64,000 nt of DNA from Tumebacillus amylolyticus (GTDB taxonomy: Bacteria > Bacillota > Bacilli > Tumebacillales > Tumebacillaceae). The notes under the pieces were generated by a model. It was not told the origin of the DNA. It searched no databases and was given only the letters and a program-made list of their open reading frames with translations. The stretch spans positions 489,541 to 553,540 of the forward strand of contig NZ_JAEQNB010000002.1 of the NCBI RefSeq assembly GCF_016722965.1, read 5' to 3'. Each line of letters starts with the position of its first letter. Position 1 is the stretch's first letter. This document shows, in pieces, positions 1 to 64,000 of this stretch. The position numbers and the translations under genes were made by a program.

Positions 1-529
1 CGAACGGTCGCATCTCGTGACGCAGCGACTCGCTGAAGCCTTCAAGCGCGTACTTCGACGAGGTGTACGGGCTCATCCCCGGAAAACCGAAGCGTCCGGA
101 GATGGAGGAGATCATGACGATCTTGCCCCGGCGACGTTCGCGCATCGACGGCAACACCGCTTTGGTCATCGCGACGGCACCGAAAAAATTCGTCTCGAAC
201 TGCTCCCGATACTCCTGCATCGAAATCTCCTCGATAAAACCTCCGTGCGCATATCCCGCGTTGTTGATCAAGACGTCAATCTGCCCGAGTCTTCCCAGGA
301 CGTCGTCCACCACGGACTGGATGCTGGCCTCGCTCGTTACGTCGAGAGGTTGAATCTCCATGTCGGCGAGCGACAGACCGGCTTCGCGGACGGCCTGCTT
401 CAACGCCGTTTGTTTCGTGAGGTCGCGCATGGTGGCGACCACATAATACCCTTCGCGCAACAACGCCACGCTCGTCAGCAGTCCGAATCCGCTCGAAGTG
501 CCCGTGATGAGAACGACCTTGCGATTCAT
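1..529 (-). CDS. Short-chain dehydrogenase/reductase (SDR) family oxidoreductase, C-terminally truncated by window edge
   Basis: Minus-strand translation from ATG (complement 527-529): MNRKVVLITGTSSGFGLL...NNAGYAHGG...YTSSKYALEG; TGxxxGxG, NNAG and YxxxK motifs present; RBS GGAAGTAGG upstream; ORF runs off window so absent from ORF track. Confidence 0.8.
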   Translation of the reverse strand, partial: MNRKVVLITGTSSGFGLLTSVALLREGYYVVATMRDLTKQTALKQAVREAGLSLADMEIQPLDVTSEASIQSVVDDVLGRLGQIDVLINNAGYAHGGFIEEISMQEYREQFETNFFGAVAMTKAVLPSMRERRRGKIVMISSISGRFGFPGMSPYTSSKYALEGFSESLRHEMRPF

Positions 530-536
530 GCCGGGC

Positions 537-1367
537 CTACTTCCACCACGTATCGAACACCGTCACCGGCGGGCGGCGTTTGTGTTCGGTCGCGAGGTAG
601 CGTTTCTCGATGATCGCACGCGCGTCGTCGGCGATGGTCTTGCCTTCCAGATAGTCGTCAATCTGGTCGTAGGTGACGCCGAGCGCGTCTTCGTCCGGCA
701 GGCTGGGACGATTTTCTTCGAGGTCGGCGGTCGGTTTTTTCAGATACAAATGTTCCGGGCAGCCCAGTTCTTTGAGCAGGGCACGGCCTTGGCGCTTGTT
801 CAGGCCGAAAATCGGCGTGATGTCCGCCGCTCCGTCTCCATGCTTCGTGAAAAAGCCGGAGATCGCTTCGGCCGCATGGTCGGTGCCGATGACGAGCGTG
901 CGGGTGTGCGCGCCGACGTCGTACTGCGCTTTCATGCGTTCACGGGCTTTGATGTTGCCTTTGAGAAAGTCGCTGAGTGTCTCGCCGGTCGCTTGTTGGA
1001 ACGCTTCATAGGAAGCATCGACGGCGGGCTTGATGTTCACCGTCACGAGGCGGGTCGGTTGAATCCACTCTCTCGCGTCTTGGGCGTCTTGCTCGTCAGC
1101 TTGCACGCCGTACGGAAGGCGCATCGCGATGAATTGGTACTCACCATCACCGTGCTCTGCGTTCAGTTCATGAATGGCGAGTTGCGCCAGTTTGCCGGAC
1201 AGCGTGGAATCTTGACCTCCGGAGAGGCCGAGCACGTAGCCGCGCACGCCGGTTTTGAGCGCGTATTGTTTTAAAAAGTCGACACGCTTGCGAATTTCTG
1301 CTTGCGGATCGATCTCCGGTTGCACGCCGAGCGTTTCGATGATGTCTGCTTGCAGGGAAGTCGTCAT
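537..1367 (-). CDS. nadE: NH3-dependent NAD+ synthetase
   Basis: ORF 537..1397; [13 protein letters not shown]-loop, C-terminal ...FDTWWK typical of NadE; start moved to [11 protein letters not shown] with RBS AAAGGAGTG. Confidence 0.9.
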
Positions 1368-1427
1368 GGGGTTTCCCACTCCTTTGACTACTTTCATTAG
1401 TAGTTTCTTTCTAGTGTAATAGATGTG

Positions 1428-2885
1428 TTATTTTTTGTCATCTGCCCCGTGGTGCTCGTGGATCAGGCGCATCTTCATGTCCCAGACTTCTTGGGAGAGG
1501 TCGACCGGGTAGATTTCCGGGTTCAGGACGCGCAGATACTCCGGCCAGAAGAGGTTTTTCTGCTCCTCATGGTAGTCGCGAATCTCTTGGAGGGTCGGCA
1601 GGTTGTAGACCAGTTCGCCGTTTACAAAAATCGGCTTGAGCAGTTCCTGCGCTTCATACTCCGTCACGAACTTGTGGATGTAGGTGTGAACCGGGTCGAA
1701 CAGTTTGATGCGGCCGCCTTCGCGAACGTCCGTTTCCGTGGTCAGGGCGATGTAGTCCGCCTCCGCTTTGCCCGTTGCCGTGTTGACGATGCGGTAGACC
1801 GTTTTGAAACCGGGGGTCGTGATCTTCTCCGGATTGCCGGAAATCTTGATGGTCGGGATGTAGACGCCGTTTTTTTCCCGAGCGACGAGTTTGTAAACGC
1901 CGCCAAGCGACGGTTGGTCCGCGGCGGTGATCAGTTGGGTGCCGACGCCCCACGTGTCGATTTTGGCTCCCTCCGACTTCAAGTGCAAAATCGTGTGTTC
2001 GTCGAGGTCGTTGGAAGCCACGATCCCCACGTAGTTCAGTCCCGCTTCGTCGAGCATCTGACGCGCTTGCTTGGAGAGATAGGCGAGGTCGCCGGAGTCG
2101 AGACGGATCGCGCCCATGCGCTTGCCTTGCTCCTCCATGTGCTTCGCGACTTTGATCGCATTGGGAACGCCGGACTTGAGCGTGTCGTAGGTATCGACGA
2201 GCAGAGTCACGGTGTTCGGGAGAGCTTCTGCAAAGCGTTCGAAGGCATCCACTTCGGTGTCATGGTCTTGCACCCATGCGTGTGCGTGCGTGCCTTTTGC
2301 CGGAATTCCAAACAGCATGCCGGCGCGTACGTTGGAGGTGGCGTGAAAGCCGGCGATATAAGAAGCGCGTGCTCCCCACACGGCTGCGTCCGCTTCTTGG
2401 GCACGGCGGGTGCCGAATTCAAGCAGTCCGTCCTCGGGGGCCACTTGCTTGATACGCGCCGCTTTGGTGGCGATGAGCGTCTGGTAGTTCATGAAGTTCA
2501 GGAGCGCCGTCTCGATCAATTGCGCTTCAAAAATGCGCCCTTCGATGCGAATCAGCGGTTCGTTTGGAAATACAATCGTGCCCTCTTCCACGCTGTACAA
2601 GTCCCCCGTGAAGCGAAACTCGCGCAGAGCATCGAGGAATTTCGGGTCGTAGTCCTCCTCCTGCGTGGCGAGGTAGGCGATGCACTCCTCCGAGAAGCGC
2701 AGGTTTTTCAAATAATCCACGATGCGTTCCAGCCCCGCAAAAACGGCGAACCCGTTTTGAAAAGGACGCTTGCGGAAAAACGCTTCAAACACAGACTTCT
2801 GATCCTGCGTCCCGTGGTACCAGTGGGCGTACATCATGTTGATCTGGTACTTGTCGGTGTGTAAGGCTAGGTCGTGTACGTTCAT
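1428..2885 (-). CDS. pncB: Nicotinate phosphoribosyltransferase
   Basis: ORF 1428..2900; MNVHDLALHTDKYQINMMYAHW... NAPRTase family signature; RBS GGGAGG 7 nt before ATG at 2885; the overlapping plus-strand ORF 1425..2864 is antisense. Confidence 0.9.
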   Translation of the reverse strand: MNVHDLALHTDKYQINMMYAHWYHGTQDQKSVFEAFFRKRPFQNGFAVFAGLERIVDYLKNLRFSEECIAYLATQEEDYDPKFLDALREFRFTGDLYSVEEGTIVFPNEPLIRIEGRIFEAQLIETALLNFMNYQTLIATKAARIKQVAPEDGLLEFGTRRAQEADAAVWGARASYIAGFHATSNVRAGMLFGIPAKGTHAHAWVQDHDTEVDAFERFAEALPNTVTLLVDTYDTLKSGVPNAIKVAKHMEEQGKRMGAIRLDSGDLAYLSKQARQMLDEAGLNYVGIVASNDLDEHTILHLKSEGAKIDTWGVGTQLITAADQPSLGGVYKLVAREKNGVYIPTIKISGNPEKITTPGFKTVYRIVNTATGKAEADYIALTTETDVREGGRIKLFDPVHTYIHKFVTEYEAQELLKPIFVNGELVYNLPTLQEIRDYHEEQKNLFWPEYLRVLNPEIYPVDLSQEVWDMKMRLIHEHHGADDKK

Positions 2886-3445
2886 TTCGCTGCCTCCCAA
2901 ATTCGAACGACATTGGCTCCCAGCGTATCCTTGAAGTGGCCGAGCGCCCAGTCGTGACCAGCTTGATTAAAACTTGCGACGGCGTCTTCGTGGATGGTGA
3001 TCTGGAAGCCTTTGTTATACGCGTCAACGGCGGTGTGCAGGACGCAGATGTCGGTGCAGACGCCGATCAGATGAATTTCGGTGATGCCCCGCTCGCGCAG
3101 TTTGATCTCCAAGTCCGTTCCGGCAAACGAGCTGTAGCGGGTCTTATCCATCCAATGAATCCGCTCTTTGTGCGCGTCGTAGAGAACGCCTAGCATCCCG
3201 AGCTTGCCGTAGAGGTCGCGGCCACCGGTGTGGCGGATGTTGTGCGGCGGGAACAGCTTGGTTTCCGGATGGTACGGGTCGTTTTCCTCATGTACGTCAA
3301 CCGCCATCACCACGTAGTCGCCGTGGACCAGAAATTCGTGGGTCAACGTCGCGATGCGGTCTTCGATGTCGATGGCCGGTTGCCCGACCGGCAGACGACC
3401 CACGACGAAATCATACGTATAATCGATGACAATCAAAGCTTTCAT
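2882..3445 (-). CDS. pncA: Nicotinamidase / isochorismatase-family hydrolase
   Basis: ORF 2882..3469; MKALIVIDYTYDF...IHLIGVCTDICVLHTAVDAYNKG (catalytic Cys motif); stop overlaps pncB start (coupling); RBS GGGAGGGGA. Confidence 0.85.
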   Translation of the reverse strand: MKALIVIDYTYDFVVGRLPVGQPAIDIEDRIATLTHEFLVHGDYVVMAVDVHEENDPYHPETKLFPPHNIRHTGGRDLYGKLGMLGVLYDAHKERIHWMDKTRYSSFAGTDLEIKLRERGITEIHLIGVCTDICVLHTAVDAYNKGFQITIHEDAVASFNQAGHDWALGHFKDTLGANVVRIWEAAK

Positions 3446-3478
3446 AAAAAGTTCCCCTCCCAGGGTCACGTATTTACG

Positions 3479-4252
3479 TTATTGGTAGATCGAAACGACC
3501 GGCTCGAATCCGGTGAACTTGTAAAGTTGCGCATGGCGTTGCGAGTTGCGGTTGGTGGTTTTCTTCTGCCCATTCTCGTCCCTGACTTCCTCGATCAGCC
3601 CTTGGCGGGTCTGCGTGGCGGTGACTTTGCGTTTGAAGTTCGGTTCTTCAAACCCGGGGCAGACCGTTTGGATCACTTGGTAGAGCTCGGCGATGGTGAA
3701 TTCCTCCGGCAGAAACTCCCGTGCGATCGTGGTGGTCAGCATCTTGTGCCGGACGCGTTGGAGAGCGTCCGCCAAGATCTCGCGGTGGTCGAAAGCGAGT
3801 TCCAGATTCGTGAGGGCTTCGTCCACGGAGAACAGTTTGACGTCGGCGGCGTCATCGGCGGCCTGACGAGCTGCGAGAATTTGTTCTTGGACGAGGGCAA
3901 AGTAGGCATGTGAGATAATCCAGCCGCGCGGATCGCGGTTCGGTGTGGAGTAGACGTTGAAGTATTCGAGGTACGGCGATTCGACGCCGGTCTCCTCTTG
4001 CAGTTCTCGGCGGGCCGATTCGTAGAGCGTCTCGGTCGGCTTGGAAAAACCGCCGGGCAACGCCCATTTGCCTTCGTCGGGCCATTGCTTGCGCTGAATC
4101 AACAACACTTGCAGTTCGCGGCGGGGCAGGACTTTTTTGTTCACCTGCGCCTCATCGGACACGATGGTAAAAATCACGATGTCACACGGCGCCCCGTCCG
4201 GCGTGCGGTATTTTTTTGCTGTATAGTTTGCGGCATTCTCAGGCGTTTCCAT
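3479..4252 (-). CDS. nrtR: Nudix-related transcriptional regulator NrtR (N-terminal Nudix/ADP-ribose-binding domain + C-terminal winged helix)
   Basis: Nudix box GGFSKPTETLYESARRELQEETGV in N-terminal half, ~100-aa C-terminal extension; first gene of pncA-pncB-nadE operon as in known NrtR regulons. Confidence 0.75.
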   Translation of the reverse strand: METPENAANYTAKKYRTPDGAPCDIVIFTIVSDEAQVNKKVLPRRELQVLLIQRKQWPDEGKWALPGGFSKPTETLYESARRELQEETGVESPYLEYFNVYSTPNRDPRGWIISHAYFALVQEQILAARQAADDAADVKLFSVDEALTNLELAFDHREILADALQRVRHKMLTTTIAREFLPEEFTIAELYQVIQTVCPGFEEPNFKRKVTATQTRQGLIEEVRDENGQKKTTNRNSQRHAQLYKFTGFEPVVSIYQ

Positions 4253-4295
4253 GCAACCACCTCGAAGGTTTCGATAAAGTCATTTTGATACATTC

Positions 4296-4325
4296 ATTAT
4301 AACCATATTACCAGAAAACGTGCAA
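4296..4325 (-). promoter_or_regulatory. Sigma-A-type promoter of the nrtR-pncA-pncB-nadE operon
   Basis: On minus strand: TTGCAC - 17 nt - TTATAAT, about 45 nt upstream of nrtR ATG. Confidence 0.55.
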
Positions 4326-4340
4326 CCCATTTTTCGGTAA

Positions 4341-4380
4341 AAAAAGATCCACCGTCGCAGGACGGTGGATCTGCTTTTTC
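4341..4380. terminator. Bidirectional rho-independent terminator
   Basis: GATCCACCGTC-GCAG-GACGGTGGATC perfect 11-bp stem flanked by A-run and T-run; ends the minus-strand HK-REC-PIN operon. Confidence 0.7.
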
Positions 4381-4453
4381 AATACGATTTGTAACGAGAA
4401 CCTGTGTAGTACTCGCGTTGGACATGCCTGAGATCCGTTTTCATTCAAACAGT

Positions 4454-5014
4454 TTAGGCCAGCAATGGATCATGAACCGGGATTTTCGCTTGCGATAAAG
4501 CTGCTTTTAAACCCTTGTCTGAGGTCACGACAGTAATCTCAGTCTCAGTGCGTTTCTTATATAGTATTGCTGTAGCTGCAATGAGAGCATCTTGAGAACC
4601 AAAATTGTATTTATCTGCGTAATCGATCAAAAAGTCCTTAGCAACAGAAATATGCTCACTATCAAGGGAAATAACCTTCGCACGAATTCCCCCAGAAGCA
4701 TTAAGACTATCCGAAACTAATTTTATCAAACTTTTAAACATTTTATTTTTTATTCCTTTTCGGCCTGGTGTAGACCACTCCTGCTCGCAATATCCACTAT
4801 TTATATTTCTTGTACAAAGTTGTACTTGTTGTTGTATGCCTCTTCTGTCTTTCCCTAAAACAGAGTAAATTTCCATAGCGGATATCTCAGATAAATAAAA
4901 TTCAACTACCCCTCCCTTCATTAGCAGGCTCTCTAACTTTGTTTTTTTATCTTGGGAACCCATACTAAAAAACAAATGGTACGCATTCGTATCTAAAAGA
5001 AATGATTTCACCAT
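4454..5014 (-). CDS. PIN-like domain protein (putative ribonuclease), last gene of HK-REC-PIN operon
   Basis: N-terminal LLDTNAY (Asp1), EISAMEI (Glu), SQDALIAATA (Asp3), VVTSDKG (Asp4) arranged as in PIN folds; RBS GAAGAGGAA; AT-rich codon usage. Confidence 0.55.
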   Translation of the reverse strand: MVKSFLLDTNAYHLFFSMGSQDKKTKLESLLMKGGVVEFYLSEISAMEIYSVLGKDRRGIQQQVQLCTRNINSGYCEQEWSTPGRKGIKNKMFKSLIKLVSDSLNASGGIRAKVISLDSEHISVAKDFLIDYADKYNFGSQDALIAATAILYKKRTETEITVVTSDKGLKAALSQAKIPVHDPLLA

Positions 5015-5017
5015 ACA

Positions 5018-5455
5018 TCATTCCTCTTCGATGTTGTTGTTAGAGTTTATATTATCGATTAAATCATGAGCTTCATCAAGAGAAAAAGGCTCAAGTTTAT
5101 CCTTGATTATTTTTACAGTTTTTCTTAAGTCAGCTCCAGCTCCTTTGTTAATATAGGCATCAACTCCTAGATTGATAAACTTACTCATCATCGTGTGATC
5201 GTTTATGTTGTTAGTGTAGACAACAACTACAACGTATGGGTCAATTTCACGAATTCTCTCTAAAACTACGTCACCTTTCAGTCCAGGAAGAATAATATCC
5301 AATACAACTAAGTCATAGGCTCCTTTTTTAAATTTATCAGCAGCCTCTTTCCCATTTTTCATCCATTCAACATCTATCTTCTCATCTTCAAGTGCTTTTT
5401 TTAAGAACTTACCCGTGATATCCTCATCTTCCACGATTAGCACTTTATCACTCAT
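5018..5455 (-). CDS. Stand-alone response regulator receiver domain (CheY-like, no output domain)
   Basis: MSDKVLIVEDEDI...DLVVLDIILPGLKGD...YTNN...K: REC domain acidic pocket, phospho-Asp (VVLD) and conserved Lys; 145 aa only; overlaps HK stop by 8 nt. Confidence 0.8.
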   Translation of the reverse strand: MSDKVLIVEDEDITGKFLKKALEDEKIDVEWMKNGKEAADKFKKGAYDLVVLDIILPGLKGDVVLERIREIDPYVVVVVYTNNINDHTMMSKFINLGVDAYINKGAGADLRKTVKIIKDKLEPFSLDEAHDLIDNINSNNNIEEE

Positions 5456-7193
5456 GTCTTATGGCCTCCTTTGGTAGTTCGATAATAAACATTGCTCCAT
5501 CTGTATAATCATAATCAAGGTAGATGGATCCACCTTGATATTTTAACAGATTCCAAATAATAAACAAACCCAACCCTTGACCCTGACCAGTTGGTTTTGT
5601 TGTGAAAAAAGGCTCAAATATTTTTCTTCTATTTTCAGGAGATATCCCCACCCCGTTATCTTGAAACAAAATACGTACCTTACTGCCTTCCTCTAAGACT
5701 CGAATCAGTATCTTTTTACTTTTCCGGCGAGAGATCTGCAATGAGTGGATAGAGTTGATCAATAGATTACTTATTATCTGATCAAACATTGCCGGATCTC
5801 CATACATACTCACGTCGTTAGGAAGAATATAGTCAACATTAATGTCATTAGTCATCAACCTAGTTTTTTCGGCATTCACCCTAGTTTTTATTCTATCCGA
5901 AGCACTATATTTGACGTTAGAATTTTTTGTTGTAGTAAGAGGAGAGAGCCTGTTCATTAAATTACCCATTCGCTCTGTTTCTAATAATATAGTTTGGAAT
6001 AAATCACGAATAGTGTCGCCATCAAGTTCCTCAACCTTTTTACCGAGATAATATTGTATCATAAATCGAACGTTCGTAATAGGTTGTCCTAATTCATGTG
6101 AAATCCCTTGAGTAAGATTGGCTAATGCCTCCAACCTTTTACTATTTTCTATCGCTGACCATACACTGGCCTCTGAATCATTTATCGCATCCTGTTTTTT
6201 GTTTTTGTTACTCTTTTTATATATTTTTTCCTGAAGTATGCTATCTACTCTTTTGACATCTTCCAAAGTACCGAATCTTAAATATAGATTCTTTAATGTT
6301 CGTAGAATAGATATACTATCTGTATAGCTCTCAATTTTCTGCAATGCATTTTTCTTTGCAATTGCATTGTTTGTTTTGTCATAGTAGTAGACTAACTCAT
6401 AGAGAATATTAAAGTCATTCCTTCTTTCGATTGAACTATCAGTTAATAATATTTTGTTAACCATTTCGTAATTGTCCATCTTCCTGCATAACCTAAATAA
6501 CGATCTAATCGTTACAGAATCCTGATCAACGTTAATTAATTCACTAGCTATTTTGATAGCCTTGTAATACAATTCCAGTCGTTCGTATACAGTTACACAG
6601 TATTTATCAATCCGAATGGTTAAGTTTGTTCTTTTTCGATTAAGAATCATAATGTCCAATATTGTTACAAGTTCTCTTTGTCTGGTTTGTTCAAATTCCT
6701 TAATACAATCAACCACGTATTGGAAATTATTATCGCTATCAAGAAGGTTAATTAATTTTTTTCCCGATTCTGATAAAAAAGATCCCAATGGAAATTCAGA
6801 TGACATTAATTTTGCAGTTTGGTAAGCAATCTGGATATCTTTATTATATATTCTGTTCAATAATTTATTTTTGAACTCTTTCATCATTTCTTCAGGAAAA
6901 CTAAATAGATTTTTATCAACACTTCTTGCGAAAGCTCTAAATGTTTTTTGTTCGTCAATTACATAGTTGTATGCCTCTAAATAAAAATTTACGGATCTTT
7001 CAAAACATCCAATATTAAGGTGTAATTCAGCCAACAAGATAGTGTATTGGAATTTAAAATCGGTAAAGATTTCTTTTCGTTTCTTTTCAATACACAAATC
7101 TATTGCTTCTTGAAATCTTTCAGATTTCATCAAATCCTCTACTCTTAGTATATTCTCTTCAAATTCAATAAATGCGTTCTTAGCCATTCCCAC
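5448..7193 (-). CDS. Cytoplasmic sensor histidine kinase with ~340-aa unrecognised helical N-terminal domain
   Basis: C-terminal HisKA (ISHELGQPITNV) plus HATPase_c N, G1, G2 boxes (NLLINSIHS, DNGVGI, GQGLGL); no hydrophobic TM segments; RBS GGGTGGG. Confidence 0.8.
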   Translation of the reverse strand: MGMAKNAFIEFEENILRVEDLMKSERFQEAIDLCIEKKRKEIFTDFKFQYTILLAELHLNIGCFERSVNFYLEAYNYVIDEQKTFRAFARSVDKNLFSFPEEMMKEFKNKLLNRIYNKDIQIAYQTAKLMSSEFPLGSFLSESGKKLINLLDSDNNFQYVVDCIKEFEQTRQRELVTILDIMILNRKRTNLTIRIDKYCVTVYERLELYYKAIKIASELINVDQDSVTIRSLFRLCRKMDNYEMVNKILLTDSSIERRNDFNILYELVYYYDKTNNAIAKKNALQKIESYTDSISILRTLKNLYLRFGTLEDVKRVDSILQEKIYKKSNKNKKQDAINDSEASVWSAIENSKRLEALANLTQGISHELGQPITNVRFMIQYYLGKKVEELDGDTIRDLFQTILLETERMGNLMNRLSPLTTTKNSNVKYSASDRIKTRVNAEKTRLMTNDINVDYILPNDVSMYGDPAMFDQIISNLLINSIHSLQISRRKSKKILIRVLEEGSKVRILFQDNGVGISPENRRKIFEPFFTTKPTGQGQGLGLFIIWNLLKYQGGSIYLDYDYTDGAMFIIELPKEAIRHE

Positions 7194-7199
7194 CCTTAA

Positions 7200-8480
7200 G
7201 TCCCCCTCATTCTTATGAAACTTAGTTGTTAGAACGAAAAAATACTTCTTATATTATATTCTACCTGCCAATTGTAATCTATAAGTTAGGAAAAAAACTA
7301 TGTATATGCTCCATATGTTAATGACATAATGCGAGTCTGCAAGGCTACAGGGGCTCTCGTTTCGGGCTCTGGTACAAAAGTTGTGATGATGCACTCTAGG
7401 CAGAATAGATGTTTATTGACTGGAAAATTACATATACAGCAGAATACGGTTACTGAGCCTCTGAAACGACGGAATTCCATACCCGATACGTATTTTGTAC
7501 CTTCTATGTAGCTGTTTGTCTAATAATACAGGAAATACGCCAAAATTACAGAGCTCGATGCTGTTGGCGAGAGTCTTGTACTCCAGGATGTCTGAAAACA
7601 GCATTTTATTTGAAAGGAATTTTCAAAAATGTATTACCGGTTTTTTAATCCCTTGTATTGATATCTATCAGCATCGTAGTCGTTCATTAACTCATACGTT
7701 CGTCTTTATGCAGAAAGGCTTCTACACATTCCAATTGTCAGTTAGTGAGTGATTCTTGTTGCGTAGAAGGTGCGATCGAGCCCTCTAACATTGCGATATC
7801 GTTGAGGCACTACGCCTTTTCGAACTCGAAGCATGACTTGGTCTACAGTCCAACAATTGGCATAACACACGACTTGAAACTGGTCTACGATATGCATGGC
7901 ATGGGGTATGTAGGTGTGGAAGGCATACCGTTTCGCATCCCACATAAATAAAAACGATATTGATAGTGAAATGGTCTTGCAATTTCATAAAGAAGTCACG
8001 TATTGTCCCCTTTGATCGACCTCCTAAAATCTCCTGCTTACAGCACTCTTAATAATCCGTGATTACAGTATGGTATTGAGGTCGCCGCGAAACGGCAACC
8101 TCGATGACCTCCGGCGGTACTCCTTCATGAAGCTTTTCAATTCTGGCGGTAGCGAGCCGATGAAATTGACGGTCTAATCTTAGACGAGTCTAGCCGATCT
8201 TACCAACAGCCTAAGAGATGGAACTGGGTACAGAAAAGATTAAAGGTCCACTCGGCCATTCGCTGCCTAAAGCGACAGTTACACGCCCCACTGGATGCTT
8301 TTTGGAGAACAGTAAACTATAACAAGTGTAACGTAATCACCTCTTCTCGCAAATAAATAGACTCGTCGGTTTCAAACTGGGTTGATCATTGATCTATTGT
8401 TTACGCCGGACATGCAACGATACGCTAGAACACCACAATCAAGTATTATCCTAATGGACTGGTTTTGCATATAAAACGCC
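7200..8480. other. AT-rich ORF-poor stretch (~1.3 kb) upstream of the HK operon; candidate degraded mobile DNA or structured RNA
   Basis: No ORF >100 codons on either strand, all short ORFs lack RBS or homology; composition clearly differs from flanking GC-rich genes. Confidence 0.35.
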
Positions 8481-8565
8481 CCTCTCGTTGATGTTAGTCA
8501 CAAAAAAATTCGACAAACGCGTTGCTTGTTCCTTTTATTTACAGTTCACCTCAAGTCTCATTCTA

Positions 8566-8612
8566 AAGTCTAAAAAAGGCCGCAGGGCATCGCCCGCGAC
8601 CTTTTTTTCTAC
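8566..8612. terminator. Bidirectional rho-independent terminator downstream of udg
   Basis: A-run, GGCCGCAGGGC / GCCCGCGACC imperfect stem, T7 run. Confidence 0.55.
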
Positions 8613-9292
8613 CCAAGCAACCCTCGGCACGTCTCGAACACGCTGTACCACATCTCCCGCGTCAGCTTGCCCGTGCGGGTATTCTGCTGGCTCGGGTGGT
8701 AGGACACCACCAGTTTCGGGACGTCCTCGCCCAGATCGTACACGGCACCGTGGGCAAAGGTCAGACCTTTGACGTCGATGCCTTGTTCTTTCAGCCCGGT
8801 CAGGACTTGTTTGAAGGCGAGTTGGCCGAGGGCCAGCACGACTTTTTTTCCGGTGAGGTGTTGCATCTCTTGGACGAAGTGCGGGCGGCAGTTGCGAATC
8901 TCTTCGGTGCTCGGCTTGTTGTCCGGCGGGGCACAGCGAACGATGTTGTTGATGTACGCCCCGTTCAACGCCAAGCCGTCCTCCCGATGCATCCCCGTCG
9001 GCTGGTTGGCGAACCCAAACCGATGCAACGCCTCATACAACCAAACCCCCGACTCATCTCCCGTAAAAACGCGACCTGTCCGGTTCGCGCCATGTGCTCC
9101 CGGTGCCAACCCGACGATGATCAACCCGGCTTGCGGATCGCCAAAGCCCGGCACCGGGCGGCCCCAGTAGTTGTACTCGAGGTATTGCTTTTTCTTTTTG
9201 ACCGCGACGTCCTCACACCACGCACGCAGGCGCGGGCAGGTTTCGCAAGAAATGATGTCCTCTCTCAGTTGCTCCAACGTCGTCAACGCCAT
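8609..9292 (-). CDS. udg: Uracil-DNA glycosylase family 4 (Fe-S type)
   Basis: MALTTLEQLREDIISCETCPRL...GLAPGAHGANRTGRVFTGDESG...HPS: UDG4 motifs including Cys cluster; start at 9292 tentative (TTG at 9325 alternative). Confidence 0.85.
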   Translation of the reverse strand: MALTTLEQLREDIISCETCPRLRAWCEDVAVKKKKQYLEYNYWGRPVPGFGDPQAGLIIVGLAPGAHGANRTGRVFTGDESGVWLYEALHRFGFANQPTGMHREDGLALNGAYINNIVRCAPPDNKPSTEEIRNCRPHFVQEMQHLTGKKVVLALGQLAFKQVLTGLKEQGIDVKGLTFAHGAVYDLGEDVPKLVVSYHPSQQNTRTGKLTREMWYSVFETCRGLLG

Positions 9293-9334
9293 TCCTCCGC
9301 TCTGCTTGATTCGTCTCCTGTTCAATATCTTCTA

Positions 9335-11455
9335 TTATACAAGAAACATTTCTAGCAGACTTTGGAATTTTTTAGCGAATTCTTCAGGCGGAACCGGATG
9401 GCAGAACAAGTACCCTTGCCCCTCGTCACATCCGGAGAGGCGCAGCATGTCCATTTGCTCCTGCGTCTCCACGCCTTCTGCAATGACTTGCAACTGCAGA
9501 TTGTGCGCGAGTTGAATGACGGCGTTGACGATCTTGTCCCCTTCGCGGTCCGGGATGTCGTGGATGAACTCGCGAGCGATTTTTAACTTGTCCACGGGGA
9601 AGCTGCGCAAGTAGCTCAGCGACGAGTACCCCGTCCCGAAGTCGTCAATCGACAGTTGCACGCCCAACTCACTCAAGCACATCAGGGTCTCACGGGCCGA
9701 CTGCGGCGACTGCATCACGATGCTCTCCGTCAATTCCAACTCCAAGAACTGCGGAGAAAGCCCCGTCTCCTCCAACACCGCGCGGACTTCCTCGACGATG
9801 TCTTTTTGCTGGAATTGCATCATCGAGAGGTTGACGGCGATGCGAAGCTCCGGCATCCCCTGTTCATGCCACGCTTTCAATTGACGGCACGCCTCGCGCA
9901 GCACCCACCGTCCCAGCGGGATGATCTCCCCGGTCTCTTCGGCAAGCGGTATGAACTTGGCGGGAGACAACAACCCCAACTCCGGATGTTGCCAGCGCAC
10001 CAACGCCTCTGCTCCGAGAACTCGTCCCGTCTGCAGATGAAGTTTCGGCTGGTAGTGCAACAGAAACTCGCCGCGCTCCAACGCCCCGCGCAAGTTGCGT
10101 TCCAACATCCACTTCTCCGAAACGACCTCGTTCATCTCCGTCTCGTAGACGCAATATTGGTTGCGCTTCTCCTTCGCCCGATACATCGCCGTGTCGGCAT
10201 GTTGCACCAAACTGTCCACGTCCACTCCGTGCAACGGATAGATCGCCACCCCGATCGACGTCGTGAGGAACAACTCATGCTCCTCGATGGCAAACGGCTT
10301 TTGCATCACTTCCAAAATCGCATGAGCCACTTCGGTCACTTCATGGAGATCCAACACGCAGGGAAGCAACACGACAAACTCATCGCCGCCAAGTCGTGCC
10401 ACCGTTTGATCTGAACTCACACACGCCTGCAACCGGCCCGCCACTTCGACGAGCAACAAGTCCCCAATCGAGTGCCCGAGCGTGTCATTGACCATCTTGA
10501 AACGATCCAAATCAAGGAACAACAGCGCAAACTGCCCGGATGACACCCGGCATACGTCAATCGCTTCTCCTACCCGTTCCTTAAAAAGAACCCGATTGGG
10601 CAGTCCGGTAAGCGCATCGTGATACGCTTGATGCTTGATCTCCCGACGATGGCGCTCGACAATTCGCGCCACCGACGACAGGAACGTCATGATGTAAAAC
10701 GAATAAAACGTCAGCAAAAACACTGCGATGAGCAGCATCGACGAAGCCCGCGCCATCAACAGATTGTCTTGCAGCGCACTCACGCTGAAATCCACGCCAA
10801 AAATCGCGTCTTGGCGGCCATCCGGTCGGTAAATCGGCACGAACGCGGAAATCGACTCCCCCCAGAAGTCGACGTTCGGCTCCGACTGAAACATCTGCCG
10901 CCCGTGAAACGACTCGTCCAGCTCTGCAATGTCTTCGTCATAGCGGGTCCCGATCGGCACCCGCTGTTCCCTCGGAGAATCGATCACCCCGTCGCGGTTG
11001 TAATCCGTTTCCGGTGCGACCACGAACATCGTTTGTCCATCCGGGGTCTGACGCATCGTGTACATCGAATCTATTTGCGGATTCAACCGCGTCCAGTTCT
11101 TCATCGCTTCGATCAAAAGCAGATAATGCGGGTCATCCGGTGGGGTTCTCGTTGTGATCTGCCAATGCCCGAGCTCCTTCAATTCATAGGCCATCGTCGG
11201 CGCAAGGCCGGCCAGCATCTCCTGCGTATGACGGCGTTCCACCGCCTCTGCGCGCAGAACCAGCAGATAGCCAAAGACCAGCGTTACCGCCGTTGCCGCA
11301 AACATCAACCTCGGTCCCCAACCCAGTGTCGAGTTCGGCAAATTTCGGCGTTGCAAATACCCTCGCATCATCTTCCGAGTGAACATGTAGATTGTGAAGA
11401 CCAGGGCAACAAACAGCGCATACACTCCGTTCGTCTGCAAAAACGCTCCCACCAT
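9335..11455 (-). CDS. Membrane diguanylate cyclase/phosphodiesterase (periplasmic sensor - TM - GGDEF - EAL)
   Basis: Two TM segments flanking ~200-aa extracytoplasmic region, GGDEF domain (RLGGDEF), EAL domain (EALVRW...QPK, DDFGTGYSSL). Confidence 0.85.
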   Translation of the reverse strand: MVGAFLQTNGVYALFVALVFTIYMFTRKMMRGYLQRRNLPNSTLGWGPRLMFAATAVTLVFGYLLVLRAEAVERRHTQEMLAGLAPTMAYELKELGHWQITTRTPPDDPHYLLLIEAMKNWTRLNPQIDSMYTMRQTPDGQTMFVVAPETDYNRDGVIDSPREQRVPIGTRYDEDIAELDESFHGRQMFQSEPNVDFWGESISAFVPIYRPDGRQDAIFGVDFSVSALQDNLLMARASSMLLIAVFLLTFYSFYIMTFLSSVARIVERHRREIKHQAYHDALTGLPNRVLFKERVGEAIDVCRVSSGQFALLFLDLDRFKMVNDTLGHSIGDLLLVEVAGRLQACVSSDQTVARLGGDEFVVLLPCVLDLHEVTEVAHAILEVMQKPFAIEEHELFLTTSIGVAIYPLHGVDVDSLVQHADTAMYRAKEKRNQYCVYETEMNEVVSEKWMLERNLRGALERGEFLLHYQPKLHLQTGRVLGAEALVRWQHPELGLLSPAKFIPLAEETGEIIPLGRWVLREACRQLKAWHEQGMPELRIAVNLSMMQFQQKDIVEEVRAVLEETGLSPQFLELELTESIVMQSPQSARETLMCLSELGVQLSIDDFGTGYSSLSYLRSFPVDKLKIAREFIHDIPDREGDKIVNAVIQLAHNLQLQVIAEGVETQEQMDMLRLSGCDEGQGYLFCHPVPPEEFAKKFQSLLEMFLV

Positions 11456-11594
11456 AATGTCGGATCACCCCATTCTTAAACAAGGCTAATCCCCCTACAT
11501 TCCTCCATTATACGGGCGAAAGGGAGGAAAAAGGAAGCCGGAAGCGAATTTTAGACGGAAGAGTCTAACTTTTGCAGAGGGGGTTTTTTTCAAC

Positions 11595-12362
11595 ATGAAA
11601 GACAAAGTGGTTATCGTCACAGGCGGCAGTTCGGGCATGGGCAAAGCGATGGCGAAAAAGTTCGCCGCAGAGGGCGCTTTCGTCACCATCACCGGGCGCA
11701 CGCTTGAGAATTTAGAAGCGACCAAGCAAGAGATTCAAACGTTTGACGGCCAAGTGCTCTGCGTGCAAATGGACGTGCGCGATCCGGAACTCGTCCAGCA
11801 AATGGTCGACAAAACCAAGCAAACGTTTGGTCGAATCGATTTCCTCGTCAACAACGCCGCCGGCAACTTCGTCGTCCCGGCCGAGAAGCTCTCGATCAAC
11901 GGCTGGAACTCCGTCATCAACATCGTCCTGAACGGGACGTTCTACTGCTCGCAAACTGTGGGCCAGCACTGGATCGAATCGGGCACCAAAGGCTCGATTC
12001 TGAACATCCTCGCGACCTACGCATGGACGGCGGGACCCGGCGTGATCCACTCCGCAAGCGCCAAAGCGGGCGTCATGGCGATGACCCGCACGATGGCCGT
12101 CGAGTGGGGCCAACGCTACGGAATCCGCGTCAACGCCATCGCGCCTGGCCCGATCGAAAACACCGGCGGCATGGACAAATTGGTCATGTCGGAGAAGCAC
12201 TACAACGCGATGATGCGCTCGATTCCGCTCGGTCGCCTCGGCAAACCGGAAGAGATCGCCGACCTCGCGTACTTCCTGTTCTCCGATTCGGCTGCCTACA
12301 TCAACGGCGACATCATCACGATGGACGGCGGTCAGTGGCTGAACAACATGATGTTCCTCTAA
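11595..12362 (+). CDS. SDR-family oxidoreductase, 2,4-dienoyl-CoA reductase-like
   Basis: VTGGSSGMGKA Rossmann motif, NNAAGNF, YxxxK (SASKAGV); divergent from GGDEF-EAL gene; the antisense ORF 11712..12404 is rejected. Confidence 0.8.
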   Translation: MKDKVVIVTGGSSGMGKAMAKKFAAEGAFVTITGRTLENLEATKQEIQTFDGQVLCVQMDVRDPELVQQMVDKTKQTFGRIDFLVNNAAGNFVVPAEKLSINGWNSVINIVLNGTFYCSQTVGQHWIESGTKGSILNILATYAWTAGPGVIHSASAKAGVMAMTRTMAVEWGQRYGIRVNAIAPGPIENTGGMDKLVMSEKHYNAMMRSIPLGRLGKPEEIADLAYFLFSDSAAYINGDIITMDGGQWLNNMMFL

Positions 12363-12440
12363 GGTACGAAGACATTCCCAGCGTAAGCGGCCGCTTCTGT
12401 GCATAGCCTACTACTACACAATCTCAGGAGGTGGCACGTC

Positions 12441-12683
12441 ATGGAAACGACGACGAAGCGGGACCCGAAAGTTTTTGTCATCCTTGGTTGGATCTTTGCA
12501 GTCGTAACCCTGTTCTTCCTGCCCATTCTGTTTGGCCCGGCGGCAATCGTCATGGGGGCGCTGGCAATCCCGCGCGGAGCCAAAACGCAAGGCATCTTGA
12601 TCATCCTCCTCGCCATCGTTTTCATGGTGATCTCGTTCATTCTGGGGGCTCTGGCGTTCTCCTACCTCTCCACCCGCATGTAA
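12441..12683 (+). CDS. Small membrane protein (two predicted TM helices)
   Basis: RBS AGGAGGTG 6 nt before ATG (METTTKRDP...); two hydrophobic segments; start moved from 12399. Confidence 0.5.
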   Translation: METTTKRDPKVFVILGWIFAVVTLFFLPILFGPAAIVMGALAIPRGAKTQGILIILLAIVFMVISFILGALAFSYLSTRM

Positions 12684-12751
12684 CAGCCCTCATTCACCAC
12701 CTGTTCCCCTCGTGCATACGGTAGGTAGTAGCCCAACGAGTTGAACAGGAG

Positions 12752-13444
12752 GTGAGCAGCCAAGTGAGTACCATTGGACTGCTTGAAGGCTGGGCGGAAG
12801 GTCGACCCGTACGCTATGTGGCAGCCGGGCTCACCCCGCTGACCCTGTCAGGAATGTACGTCCTGATCAGAGGCTACGACCCAAAAGGCGGGCCGCTACT
12901 GCTCGCCCGTCATAAACAAATCCTCGACTCCGTGCCGGGGATGTCCACCTATAGTTCCTTGCGCGTGGTCCACTTTGTCGAGGCCCCGTCGGAACTTGCA
13001 CCGGATTCCATCAAAAGCGTGCAAGACGTCATGCGCCGCGGTCTGCGTTTGCGCACCCCCGGCATGATCGTCAACGCACCCGTCGTTCCCTTGGATGCCA
13101 AGAGTCCGGTCTACCCTGTCGTTCCGGCGTGGCATGAAGGCCAGATGATCGGCTACCTCGACATCGGACCTACGCCGATTCGCTCGGGCAACGTCTTCCA
13201 ACCGATTCGCGGGATCGACAAGACCACCGGCAAGATCGTACCCGTTCCGGATTCGAAACTGCTCTTCGACATGCTCCCGAGTCACCCGATGTACAGTCCG
13301 ATCTGGCGGTTGCACTATGTGCGCGTGCCCGAGGACTTCGACGTCGACAAACTGCGCAACGTCCAGCATATCGCCGAACACAAACTGGCCGTCCGCCCGA
13401 CGACGTCGTTCCTCAACCTGCCGATCCCCGATGTCGGGGTATGA
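12752..13444 (+). CDS. Hypothetical protein
   Basis: 230-codon ORF with GC-rich codon usage; likely true start GTG at 12764 after RBS AGGAGGTG; followed by terminator. Confidence 0.5.
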   Translation: MSSQVSTIGLLEGWAEGRPVRYVAAGLTPLTLSGMYVLIRGYDPKGGPLLLARHKQILDSVPGMSTYSSLRVVHFVEAPSELAPDSIKSVQDVMRRGLRLRTPGMIVNAPVVPLDAKSPVYPVVPAWHEGQMIGYLDIGPTPIRSGNVFQPIRGIDKTTGKIVPVPDSKLLFDMLPSHPMYSPIWRLHYVRVPEDFDVDKLRNVQHIAEHKLAVRPTTSFLNLPIPDVGV

Positions 13445-13486
13445 AAAAAAAACCACGTTCCGCACTTGCGGGGAACGTGGTTTTTG
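13444..13486. terminator. Bidirectional rho-independent terminator between convergent genes
   Basis: A9 - AACCACGTTCC...GGAACGTGGTT - T5. Confidence 0.6.
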
Positions 13487-13487
13487 C

Positions 13488-13745
13488 TTATTGCTCGTTT
13501 TCGATCAGCAAGGCCAACTTCGTCACCGCTTGGTCGGCATCGTTGCCTTCCGCGCGGATGATGATCTCAGCGCCGTTCGAAATCGCGAGCGACATGATGC
13601 CCATGATGCTCTTGGCGTTGACGGACTTGCCTTCCTTCTCCACAAAAACATCGCTTGCGTACTTGTTCGCTTCTTGCACGAACAGAGCAGCCGGTCGCGC
13701 ATGCAAACCGGAGCGCAAGCCAACGGTTACTTTTTTCTCTGCCAC
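13488..13745 (-). CDS. crh: HPr-family phosphocarrier protein, Crh-like by genomic position (downstream of whiA) but retaining His15
   Basis: MAEKKVTVGLRSGLHARPAALFVQEAN...KSVNAKSIMGIMSLA: HPr fold with His15 and Ser46 motifs; synteny yvcJ-yvcK-whiA-crh. Confidence 0.8.
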   Translation of the reverse strand: MAEKKVTVGLRSGLHARPAALFVQEANKYASDVFVEKEGKSVNAKSIMGIMSLAISNGAEIIIRAEGNDADQAVTKLALLIENEQ

Positions 13746-13816
13746 CGCTAAGGTCCCTCCTCAACGTCACTTAACGCTAGTATACCATATGAGGAAAAAT
13801 TTATGACGAAAAATGT

Positions 13817-14755
13817 TTAGATCCCTTTGCCTTCTTTGACACGCTCTGCCATGTCATCGAGTTTGCGCAACCGGTGGTTGACGCCCGACTTCGAGACTTT
13901 TCCAGGCAACATCTCCCCGAGTTCCTTCAAATTGATGTCGGGGAACTGCAAGCGAATCTCGGCGATCTCCCGCAACTTCGGCGGCAAGTTGTCAAGACCA
14001 ATGACTTTTTGCAGAAGTTTGATGTTCTCAATCTGACGGACAGACGCTTCGATGGTTTTGTTCAAGTTCGCCGTCTCGCAGTTGACGAGGCGGTTGACTT
14101 GGTTGCGCATCCCTTTGACGATCCGCACGTCTTCGAAACGCAACAGGGCCTGGTGTGCGCCGATGATGTTCAAGAACTCGATGATCTTCTCGACTTCCTT
14201 GAGGTAGACGACGTACGTGTTCTTGCGGTCGATCAGCTTGGCGTTGAGATCGTACGCGTTCACATGTTCAAGCAACGCTTCGCTGTGGTCGAGGTCGGTG
14301 GAGGAGATCTCCAAGTGGTACGACGAGCCCTCGGGATCGTTGACCGAACCGCCCGCCATGAACGCCCCGCGCAAGTAGGAACGCTTACAGCAGGGTTTTT
14401 TGACCAAGTCGGGGTTGATCCCGGAGACGAACGTCAAATTGGAGTTGGCGATGCACAGTTCTTGGAGAATCTCCGGCGCGTTGTACGGCACGCGCATCAT
14501 GTAGATGTTGTTTTTCTTGAGTCGCATCTTCTTACGGACGAGCAGTTCGGCGTGAACCCCGAACAGTTCCTTGAGCAACGTGTACATGCGGCGGGCAATC
14601 GCCGCGTTCTCCGTTGTGACGTCCAGCGAGAAGCGTTTGTTGGCGATGACGACCGCGCCGTTCATTCGGATCATCGCGGCGAGCTCCGCCCGCTTGCAGC
14701 AGGGTTTGAGGTCGAGCATCGTCAGTTCTTTTTTCGTGCGAGCGGCGAAAGACAA
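13817..14755 (-). CDS. whiA: DNA-binding protein WhiA
   Basis: [33 protein letters not shown]... near-identical N-terminus to Bacillus WhiA; C-terminal HTH. Confidence 0.9.
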
Positions 14756-14795
14756 GGTCGTTCACCTCCTATCCTATCCAGACCGATACGTGGAA

Positions 14796-15962
14796 TTATT
14801 TGCGAAGTTTGTTCGGATCGCGCCCGATCAGTGCGAGAATTTGCTCCGAGATGCGACGCGCATCGTGACGCGCGTAGATCGAGTAATGTAAAAAGTTGCG
14901 GGCGATGACGTTGAGCCCCATGTTCTGCAAGTTCCAGAGGTCGGCGACGACCGGGATGGATTCCTTTTCCCGATACTGCTCGACGACAGCCGGCGGAATC
15001 GGAGCGGAGTTGACGAGGATGTAGTCGAACAGTTCGACGCCCACATGGTCGTAAATCGCTTGGACATGCTCCGACGCCGTATAGTCGTCCGTCTCCCCCG
15101 CTTGCGTCATCACGTTGCATACGTAAATTTTCTTGGCACTTGCTTCCTTGATCGCCTCGGTCAACCCCGTAACGAGCAAGTTCGGCAAGATGCTGGTGTA
15201 GAGCGAACCCGGCCCGATGACGATCGCATCCGCCTCGCGAATCGCTTCCAGCGATTCAGGCAGCGGATCGAGGTTGTTCGGATGCACTTCGACACGCTCG
15301 ATTTTTTTGTTCGCTTTGGGAATCTGCGACTCGCCTTCGACAAACGTACCGTCTGCAAAAAACGCTCGTAGAATGACCGCTTCGCGTACCGCCGGCAGCA
15401 CGCGCCCGTTGACGGCGAGGACTTGCGAAGACTGCTTGATCGCCGTCTCAAAGTCCCCCGCGACATCGGTCATCGCCGCGATGAACAGATTGCCGAAACT
15501 GTGTCCCGCCAAACCCTCTCCGCCTTTGAAGCGGTACTGCCAGAGCTTCTCCATAAAAGGTTCCGTGTCGGACAGCGCCACGAGACAAGCGCGAATGTCA
15601 CCGGGCGGCGGGATGTCCAGTTCGGAACGCAACCGCCCGGACGAGCCGCCGTCATCGGCGACCGTGACGACCGCCGTGATGTCGATGTCAAACTCCTTCA
15701 AACCGCGAAGCAGCGTCGAGAGGCCCGTTCCGCCGCCGACGACGACGACGCGGGGCTTGCGTTTCTCCAGCAGCATCTGCGTGCGGGTGATCTGCTCATC
15801 CCGCCACCAACCAAACGCCAAGAGTCCCGAGCCGAGCAACAAACAAACCAATCCGATGACCGACGATTGGCCGGGCACGCTGTGGATTCCGATACCGGCC
15901 GCGATCAGACCGAGCCCGAAGGAGCAGACGGTCCACGCGAGGAGCAACCAGTAGCGCACCAT
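14796..15962 (-). CDS. yvcK: Gluconeogenesis factor YvcK/CofD-like (UPF0052), with ~62-aa N-terminal hydrophobic extension
   Basis: VVVVGGGTGLSTLLRGLKEFDIDITAVVTVADDGGSSGRLR core; the N-terminal extension contains two hydrophobic helices; canonical start would be the internal Met at ~15776. Confidence 0.85.
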   Translation of the reverse strand: MVRYWLLLAWTVCSFGLGLIAAGIGIHSVPGQSSVIGLVCLLLGSGLLAFGWWRDEQITRTQMLLEKRKPRVVVVGGGTGLSTLLRGLKEFDIDITAVVTVADDGGSSGRLRSELDIPPPGDIRACLVALSDTEPFMEKLWQYRFKGGEGLAGHSFGNLFIAAMTDVAGDFETAIKQSSQVLAVNGRVLPAVREAVILRAFFADGTFVEGESQIPKANKKIERVEVHPNNLDPLPESLEAIREADAIVIGPGSLYTSILPNLLVTGLTEAIKEASAKKIYVCNVMTQAGETDDYTASEHVQAIYDHVGVELFDYILVNSAPIPPAVVEQYREKESIPVVADLWNLQNMGLNVIARNFLHYSIYARHDARRISEQILALIGRDPNKLRK

Positions 15963-15969
15963 CGGTGGA

Positions 15970-16845
15970 TCAACTCTTTTCCGAGTCGCGGTGAACGACG
16001 GTCGTCCATTCGCGGTCTTTGATGTGTTCGTGGAGATATTCGGCGAGCGCCACCGAGCGGTGCTTGCCGCCCGTACACCCGATGCCGATCACGAGCTGGG
16101 TCTTGCCTTCCTTGCGAAACTGCGGCAACAGGAAGTCCACCATGTCGGTCAACTTGTTGGCAAACGCGTGAGTGATCGGCCACTTCATGACATAGTCGTA
16201 CACGTCTTGGTCACGACCGGTCAACGGGCGCAAGTGGTCGACATAGTGCGGATTCGGCAGGAAGCGCACGTCGAAGATCATGTCCGCTTCGATCGGCACG
16301 CCGTGTTTGAACCCAAACGACATGATGTCGACTTTCATGTGTTGCTGGTCGATGTGCGAGAACCGCTCGACGATCTGCTGACGAAGGGCGCTCGCTTTCA
16401 AGTTGGTCGTGTTGATGATGAGGTCCGCTTTGCCGCGAATCTCTTCCAACATCTCGCGCTCTTCGTGGATGCCCTCGACGACACGTCCGTCCTTCGCCAA
16501 CGGATGGCGACGGCGCGTTTCTTTGAATCGACGGACGATCGTCGAATCATCCGCTTCGAGAAATACGATCTGGTAGTTGACGCCGCCCTTCTGCTCCAAC
16601 TCTTGCAGAGCATCGAACACCGTGTTGAAAAAATCACCGCCGCGCATGTCGCAGACGAGGCCGACCTTGGTGACCTTGCCTTGCGATTGCACGATCAGGT
16701 CGCCAAACTTGGGAATCAAAGCCGGCGGCAAGTTGTCAACGCAGAAAAACCCGATGTCTTCCAGCGCGTCAATCGTCACCGATTTCCCCGCACCGGACAG
16801 ACCCGTAATGATCAATAAATTGATCTCCGTTTGCATGGTGTTCAC
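15970..16845 (-). CDS. rapZ: RapZ/YvcJ-family nucleotide-binding RNase adapter protein
   Basis: LIITGLSGAGKS Walker A, DNLPPALIP motif, C-terminal GCTGGKHRSV. Confidence 0.9.
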   Translation of the reverse strand: MNTMQTEINLLIITGLSGAGKSVTIDALEDIGFFCVDNLPPALIPKFGDLIVQSQGKVTKVGLVCDMRGGDFFNTVFDALQELEQKGGVNYQIVFLEADDSTIVRRFKETRRRHPLAKDGRVVEGIHEEREMLEEIRGKADLIINTTNLKASALRQQIVERFSHIDQQHMKVDIMSFGFKHGVPIEADMIFDVRFLPNPHYVDHLRPLTGRDQDVYDYVMKWPITHAFANKLTDMVDFLLPQFRKEGKTQLVIGIGCTGGKHRSVALAEYLHEHIKDREWTTVVHRDSEKS

Positions 16846-16984
16846 CCCGCTTCACTCAGAATCCATACCTCCTAGTGTACCAGAAGCACCTAAGGAAAGG
16901 AAGAAAGCACCCACACAAAGCCCCCCCATCGAAAAAAAGAGCCTTGGCACACGCATGTGCCAAGGCTCCTTTTTCAATCAGGCG

Positions 16985-19072
16985 TTACTTGTCGTTGTCT
17001 TCGGGGTCCGGTGTCTCGCTCGGGAGTTCGTCCGAAACTTCCTCCTGTGCCGCAACTTCGGCACGAAGTTCTGCGTACGCTTCCTCACGGTCGAAGTCCG
17101 CCTCTTCGACGACTTCCACCGTTTCGATCACGAGACCTTCGAGGTCTGCAAGCGCCGCGGCCGAAGCGAGCGCCATTTCGTTTGGCATCTCCGACTCGAA
17201 CTCCGCTTCGAGGTCCTCGACCGACTCCAAACCGAACGAGTTGCTTCCGTACAGTGCCTCTTCCATCTTGAATCGACGGACGGAGTGGTCGAGCTGTTCC
17301 GCAAGACCCGCCAGTACAGTCGCCGCCGAAGAGATCTCTTGCATCCCCGCCAACTGCTGTTGCGTGGCTGCCGATACTTCCTCGACGCTCGCCGCCGCTT
17401 CCTCGGTGATCGACGCGACGTCCTCGATGTTCCCAAGCACTTGCTGGGTCGAACTCGCAATCGAATCGGTCGTCGAAGCGACCGTCTGCACTTGAGTCAG
17501 CATCTCTTCGATCGAAGACAAGATGACGTCGAAGGAGCGGTTGGTTTCGTTCATCGCACGCACACCGTCTCCGACGCGCTTGTTCGTGCCCGCCAACGCC
17601 GCTTTCATCGTCTCCATCCCCTGTTGGGAATCGCTTACGATGTCGCGGACTTCGTTGGCCGCTTTCGAAGATTGGTCGGCCAGCAATTTGACTTCGCCGG
17701 CAACGACTGCGAATCCGCGCCCGTGCTCTCCGGCACGCGCTGCTTCAATCGCGGCGTTGAGCGCCAGCAAGTTCGTTTGAGCTGCAATCTCGGTGATGAC
17801 GTTGACGATCTCGATGATGCGGCTCAATTGATGGTAGAGCACTTCGAACGCTTCCACCGTATCGGTGTTCGCATCGCGGATGCCGTCGATCTGCTCGGAC
17901 GTGAGTTCCAGCACTTCGCGCCCAATGGACGCGACTTGGGAAGTTTCCTCCGCCTTGCCGACGATGACGTCCATCGTCGTGGTGATCTCGCCGACCGCTT
18001 CGGCCAGTTGGTTCATGAGGTTCGCACTGTCTTGCGAACGCTCGACTTGGCGGGACGTACCCTCGGCCACTTCTTGGACCGTGATGGCCACCGAATGACC
18101 GGCGCGGTTGGACTCTTCCGCCGAAGTTGCCATGCGTTGCGACGCAGCTGCGACTTGGTACGACGCTTCGCCGACTTGCCCGATGATCACGCGCAAATTG
18201 GCAATAACCGCCGATGTCGAGCGTGCCAGTTGGCCCAGCTCATCATGAGCGCGAATGTTCGGATCGACGCGCAGGTCCCCGTCTGCCAACACTTCGTTGA
18301 CTTCGACCAAACGCGAGATGCGCTTGAGGAAGTAGCGGTTGGTGGCGAGACCCAGAGCTCCTGCGAGAATTGCGATCACGGCGATGACGACCAGCGTCAT
18401 GACCCACGAACTGACATAAGTGGTATGAAGGACAGACTTGGAGTCTTCGATGACGGCCACGTTTTTCTTGTTGATATCGTCAAGCGTTGAAGTCAGCTTC
18501 TTGTACGAAGCGGAGAGATTCCCTTCCCAGAGCTGGAACGCGACGATCTGGCTTTTTAAGGACTCTTCGATGACCTTGTTCTGGGCATCGGAGTAGGATT
18601 GCCAGTTTTTCTTGAGTTCAGCGACTTTCTTCTGATCTTCCTCAGTTGTTGCGACCTTCTCGTACTCCTCAATGCTCTGCTTCATCTGCAGGTTGAGTTT
18701 GTCCAAGTTGGTGGACAACACTTTGCGTCCATCATTCGTGTCGGTTCGGATGTAGTTGACGATCAAACGGTCGTACTGTGAAACCTGCACCTTCATGTCT
18801 TCGGCTAAGCGCATCGCGGTGAGGTTCTCTGTGAGGGCCTTCTCCATGTCGTTGTTCAGGCGCGACAATTGAAAAATCGAGGTTGCCCCCACCAAGACAA
18901 TTCCGCAAAACGTAACGAAGATGATGAGACCGAGTTTTTGGCTGAGACGCAACTTGAATCGGTTGTCTACCGCTTCATAAAAGCGGTCTAGCAGCGACAG
19001 GATTCCCGATTTCTTCAGGGCAGTTTTGAAGTACTTCTTAGTAGTCATAGCTCTCCACCCCCTCAGCAGCAA
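16985..19072 (-). CDS. Methyl-accepting chemotaxis protein (N-terminal TM, extracytoplasmic ligand domain, HAMP, MCP signalling domain) with acidic C-terminal tail
   Basis: Highly conserved MCP hairpin tip [36 protein letters not shown]; two TM segments; the antisense ORFs 16577..18490 and 16875..17495 are rejected. Confidence 0.85.
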
Positions 19073-19188
19073 AGAATAATTTAAACTCTCACCAATTCTC
19101 TGTCAGGGTTATGGTTTCCTGCTCACACACTGAATAAAATTTTGTGCAAATTCTAAACAAGTTGAGCTAATCAATGCTACCGAACCAT

Positions 19189-19650
19189 TTAAATCCCTGA
19201 CTCCGGGCGCCATTCGATCAGCTCATATTCCGGTGTATACCGGAACGTGCCGGTCACCAGACCCTCCGCCTCCCGAATCTGTGGGAGGAACCGTTTGTCC
19301 CCCTCCGCCATCGGGCGCTTCATCCACTCGTCGAGCGGTACCCATTCCAAAATTCCTTCTTCACACTCGGACACCAATTCGCCCGTAAACGAGCCGGCCG
19401 CAAACGTGAACAACATCCAGTGGTTCACGAGTTGTCCGTTTTCTTCGACGAGGATCGTAAACACGCCGCGCAGTTCAGGGTCTTGCAACACCAGACCCGT
19501 CTCTTCGCCGATTTCGCGTACGACCGCTTCATGCAGGGATTCGCCGGTTTCGACTTTGCCGCCCGGCACGACCCACCAGCCGCGTCTGGGCTTTTGCAAC
19601 ATCAAAACCTTATCTTCTTGTTCGATTACACAATGGACTACAAGTTGCAT
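19189..19650 (-). CDS. NUDIX hydrolase (MutT-like)
   Basis: Nudix box [24 protein letters not shown]; start moved to MQLVVHCV with RBS AAAGGTGA. Confidence 0.75.
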
Positions 19651-19911
19651 CACTTTATCACCTTTTTTCAGAATAACACCGCTTCTCGAAATAAAAAAGG
19701 GGCGAGGACTCTCTTTCAAGAGTATCCTCGCCCGTGAACAGTATCTATACATTGTAAAGGGGGGTCAATGTGATATCTACACTATAGCGCAGAAATATTT
19801 CACAAGTGTTACAAACGGGTTAACAAAGAGTGACAGTTGTTCACAGTTCAAAAAAAAGCCCGGCACACGCGAGGCGTGGACCGGGCTTCTTTTTCACAAA
19901 CGGGGTGGAGA

Positions 19912-20544
19912 TTAGAAGGATTTCGCGACTTGCTTCGCTTTTTCAACGCCGGCAGCTTTGATTTCAGCAGCTTTGTCCGGTTGTGCAGCTTGACCTTCGA
20001 CGAAGATCGATTCCAGGGAGAAGCCGAGGAATTGTGCGATGGTCGCCAGGTAGCGGTTGCCAAAGTCCCAATCGCGGGTCGGGCCTTCGGAGTACACGCC
20101 GCCGGACGCTTGGATGTGGACCGCTTTTTTGCCGCCAAGCAGACCTTGCGGGCCTTGTTCGGTGTACTTGAAGGTCTTGCCTGCCACGCAGATGGAGTCG
20201 ATGTACGCTTTGAATACCGGAGGGAACGAGAAGTTCCAGAACGGGGTGACAAATACATACTTGTCAGCGCCGACGAACTCGTCAGCCAGTTCGTTCAGGC
20301 GGGTTACTTTCGCTTGCTCGCCTGCGGAGAGGGTGGAGAAATCAGCGCCCGAGCGCAGTTTGCCCCAGCCGCCCATGACTTCTTCGTCGATGTGCGGGAT
20401 GTTGAGTTTGTAGAGGTCGAGGTGAACGACTTCGTCGGACGGGTTTGCCTCGCGGTAAGATTCAACGAATGCTTGACCGGTGGTCAGACCGAAGGAATGT
20501 TCAACCGGGTTCGGGTTTGCGGTGATGTACAGAACTTTTGCCAT
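19912..20544 (-). CDS. azoR: FMN-dependent NADH-azoreductase
   Basis: [13 protein letters not shown]...[12 protein letters not shown] flavodoxin-like azoreductase signature; RBS AAAGGATGAA. Confidence 0.85.
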
Positions 20545-20580
20545 TGTTAGATTCATCCTTTCATGCTGTGGGTTTTAGGT

Positions 20581-21282
20581 TTAGACGAGGTCAATGAGCA
20601 TAAACTCGGCCCCATCAGGACTGCTGAGGGTGAGGGTTGGAACGTCAGAGATCCGCGCTGCATCGCCTTCGTGCATCAACTCGCCGTTGAGGTCGAGGAT
20701 GCCGCGAATGACGAAGACATAAAAGAGCCGATTCGCATCATCTGCAGTGTGAGTTAAGGTCAGACCTTTCTCTAAGTTAGAAAGGAACACCGTCACATCT
20801 TGATTCATGTGCATCGCGCCTTCAACGCCGCGTCCGGAGACGACGGGAAGCAGGGTGTTGCGCTGCTGTTCCTTGGTGAACTCCGCTTGTTCCCACGAAG
20901 GCGTGAGACCTTGCTTGTTCGGCAAGAACCAGAGCTGCAGGAAGTGGACGGGCTCCGTCTTGGAGTGGTTGTACTCCGAGTGGTAGACGCCGGTTCCGGC
21001 CGTCATGCGTTGAACTTCACCCGGACGAAGCACGCCGATGTTGCCCATGCTGTCTTGGTGTTCCAACGCGCCGTCGATCACATAGGTCATGATCTCCATA
21101 TCTGCATGCGGGTGGCGGCCGAAGCCCTCGCCCGCTTGGACGGTGTCGTCATTGAAGACACGCAGAACTCCGAAACGGACGTTTTGCGGATCATAGTATT
21201 CCGCAAATGAGAAGCTAAAGCGTGAGGTCAGCCAACCGTGCGAAGCTGTGTAGCGTTCCTGTGCTCGAATGAGTTGGATCAT
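20581..21282 (-). CDS. Pirin-family protein (quercetin 2,3-dioxygenase-like cupin)
   Basis: HPHADMEIMTYVIDGALEHQDSMGN...GTGVYHSEYN metal-binding His motifs of pirins. Confidence 0.85.
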   Translation of the reverse strand: MIQLIRAQERYTASHGWLTSRFSFSFAEYYDPQNVRFGVLRVFNDDTVQAGEGFGRHPHADMEIMTYVIDGALEHQDSMGNIGVLRPGEVQRMTAGTGVYHSEYNHSKTEPVHFLQLWFLPNKQGLTPSWEQAEFTKEQQRNTLLPVVSGRGVEGAMHMNQDVTVFLSNLEKGLTLTHTADDANRLFYVFVIRGILDLNGELMHEGDAARISDVPTLTLSSPDGAEFMLIDLV

Positions 21283-21443
21283 CTGTGTGTCACCCCTTGT
21301 CTATCATGTCCGTTTCCCTGAGAACCAACACTGGATTAGTAGCTAACTAAAAGTAAGCATCGAACTTTATGTGAGTATCATAGGTGATCCCTCTACCTTT
21401 TGTCAAGGGTCTTGTGTTACACTATCTTCAGGAGATGATGAGC

Positions 21444-21764
21444 ATGGAACACGATCACACGCTGTGCCCGAAGTTTGAGACGGCGTTCACCCTGCTCGGG
21501 AAGCGTTGGAACGGCTTGATCATCCGGGTGCTGATGGACGGACCGTCTCGGTTCAAGGAGATCTCCGAACTCATTCCCGGCATGAGCGACCGCATGCTCG
21601 CCGAACGTTTCAAGGAACTGGAGGCTGCGGGCATTCTGATTCGACGTGTCTACCCGGAGACCCCGGTCCGCATCGAATACGAACTCACCGACAAAGGCCG
21701 CGCCCTCGAACCGCTGATGAACGAAGTCCAGCACTGGGCTGATAAATGGGTAGACGAATTGTAG
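21444..21764 (+). CDS. HxlR-family transcriptional regulator
   Basis: CPKFETAFTLLGKRWNGLIIRVL...FKEISELIPGMSDRMLAERFKELEAAGIL winged-helix HxlR signature; RBS CAGGAG. Confidence 0.75.
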   Translation: MEHDHTLCPKFETAFTLLGKRWNGLIIRVLMDGPSRFKEISELIPGMSDRMLAERFKELEAAGILIRRVYPETPVRIEYELTDKGRALEPLMNEVQHWADKWVDEL

Positions 21765-21824
21765 CTCACGAAAAAGAGGCGTCCTCACATAGAGGATGCC
21801 TCTTTTTTTGCTTGCACGAGGAGA

Positions 21825-23717
21825 CTAGGAGATCACACGCTTGTCTTCGATGCGCTTGCTGAACTTGATGTCATCGAGGTATTCGAGGATGAGCACGGCG
21901 AATTTGCGCGACGTGCCAACCCAGTCGCGGAAGTCGGCGACGGAGTACGCACCGCTGACGGAAAACTTCTCGCGCAGAACAGACTTCGCCTGCTCCAAGA
22001 ACTCGCTGTGCAAGTACGAGCCCCCGCCGAGTTCCACCAACGTTCCACGCTCCTTCAAGTAGTGGAGGAGTCCGTGGAGCGTTTTTTCCAAGGCGTTTGT
22101 CTGGGTCCGTACTTCCTCGACAGACGGCGGTTGGAATCCTCCTCCTCGGTACAGCTCCTCGATTTTCTGCAGCAACTCCCGCTCGCGAAGCGTGAACGGA
22201 ACATCGTACCCGCGAATGCCGATCTTGTCACGGAAGACTTCGAAGCGTTCTTGCCCGACAGAGGAGCCAAGCAGAGCGTCAAACAGTTTGGGTTTCATCC
22301 CGACCTGCGACAACACCTGCGCTTTGGGCACCGTTACGTGGTACTTCTCTTTGGCAAAGTGTACGCGAATCCGTTCCTCGACTTCATCGAACACTCTCGC
22401 CAACCAATCGGCCGACACGTAGCCGCCTGCAATCGACACAACCAAACCAACGCCTGCCATCTCCTGCAAGCAAACTTCTGCCGCTTCCACGGTCAGTTTG
22501 ACCTGCGGTGCCACGTCGCGAACGCCAAGTCCCGGCTCCTCCGTCAACACCTGCAAAATCAACTGCTCCGGCCCGCCCTGCTCCCGAAGCAGCAGGTCTT
22601 CCAGCACATACTCGCGTCGTCGGCGATGGACACGCGACGGAGTCGGGTCGATCACCGTCCCCCCGCCAATCGTCAACATCGGCGAGTAGGAACGCACGAT
22701 GAATCGGTCCTGCGGCGCACAAACCACCGGACTTTCCAACGCAATCTGCACCAACGCATCTTCGCCCGGCTTCAACTCATCGCTCTCCAAGATCGAAACG
22801 CGACCCAAAACTTCACTGGCGCCGAGATAAAAACGAATCCGCGACGAATTCGTCAAATTCCTCGGCGAGTCGGGCAGCAGATGCAACCGCACGTCGACCA
22901 AGTTCGTCGATTTGTACACGCCGGGCTTCGCAACGACCATGCCGCGCTCAATCTCGGCACGCTCGACGCCCGCCAGATTCAGCGCGGCCCGTTGCCCCGC
23001 TTGCGCACGCTCGACCGTTTTGCCATGCACTTGAATCGTGCGCACCCTGGCAGACAAGCCCTGCGGCAACAATTCCACGACCTCGCCCGTCTCCACGCCG
23101 CCGGCAAAAACGGTCCCCGTCGCGACCGTCCCAAACCCCGGCACGGAAAACACGCGGTCCACCGGCACTCGCAACGGAGCGGTCACTTCACGCGGCGTCA
23201 CTTCTGCCGCCAATTCGCCGATCAAGAGACGCAACTCCACAATGCCGGCCCCCGTCTGCGCCGAAACTCCCACCATCGGAGCGTCTGTCAAAAAAGTCCC
23301 CGCCAGTCCCTCGCGGACTTCCTCTCGAACCATCTCCAGCCATTCGGCTTCTACGGTGTCCGTTTTGGTGAGCACGATGATGCCCTTCTGCACATGCAAC
23401 ATTTCCAAGATGTGCAGATGCTCCACCGTTTGCGGCATTATGCCTTCGTTGGCGTCGATGACGAGCAAGATCAAATCGATCCCGCCCGCCCCTGCCAACA
23501 TGTTGCGGATGAACCGCTCGTGCCCCGGAACGTCAATCACCCCGAGGCTTTTGCCGTCGGGGAGATTGAAGGGGGCAAATCCGATGTCGATCGTGATGCC
23601 CCGTTCCTTTTCTTCCTTATGAATGTCGGTGTCAATCCCGGTCAGCGCTTTGACCAACGACGTTTTGCCGTGGTCGATATGTCCCGCTGTGCCGAGGATG
23701 ATAAACTCCTCCGTCAC
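21825..23717 (-). CDS. selB: Selenocysteine-specific translation elongation factor SelB
   Basis: N-terminal GTPase GTAGHIDHGKTSLVKALTG...DVPGHERFIRNMLAGAGGIDLILLV...TKTD aligns to E. coli SelB; ~300-aa C-terminal winged-helix region; GTG start at 23717 overlaps trxB stop (GTGA); antisense ORF 22008..23747 is rejected. Confidence 0.85.
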   Translation of the reverse strand: MTEEFIILGTAGHIDHGKTSLVKALTGIDTDIHKEEKERGITIDIGFAPFNLPDGKSLGVIDVPGHERFIRNMLAGAGGIDLILLVIDANEGIMPQTVEHLHILEMLHVQKGIIVLTKTDTVEAEWLEMVREEVREGLAGTFLTDAPMVGVSAQTGAGIVELRLLIGELAAEVTPREVTAPLRVPVDRVFSVPGFGTVATGTVFAGGVETGEVVELLPQGLSARVRTIQVHGKTVERAQAGQRAALNLAGVERAEIERGMVVAKPGVYKSTNLVDVRLHLLPDSPRNLTNSSRIRFYLGASEVLGRVSILESDELKPGEDALVQIALESPVVCAPQDRFIVRSYSPMLTIGGGTVIDPTPSRVHRRRREYVLEDLLLREQGGPEQLILQVLTEEPGLGVRDVAPQVKLTVEAAEVCLQEMAGVGLVVSIAGGYVSADWLARVFDEVEERIRVHFAKEKYHVTVPKAQVLSQVGMKPKLFDALLGSSVGQERFEVFRDKIGIRGYDVPFTLRERELLQKIEELYRGGGFQPPSVEEVRTQTNALEKTLHGLLHYLKERGTLVELGGGSYLHSEFLEQAKSVLREKFSVSGAYSVADFRDWVGTSRKFAVLILEYLDDIKFSKRIEDKRVIS

Positions 23718-24658
23718 TCTCCATCCTCCGTCCACAATTCTACGTAATGACCCGCGTAGAACGCCGCAATTGCGCCGTCCCCGGTCGCCGTCACCACTTG
23801 GCGAAGCACCGTGTCGCGCACGTCGCCCGCTGCGAAGACGCCCGGAAGTTTCGTTTCCATTTTCGCGTTGGTCGGGATGTAGCCCGACTCGTCGAGCAGG
23901 TTCGGCAATTCGGTGAGGAAATCGGTGTTCGGCTTCATGCCGACGTAGATGAACACACCGTCACACGGGTATTCAGAAGTTTCGCCCGTTTTCGCGTTCT
24001 TCATAAGCACGCGCTCGACTTTGTTCTCGCCGGCGATCTCTTCGACCACGGTGTCCCAGATGAAGGAGATTTTTTCGTTCGCAAAGGCACGGTCTTGCAA
24101 GATCTTCTGCGCACGCAGTTGGTCGCGACGGTGAATGATCGTGACTTTCGAAGCATGGCGCGTCAGGTAAATACCTTCCTCAACCGCAGAGTCCCCGCCG
24201 CCGATGACGACCAGTTCCTTGCCCCGGAAGAACGCACCGTCGCAGGTCGCGCAGTAAGAAACGCCGCGGCCGCGCAGTTCGTCCTCGCCCGGCACGCCGA
24301 GTTTTTTCGGTTCTGCACCCGGAGTGAGGATGATGGTTTTGGTCAGGTACTCCCCGCGGGAGGTGATGACTTTCTTGATCTTGCCTTCGATGTTCTCGAT
24401 CTTCTCGACTTCGGCGGTGATCATCTCGCATCCGAAATCGCCCGCTTGCTTGTGCATAATCATCGACAGGGTCGGCCCGTCAATCGACTCCACACCCGGG
24501 AAGTTCTCGATCAAGTGCGTGGTGGACGCTTGCCCGCCCGGCATGCCGCGCTCGATCATGGCTACTTTTAAATTCGCACGGCCTGCGTACAGACCTGCGG
24601 TCATCCCCGCCGGACCGCCGCCGACGATCAGCACGTCATACAATTGTTGTTCGCTCAT
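23714..24658 (-). CDS. trxB: Thioredoxin-disulfide reductase
   Basis: VGGGPAGMTAGLYAGRA FAD motif, redox-active CATCDG, second GGGDSA NADPH motif. Confidence 0.9.
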   Translation of the reverse strand: MSEQQLYDVLIVGGGPAGMTAGLYAGRANLKVAMIERGMPGGQASTTHLIENFPGVESIDGPTLSMIMHKQAGDFGCEMITAEVEKIENIEGKIKKVITSRGEYLTKTIILTPGAEPKKLGVPGEDELRGRGVSYCATCDGAFFRGKELVVIGGGDSAVEEGIYLTRHASKVTIIHRRDQLRAQKILQDRAFANEKISFIWDTVVEEIAGENKVERVLMKNAKTGETSEYPCDGVFIYVGMKPNTDFLTELPNLLDESGYIPTNAKMETKLPGVFAAGDVRDTVLRQVVTATGDGAIAAFYAGHYVELWTEDGE

Positions 24659-24776
24659 GAAAAAGACCTCCTATATAAAACGGACCTCGTTTGTAGTATG
24701 AGAAAAAGGACAAAGAGTTCATCCCTCTTTGTCCCTTAGTATATCCCGATGCAAATGTAAGTGAATGTAACGATTG

Positions 24777-26489
24777 CTACAAATCCTCTTGCCCCGCCAG
24801 CAATCTGGAAACCTTCGACACCGAACCCGGCGTTACGCCGTAACGGGCGGCGACTTCCGTTTGCGTGACTTTGATCCCCAATCGGCGCAGAACGGTGTAT
24901 TCCAGACCGGCCGACCACGCCAACGTCTTGCCGATTCGCGGCGGTGCCGTGAACGTGCGATGCAAGAATTGGGTCCACACATCGCGTGCGAGCAGACAAG
25001 CTTCGTCGCCGAACGTCGAGTTCATCTGCGAGACGGTACCGTCCAGCACTTCCTGCCACTCCGGACGCAAAGTCAACAGATCATCTTGCGGCATCGATTG
25101 CACACGCCACAGATGTTCCTCCTGCTCCAGGTGAACATGGAACGGCCCTTCCGCCCCCATATGCCGCAGCACATAGAGCGCATGCCGCTTCAACTGGTCG
25201 CTTTCGGCCGGATTTTTTACAAATTCACGCAGGGCGTGCTCGACTTCTTTGTCGGCAATCAGGGCAAACGCTTGGATGACTTGGCGTTTGGTTTCGCCGT
25301 CTCCGTGACGCAGTGCCCAGAACAGCGACGAGCGCACCATCGGATCGGTGTGCCAAGCGCCGAGTTGCCCGCTTTGCAGTTGGACTTTCATTTTCTTGAA
25401 CTGCTCTTGGAACGGGATGTGATACTGGTACGAGATCGGTTGGGACATCCGCCCCGTTCGCACCGCATCGTGAACGCGCGCCAAGAAAAAGTCCGCGACG
25501 GTCGGATCGGGATCGAGGTTCTTGACTTCCTCCCAAATTCGTTCCGCCTTCTGATAAAAGCCGAGGTTCGCCGCAGCAGCCGCGACGCAGTGCAGCAGTT
25601 GCGCGTCTTGGCGGTCGCTCCAGCGCAGGAGTTGACGGAACAAGCGATACGCAGCCGTATGCTCGCCGAGAATCCCCATCGTCGTCGCCAGTTTGTACGT
25701 GTGGTCAAAGTACAGCGGGTAGAGTTTGCGCAGGCACGCCAAGATCTCCTGCAACTGTTCCTTTTTCCCGAGATGCTGATAAAAAACGGCCAAGTTGCAC
25801 AACGCATGCACGTTGCTCCGGTCGCGTTCCAAGACGGCAATCGAGGCGTCGATTGCTTTTTCCAATTCGCCGAGGTAGTAGTACGCAAGCGACAAATTGT
25901 TGCGGGCCGACGTCGAATCCGGATGCTCGGCAATCGCCTGCTCCAAATATTCGGTCGCTTCCATGAATTTGCCTTCCTCTAACAATTGGCGGGCAATGTC
26001 ATGGTCGCGCTGCTCCGCTTCCTGCCGTTCGCGTCGTTCGTGCAGGACTTTGCCGCCGCCGAACTCTTGGACGAGAATCTGCAACATCTCGTCGGCGTCC
26101 GACGCGAATTCACCCTCCGGCTCTGCGTCGAGGTATCGGGCGGCATAGTCCTCGGCGAGGTCGTAACTGCCGAGGTTGGCGTAGTTGTTCGCCATATAGA
26201 AGTAACATTCGACCATGTCCGGGTCGATGTCGCCTAAGATCTTTTCAAGAATCAGGTTGGACTGCTCGAATTCGCCCAACTCGGAGAGAATACCCGCGAG
26301 ATTGCAGTGGTTGACCGGGTTATCCGGCTCCAATTCCGACGCCTTTCGGAAATTTTTGAGTGCGTTTTTGAGGTCATGACGATCCAAGTAATGAACGGCC
26401 CGTTCAAAATAGAAAGTGGCATCCACCTGAAACGGAATCACATTGTTGCTACGTCCCGTGCTTTGAATCTGGCTCTTCGGTTGGTCCAC
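24777..26489 (-). CDS. TPR-repeat protein with C-terminal HTH-like segment
   Basis: Multiple TPR-like repeats (e.g. NLAVFYQHLGKKEQ, YKLATTMGILGEH); GTG start with RBS AGGAGGTG; upstream of trxB as in Bacillus. Confidence 0.7.
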   Translation of the reverse strand: MDQPKSQIQSTGRSNNVIPFQVDATFYFERAVHYLDRHDLKNALKNFRKASELEPDNPVNHCNLAGILSELGEFEQSNLILEKILGDIDPDMVECYFYMANNYANLGSYDLAEDYAARYLDAEPEGEFASDADEMLQILVQEFGGGKVLHERRERQEAEQRDHDIARQLLEEGKFMEATEYLEQAIAEHPDSTSARNNLSLAYYYLGELEKAIDASIAVLERDRSNVHALCNLAVFYQHLGKKEQLQEILACLRKLYPLYFDHTYKLATTMGILGEHTAAYRLFRQLLRWSDRQDAQLLHCVAAAAANLGFYQKAERIWEEVKNLDPDPTVADFFLARVHDAVRTGRMSQPISYQYHIPFQEQFKKMKVQLQSGQLGAWHTDPMVRSSLFWALRHGDGETKRQVIQAFALIADKEVEHALREFVKNPAESDQLKRHALYVLRHMGAEGPFHVHLEQEEHLWRVQSMPQDDLLTLRPEWQEVLDGTVSQMNSTFGDEACLLARDVWTQFLHRTFTAPPRIGKTLAWSAGLEYTVLRRLGIKVTQTEVAARYGVTPGSVSKVSRLLAGQEDL

Positions 26490-26537
26490 GCGCGGTCACC
26501 TCCTTGCGTTCCAGTATACCATAACCCTCTGGGGGTG

Positions 26538-27521
26538 TCATGACTCGCCCTGTTCGCACCCTTGATAGGAAGATTCGGCAAACAACATCGACATCGAACG
26601 GTTGTTATGAATTCGATTGATCGCTTCTGCAAAAAGCGGCGCTGCCGAGAGCACCGTCAATTTCGGCAGATTCAAGTCCTGCACCGGGAACGTGTCGGTC
26701 ACGATCACCTCTTGAATCGCCGGATGCTGAATCCGCTGAGGCGCCGGATCGGAAAAAATCGCGTGCGTCGCACACAGCAACACTTCCGGCACCGCCCCGT
26801 GCTCCACCAAACTCTCGATGACTTTGATGATCGTGCCGCCCGTGTCGATCATGTCTTCTATAATAATCGGAACTTTTCCCTCGACCTCGCCGATCACATG
26901 CGTAATCTCCGCTTCGTTGTGCTTCGGGCGGCGCTTGTTCATCAGCGCGACAGGCAGATCGAGGTACGTGGCGAGCCGTTCGGCGGTTTTGGCGCGGCCG
27001 GCGTCCGGCGAGATCACGATGGCGTTGCTCAAGTCCTTGGTGCGCAGATAGTCGGCGATCAAGTCGAGGGCCGTCATGTGGTCGACCGGGATGTTGAAAA
27101 AGCCCTGAATGGCGGCGGCGTGCAGGTCCATCGTGATGATGCGCTCGGCGCCGACGGTGGTCAGGACGTCTGCCACCATCTTGGCGGTGATCGGCTCGCG
27201 GGGAGAGTCCTGTTTTTCCTGACGTGCATAACCGTAGTAGGGAAGGATGACATTAATCATGCCTGCCGAGGAGCGTTTGAGTGCGTCGATCATTACCATC
27301 AGCTCGACGAAGTTTTCATTGACCGGGTGGCAGAAAGATTGGATGACGTAGACGTCCGCTCCGCGCACGCTTTCCTTAATGTTCACGTAGAGTTCGCCGC
27401 TTGTGAAGCGGGAAATCGTCGTTTCGCCAAGCGGGAGTCCAAGCAAACGGCAGACTTCCTCGGCGAGGGCCGGGTTGGACGAGCCGGAGAAGATCTTCAC
27501 GTCGTCGCGCAATCGCTTCAT
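26538..27521 (-). CDS. prs: Ribose-phosphate pyrophosphokinase (PRPP synthetase)
   Basis: MKRLRDDVKIFSGSSNPALAEEV..., PRPP-binding VIISPDAGRAKTAERLA, DLHAAAIQGFF. Confidence 0.9.
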   Translation of the reverse strand: MKRLRDDVKIFSGSSNPALAEEVCRLLGLPLGETTISRFTSGELYVNIKESVRGADVYVIQSFCHPVNENFVELMVMIDALKRSSAGMINVILPYYGYARQEKQDSPREPITAKMVADVLTTVGAERIITMDLHAAAIQGFFNIPVDHMTALDLIADYLRTKDLSNAIVISPDAGRAKTAERLATYLDLPVALMNKRRPKHNEAEITHVIGEVEGKVPIIIEDMIDTGGTIIKVIESLVEHGAVPEVLLCATHAIFSDPAPQRIQHPAIQEVIVTDTFPVQDLNLPKLTVLSAAPLFAEAINRIHNNRSMSMLFAESSYQGCEQGES

Positions 27522-27646
27522 TTGGTGCAGTCATCCCCTTTTTTTGTCGAAATGTGATTGAGGTTACATACTGAACGGTCGATGTTGAGTTAGTCTAACT
27601 TTAGACTTATTACACACGTTCACAAACCAAGGAGGAGAAATCAAAC

Positions 27647-28072
27647 ATGGCAAACGTAAAAGGCACCAAAACCGCAGACAACCTGAAAGCAGCATTCGCA
27701 GGTGAATCCCAAGCAAACCGTCGTTACCTGTACTTCGCAGAGCAAGCTGACACCGAGGGTCTCGAAGAGATCGCTTCCCTGTTCCGCAACATTGCGAACG
27801 GCGAAACCAAGCATGCATTCGGTCACTTCGACGCACTCCGCAACAACGGGGAAGGCGACCCGGCAACCGGTCTTCCGGTCAACACCGCAAAAGAAATGCT
27901 CGCTTCCGCAATCGCAGGTGAAACCTACGAGTACACCGAAATGTACCCGGGCTTCGCAGCAACCGCTCGCGAAGAAGGCTTCGAAGACATCGGCGAATGG
28001 ATGGAAGTCATGGCGAAAGCAGAACGCGTTCACGCACAACGCTTCCAAAAGTTGCTCGACTCCCTCGAATAG
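27647..28072 (+). CDS. Rubrerythrin-family diiron protein (ferritin-like, no rubredoxin domain)
   Basis: [25 protein letters not shown]...ETKHAFGHF...[14 protein letters not shown]...ERVHAQRF: ExxH diiron ligand pairs. Confidence 0.8.
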
Positions 28073-28156
28073 TCTCCTTTTTCGTCTAAAAACGACTGTC
28101 CTGTACATCATACGTACAGGACAGTCGATTCATATCGCAACGGAGGTGGATTTTTC

Positions 28157-28744
28157 ATGGCAACCGCAATCACCCGCAGCGACCTGGTGGCACTCCCGAC
28201 GTACCGCCAAGGCCGTGATGAGTATCTGCAAAAGATGATCCAGTACAAAAAGTCGCGTCGTCTGAAACTCGGCCAAGACATTTCGATCTTGTTTGAGAAC
28301 CGTCAGACGGTGTTGTTCCAGATTCAAGAACTTGCCCACAGCGAAGACCTGACCGATGCCAAAGAGCTCGACGAGTACATCGACATCTATTCCGGCATGC
28401 TCCCGGGCGACGATGAGCTGTCGGCCACCCTGTTCATCGAACGGGACAACCAAGAACAACTGGCGAAGATCCTCGTGGACCTCAAAGGGATCGAGCATCA
28501 CTTGTACCTGCAAGTCGGCGATGAGAAGCTGAAAGCCGTGTTTGAGGAAGAGCACGACGATCGTGAGAACACGACCTCCGTCCACTACCTCAAATTCCCG
28601 ATCACCGGCACCGCCAAGGCGTACCTCACCAACGGCTCCTACGAGCACGAAACCGTCCGCGTCCTCCTCGACCACCCGAACCTGCATGTGGAAGCACCGC
28701 TCGACGCCGACCATGTAGCATCGCTTGCCAAGGACCTCGCCTAA
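28157..28744 (+). CDS. Hypothetical protein, possibly DUF3501-like partner of rubrerythrin
   Basis: 195-aa ORF 85 nt downstream of rubrerythrin, same strand; recalled rubrerythrin-associated family; not verified. Confidence 0.45.
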   Translation: MATAITRSDLVALPTYRQGRDEYLQKMIQYKKSRRLKLGQDISILFENRQTVLFQIQELAHSEDLTDAKELDEYIDIYSGMLPGDDELSATLFIERDNQEQLAKILVDLKGIEHHLYLQVGDEKLKAVFEEEHDDRENTTSVHYLKFPITGTAKAYLTNGSYEHETVRVLLDHPNLHVEAPLDADHVASLAKDLA

Positions 28745-28853
28745 CTTCACAGCTCGTCCGATGAACAGTCCACTCCGAAACGGGAAGTGGACTTTTTTTC
28801 TACACATGTTCCCCACGGTTCAAGCCACACTAGAGAACAGGGGGTGAGCATTC

Positions 28854-29723
28854 ATGACATTTGCAGGGTTTATCATTGCTGTGGCAGTCATCGGTGTGCT
28901 CTTTTATGCGTGGTATTACTTTGTGCATCGCAACGGGACGAACGAAGCCGGTCAGATGAATGGTCAGCAAGGCAATCAGCGTCCGAGCAACACGCGTCCT
29001 GCGTTTGGCTCTGAAGTCGGTACGATCGGTGAACGAGAGGCGCAAGATCAACAGCCCGCACCGATCCGGTTGCGTCAAGCTGACGGTACGCTGAACAACG
29101 ACAACGTGGAGATCGGCTCGATCGGTGACTTCAAGCAAGATCTCCAGTCGGAGTACGGCTTGTCTCCGAAGCAACAAGACTTCGCGTCCTCGCAAGTCCA
29201 ACAGCAGGTGCGTCAAGACGCTCAGCAAGCCTTCTCTTCCGAAGTCGGCACCATCGGCGAAGCAGGTTCGCAAAAGTCCGGCGCTCAGCAACAAGGCATG
29301 CAGGCTCAAGCGGCCCAAGGCAGCAACTTCGCTTCGTCGCAGGTCCAGCAGCAAGTCCGTGCAGACGCCCAGCAAGCGTTCGGTTCCGAAGTCGGCTCCA
29401 TCGGCGAGGCAGGTCAGCAGCAGCAACAACTGCAGCAGCAAAGCTCCTCGACGTTTGCGAACGCTGACGTTCAACAGCAGATGCGTCAAGACTGCCAACA
29501 GACGTTCAGCCAGCAGAGCGACCAAAGTCAGGGTCAGGGTCAGAACCAGACCGCCGGCGCCGCGATGCAGAAGTACACGGTAGAAGCAGGGCAGATCGGC
29601 GAAGAACTCAGCATCATCGACGGTCAAGGCAACACGCTGATGCCAAACTTCATTCCGGGCACCAACGGAATGGGCTACTACCCGCCGCAAGTCGCTCAAG
29701 AAGAGAACAAGAAACAGCAATAA
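28854..29723 (+). CDS. Gln-rich tandem-repeat protein with N-terminal transmembrane anchor
   Basis: RBS CAGGGGGTG 8 nt before ATG; N-terminal hydrophobic helix FAGFIIAVAVIGVLFYAWYYF; four copies of ~45-aa repeat; the antisense L-rich ORF 28830..29771 is rejected. Confidence 0.6.
   Translation: MTFAGFIIAVAVIGVLFYAWYYFVHRNGTNEAGQMNGQQGNQRPSNTRPAFGSEVGTIGEREAQDQQPAPIRLRQADGTLNNDNVEIGSIGDFKQDLQSEYGLSPKQQDFASSQVQQQVRQDAQQAFSSEVGTIGEAGSQKSGAQQQGMQAQAAQGSNFASSQVQQQVRADAQQAFGSEVGSIGEAGQQQQQLQQQSSSTFANADVQQQMRQDCQQTFSQQSDQSQGQGQNQTAGAAMQKYTVEAGQIGEELSIIDGQGNTLMPNFIPGTNGMGYYPPQVAQEENKKQQ
28990..29640 (+). repeat. In-frame tandem coding repeats (4 x ~135 nt) inside the Gln-rich protein gene
   Basis: Recurring FxSSQVQQQVRxDAQQAF(G/S)SEVG(T/S)IGEAG peptide units. 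Confidence 0.5.
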
Positions 29724-29816
29724 CGTCCCACCGCAAGTGAAAGTGACCCGGCAAACCTCCACACGCAACAAAAAACACCCCTGTCCGGACTCTCCGGGCA
29801 GGGGTGTCTCCTTTTT

Positions 29817-30617
29817 CTAGATCTCAATCTCGTACCGCTTCCGTCCCGTAAACCCGTGAACGTGCGTGTACCCAACCTGCTTCAACAACTCATACACCGT
29901 CGCAAAACCCTCCGCGACAAAACCCGGCTGGTGTGCATCCGATCCCACGGTCAGCGGAATCTCGTGGAATTTCATCATCTCCATCACCCGGACGCTCGGG
30001 AATTGCTCGGCACACGGATAGCGCAGGCCCGACGCATTGACTTCTACACAAACTCCCGCGTCACGCACCGCCAGCACCGTCTGCTCCAACAGTTCGTCCA
30101 CACTGCGCTCCGGCTTCACACCAAAGCGCTTGATCACATCGAGATGCCCGATGATATCAAACAACCCGCTCTGCGCGGCCAACTGCACTTGGCGGTAATA
30201 CTCCGCGTACGTCTCGTACACATCGCGCCCGTCCCAGTTCGAAAGCTCCGCACTGTTCGTATGGTCCCATTCGCCCAAGAAATGCACCGAGCCGATCACG
30301 TAATCAAACGGGTATTGGGCAAGCAACCCCCGAACCTGCTCTCCATACCCTTCCACCCAATCGCCTTCCAATCCGACCTTCACGTCGATCTGCCCGCGGT
30401 ACTTCTGCTGCAGAGCCAACGCCTCTTCGACATAACCCGGCAATTGCTCCATCAACATCGCCGACCCCTCGCGGTGCGGCACATGAATCAAGGGCTGGTG
30501 GTCACTCAAGCCGATTTCTTTGAGCCCTTTGGCAAGAGCTGCTTCAATATACTCCTCCAACGTCCCGACCGCATGGCCGCAACGCTCATGATGCGTATGA
30601 TAATCCACAAACAACAA
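29817..30617 (-). CDS. hisK: Histidinol-phosphatase, PHP family (HisJ/HisK-like)
   Basis: VDYHTHHERCGHA...DHQ...HxH PHP metal-binding motifs; probable TTG/GTG start after RBS GAGGAGGAG. Confidence 0.75.
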   Translation of the reverse strand: MLFVDYHTHHERCGHAVGTLEEYIEAALAKGLKEIGLSDHQPLIHVPHREGSAMLMEQLPGYVEEALALQQKYRGQIDVKVGLEGDWVEGYGEQVRGLLAQYPFDYVIGSVHFLGEWDHTNSAELSNWDGRDVYETYAEYYRQVQLAAQSGLFDIIGHLDVIKRFGVKPERSVDELLEQTVLAVRDAGVCVEVNASGLRYPCAEQFPSVRVMEMMKFHEIPLTVGSDAHQPGFVAEGFATVYELLKQVGYTHVHGFTGRKRYEIEI

Positions 30618-30776
30618 CCCAAACTCCTCCTCTTCACTCCAGTAGCTGAGTAAAGTATACCACAAAGAATAGACAGAAAATTTACAAGCGGACATACATA
30701 AAAAGGATCATTTACCCGTATTGTAAGGGTAGATGTCGCCGACATACATCAATCCTAAGAAAAGAGGTGGATGATC

Positions 30777-31070
30777 ATGCCGCGTCATGTTTACAACGAA
30801 AGCTACGAAGAGTCCCGTAACCGCTTTGTTACGTTGGTCACAGATCACTGTCAGTATGATTTGGTGATCAACTACACGTCTCACTTTTACGGAAAAGCGT
30901 TGATCTTGCATCTGCAAACCAAGAAGTTCGGCGTTTTTGACATTTTCGAAGTGCAAGACGTGCAACTGCTCTGCGACAAACTCGGTTTCACAAACTTGGA
31001 GGACGCGCAGATCGTCAGCGACTACCTCGAAGATGTCATGCCGACGGTCTACAAAACCCACGAAATCTAA
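30777..31070 (+). CDS. Hypothetical small protein
   Basis: RBS AGAGGTGG 7 nt before ATG (MPRHVYNES...). Confidence 0.4.
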   Translation: MPRHVYNESYEESRNRFVTLVTDHCQYDLVINYTSHFYGKALILHLQTKKFGVFDIFEVQDVQLLCDKLGFTNLEDAQIVSDYLEDVMPTVYKTHEI

Positions 31071-31147
31071 CCGCTTCCAACGCTGTGATAGGAAAACCCT
31101 TCCCGCAATCGGGAAGGGTTTTTTGTCGGGAGATACGGCACGACCTT

Positions 31148-31519
31148 CTACAGGCTCAACTTTTCAATCGCCTGTTGTTCAGTCGGCAGGAAAAACACAT
31201 CGTTTCCGCTGTTGCATTCGTAGATGAAGTCCTGAAGGCTCCGGCTTGCGTACACCGAGAAGTCCCCCACAATGGCAACCTTCACGCGATAATTGACGAA
31301 CTTCTGCAAGATGTCGCCCGCAAGGCGTGTTTTCAAATCGAAAAAGTTTTCATGGAGCAGGGATTTGTGCAGCACGAGCCGGTCGCTGCCGGCTTCATAT
31401 TGCACGGTTGCCATCAGATCCAAGGCAGACTGCACGTCCCCGAGTACGACCTCGCCGCCGCTCACGACGGCAATCGTTCCTACAGCGGTTTCAACCTTCG
31501 TAATCTTCATACTTTCCAT
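31148..31519 (-). CDS. Hypothetical protein (DUF4180-like)
   Basis: 123-aa ORF with GC-rich codon usage; last backbone gene before AT-rich island 2. Confidence 0.5.
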   Translation of the reverse strand: MESMKITKVETAVGTIAVVSGGEVVLGDVQSALDLMATVQYEAGSDRLVLHKSLLHENFFDLKTRLAGDILQKFVNYRVKVAIVGDFSVYASRSLQDFIYECNSGNDVFFLPTEQQAIEKLSL

Positions 31520-31543
31520 AGCGCGGTTGTCCCCCTTTTCCTC

Positions 31544-32458
31544 TTACATTTCTATTGGACTTCCACATTGCCCGCAAAATTTAGAATGAGCAGGTACTTC
31601 CACATTACATGTAGGACAAAAACTCCTCTCCTTGCTTGTAGAGCCACTACCCAGAGTTTCCTGACCAAAAGAAAATCTAGAACTAGCCCTGTTCTCCAAG
31701 ATGTCTAAAGATCTCTGACGATAATAATCTTCACCCAATGTCGCGAGGACTCTCTTCTTACTAAGAGCATCCTTGAAGAGCTGTACCTCATCATCAGGAA
31801 AATTAATGGACTCCACATAGAAAGTCACAACTTCTATGCCATATCGAGAAAAAGCAGCGTTGATCTCAAATCGGCATTCATCAGAAATTTCACCTAACAG
31901 ATGATGAATATCCAAAAGAGAAATTCCTTTCCTGATTATACATTTTGAAATGACCTCTTTTACTTTTACGTTGATCAAACCAGTAAATAAACTCGTTACA
32001 GTATTGTAGTCCGATACATGCCCTCCGCTCACTGCTCCAATAATACTTGTGACAAATACTCGTGAATTAGAAACCGTTATACCATATTGTCCGAACGCTC
32101 GAACTGTCAGCATCATGTTGTATTTTGGGTCCATGATTTGAAACGGTACAGATGTGCCCCATTTCATGTCTAAGTGAGATGTTTTGTTTATGAAATATAC
32201 TTCAGCTGCAAAAAGCGTCCTTCTACCAAAAGGAATCTTCATCAAACTTTTGAATAGAGGTGCATTACTCTTAGGTAACGTATATGTCCCCGCCAGGAAG
32301 AGATGCGGAGCTTCTCCTCCTTCGAAAAAGAGCGCTTCTTGACTCTGAGTGACAACCAATTGTCCGCCCAGTACGAGATCTTCCGATCGGCATTTGTGAA
32401 CCAGCCATGGTTGTCCGTTTTCAGGTCCATCGTATTTGAGTCGATCTATTGATGTCAT
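31544..32458 (-). CDS. SPFH/band-7 (stomatin/prohibitin-like) domain protein with C-terminal zinc ribbon
   Basis: Resembles the COG4260 family; C-terminal CPTCNVEVPAHSKFCGQCGSP zinc-ribbon; AT-rich codon usage. Confidence 0.65.
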   Translation of the reverse strand: MTSIDRLKYDGPENGQPWLVHKCRSEDLVLGGQLVVTQSQEALFFEGGEAPHLFLAGTYTLPKSNAPLFKSLMKIPFGRRTLFAAEVYFINKTSHLDMKWGTSVPFQIMDPKYNMMLTVRAFGQYGITVSNSRVFVTSIIGAVSGGHVSDYNTVTSLFTGLINVKVKEVISKCIIRKGISLLDIHHLLGEISDECRFEINAAFSRYGIEVVTFYVESINFPDDEVQLFKDALSKKRVLATLGEDYYRQRSLDILENRASSRFSFGQETLGSGSTSKERSFCPTCNVEVPAHSKFCGQCGSPIEM

Positions 32459-32584
32459 ACATGTTGCAGAGAAATGATGAACGACAGACCCGTTCTTCCT
32501 CTGCTCTTTCCCCCTCTCTCAGTTTAAGTCAAGAATTAGGTTTAGGACCCCCGAATCACGAAAGTCCTAAGAAAATATCACGAA

Positions 32585-33601
32585 TTACTTTTCTTTATTA
32601 ACAGTTTTTTTCTCACGTAACATCTTACGCAATGCTTTTAAAGCATTGTCCAGTTGATCCTCATACTCCTTCGGATGCTGTTCCTTCTTCGAATTATTTG
32701 AAACATAGAGACTGAATGCAGTACCCCCACTCGTCACCATGTTCAAGGTTCTTACCCAGGTATTCTCTCTATTAAAAATACTGATAAAAAACATGGTAGC
32801 AGCTACGACCATCTTCAGTGGATTTATGGTAAAGTTCTTCCCACCAACGCCAGTTCTCCATTCCGTCCGCTCTGTTTCAAGTGAAACGATTTCTTGATAG
32901 AAGTACTCCTCTGTTTTTTCTAAGATTATTTCATCACGTACTAAATCGAGTACTTTGTAATAGACCAAGAGAAGATCCTCTGAAAAGTATACGGTAGTAA
33001 AGCCTAGCATCGAGAAACGTGCCTTTTTATCAGAACCATATCTTACATACGTTATCGCATTCTTTGAGATTCCTATTCCTTTGACCGAGAGATTGTCCGC
33101 GACCAGTTCATCCTGATCAAAGTGCAGGGTCTCCAAGCCTTCTTGTTCATGTGAATTCATTCTTTGACTGACCCATGCGTCGATCTGCGAATCTTTTGGC
33201 ATTGTCATCCGTGTGTACGCCAGAAAAGAAATTCCCAAAATAAGTGAAATCATAAAAGAATTCTCTGCCGGAAAAATGATGCTAAGCATCAACAACAAAA
33301 GAGTGATCGACAAGTTCTTACGAAACAAGAAATAGCGACCGATCCTCCTCATCTGGACCTGCTGCTCCAAGGATTTCCCCTGACGCTCTAAGTGGAAAGA
33401 ACGGACAAGACGCATTGCTCCCCAAACCGATAAGTAGATCAAGATCCCGACCAACAACACCCCCTGGTCTAGTTGGAACCAAGGTGAAAAGTGCTTCGAC
33501 GGAAAAACAAACATCATCATGGTCGCCATACAAAAGAGAATCGGCAAAGCACCGATTCTAGAAAAAATAGGAACATCGAGTAGAAGCTGTTGGTTTTTCA
33601 T
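32585..33601 (-). CDS. Polytopic membrane protein, hypothetical
   Basis: At least four hydrophobic helices in the N-terminal half, soluble C-terminal half; no recognised family. Confidence 0.55.
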   Translation of the reverse strand: MKNQQLLLDVPIFSRIGALPILFCMATMMMFVFPSKHFSPWFQLDQGVLLVGILIYLSVWGAMRLVRSFHLERQGKSLEQQVQMRRIGRYFLFRKNLSITLLLLMLSIIFPAENSFMISLILGISFLAYTRMTMPKDSQIDAWVSQRMNSHEQEGLETLHFDQDELVADNLSVKGIGISKNAITYVRYGSDKKARFSMLGFTTVYFSEDLLLVYYKVLDLVRDEIILEKTEEYFYQEIVSLETERTEWRTGVGGKNFTINPLKMVVAATMFFISIFNRENTWVRTLNMVTSGGTAFSLYVSNNSKKEQHPKEYEDQLDNALKALRKMLREKKTVNKEK

Positions 33602-33651
33602 GAAATTTTTCTCCTGTCATTTGAATATTCGCACCGTTTTTTCGGTAGTTG

Positions 33652-34263
33652 TTAGGCAAACACAACTTTTAGTAACGCTGGGTCCTCTATGGTCAAATGA
33701 TCTAGTAAACTTTTGAGTTCAGAGTGATCTTTCTTACATGCATGTCCCTCTGCGAATAATTCATCATAATGCGGACTCGTCACACGTAGCCCATTTTTGT
33801 AGTAATACTCATACTTCAAAATCGCCCAAAGGTAGTAGAACTTGGCAGTTGGGGTTATTCTGATCGCAATTTCCAGAAACCGTTCAATCTGCTTTGCTTC
33901 TCGTAAATTCAGATTTTTCGGCTTACGTTTCTTTATGATGCTAAGGGACACATAATAGTAAGCCTCACTGCGATCCGGTTCGACTTCAATGACCTTTAGA
34001 AAATGGTTGCGTGCCATGTCATAGAGACCGAGATTCAAATGGCAAAGCCCAATGGACATATTGAGTTCAGGAACATCAGGGAATGTGGTATGAATTGATT
34101 TGTAATGCTGTAAGTATTTCTTCACGGAAGACTGATCAAAATGGTCAAGATAGGATAATGTCTGTACCTTCAAAGCCACTTGACAATACTCACATTGTTG
34201 TCTTTGTTGCCTTACAGGTGCTCCACATTGAGGACATTCTACTATTTTTAAGGTTACATTCAA
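33652..34263 (-). CDS. Hypothetical protein with N-terminal zinc ribbon and TPR-like helical domain
   Basis: CPQCGAPV...CEYCQ Cys4 ribbon at N-terminus; TPR-like repeats. Confidence 0.55.
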   Translation of the reverse strand: MNVTLKIVECPQCGAPVRQQRQQCEYCQVALKVQTLSYLDHFDQSSVKKYLQHYKSIHTTFPDVPELNMSIGLCHLNLGLYDMARNHFLKVIEVEPDRSEAYYYVSLSIIKKRKPKNLNLREAKQIERFLEIAIRITPTAKFYYLWAILKYEYYYKNGLRVTSPHYDELFAEGHACKKDHSELKSLLDHLTIEDPALLKVVFA

Positions 34264-34307
34264 ATTGACACTCTCCTAGAGGATCAGATACTAGTAACGA
34301 TTAGCTT

Positions 34308-35213
34308 CTATACTTCATATCCCGCTGCTAGGAACTCCTTTCTTAAATCAACTTCCCAGCCACGATCCTTCATGAAGATGTAGGTAATTCCGTCAATATC
34401 TGAAGGCCGCTCAACTTCTTCCGTCAATAACACCGCAACGTTTGAGCGTCCGAGCTTTGCCAAGAAATAACCTAACTCAAGAATTACATTTTGCCGTGCC
34501 CGTTTCTTTAGAACCAACGTCCCTTCTTTTTCAAAGTCACCTTGAAGAGCACCGATATCATCTGGAGTAACTACTACGACAGCGAACCCGACATCTGAAT
34601 TCGCTTCAATCTTTTCAAAAATTGTTTTACTTTGATTTGCCTGCTCATGAAGGATGACAGGTATTAAACCATGATCATGCAGATATTTAGCAACACGATA
34701 TTTAGGCAACTCATCTCGCCCATGTACAATGAAAACTTTGCTGTTTTTTATTTTCTTTACCTCTGGCGTAATCATTTCGTTTTGTCGACGGTCGGGCAAT
34801 CTATCAGGTTTCCTGATTCCCTGAACTTGTTGCTCATCACCAGTTTTAAACAGCCTTGAGTACGCCTTTGGCGCATTTGAAAATGTCCAATCTTCAAAGT
34901 CGATCTGCTCTGCGATACAGACCAAATTATCAAAATTATTTTGCCCGATCCTCTCAAGGACCTCCAAAATATTCATAAGATAGTCGCGGTCCCCCCATTG
35001 CAGGCTACGAAGTAATCTTGGGTGATGCAAAATGGTTTCAATCTCGTCAATCTCATATGCAAGTTTCGTCCAGTCAGATTCGAGATACTTTCCCTCGAGT
35101 ACTGAAGCCAAAGTAGATATGAAAAACTTCTTATTTTCATCCCTAACAATCATTTGTTTCACGCCTCCACCAAACATTGTAAACTTATCTATAATTTTAT
35201 CACTTACAGACAA
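34308..35213 (-). CDS. Two-domain protein: unknown N-terminal domain + C-terminal TIR-like nucleotide-binding domain
   Basis: C-terminal KVFIVHGRDELPKYRVAKYL...VILHEQ...GFAVVVVTPDDIG...KRARQNVILELGYFLAKLGRSNVAVL matches my recollection of the bacterial TIR-like nucleotide-binding family (COG4271-like); not verified. Confidence 0.5.
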   Translation of the reverse strand: MSVSDKIIDKFTMFGGGVKQMIVRDENKKFFISTLASVLEGKYLESDWTKLAYEIDEIETILHHPRLLRSLQWGDRDYLMNILEVLERIGQNNFDNLVCIAEQIDFEDWTFSNAPKAYSRLFKTGDEQQVQGIRKPDRLPDRRQNEMITPEVKKIKNSKVFIVHGRDELPKYRVAKYLHDHGLIPVILHEQANQSKTIFEKIEANSDVGFAVVVVTPDDIGALQGDFEKEGTLVLKKRARQNVILELGYFLAKLGRSNVAVLLTEEVERPSDIDGITYIFMKDRGWEVDLRKEFLAAGYEV

Positions 35214-35295
35214 ATACGCACAGAGAGTTTGAGAGTATTTTTTTAATTATCACTCGCGAACATGTTCTTACTAAACAGTTATAGCAACTCAGCAA

Positions 35296-35332
35296 ATAGA
35301 AAAAAAGCCACCCGCTACCACGGGTGGCTTTG
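35296..35332 (-). terminator. Rho-independent terminator downstream of mqo
   Basis: AGCCACCCG-CTACCA-CGGGTGGCT stem followed by T-run on minus strand. Confidence 0.6.
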
Positions 35333-35386
35333 CATGCACTATATAAAGTACGAATCACGAATAACTGCCCTCACCTAATGAGAGAA

Positions 35387-36886
35387 TTAATTATAGGCAA
35401 GTTCTTTTACATTCAGACCCAGCGTCTGCGCGGTTGACGAGTGAATTTCTTCGAAGAATTCCGGGTTCTCCGCGAGTGACACGCCATACGAAGGAATCAT
35501 TTCTTTGATTTTCTGTTCCCATTCCATCATGTATTCCGGGAAGCATTTCTCCAATACTTCAAGCATAACGTGAACGGCGGTGGAAGCTCCCGGTGAAGCG
35601 CCGAGCAAAGCTGCAATCGAGCCGTCAGCCGCACTCACCACTTCCGTACCAAATTGCAGAGTCCCTTTGCCGGCTTCCGTGTCTTTGATAACTTGCACGC
35701 GTTGGCCCGCTGCTACGATCTTCCAATCCTTGCTTTGCGCGTTCGGAATAAACTCGCGCAATTCTTCCATGCGCTTTTCATTCGAAAGCAACACTTGCTG
35801 GATCAGGTATTTTGTCAATGCCATCTCTTTGACGCCGGCCGCCAACATCGTGATGACATTGTTCGGTTTTACGGAAGAAATCAAATCAAAATTCGAACCC
35901 GTCTTCAGGAACTTCGGAGAGAAGCCCGCAAACGGTCCAAACAGCAATGTTTTTTTGTTGTCGATATATCGGGTATCGAGATGCGGAACAGACATCGGCG
36001 GAGCGCCGACTTTCGCTTTTCCGTATACTTTTGCATGGTGCTGCTCGACAACTTCCGGGTTGTTGCATACCATGAAGAGTCCGCTTACCGGGAATCCTCC
36101 GATATGTTTCGACTCGGGAATGCCGGTTTTTTGCAGCAAAGGCAGACTTCCGCCGCCGCCGCCGATAAAGACGAATTTGGCGGTATGGTACGTGGTTTTC
36201 CCGAGTTCGAGATCATGCACTTTCACTTCCCACAAGCCGTCGCCGGTGCGTTTGATATCCTCAACGCTGTGCTTGTAGTTGATCTCGACGTCTCTGCTTT
36301 TCAGGTGTTCAAACAACATGCGTGTCAAAGCACCAAAGTTGACGTCCGTTCCGGAGTCGATTTTGGTGGCTGCGATCGGTTCATTCGAGGTACGGCCTTC
36401 CATGATCAGCGGAATCCATTCCATCAATTTATCGGGATCATCAGAATATTCCATCCCTTGAAACAGGGGATTGTCGGTGAGCGCTTCAAAACGTTTTTTC
36501 AGAAACGCTACATTTTTTTCCCCTTGAACGAAACTCATATGAGGAATCGGCATGATAAAGTCCTGCGGATTCCGAATCAGGTTGGAGTTGACAAGATAAG
36601 ACCAGAACTGTCTGGAGAGCTGGAACTGTTCGTTGATTTTGATCGCTTTGCTGATATCTATAGATCCGTCAGATTTTTCGGATGTATAGTTAAGCTCGCA
36701 CAGTGCAGCATGGCCCGTCCCCGCGTTGTTCCATTCGTTCGAGCTTTCTTCGCCTGCACTTGCAAGTTTCTCAAACACTTTGACTTCCCATTCCGGTGCT
36801 AACTCTTTCAGTAATGCTCCCAAAGTCGCGCTCATGGCTCCGGCACCAATTAAGATAACGTCTGTTTTGTTCTGTATCTTGCTCAT
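35387..36886 (-). CDS. mqo: Malate:quinone oxidoreductase
   Basis: [20 protein letters not shown] motif and MQO-family N-terminus; start at MSKIQNKTD with RBS AAAGGAGAAG; antisense ORF 35654..36802 is rejected. Confidence 0.85.
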
Positions 36887-37029
36887 TGTAACTTCTCCTT
36901 TTCTCCTATTTTTGTAAAAAAAGAATAGGCACTCCTGCTTAAGGTAGTACAAAAAGCCAGTCGCCACCTAGGGACACACCTTATGTGCCTCAATTATACC
37001 ATAACGAAGCCTATTATAATAATTTTCAT

Positions 37030-37080
37030 GTTATAATATATATTACCATTCATTAATAATAAATTCTTAAGAATGAATGA
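37030..37080. promoter_or_regulatory. AT-rich mqo upstream region with perfect 8-bp inverted repeat CATTCATT-N17-AATGAATG (candidate operator)
   Basis: Inverted repeat at ~37047-37079 with adjacent TATAAT-like hexamers. Confidence 0.35.
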
Positions 37081-37182
37081 AAACTAGGAGTCTATCTGCG
37101 CTGTGCAGACTTACCTATCGTACTCTCTTAGACGAATGAGTACAATACCTCCGACGACCCAAAATCAAGAAGTATCCTATGA

Positions 37183-37226
37183 AAAAAGACCTCTGGCGAC
37201 GTTCGTCGTAAGAGGTCCTTTTTTTC
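37183..37226. terminator. Bidirectional rho-independent terminator downstream of merR-SRPBCC operon
   Basis: A6-GACCTCT...AGAGGTC-T7. Confidence 0.6.
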
Positions 37227-37253
37227 GTGAATGGCTTGTACGACCTTGAGCCC

Positions 37254-37685
37254 TTAGAGGGACTTGCCCAATGCCTCAAGCAACGAGATCGTGCCTTCCT
37301 CACGTGCTTCCGGTGTGTCATGCCCGTCGAAGAACACACCCTGTTCCGTGAAGACCAACTTCGTGCCCTCCTCAGATGGAAGAAACTCAACCGTTGCGGT
37401 CGAGACGGACATCCGTGTCTCTCCCATATCCAAGGTGTAGGTATACACGATGCGCTGTTCAGGCACGATCTCCTGATAACAAGCATCAAAAGTAAAAACA
37501 GGTCCTTGCGGCGGCCCACCCACGCTGTATTCGCGACCGCCGACTCGGAATTCGAAACATTCCGGCTTTGAAAACCATTTCGCTTTGGCAATCGGGTCGG
37601 CCCAAGCGTTATACACTCGTCCAGCAGAGGCGGAATACGTCCGCTCGACGACGAAAGTAGCGTGTTTGACAGATCGTTCGGTCAT
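37254..37685 (-). CDS. SRPBCC-superfamily protein (AHSA1/polyketide-cyclase-like)
   Basis: 143 aa, VERTYSASAGRVYNAWADPIAKAKWF typical AHSA1-like N-terminus; overlaps merR stop by 4 nt. Confidence 0.7.
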   Translation of the reverse strand: MTERSVKHATFVVERTYSASAGRVYNAWADPIAKAKWFSKPECFEFRVGGREYSVGGPPQGPVFTFDACYQEIVPEQRIVYTYTLDMGETRMSVSTATVEFLPSEEGTKLVFTEQGVFFDGHDTPEAREEGTISLLEALGKSL

Positions 37686-38188
37686 CGTTGATCATCCCTC
37701 GTTTTCGTGATTTCGTTTTCCTCGTCCAAAAAATCCCCCAGCAAGTCCAACCGATGTTCCCAACTCACCCGTCGCTCGACGACCAGCTTCTCATGCCCGA
37801 TTTTCATCGCTTGCAAGAGGCTGGTGAAGTCCTCTATGGCGAGCGGAGTCTTCCCCTGCATCAAATCGGAGACATGTCCAAGTTGCGCGAGGAGCTTTTT
37901 TTGCAATTGAATCTGCTCCTTGATTCGGTCCATTTGCAGCGTCACAATCTCAAGCGGGCTGTACAACTTGCCGGCCAATACGGACTTGACCTCGTCAAGT
38001 GATAAGCCAAGTTCCTTGAGAGACAGAACTTGTTGCAGACGCGACAGATCCGATTCACTGTACAACCTGTGACCTGATTCCGTCTGCCCCGATGGCGAGA
38101 ACAATCCAATTTGATTGTAAAATCGCAAGGTTCGCACGGTAACTCCCGACAACTTGGCGAGTTCCCCGACCTTCCAGAATCGTTTCAT
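37682..38188 (-). CDS. MerR-family transcriptional regulator
   Basis: MKRFWKVGELAKLSGVTVRTLRFYNQIGL MerR HTH; start moved from 38242; RBS GAAGGGTTG. Confidence 0.8.
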   Translation of the reverse strand: MKRFWKVGELAKLSGVTVRTLRFYNQIGLFSPSGQTESGHRLYSESDLSRLQQVLSLKELGLSLDEVKSVLAGKLYSPLEIVTLQMDRIKEQIQLQKKLLAQLGHVSDLMQGKTPLAIEDFTSLLQAMKIGHEKLVVERRVSWEHRLDLLGDFLDEENEITKTRDDQR

Positions 38189-38330
38189 GTTCAACCCCTT
38201 CGTTTGCGCTAGCTGTTTGCCGGTACTCCTACTATAAAACATGACGTAACGTTAGGTTCAAGTATCAAAAGTAAAAAGAGATCACGATCGTATTTATTCG
38301 AGAACTCTGAGAATTTCGCACAGTTTGGCT

Positions 38331-38948
38331 TTATATATATCGTTTCGTAATCGCATAGACTGCCAGCTGGGTTCGGTCCTGCAAATCGTTTTTTTTCAGG
38401 ATTCCTGTGATGATATTCTTGATCCGGCCTTCGCTCAAATTTAATATACCGGCGATTTCCTTATTGCTTTTGCCTTGTGCGATATATCGGATCAGCTCGA
38501 TTTCCCGTCTCGTCTGGTTTATTGGATTCCTATTTTCAATATAGATATCCAAACCCTCAAGTACATCATGGTGGTACACCCTCATATTGCCGGCCACACA
38601 TTTGACAGCAAGGACAAGCTCCGATCCTTTTATATCCTTAAATAAGTATCCGTCTGCGCCGGATTTTAGTGCAGAGGCAACATACTCCTTGTCCGTCTGA
38701 TGCGTAAGGATGACTACTTTGATGGTACTGAATTTTCTTTTAATAATCCTCGTCGCTTCAATTCCGTCACATTCGGGCATCGCGACATCCATGAGCACAA
38801 CGTCAGGGGCCAGAGTGCCACAGGACTCCACAGCCTGAAGCCCATTTTCAGCACTGCCGACAACCCGTAATTCACTGTCTTTTTCAATCAGATGTAGTAA
38901 GCTTTCTCTCAAAATTCTTGTACTATCAACAATCAATACGTTTATCAT
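38331..38948 (-). CDS. LuxR/NarL-family response regulator (REC + HTH), orphan
   Basis: REC domain with phospho-Asp in VVLMDVAMP, C-terminal LuxR HTH (REIELIRYIAQGKSNKEIAGILNLSEGRIKN); AT-rich codon usage; no cognate kinase adjacent. Confidence 0.8.
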   Translation of the reverse strand: MINVLIVDSTRILRESLLHLIEKDSELRVVGSAENGLQAVESCGTLAPDVVLMDVAMPECDGIEATRIIKRKFSTIKVVILTHQTDKEYVASALKSGADGYLFKDIKGSELVLAVKCVAGNMRVYHHDVLEGLDIYIENRNPINQTRREIELIRYIAQGKSNKEIAGILNLSEGRIKNIITGILKKNDLQDRTQLAVYAITKRYI

Positions 38949-38978
38949 GACGTTCACACACCTCCTTACCTCGCGTGC

Positions 38979-39035
38979 TAGAAGTCACGAAAACGTGCTG
39001 AAGTCACAAAAAATGAGGTAAAGTCGTGACGTTCG
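38979..39035. promoter_or_regulatory. Three direct repeats GAAGTCAC(R)AAAA / AAAGTCGTGAC in the divergent promoter region between the LuxR-type regulator and the LTD-nuclease gene
   Basis: gaagtcacgaaaa (38981), gaagtcacaaaaa (39000), aaagtcgtgacg (39020): candidate response-regulator binding sites. Confidence 0.45.
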
Positions 39036-39110
39036 CGTGACCCTCGTTATATTCAAATCGGTTTTTACTAACGATACAATATTCATAAGATTCAATGGGA
39101 GGTTATAGCG

Positions 39111-48169: not shown

Positions 48170-49561
48170 TTAGTATCTCCGAGTGGGCGACGAGGTCGTG
48201 GCCGGGGCTTTTTTCAGGAGGAAACGACGGTCCACGGCGATGGTCGCCATCAGGACGAGCACCGTGAGCAACAGCAGTTCGCCGTATGTCTCATAAGGAA
48301 GAGCCGGGCCTTCCAGGGTGACGTGGTTGGCGCGGTACTCCAAACGCTTGACGGCGTGCTTCGCGGTCAATACATCCTCTTGCTTCGCGAGATCTTCCAG
48401 CGGCGCTTCAAAAACGAAACGGTCCGGCTGATCGGCGTGAATATACAGGGGTTGCAAGCCGGTGCCTTTTTGCTTCCATTGTGCGACGTCGGATGCCGCC
48501 AGCGTTTTGGCATCCGTCCCCGGTACGATCAAGCGGTCGAGGTTCGGTGCTTTGGCGAAAGTATGGCGAGAAATCAAGTTCAAATGGTGTTTCGTGACGA
48601 TGGGATTCTCAGAGGCGGCCAGCGTCAGTACGCGGGTGGTGCCGGTGTCGGCGTACGTATCGAAGATCGTGGAGAGCTCCATCTCGTCCATGCCGTTGTA
48701 GAGCAGGACGCCGAGGTCGGTCTTGTTCCATTGGAAGGCGTTGTTCAAGTAGTAGGTGCTGAGGCGGACGTCCACTTTGAATGGGTCCACTTTCGGATTC
48801 GTGACGAACGAGTAGGTTGGATAGTGGATCTCTTGCGCGACTTTCAAGGCGGCTGCTTCGCCCAGTTTTTTCTCAATGAGGTGAAGCACGCCGTCGATGC
48901 CGGCCATCTGACCCCCCGTGACAATGATGTTGCCGTTGTCGATGTAGCGCAGGTCATCTCGCCACGTCGTGTCCGGGAAACTGCTTTTCGCCGTGGCAAC
49001 GCCCTGCCAGTGCGTGTTCGCACTCTTCCCCTTCAACAGACCGGAGTCGGCCAAGTTCTCCGCGCCGCCGCAGATGGAGATGATCGTGGTGTCGGCGTGC
49101 TGTTGCATGTACTCGCGGATCGGCTTGTAACCTTCTTCGTCCGTGCGGATCATTTGCGGGACGACGATGATGTCCGGGCTTTTCCCCAATTTTGCGTCGA
49201 TTTCAGCCATCGTAAAGTGCGGGACGACATCGAGCCCGCCGGTCAGGGGCTTGATGTTTTTGTCAGGGGCGACAGCGTAGACGTTGAACGCATCGGTGCG
49301 CGAGAAGAGGTCATACGGAATCAGGAAGTCAAAGTCCTCCGTGGTCACGTTGCCCATCAGCACGGCGACGGTCGGTTTCTGCGGGTCGTACACAGGCGGC
49401 TCAATTCCTTGCAAAGACGGTGCAGGGAGGTCAAACGTGGTCGAGTAAAAATTCTTGCGGAAATGCAGGATACCCATTACCCCGACGCCCGCGAAAAACA
49501 CGGCGAATACGACCACATATAGCGTGATGCGCAACAACACTTTTTTCACTTCGAAACTCAC
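48170..49561 (-). CDS. Membrane-anchored protein with tandem DJ-1/PfpI (class I glutamine amidotransferase-like) domains
   Basis: N-terminal TM helix, two DJ-1-like modules (e.g. TTIISICGGAENLADSGLLKGKSANTHW); antisense ORF 48323..49522 is rejected. Confidence 0.6.
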   Translation of the reverse strand: MSFEVKKVLLRITLYVVVFAVFFAGVGVMGILHFRKNFYSTTFDLPAPSLQGIEPPVYDPQKPTVAVLMGNVTTEDFDFLIPYDLFSRTDAFNVYAVAPDKNIKPLTGGLDVVPHFTMAEIDAKLGKSPDIIVVPQMIRTDEEGYKPIREYMQQHADTTIISICGGAENLADSGLLKGKSANTHWQGVATAKSSFPDTTWRDDLRYIDNGNIIVTGGQMAGIDGVLHLIEKKLGEAAALKVAQEIHYPTYSFVTNPKVDPFKVDVRLSTYYLNNAFQWNKTDLGVLLYNGMDEMELSTIFDTYADTGTTRVLTLAASENPIVTKHHLNLISRHTFAKAPNLDRLIVPGTDAKTLAASDVAQWKQKGTGLQPLYIHADQPDRFVFEAPLEDLAKQEDVLTAKHAVKRLEYRANHVTLEGPALPYETYGELLLLTVLVLMATIAVDRRFLLKKAPATTSSPTRRY

Positions 49562-49701
49562 TCCTTTATTTTCCTGTTGATCTCTTCACTCTCAATATAC
49601 GATACCCCCCTACCCTATGTAAAGCCCGGTTTTTGAAATACAAAAAAAAGCCGCCAAACATGGCGGCTTGATTTATGATCTAGAGGTCAAAATGAACAAG
49701 C

Positions 49702-50424
49702 TTACTCATCACCAAAATCGACGTTGTGGTAGACTTGTTGCACATCGTCGAGGTCTTCCAACGCGTCGATCAGCTTGCGGAAAGATACTTCTGCGTCGCC
49801 CTCAAGCGTTACTTCGTTTTGAGGAAGCATGGTCAGTTCCGCCACGGTGAATTCCGAAATTCCCGCGTTTTTCAGTGCTTCTTGTACAGCGTGGAATTCA
49901 TCCGGTTCTGCATACACGATGACTTGCTCGTCTTCCGCAACGATGTCACGTACATTTACATCCGCTTCCATCAAGGACTCCAGAACATCCTCTTCCGATT
50001 TCCCTTCGACACCGATAACAGCCACAGAATCAAACATATACGCGACGGAACCGTTTACGCCCAAGTTGCCGGCGTTTTTCTTAAACGCAGTCCGGACATC
50101 GGAGAACGTACGATTCACATTATTTGTAAGAGCGTCGACGATCAACATCGCACCGTTCGGCCCGAAGCCTTCATAGCGAAGCTCGTCATAGTTCTCATCA
50201 GAGCCGCCCTTTGCTTTTTCCAACGCACGGTCGATGATGGTTCTCGGCACGTTGTAAGTCTTTGCACGTTCCAACACAGCTTTCAAAGCTGCGTTGGACT
50301 CAGGATTCGGATCGCCTTTTTTGGCTGCTACAAAAATCTCTACACCGAACTTCGCGTAAACACGAGTCTTTTGCGCGTCATTCTTCGCTTTGCCCTCTTT
50401 AATGTTGTTCCACTTGCGTCCCAT
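49702..50424 (-). CDS. yebC: YebC/PmpR-family DNA-binding transcriptional regulator
   Basis: [30 protein letters not shown]... near-universal YebC N-terminus. Confidence 0.9.
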
Positions 50425-50577
50425 TTATTTCACTCGCTTCCGAATAATAGAAATGTTGATCCTCAAAACCGAGAACTCGGCACTTTTTACATTATACCTT
50501 ATTTGCATAAATTTTTCGTGTCCTACACGCTCTTATGTGGTAAAAGGCTCCCGATGGGTCGAATGCGAAGTCCTGAA

Positions 50578-51213
50578 TTATTTTTTTCCGAGCAGATGTT
50601 TCGAGACCTTGTTGATCTGGGTATACGGAATGACACCTTCCTCCAGCATCTCGGGGAGGATGTTATCCAAGAAGTACTGCACGCAATGCATTTCTTGGTA
50701 TTTGAGGATCGTGGAGAGCGCCTCCTCGTAAATTTCGAGGAACAACGACTCTGGATTCCCTTTTTGAATCTCGCCGAACGATTCGTACAGAAGGTCGATT
50801 TTGTCCGCGACGGAGAGGATTTTGCCTTCGATCGTTTCGTCCTTGCCTTCACTGAAACGAAGTTCGTAGATTGCTTGGAACTCCTCCGGAATCTCTTGCT
50901 CAATAAACTTCCGCGTCATCATCTCTTCCACTTGAGAAAAGAGCTCCTTCAACTCGGGCATCGCATATTTGACAGGTGTCTTGATGTCGCCGGTAAACAA
51001 TTCTGCGTAATCGTGGTTGAGCGCCTTTTCGTACAGGGTGCGCCAATTGATCTCCGTCCCATGATGCTCTTCCACCGTACCGAGAAACTGAGCGATCTTC
51101 GTCACTTTAAACGAATGACTGGCCACCGAGTGTTCTTGGTATTTGAATTTGCCGGGGCAGCGGTACATGCCCTCCAAGTCTGACAAGCTTTTGAAATAGT
51201 TGTGGATCCCCAT
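50578..51213 (-). CDS. HD-domain phosphohydrolase (YfbR/5'-deoxynucleotidase-like)
   Basis: SVASHSF...HDYAELFTGDI HD motif; start moved to MGIHNYFKS with RBS GAAGGGGGAG. Confidence 0.7.
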   Translation of the reverse strand: MGIHNYFKSLSDLEGMYRCPGKFKYQEHSVASHSFKVTKIAQFLGTVEEHHGTEINWRTLYEKALNHDYAELFTGDIKTPVKYAMPELKELFSQVEEMMTRKFIEQEIPEEFQAIYELRFSEGKDETIEGKILSVADKIDLLYESFGEIQKGNPESLFLEIYEEALSTILKYQEMHCVQYFLDNILPEMLEEGVIPYTQINKVSKHLLGKK

Positions 51214-51317
51214 ATGCGTTCTCCCCCTTCTCCGGTCTACGTGCCGAGTCTGTTTGCAAGCATTTCGGACGATTATAACGGAGAGAAAGAGAGAATACAA
51301 GGGGTATTTTCTGGTGG

Positions 51318-51336
51318 TCACCGTATCGCTCTAAGT
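51318..51336. repeat. Copy A of conserved element TCACCGTATCGCTCTAAGT
   Basis: Identical 19-mer to copy B (59001-59019); 17/18 match to copy C (60024-60041). Confidence 0.45.
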
Positions 51337-51407
51337 GGGGACAAGTAAAAGGAGGATGATTGCACACCCGCAACCTCCCCCCCATGCTCATGCCTCCACT
51401 TGCGCTC

Positions 51408-51878
51408 TTAATACTCTTTTTTTATTACAAAAAACGAACCCCGGATTGTTCCGGCCAGTTTCGACTTCTGTCTAGCAAACTTAAACTTTCCTTCTAGCTC
51501 CTTGGGTACTTCCATCCCCTCCGAAAGCTTAAAACCAACGGCCCGTTTCTTAGGGTCGTCGACCGTATACATGACGTTGATCGCAAGACCGTCCTCATAA
51601 AAAACGTAGGCCATTTTGATATTTTCCACTTGAAAACGCGAGGTTTCCAAAGGATTGGCCGAAAACTCAAGATCACGTTCTTCCTTCAAAATTCGGTTCA
51701 CATACTCAAGGGTCTCCTGGCTTTCACCGGCTGGTACAACCGCAAATTCATGCTTGTATTTGTTCATGAAGTAGCGGGCTTCATTGGCACGTAAACCGGC
51801 AAGCGCTTCTACTACAGGTGAAGACTCCAACCCAACCGTAGACACGTTTTTGAAATCAACTGTATAGGACATTTGCAT
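51408..51878 (-). CDS. Hypothetical protein
   Basis: 156-aa ORF with RBS AAGAGGAGAG immediately upstream of ATG. Confidence 0.5.
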   Translation of the reverse strand: MQMSYTVDFKNVSTVGLESSPVVEALAGLRANEARYFMNKYKHEFAVVPAGESQETLEYVNRILKEERDLEFSANPLETSRFQVENIKMAYVFYEDGLAINVMYTVDDPKKRAVGFKLSEGMEVPKELEGKFKFARQKSKLAGTIRGSFFVIKKEY

Positions 51879-51896
51879 CTCTCCTCTTAGCTGTTA

Positions 51897-52316
51897 CTAA
51901 TCCAACACCTTCTCAAGATCGCTGCACCATTTACCCCAACCGAACTTCGCACCTTGAAGTGCCGGAGCATTCGAGATTCCGCTTTGTTCGAGATGAAGGT
52001 TCACCTTGCCGTCGCCTAGCTCCTGCAGCGTCCAGGTGATCGTGTGTTGCTCCGCTCCGCTGGACCAGGTATAGGACACCCGGTTTGGCGCGTCCACGAC
52101 CAGCACTTCGCCTTCGATAATTCCATTCCAATATTCGTTCGGCTGGGTACGAAACTGAAAGCGGTGTCCGACGACAGGCTTAAAATCATTCTCCATCGGC
52201 TGGCCGGTGTGGATGTTGGCCACCCACTTGGCAAGCTTGCTTGAATCGGTCAAAGCGGACCAAAGCTTCTCGATTGTTGTCGTGTACTGAAAATCCAAAG
52301 TTAATGTCATACTCAT
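51897..52316 (-). CDS. SRPBCC-superfamily protein (AHSA1-like), co-transcribed with arsR
   Basis: MSMTLTLDFQYTTTIEKLWSALTDSSKLAKWV typical AHSA1-like N-terminus; RBS GGAGGAGGAAG; start overlaps arsR stop. Confidence 0.7.
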   Translation of the reverse strand: MSMTLTLDFQYTTTIEKLWSALTDSSKLAKWVANIHTGQPMENDFKPVVGHRFQFRTQPNEYWNGIIEGEVLVVDAPNRVSYTWSSGAEQHTITWTLQELGDGKVNLHLEQSGISNAPALQGAKFGWGKWCSDLEKVLD

Positions 52317-52654
52317 TCTTCTTCTTCCTCCTCCAATAGTCGGTTCAAGCGCAACAGATTCGCACTCCAGAACTGGCTGTAGAAAGCCACCCAATCTTGT
52401 ATTTCTCTGAGCGGAGAGGCGTTAAGCCGAAACCGGGTTTCTCTGCCGACTTTTCGGTCAAGTACCAGTCCGGCCTCTTTCAGGATTGCCAGATGCTTGG
52501 ATACCGCTGTACGGCCCATTGGAAACTGTGCCGTTAATTCATGAAGCGGTACCTCCTCTGCCTCTGCCAACAGACGGATCAATTGTCGCCTCGTTGGATC
52601 TGCAATCGCATCAAACACATCCCGCAATTGGTTGTTCTCGCTCACAACACCCAT
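52313..52654 (-). CDS. ArsR/SmtB-family metalloregulatory transcriptional repressor
   Basis: VFDAIADPTRRQLIRLLAEAEEVPLHELTAQFPMGRTAVSKHLAILKEAGLV winged HTH; acidic C-terminal tail; start moved from 52849. Confidence 0.75.
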   Translation of the reverse strand: MGVVSENNQLRDVFDAIADPTRRQLIRLLAEAEEVPLHELTAQFPMGRTAVSKHLAILKEAGLVLDRKVGRETRFRLNASPLREIQDWVAFYSQFWSANLLRLNRLLEEEEEE

Positions 52655-52697
52655 CCACCCCCGACGATCGCAATGATTCCAAATACGGGTCAGAATC

Positions 52698-52743
52698 AGA
52701 CACCAAATGGTGTCTCTTTTATTATACGACACCATTTGGTGTC
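52698..52743. promoter_or_regulatory. Two perfect palindromes AGACACCAAATGGTGTCT and GACACCATTTGGTGTC flanking a TATTATAC -10-like element upstream of arsR: candidate ArsR operator sites
   Basis: 18-bp and 16-bp perfect inverted repeats 12 nt apart, 45-90 nt upstream of the arsR start. Confidence 0.5.
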
Positions 52744-52931
52744 CTGTAAAGCAAGACCCCACAAACAGAAAAAGACCGTCGCCACGATGGTAGATGTGGC
52801 GAGGTCTCCCTTCTACTTTCACACGATCTTTTCGTTTCCGTTGAAACACTTACGTATCGGACTGCAACGTGTACATCCGATACGGTTCCCCGTAACACAC
52901 GCCTAGATTCCGACCGGTTACACCTGCGAAA

Positions 52932-53618
52932 CTATTCCATCGACACCCGTGTTAATTTGCCATCCTCCATTCGATACACCTTGTCGCAGTACGAAAGCAT
53001 CCGTTCGTCGTGCGTAACCATAACCGCCGCTTTTTGACGCGACTTGGCCTCTTTGGCGATCAAAGCGACCACTTCATGTGCGCGCTTCGTGTCGAGGCTG
53101 GCCGTAGGTTCATCTGCCAAAATGACATTCGGGTTGTTCATGAAAGCTCGCGCAATCGCTGTCCGTTGCTTCTCCCCGCCGGACAGCTCCTCCGGATAGC
53201 TCTTCAACTTCTCTCCGAGCCCAAGGTCCTTCAGCAACTTTGTGGCGTAGTCTTGATCTGCCGTCGTCATTTTTCCGGACATCTTTTTTACAACCAACAA
53301 TTGCTGAAGGACATTCAGATAAGGAATCAAATTCGACGATTGCATGATAAACCCGATTTCATGCAACCTGATATGCGACAATTCACGAGGATTTGCGTTC
53401 GAGATATCCTTTCCATTCACTCGTACTTCTCCTTCGGATGATTTGAGCAAAGCGCCGGCAATCGACAAAAACGTACTCTTTCCTGAGCCGGATGGACCGA
53501 TAACGGCAACGAATTCGCCGGGCTGAACCGAAATGCTGACTTGATCCAGAGCCACTGTGCGATTGCTGCCTTCCGTAAAGTATTTGGTAACCCCTTTGAT
53601 TTGCAATCCCGTTGTCAT
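52932..53618 (-). CDS. ABC transporter ATP-binding protein (MacB/FtsE-like)
   Basis: Walker A GPSGSGKST, signature LSGGEKQR, Walker B ILADEPT, H-loop. Confidence 0.85.
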   Translation of the reverse strand: MTTGLQIKGVTKYFTEGSNRTVALDQVSISVQPGEFVAVIGPSGSGKSTFLSIAGALLKSSEGEVRVNGKDISNANPRELSHIRLHEIGFIMQSSNLIPYLNVLQQLLVVKKMSGKMTTADQDYATKLLKDLGLGEKLKSYPEELSGGEKQRTAIARAFMNNPNVILADEPTASLDTKRAHEVVALIAKEAKSRQKAAVMVTHDERMLSYCDKVYRMEDGKLTRVSME

Positions 53619-54739
53619 TACTCGACCCTCCCCAGCGCTTTCAGCGGATCAATCTTCGTTATCTTACGGACGGATACTAACGAACTGAGTATCGCAATGG
53701 CGAGCAGAATGAGGGAATAACCAAACACCAGTTTGGAATCGAGGATGAACGGCATTCCCTCCGGCATCACCGCCGCCGCCCCATAGGTGAGCGCGATCCC
53801 GATCAAAATGCTTACGATCGACAGGATGAATACTTGTGATACAACCGTTTTGCCCAAGAATTTGTTCCCGGCGCCGATCGCCTTCATGATGCCGAACTGG
53901 TTCGTCTTCTGCATCGTGAATACGTAGAAGAACACGCCGAGTACAAACGCGGAGATCACCAGCAAGAAAGCCAGCATCATCGTAATGGTACCGCTCTCTT
54001 CCTTATACCCGGGCATACCTTGGACCGCTGTCTCATGGGTAACCGTATTCGTATCCTTCAGCTTGCTGTCGATGACAGCAGGATCGATCTCTTTGCCTTG
54101 CAACACGATTGCATTGACCGGTTTGTGAATGCCTTTATCCGAGCCAGGTGCCGCAAACATGATGTTCCGCCATCCCTCGATCGGGGTAAACACAACCGCA
54201 ACATGGTTGTACGTTTGATTCTTGACGAAGCCTACGATCGTCAACTCATGCGTTGAGCCGTCTAATTTTAATGTATCTCCGAGTTTGAACCCTTCTTTTT
54301 TCATGGAGTCATTCACGATTACTTCTGTAACACCATTAACGGACAAGCCTTTGCCCTCGACCACCGCAGGTTCTAGAAAACTACCCGGTTCAATACCGAT
54401 GATTGCAATATCGAGCTTGTCCTCACTTTTTTCAGCAGAGCTCTTTCGTACTGTGGCCATCGTGCTTCCCATAGACGAAGCGGCCTCAACACCGGGCAAC
54501 TGGCTTGCGGTTGCGACAACCTCTTCAGCCAGCAGGGATTTACTCAGGGAAGCTTTCGAGCCTTGCTCGAAGATGAGGTAATCGGCCTTCATACTTTTCA
54601 TCGTCGCTGCTGATAAAGTCTGAAGTCCGTTACCAAGACCTGATAGAAGAAAAACCATCCATGCGATCAATGTGAAAATAACCGCAATCATGAGAAACCG
54701 CGTTCGATTCCGCATTAGTTCCTTCATGGCTAAATACAT
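53618..54739 (-). CDS. ABC transporter permease, FtsX/MacB-type
   Basis: N-terminal TM, large extracytoplasmic domain, C-terminal 3-TM FtsX module; stop/start overlap with ATPase gene. Confidence 0.8.
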   Translation of the reverse strand: MYLAMKELMRNRTRFLMIAVIFTLIAWMVFLLSGLGNGLQTLSAATMKSMKADYLIFEQGSKASLSKSLLAEEVVATASQLPGVEAASSMGSTMATVRKSSAEKSEDKLDIAIIGIEPGSFLEPAVVEGKGLSVNGVTEVIVNDSMKKEGFKLGDTLKLDGSTHELTIVGFVKNQTYNHVAVVFTPIEGWRNIMFAAPGSDKGIHKPVNAIVLQGKEIDPAVIDSKLKDTNTVTHETAVQGMPGYKEESGTITMMLAFLLVISAFVLGVFFYVFTMQKTNQFGIMKAIGAGNKFLGKTVVSQVFILSIVSILIGIALTYGAAAVMPEGMPFILDSKLVFGYSLILLAIAILSSLVSVRKITKIDPLKALGRVE

Positions 54740-54863
54740 GGGCCATCCACTCCTTATGTTTTATTTGACACGAGTGTCAAAATCGGGAGAGCAATTTGCC
54801 CCCCTTCTTCTTTATTACACACCATAAATGACACATGTGTCAAGTTTAGATCTGCACTCTTCC

Positions 54864-55430
54864 TCAGCGTTTTGCCCCATTCAACCACATGTCGAACAGA
54901 AGCCCACTCCATTTTGACAGAGGCAGTTTCATCATGTTCGGAGCATTCACCAGATTGAAGAATACGCTGATCAGCGCAGGGATCGGAATATCCTCTCGTA
55001 AGTGACCTTCTTGAAGCGAACGTCCGAACAGTCTCATTAATTGAACCTTGAGGATTTCATGCGATTGTTCAATATATTCCAGGTCTTGGGCAACTGCAAC
55101 GGACACGCCCGCGTTGATTTTATTGGCATCTCCCAAAAGTTGATGAAATTCGGATTCCTCGACATAGACTTGCAACAGTTGCTGAAGCGCAACCATTGGA
55201 TTCGACTCATCGACTGCTGACGCTTTCTCTATCACTTTGATGATCACACGCTTCATGCAAGCGGCGACAATCTCCTCTTTATTGGCATAATACTGATAGA
55301 TGGTGCTACGAGCTCCTATTAAATGTTGGGACAAGAGCTTTACGTGGAAACCCTCGTACCCATGCTCGAGTAACAGTTTTTTCGTCATATCTAGCAGCTC
55401 TGATTCTGTATATGCTTTTTTTCGACCCAT
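54864..55430 (-). CDS. TetR/AcrR-family transcriptional regulator
   Basis: N-terminal HTH LLSQHLIGARSTIYQYYANKEEI; start moved to MGRKKAYT with RBS AAGGGGGTG. Confidence 0.8.
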   Translation of the reverse strand: MGRKKAYTESELLDMTKKLLLEHGYEGFHVKLLSQHLIGARSTIYQYYANKEEIVAACMKRVIIKVIEKASAVDESNPMVALQQLLQVYVEESEFHQLLGDANKINAGVSVAVAQDLEYIEQSHEILKVQLMRLFGRSLQEGHLREDIPIPALISVFFNLVNAPNMMKLPLSKWSGLLFDMWLNGAKR

Positions 55431-55526
55431 GGTGGCACCCCCTTGTTCATAAGCAACTACCTCATAGTGTATCAAATTTCGGGCAATCGGATAAATCTAA
55501 TGGTGATATTCACATTGCCTGCACAC

Positions 55527-55583
55527 AAAAAAACAGCCCCTTTTCCACGCTCAGCCGGCGCAAAAGGGGTCGCTTTTTCATGT
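55527..55583 (-). terminator. Rho-independent terminator that is also copy 2 of the ~45-nt repeated element (copy 1 at 43992-44046)
   Basis: CAGCCCCTTTTCCACGCTCAGCCGGCGCAAAAGGGGTCGCTTTTTCATG; minus-strand orientation gives stem + T-run after the HTH remnant. Confidence 0.5.
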
Positions 55584-55589
55584 AATCCA

Positions 55590-55664
55590 ACCCGCTCCGA
55601 AAGTTCTGTTACGTTCATTCTCCTTTACGCCAACATCACATCAATATGGATAAGGATTGCCATG
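55590..55664 (-). pseudogene. Truncated XRE-family HTH gene (paralog of 45128..45343) with premature stop after 12 codons and loss of 3' half
   Basis: MAILIHIDVMLA-stop; flanking DNA homologous to the intact copy for ~75 nt then replaced by the repeat/terminator. Confidence 0.5.
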
Positions 55665-55673
55665 TTGTTCACC

Positions 55674-56153
55674 TCAGACCGTTAAGTCGTTTTCTGATTT
55701 TATATCGATGGCATGTTGTACGAGCTTTTGAAGAACCGCAGCAAAGACTGCGATCACAAGTGCGGCAAAAATCAACCCATTTCCGACCGGCATGATAATG
55801 GGCGGGTCGACTTTCTTCGCCATGAGATAATACAAGGGCGTGTTCAGCACATGCAAGATACTGATGGTAAGGGCACAGTATTTTATATTCTTCAAGGATT
55901 TGAAAGATAATTCCGAGAAAGACTTATTATTGTCAATATATGTCAGCAGTTTGAAAGTTTGATACAAAGCGATGTAAAACGGGATCGCCGTTGCATACAA
56001 ACCGATCCTAAGCAGATCATGCAGATACGCTGCCTCAGGATATAATTCTGCCATAAAATTCGAGACGGCAGGGACAAAAAATATACACAACGCAAGAACA
56101 GGAATCCCCATCAGAACAACGGCTGCCTTTAAAAAAAGTGTTTCGCGTTTCAT
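55674..56153 (-). CDS. DUF2975-like membrane protein, paralog of 45354..45833
   Basis: MKRETLFLKAAVVLMGIPVLALCIF... and C-terminal AVLQKLVQHAIDIKSENDLTV nearly identical to paralog; conserved upstream region. Confidence 0.7.
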   Translation of the reverse strand: MKRETLFLKAAVVLMGIPVLALCIFFVPAVSNFMAELYPEAAYLHDLLRIGLYATAIPFYIALYQTFKLLTYIDNNKSFSELSFKSLKNIKYCALTISILHVLNTPLYYLMAKKVDPPIIMPVGNGLIFAALVIAVFAAVLQKLVQHAIDIKSENDLTV

Positions 56154-56338
56154 CCAAAGCACCTCCAGTGGTTATTCGCATTTTGATACTACCATGTATT
56201 TTATCGTTTTACAATAAATAATTATCGCGTTTTGAGGTCCTCGCCAGAAAAAGCACAAAGACCATCCACCAACCAAAACAAAAAAGCATCGAAGACATTG
56301 AACTCGTCTTCGATGCTTTTTCTTTTCCAATCGATGTG

Positions 56339-56998
56339 CTACGTAAACAGTTTCCAATGCCCTTCGGATACAACTTCGACCGCTCCATCGACCACTTTGA
56401 TGGCGGTTTGATCATCCATTGCATACGCCGGCCCCTGCATCCCGGCCGCCCATTTCTCCGCATTCGCCATCGTGTTATACAGCAGCATCTCGTGATCCAG
56501 ATGCGGGAACATCGCAAAATCGACCAGACCCAGCGTTTCATCACCACCGGTGGGTGGTTTCCAGCGAACGAAGAATTCCCCGATGTTAGGTGCCATCACC
56601 ATGCTCCCGGCACTCATTCCCACATAAACCAACCGCAGCGAAGGCAAGAGTTCTGCCAGTCCCGACTGCTGCATCCAGTACGACAGATACATCGGGTCAC
56701 CGCCATTCACGAGTAGAACGTCCGTCTCCTTGAGCATAGGAACCCACAACTCTTGATCGATGCTGGGCAGCGCAGTGAGCTCCAGCATCCCCATGGACTT
56801 CCAACCCAGCTCACACATTGGGTTCCCGGGCTGTCCATTGAAGAACTGCCATGCTTTGCTCGCACCACCTGGTAGTGCGTACGACGCAGTGGATATGCCG
56901 AGAGCGTTAGACTCGGCAATCGGTTTGTCCAGCATGCCAACCAACGCGTCATGTATGCTTTTGTTAGTGACGCCTCCAGCTGTAAGCAGTAATTTCAT
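56339..56998 (-). CDS. Type-1 glutamine amidotransferase-like / peptidase S51 (dipeptidase E-like) family protein
   Basis: MKLLLTAGG... GMSAGSMVM nucleophile-elbow motif; start moved from 57139; RBS GAGGAG. Confidence 0.65.
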   Translation of the reverse strand: MKLLLTAGGVTNKSIHDALVGMLDKPIAESNALGISTASYALPGGASKAWQFFNGQPGNPMCELGWKSMGMLELTALPSIDQELWVPMLKETDVLLVNGGDPMYLSYWMQQSGLAELLPSLRLVYVGMSAGSMVMAPNIGEFFVRWKPPTGGDETLGLVDFAMFPHLDHEMLLYNTMANAEKWAAGMQGPAYAMDDQTAIKVVDGAVEVVSEGHWKLFT

Positions 56999-57334
56999 AA
57001 CACAACTCCTCGTCTTGGTGTGCGTCTGACGTTTCATTCTATTGGGACAGCCAGGGCTGGCACAAGAGCCAACCTGACCCGATCTTGTTGGGTATGCTGT
57101 TGCATGCTGTATCTTAAAACTTATATCAGGATGTAGCAAGAGTCAAGATAATAACATAAATGTATATTCAGTTTCATAAGGGGAGGTGTGAACAGTTGTG
57201 GATACCTCTTGTGAAGCAAGCAGTAGAAGTAACAACACGGAAAAAATGCTATTCTTGATCTCATGATTCATGTATCCTACAAGTAAGAAATTTATTTTTC
57301 AAAATTTAATTCCAAGCGAAAAGGGAGTTTCATC

Positions 57335-64000: not shown

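Follow-up and report, generated by a model that had tools for sequence, protein, structure and literature searches.

Three tightly coupled genes, all on the minus strand, were found in the window, i.e. the whole 64,000-nt stretch of Tumebacillus amylolyticus DNA that was analysed, and an ORF check left their coordinates unchanged from the earlier note (Table 1). They encode a cytoplasmic sensor histidine kinase (HK), a stand-alone receiver (REC) and a predicted VapC-like PIN-domain nuclease (PIN). For HK, an alternative ATG lies at 7187, and the NCBI record begins 2 codons after the GTG. The close coupling described in the earlier note was confirmed base by base, with an 8-nt overlap between HK and REC (ATGAGTGA) and a gap of 3 nt between REC and PIN; a ribosome-binding site of its own was read directly from the sequence for each of the two downstream genes. 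A putative promoter was placed at the TATAAT hexamer of the HK leader, and a consensus promoter scan returned no site upstream of the HK gene on the minus strand. The operon is closed by a bidirectional intrinsic terminator, 82 nt past the PIN stop codon.

Table 1 Features of the HK-REC-PIN locus (window coordinates)
Feature	Coordinates	Strand	Description	Basis
Cytoplasmic sensor histidine kinase (HK)	5448..7193	-	581 aa from GTG	
HK N-terminal TPR-like alpha-solenoid	6204..7193	-	aa 1-330, about 18 helices	predicted structure and profile
HK kinase core	5472..6191	-	DHp helices aa 335-420, CA/ATP-binding domain aa 427-574	alignment
Stand-alone receiver (REC)	5018..5455	-	145 aa	
VapC-like PIN-domain nuclease (PIN)	4454..5014	-	186 aa; nuclease function predicted	
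HK leader	7194..7260	-	ribosome-binding site GAGGGGGA at 7203-7210; TATAAT hexamer	read from sequence
Bidirectional intrinsic terminator	4345..4372		12-bp stem, 7 G-C pairs	terminator scan, inverted repeat I2, sequence
AT-rich island between nrtR and udg	4253..8608		GC 0.365	composition profile, island GC, flanking genes by Pfam
Possible decayed ISL3-family transposase fragment (tentative)	7745..7984	-	80-aa stop-free stretch	DDE_Tnp_ISL3, E 7.7e-4

The AT-rich island

The operon lies within a 4.4-kb island with a GC content of 0.29-0.45, versus 0.55-0.60 in the flanks. The AT shift reported earlier was borne out gene by gene, with 0.29-0.39 across the three genes and 0.55-0.60 for the nadE-pncB-pncA-nrtR operon and udg. 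The island is horizontally acquired. A repeat search gave no convincing direct or inverted repeats at its boundaries, and Rfam and tRNA scans of the whole window returned zero matches, so that no tRNA integration site is present. The 1.4 kb beside the gene block (7194-8608), previously described as ORF-free, indeed has stop-free runs of at most 95 codons; this description has to be qualified in that a remnant of a decayed ISL3 transposase may be present there. The DDE_Tnp_ISL3 match of this fragment scores under the gathering score, tblastn against plasmids gave no confirmation of it, and no DNA match to the 1.4 kb was found among plasmids.

Domains and conserved residues of the three proteins

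HK contains the Pfam domains HisKA (357-416) and HATPase_c (465-576) and, as had been read from the letters alone, no TM helices (top 19-residue Kyte-Doolittle mean of 0.99). The phospho-accepting His366, encoded at 6096-6098 (codons verified), is at least 90% conserved, with S365 and E367 invariant on either side of it (alignment A3); likewise invariant are the N (N476, N480), G1 (D512, G514, G516), F and G2 (G538, G540, G542) boxes. The N-terminal region of about 340 aa had been called helical and TPR-like, which holds, and unassignable, which holds only in part: in the predicted structure the domain is all-helical with pLDDT > 90, its first two repeats are matched by the consensus TPR (profile positions 18-86, E 2.5e-16), and many HK homologs have Pfam TPR matches. 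This solenoid is presumably the sensor domain. The full 330-residue domain is confined to kinases of the HK-REC-PIN family (61 cluster representatives, E <= 1e-30), and a sensor-domain profile retrieved only kinases of about 460-616 aa, all from this family. Invariant sensor residues include R234, R237, Y242, F261, Y265, E266, Y269, Y270, T299 and Y304. The most conserved part, aa 211-300, equals the kinase core in conservation, a pattern more in keeping with a conserved ligand than with a rapidly evolving phage protein.

For REC, the earlier reading as a bare receiver was upheld, with Pfam Response_reg (5-109, E 4.6e-21) as the sole domain and no classical response-regulator output (DNA-binding or enzymatic domain) in its 145 aa. 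Residues E9, D10, D53 (the phospho-acceptor, codon 5297-5299), T81, Y101 and K104 are conserved across 51 homologs, as is a C-terminal extension of about 35 residues, consisting of an L121-x-P123 motif and then an acidic tail. Together with the H, N, G1, F and G2 boxes of HK, the E9, D10, D53, T81 and K104 of REC make the set of two-component signature residues complete.

PIN was matched by Pfam PF01850 (E 5e-7) and, under the cutoff of that model, by PIN_12 over residues 7-168. The proposed fold was supported by an AlphaFold2 model of a VapC-type PIN fold (pLDDT 94.8), for which Foldseek against the PDB gave a probability of 1.0 to PcrIIC1, Nmd4 and many VapC toxins; at the sequence level, no match to solved VapC structures was obtained (E 0.7). 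The four acidic residues already pointed out, D8/E48/D142/D166, are invariant in 40 homologs, as are S51, V52, G54, K55, R58 and C67, and C76 is nearly so. A beta-hairpin insert occupies about aa 59-88. PIN has no Response_reg match, its 186 aa forming one PIN fold, and its homologs are 164-219 aa long among the matches listed.

Scans of the three proteins with NCBIfam gave nothing beyond generic matches to kinases and response regulators, far under the cutoffs, and those with PADLOC no meaningful match (best E for PIN 0.016; weak best matches of REC to PDC-M60B/C and SduA, which reflect generic REC similarity). No PADLOC model covers the HK-REC-PIN trio.

Linkage, spread and genomic context

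The linkage expected by the earlier note among homologs was found throughout: HK-REC-PIN follow the same order in every homologous locus with upstream DNA (more than 45 loci, at least 8 phyla), and linkage of the three genes is essentially absolute. Chance co-location of PIN with an unrelated two-component system was considered and is ruled out by this invariance across more than 45 independent loci. The family comprises at least 60 clusters at 50% identity in at least 8 phyla; it is common in gut Lachnospiraceae and likewise in environmental bacteria of several phyla, and the trio is also present in Paenibacillus assamensis DSM 18201. The kinase is kept in essentially every intact locus; where it is frameshifted, the genome is metagenome-assembled, and an assembly error may be the cause. 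In three decayed copies (L054, L055, L059) PIN is broken and REC intact.

The trio is AT-shifted in all of the 40 loci tested, flanking genes are almost never common to different loci, and none of the lineages has a conserved neighbouring gene or regulon. The cassette is horizontally mobile. No PIN homologs were obtained from IMG/VR, PLSDB plasmids or GenBank phages. Housekeeping genes surround most loci, some lie in a defence-island or mobile-element context, and among 124 neighbours scanned defence genes were only scattered (few proteins by PADLOC, mostly housekeeping by Pfam). A defence role of the cassette is plausible, with only moderate support from this context.

Proposed mechanism and comparison with known systems

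The reading to which we give somewhat better than even odds (a probability of roughly 0.55) is that of a mobile module, complete in itself and spread by horizontal transfer, whose PIN RNase toxin is under the control of a His-Asp phosphorelay; most likely, the cassette is a signalling-controlled toxin or anti-phage module. The kinase-gated toxin or abortive-infection RNase suggested in the earlier note draws its support from the analogy to Detocs, from the pattern of horizontal transfer and from the defence or mobile context of some, though not most, loci. The domains, their unimpaired catalytic and switch residues, the strict three-gene linkage and the horizontal mobility are directly established; from these we infer the remaining mechanism as follows. 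The soluble solenoid of HK would detect a protein or peptide signal inside the cell, produced most plausibly when a phage infects or under some other invasion or stress; HK would then autophosphorylate at His366 and pass the phosphate to Asp53 of REC. Having no output domain, REC would have to act through protein-protein contact, and its obvious partner would be PIN, whose gene starts 3 nt further downstream and is probably coupled to REC in translation. The T81/Y101 phospho-switch, perhaps with the conserved C-terminal tail, would alter REC-PIN binding and so set the nuclease free or activate it; like VapC toxins, it would then cleave tRNA, rRNA or mRNA and bring growth to a stop, similar to abortive infection. 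The likely direction would be that phosphorylation activates the toxin and that no harm arises in the unphosphorylated state. Counted against this explanation were the housekeeping surroundings of most loci, with defence genes only scattered among the neighbours, the lack of copies in the phage, plasmid and IMG/VR collections, and the core-like conservation of sensor aa 211-300.

Single-domain response regulators that signal via partner binding include CheY (with FliM), CpdR (with ClpXP) and DivK. REC resembles them in being bare and in having retained the D, T, Y and K switch residues, and its output is therefore expected to run through phosphorylation-dependent protein contact; it would differ from them in its partner, a nuclease from the same operon. 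On a more tentative level, at less than even odds, the free-standing receiver may act, switched by phosphorylation, as the antitoxin of a VapC-like PIN RNase or as its activator, and the trio may be the founding example of a widespread immune/toxin module. In such a module a TA-type toxin would be gated through direct contact by a His-Asp phosphorelay, a logic unlike that of Detocs, with its fused REC-effector, and of classical VapBC. A literature search on HK-REC-PIN or REC-type antitoxins found nothing relevant and no REC-PIN pair. As a separate candidate, the TPR/HATPase/REC system of DefensePredictor Fig. 6F was set aside, since its description mentions no PIN.

If the model holds, two-component signalling would control a toxin post-translationally via a stand-alone receiver, one minimal cassette would bring together two-component systems and VapC/PIN, the largest regulatory and the largest toxin family of bacteria, and Detocs, the only known two-component defence system, would be extended to other wiring. 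The cassette would then amount to a small and portable switch made of three proteins (sensor, phospho-relay, RNase) with one predicted key residue per step (H366, D53, D8), and its family-specific TPR sensor raises the question of which intracellular cue is perceived.

With VapBC the trio shares a VapC-like PIN fold with four conserved acidic residues, a partner gene directly upstream that seems translationally coupled, and a mobile, AT-shifted cassette. This likeness allows an addiction (toxin-antitoxin) module to be considered, where REC in the place of VapB would bind and neutralise PIN, the kinase would merely tune the pair, and the cassette would persist mainly by stabilising itself or its mobile element. 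The small upstream partner with its 3-nt gap, the proximity of the fold to VapC toxins, a REC C-terminal extension situated where VapB carries its toxin-binding tail, the decayed copies in which PIN but not REC is broken, and a patchy, AT-shifted distribution mostly outside defence islands all speak for such a module; we nevertheless rate it unlikely, as REC has no DNA-binding domain for autoregulation, the 580-aa sensor kinase kept in essentially every intact locus is hard to explain, and plasmid copies are lacking although addiction modules are common on plasmids. The trio also differs from VapBC in that the upstream partner is a phospho-receiver and not an AbrB, RHH, Phd/YefM or HTH antitoxin, that the sensor kinase is required as a third gene, and that PIN carries a beta-hairpin insert with two conserved cysteines and an SVLGKxRRG motif.

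Somewhat less credible still is a physiological two-component pathway with no conflict role, in which the kinase would sense a cytoplasmic metabolic or stress cue and phosphorylated REC would recruit the PIN RNase, or tune it, so that particular transcripts or tRNAs are remodelled. Partner binding, common among single-domain receivers, the strongly conserved C-terminal half of the sensor and the mostly housekeeping neighbours would suit such a pathway; the missing conserved neighbours or regulon, the AT shift in 40 of 40 loci, the sporadic spread across phyla and the pseudogenised copies are, taken together, characteristic of accessory genes involved in conflict, as opposed to core physiology.

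The nearest known system to the preferred module, a phosphorelay-controlled PIN toxin, is Detocs (DtcA-DtcB-DtcC), a defensive two-component system with demonstrated dependence on phosphotransfer, in which DtcC fuses an N-terminal receiver to a C-terminal effector and DtcB has been put forward as a phosphate buffer (Rousset et al. 2023, bioRxiv 10.1101/2023.01.24.525353). Compared by architecture, both have a three-gene operon that encodes a soluble histidine kinase with TPRs, a stand-alone receiver and an effector (cell-killing in Detocs, predicted here), and both are spread sporadically across phyla. The trio fails the REC-fused effector that defines Detocs; its effector has no receiver, so that the lone REC must carry the signal. 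A true Detocs subtype, with kinase and REC orthologous to DtcA and DtcB and an effector that lost its fused receiver, would account for the shared architecture and order of the first two genes (TPR plus kinase, then stand-alone REC), for an effector exchange like that known in Detocs among PNP, REase, TOPRIM and hydrolase, and for the weak PDC-M60B/C matches of REC, these being REC-containing candidate defence proteins, but is quite improbable, as the DtcC-type fusion is absent and PIN is a single fold, a lone REC acting as a mere phosphate buffer would leave no signal carrier to the effector, DtcA-like kinases of greater length are not retrieved with the sensor profile, and the detection table of the published three-HMM search (Table S5), in its accessible part, has no PIN effector and no Paenibacillus assamensis DSM 18201 or Tumebacillus entry. 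The effector here is a predicted PIN RNase in place of the PNP, REase, TOPRIM or hydrolase of Detocs, and the kinase is shorter, with its phospho-His at 366 versus His645 in V. alginolyticus DtcA.

Gene layout and conservation of the cassette

The genes for a histidine kinase (HK), a receiver (REC) and a VapC-type PIN protein (PIN) lie on the minus strand of the window, and their overlapping or abutting arrangement, as described in the earlier note, was borne out in all details: the HK stop overlaps the REC start by 8 nt (ATGAGTGA), the REC stop is spaced 3 nt from the PIN start, and both REC and PIN possess their own ribosome-binding site. The tight spacing is consistent with translational coupling. 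The trio also proved to be an AT-rich block, with a GC content of 0.29-0.39 across its genes and 0.35-0.49 across the adjoining 1.4 kb, while the nadE-pncB-pncA-nrtR operon and udg, which flank it, have 0.55-0.60. The terminator separates the PIN gene from the nrtR promoter region; its high GC points to the host backbone, not the island, as its origin.

Features of the HK-REC-PIN operon
Feature	Position	Strand	Description
HK	7193..5448	-	581 aa
REC	5455..5018	-	145 aa
PIN	5014..4454	-	186 aa
Bidirectional terminator, end of operon	4345-4372		perfect 12-bp-stem hairpin between A-run and T-run

The neighboring DNA (7194-8608), previously reported as ORF-free, contained no stop-free run of more than 95 codons. 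An 80-codon stop-free stretch within it (7745-7984, minus strand) matched the ISL3 transposase DDE domain weakly, at E 7.7e-4 and short of the family cutoff, and had no match when searched against plasmids using tblastn. Since the ORF-free 1.4 kb is approximately as long as a transposase gene of the ISL3 family, it may represent a decayed ISL3 insertion sequence brought in with the island.

Linkage of the three genes, on which the earlier note had made its proposal depend, was conserved: order and common strand were the same in 9/9 gene-neighbourhood look-ups of PIN homologs (37-61% identity), and a scan in which each GTDB species was represented by one genome yielded 49 loci, found in Paenibacillus, many Lachnospiraceae, Oscillibacter, Desulfobacterota, Anaerolineales, Dehalococcoidia, Thiobacillus, Pararobbsia, Pseudomonas capsici, Methylobacter, Nitrospina, Magnetobacterium, Bacteroidota and Rikenella. 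Wherever upstream DNA exists, REC was located directly upstream of PIN and preceded by a kinase sharing the HK sensor domain. Of 45 loci, 34 had overlapping HK and REC genes and 31 a REC-PIN gap of no more than 13 nt. In each of the 40 loci compared, the trio had a higher AT content than its flanks; the shift averaged 11 points and reached as much as 23 points in high-GC hosts. The 443 ORFs within 6 kb of the loci fell into 414 clusters, with flanks common to only six locus pairs. The invariant trio, the AT shift and the unshared flanks therefore identify an autonomous three-gene cassette that moves horizontally.

Exceptions to the layout were loci truncated at a contig end or copies in visible decay. 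HK was disrupted by a frameshift, with REC and PIN intact, at the homologous loci L031 (7821-9576) and L051 (3915-5677), both from metagenome-assembled genomes in which assembly errors are possible; at L054, L055 and L059, HK was truncated and PIN split, with REC intact. This pattern might indicate which losses are tolerated.

Properties of the three proteins

HK was matched by Pfam HisKA (residues 357-416) and HATPase_c (465-576), and in the alignment of HK homologs (A3) H366 was conserved to at least 90%, with the N, G1, F and G2 boxes invariant. As its highest 19-residue hydropathy mean was only 0.99, the kinase is soluble, in line with the reported lack of TM helices. Its AlphaFold2 model (pLDDT 85) comprised about 18 helices in residues 1-327 (pLDDT >90 there), followed by two long DHp helices and an alpha/beta CA domain. 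The N-terminal region had been called helical, TPR-like and unassignable; the first two attributes held, whereas the third did not hold entirely, the profile matching consensus TPRs over positions 18-86 (E 2.5e-16). Pfam TPR matches were also present in many HK homologs. When 1.84 billion representatives were searched exhaustively with an HMM of the N-terminal domain, 61 proteins reached E <= 1e-30, without exception kinases (about 575-616 aa), fragments or members of a subfamily with a shorter sensor (about 460-480 aa); weaker matches were to giant generic TPR proteins via the first two repeats only. Judged by this search, the full sensor domain is family-specific. Sensor residues 91-190 were the most variable, and 211-300 were conserved as highly as the catalytic domain. 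About 12 representatives of 460-480 aa suggest that kinases with a shorter sensor, of some 200 residues, form a genuine subfamily.

The H-box sequence is S-H-E-L-G-Q-P, in which the Gln at H+4 (residue 370, window 6084-6086) is invariant. This position is usually Thr or Asn in HisKA kinases and is tied to phosphatase activity. Gln370 may mean altered or absent HK phosphatase activity on phosphorylated REC.

REC contained Response_reg as its sole domain, in agreement with a bare receiver devoid of DNA-binding output. Because E9 and D10 (acidic pair), D53 (acceptor), T81 and Y101 (switch) and K104 were conserved in 51 homologs, REC looks phosphorylatable, with a CheY-type switch. A C-terminal extension of about 35 residues was conserved as well, comprising an L121-x-P123 motif and an acidic tail.

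For the third protein, Pfam PIN was matched at E 5e-7 and PIN_12 below cutoff, and comparison with solved structures gave no sequence-level match. Sequence alone thus makes a modest case for PIN identity; the predicted structure makes a stronger one, with a very confident AlphaFold2 model (pLDDT 94.8) and Foldseek probabilities of 1.0 to PcrIIC1, Nmd4 and numerous VapC toxins, which upholds the proposed PIN fold. The four acidic residues recognized earlier (D8, E48, D142, D166) were invariant in 40 diverse homologs, as were S51, V52, G54, K55 and R58 of an SVLGKxRRG motif past E48 and Cys67 of a beta-hairpin insert (approximately residues 59-88), Cys76 being nearly so.

Known systems and proposed mechanism

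HK-REC-PIN is a real, conserved three-gene module and apparently an undescribed one. None of the PADLOC models describes it, and no description was found in the literature searched; the DefensePredictor paper mentions a predicted TPR/HATPase/REC system as well as PIN defence proteins, but not the HK-REC-PIN combination. The nearest known system is Detocs, a defensive two-component system consisting of the TPR kinase DtcA, the lone receiver DtcB and DtcC, a receiver fused to PNP or another effector, whose defence requires phosphotransfer (Rousset et al. 2023, 10.1101/2023.01.24.525353). The first two genes of the trio match DtcA and DtcB in architecture, whereas the receiver-effector fusion, the defining feature of Detocs, is absent. 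The trio was not classed as Detocs on this ground and because the published Detocs table (10.1101/2023.01.24.525353) lists neither a PIN effector nor Paenibacillus assamensis DSM 18201, a carrier of the trio. The trio may work in a Detocs-like manner, the lone REC then carrying the signal instead of acting as a buffer. VapBC resembles it in fold and gene order, but in the trio a receiver fills the 'antitoxin' position and the kinase is obligatory. The most fitting classification of the module is a hybrid between two-component immunity of the Detocs type and VapC toxin systems, its function being inferred only.

Conserved residues and domains establish an intact soluble HK with a repeat-type sensor, an intact output-less REC and an intact PIN active site, and co-inheritance of the three genes is obligatory. 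HK would transfer phosphate onto Asp53 of REC. Because no other gene is conserved and REC lacks an output domain, REC would signal through binding the PIN protein; phosphorylation would alter this contact through the T81/Y101 switch or the C-terminal tail, and PIN would cleave RNA as VapC toxins do, resulting in growth arrest. The weakest inference is the direction of control: retention of REC and PIN beside a frameshifted HK (L031, L051, unless these are assembly errors) and the need for phosphotransfer in Detocs together suggest a toxin that is switched on by phosphorylation and harmless at rest. By analogy with the TPR sensors of Detocs, the trigger may plausibly be connected with phage infection; as half of the HK sensor is highly conserved, a conserved cue originating in the host is conceivable as well.

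Genomic context of the loci

The context of the HK-REC-PIN loci was mixed. At L010, a locus on a metagenomic contig, the trio is directly followed by a GAP1-N1/DO-GTPase1/DO-GTPase2/GASH/GAAD block (8510-14567), which is a GTPase-centred conflict system, and other family members adjoin a serine recombinase and TrwB, or transposases. Many loci were surrounded by housekeeping genes, and scans of 124 neighbours gave only scattered defence-type matches. No copy of the cassette was found in the phage, plasmid and viral-contig collections searched. At L061 (6063-14335) and L062, a short-sensor kinase variant (473 aa) accompanies REC and PIN, and the trio sits between two BatA/VWA genes of a BatA-BatD (TPR/VWA) operon, beside a NERD/FHA protein.
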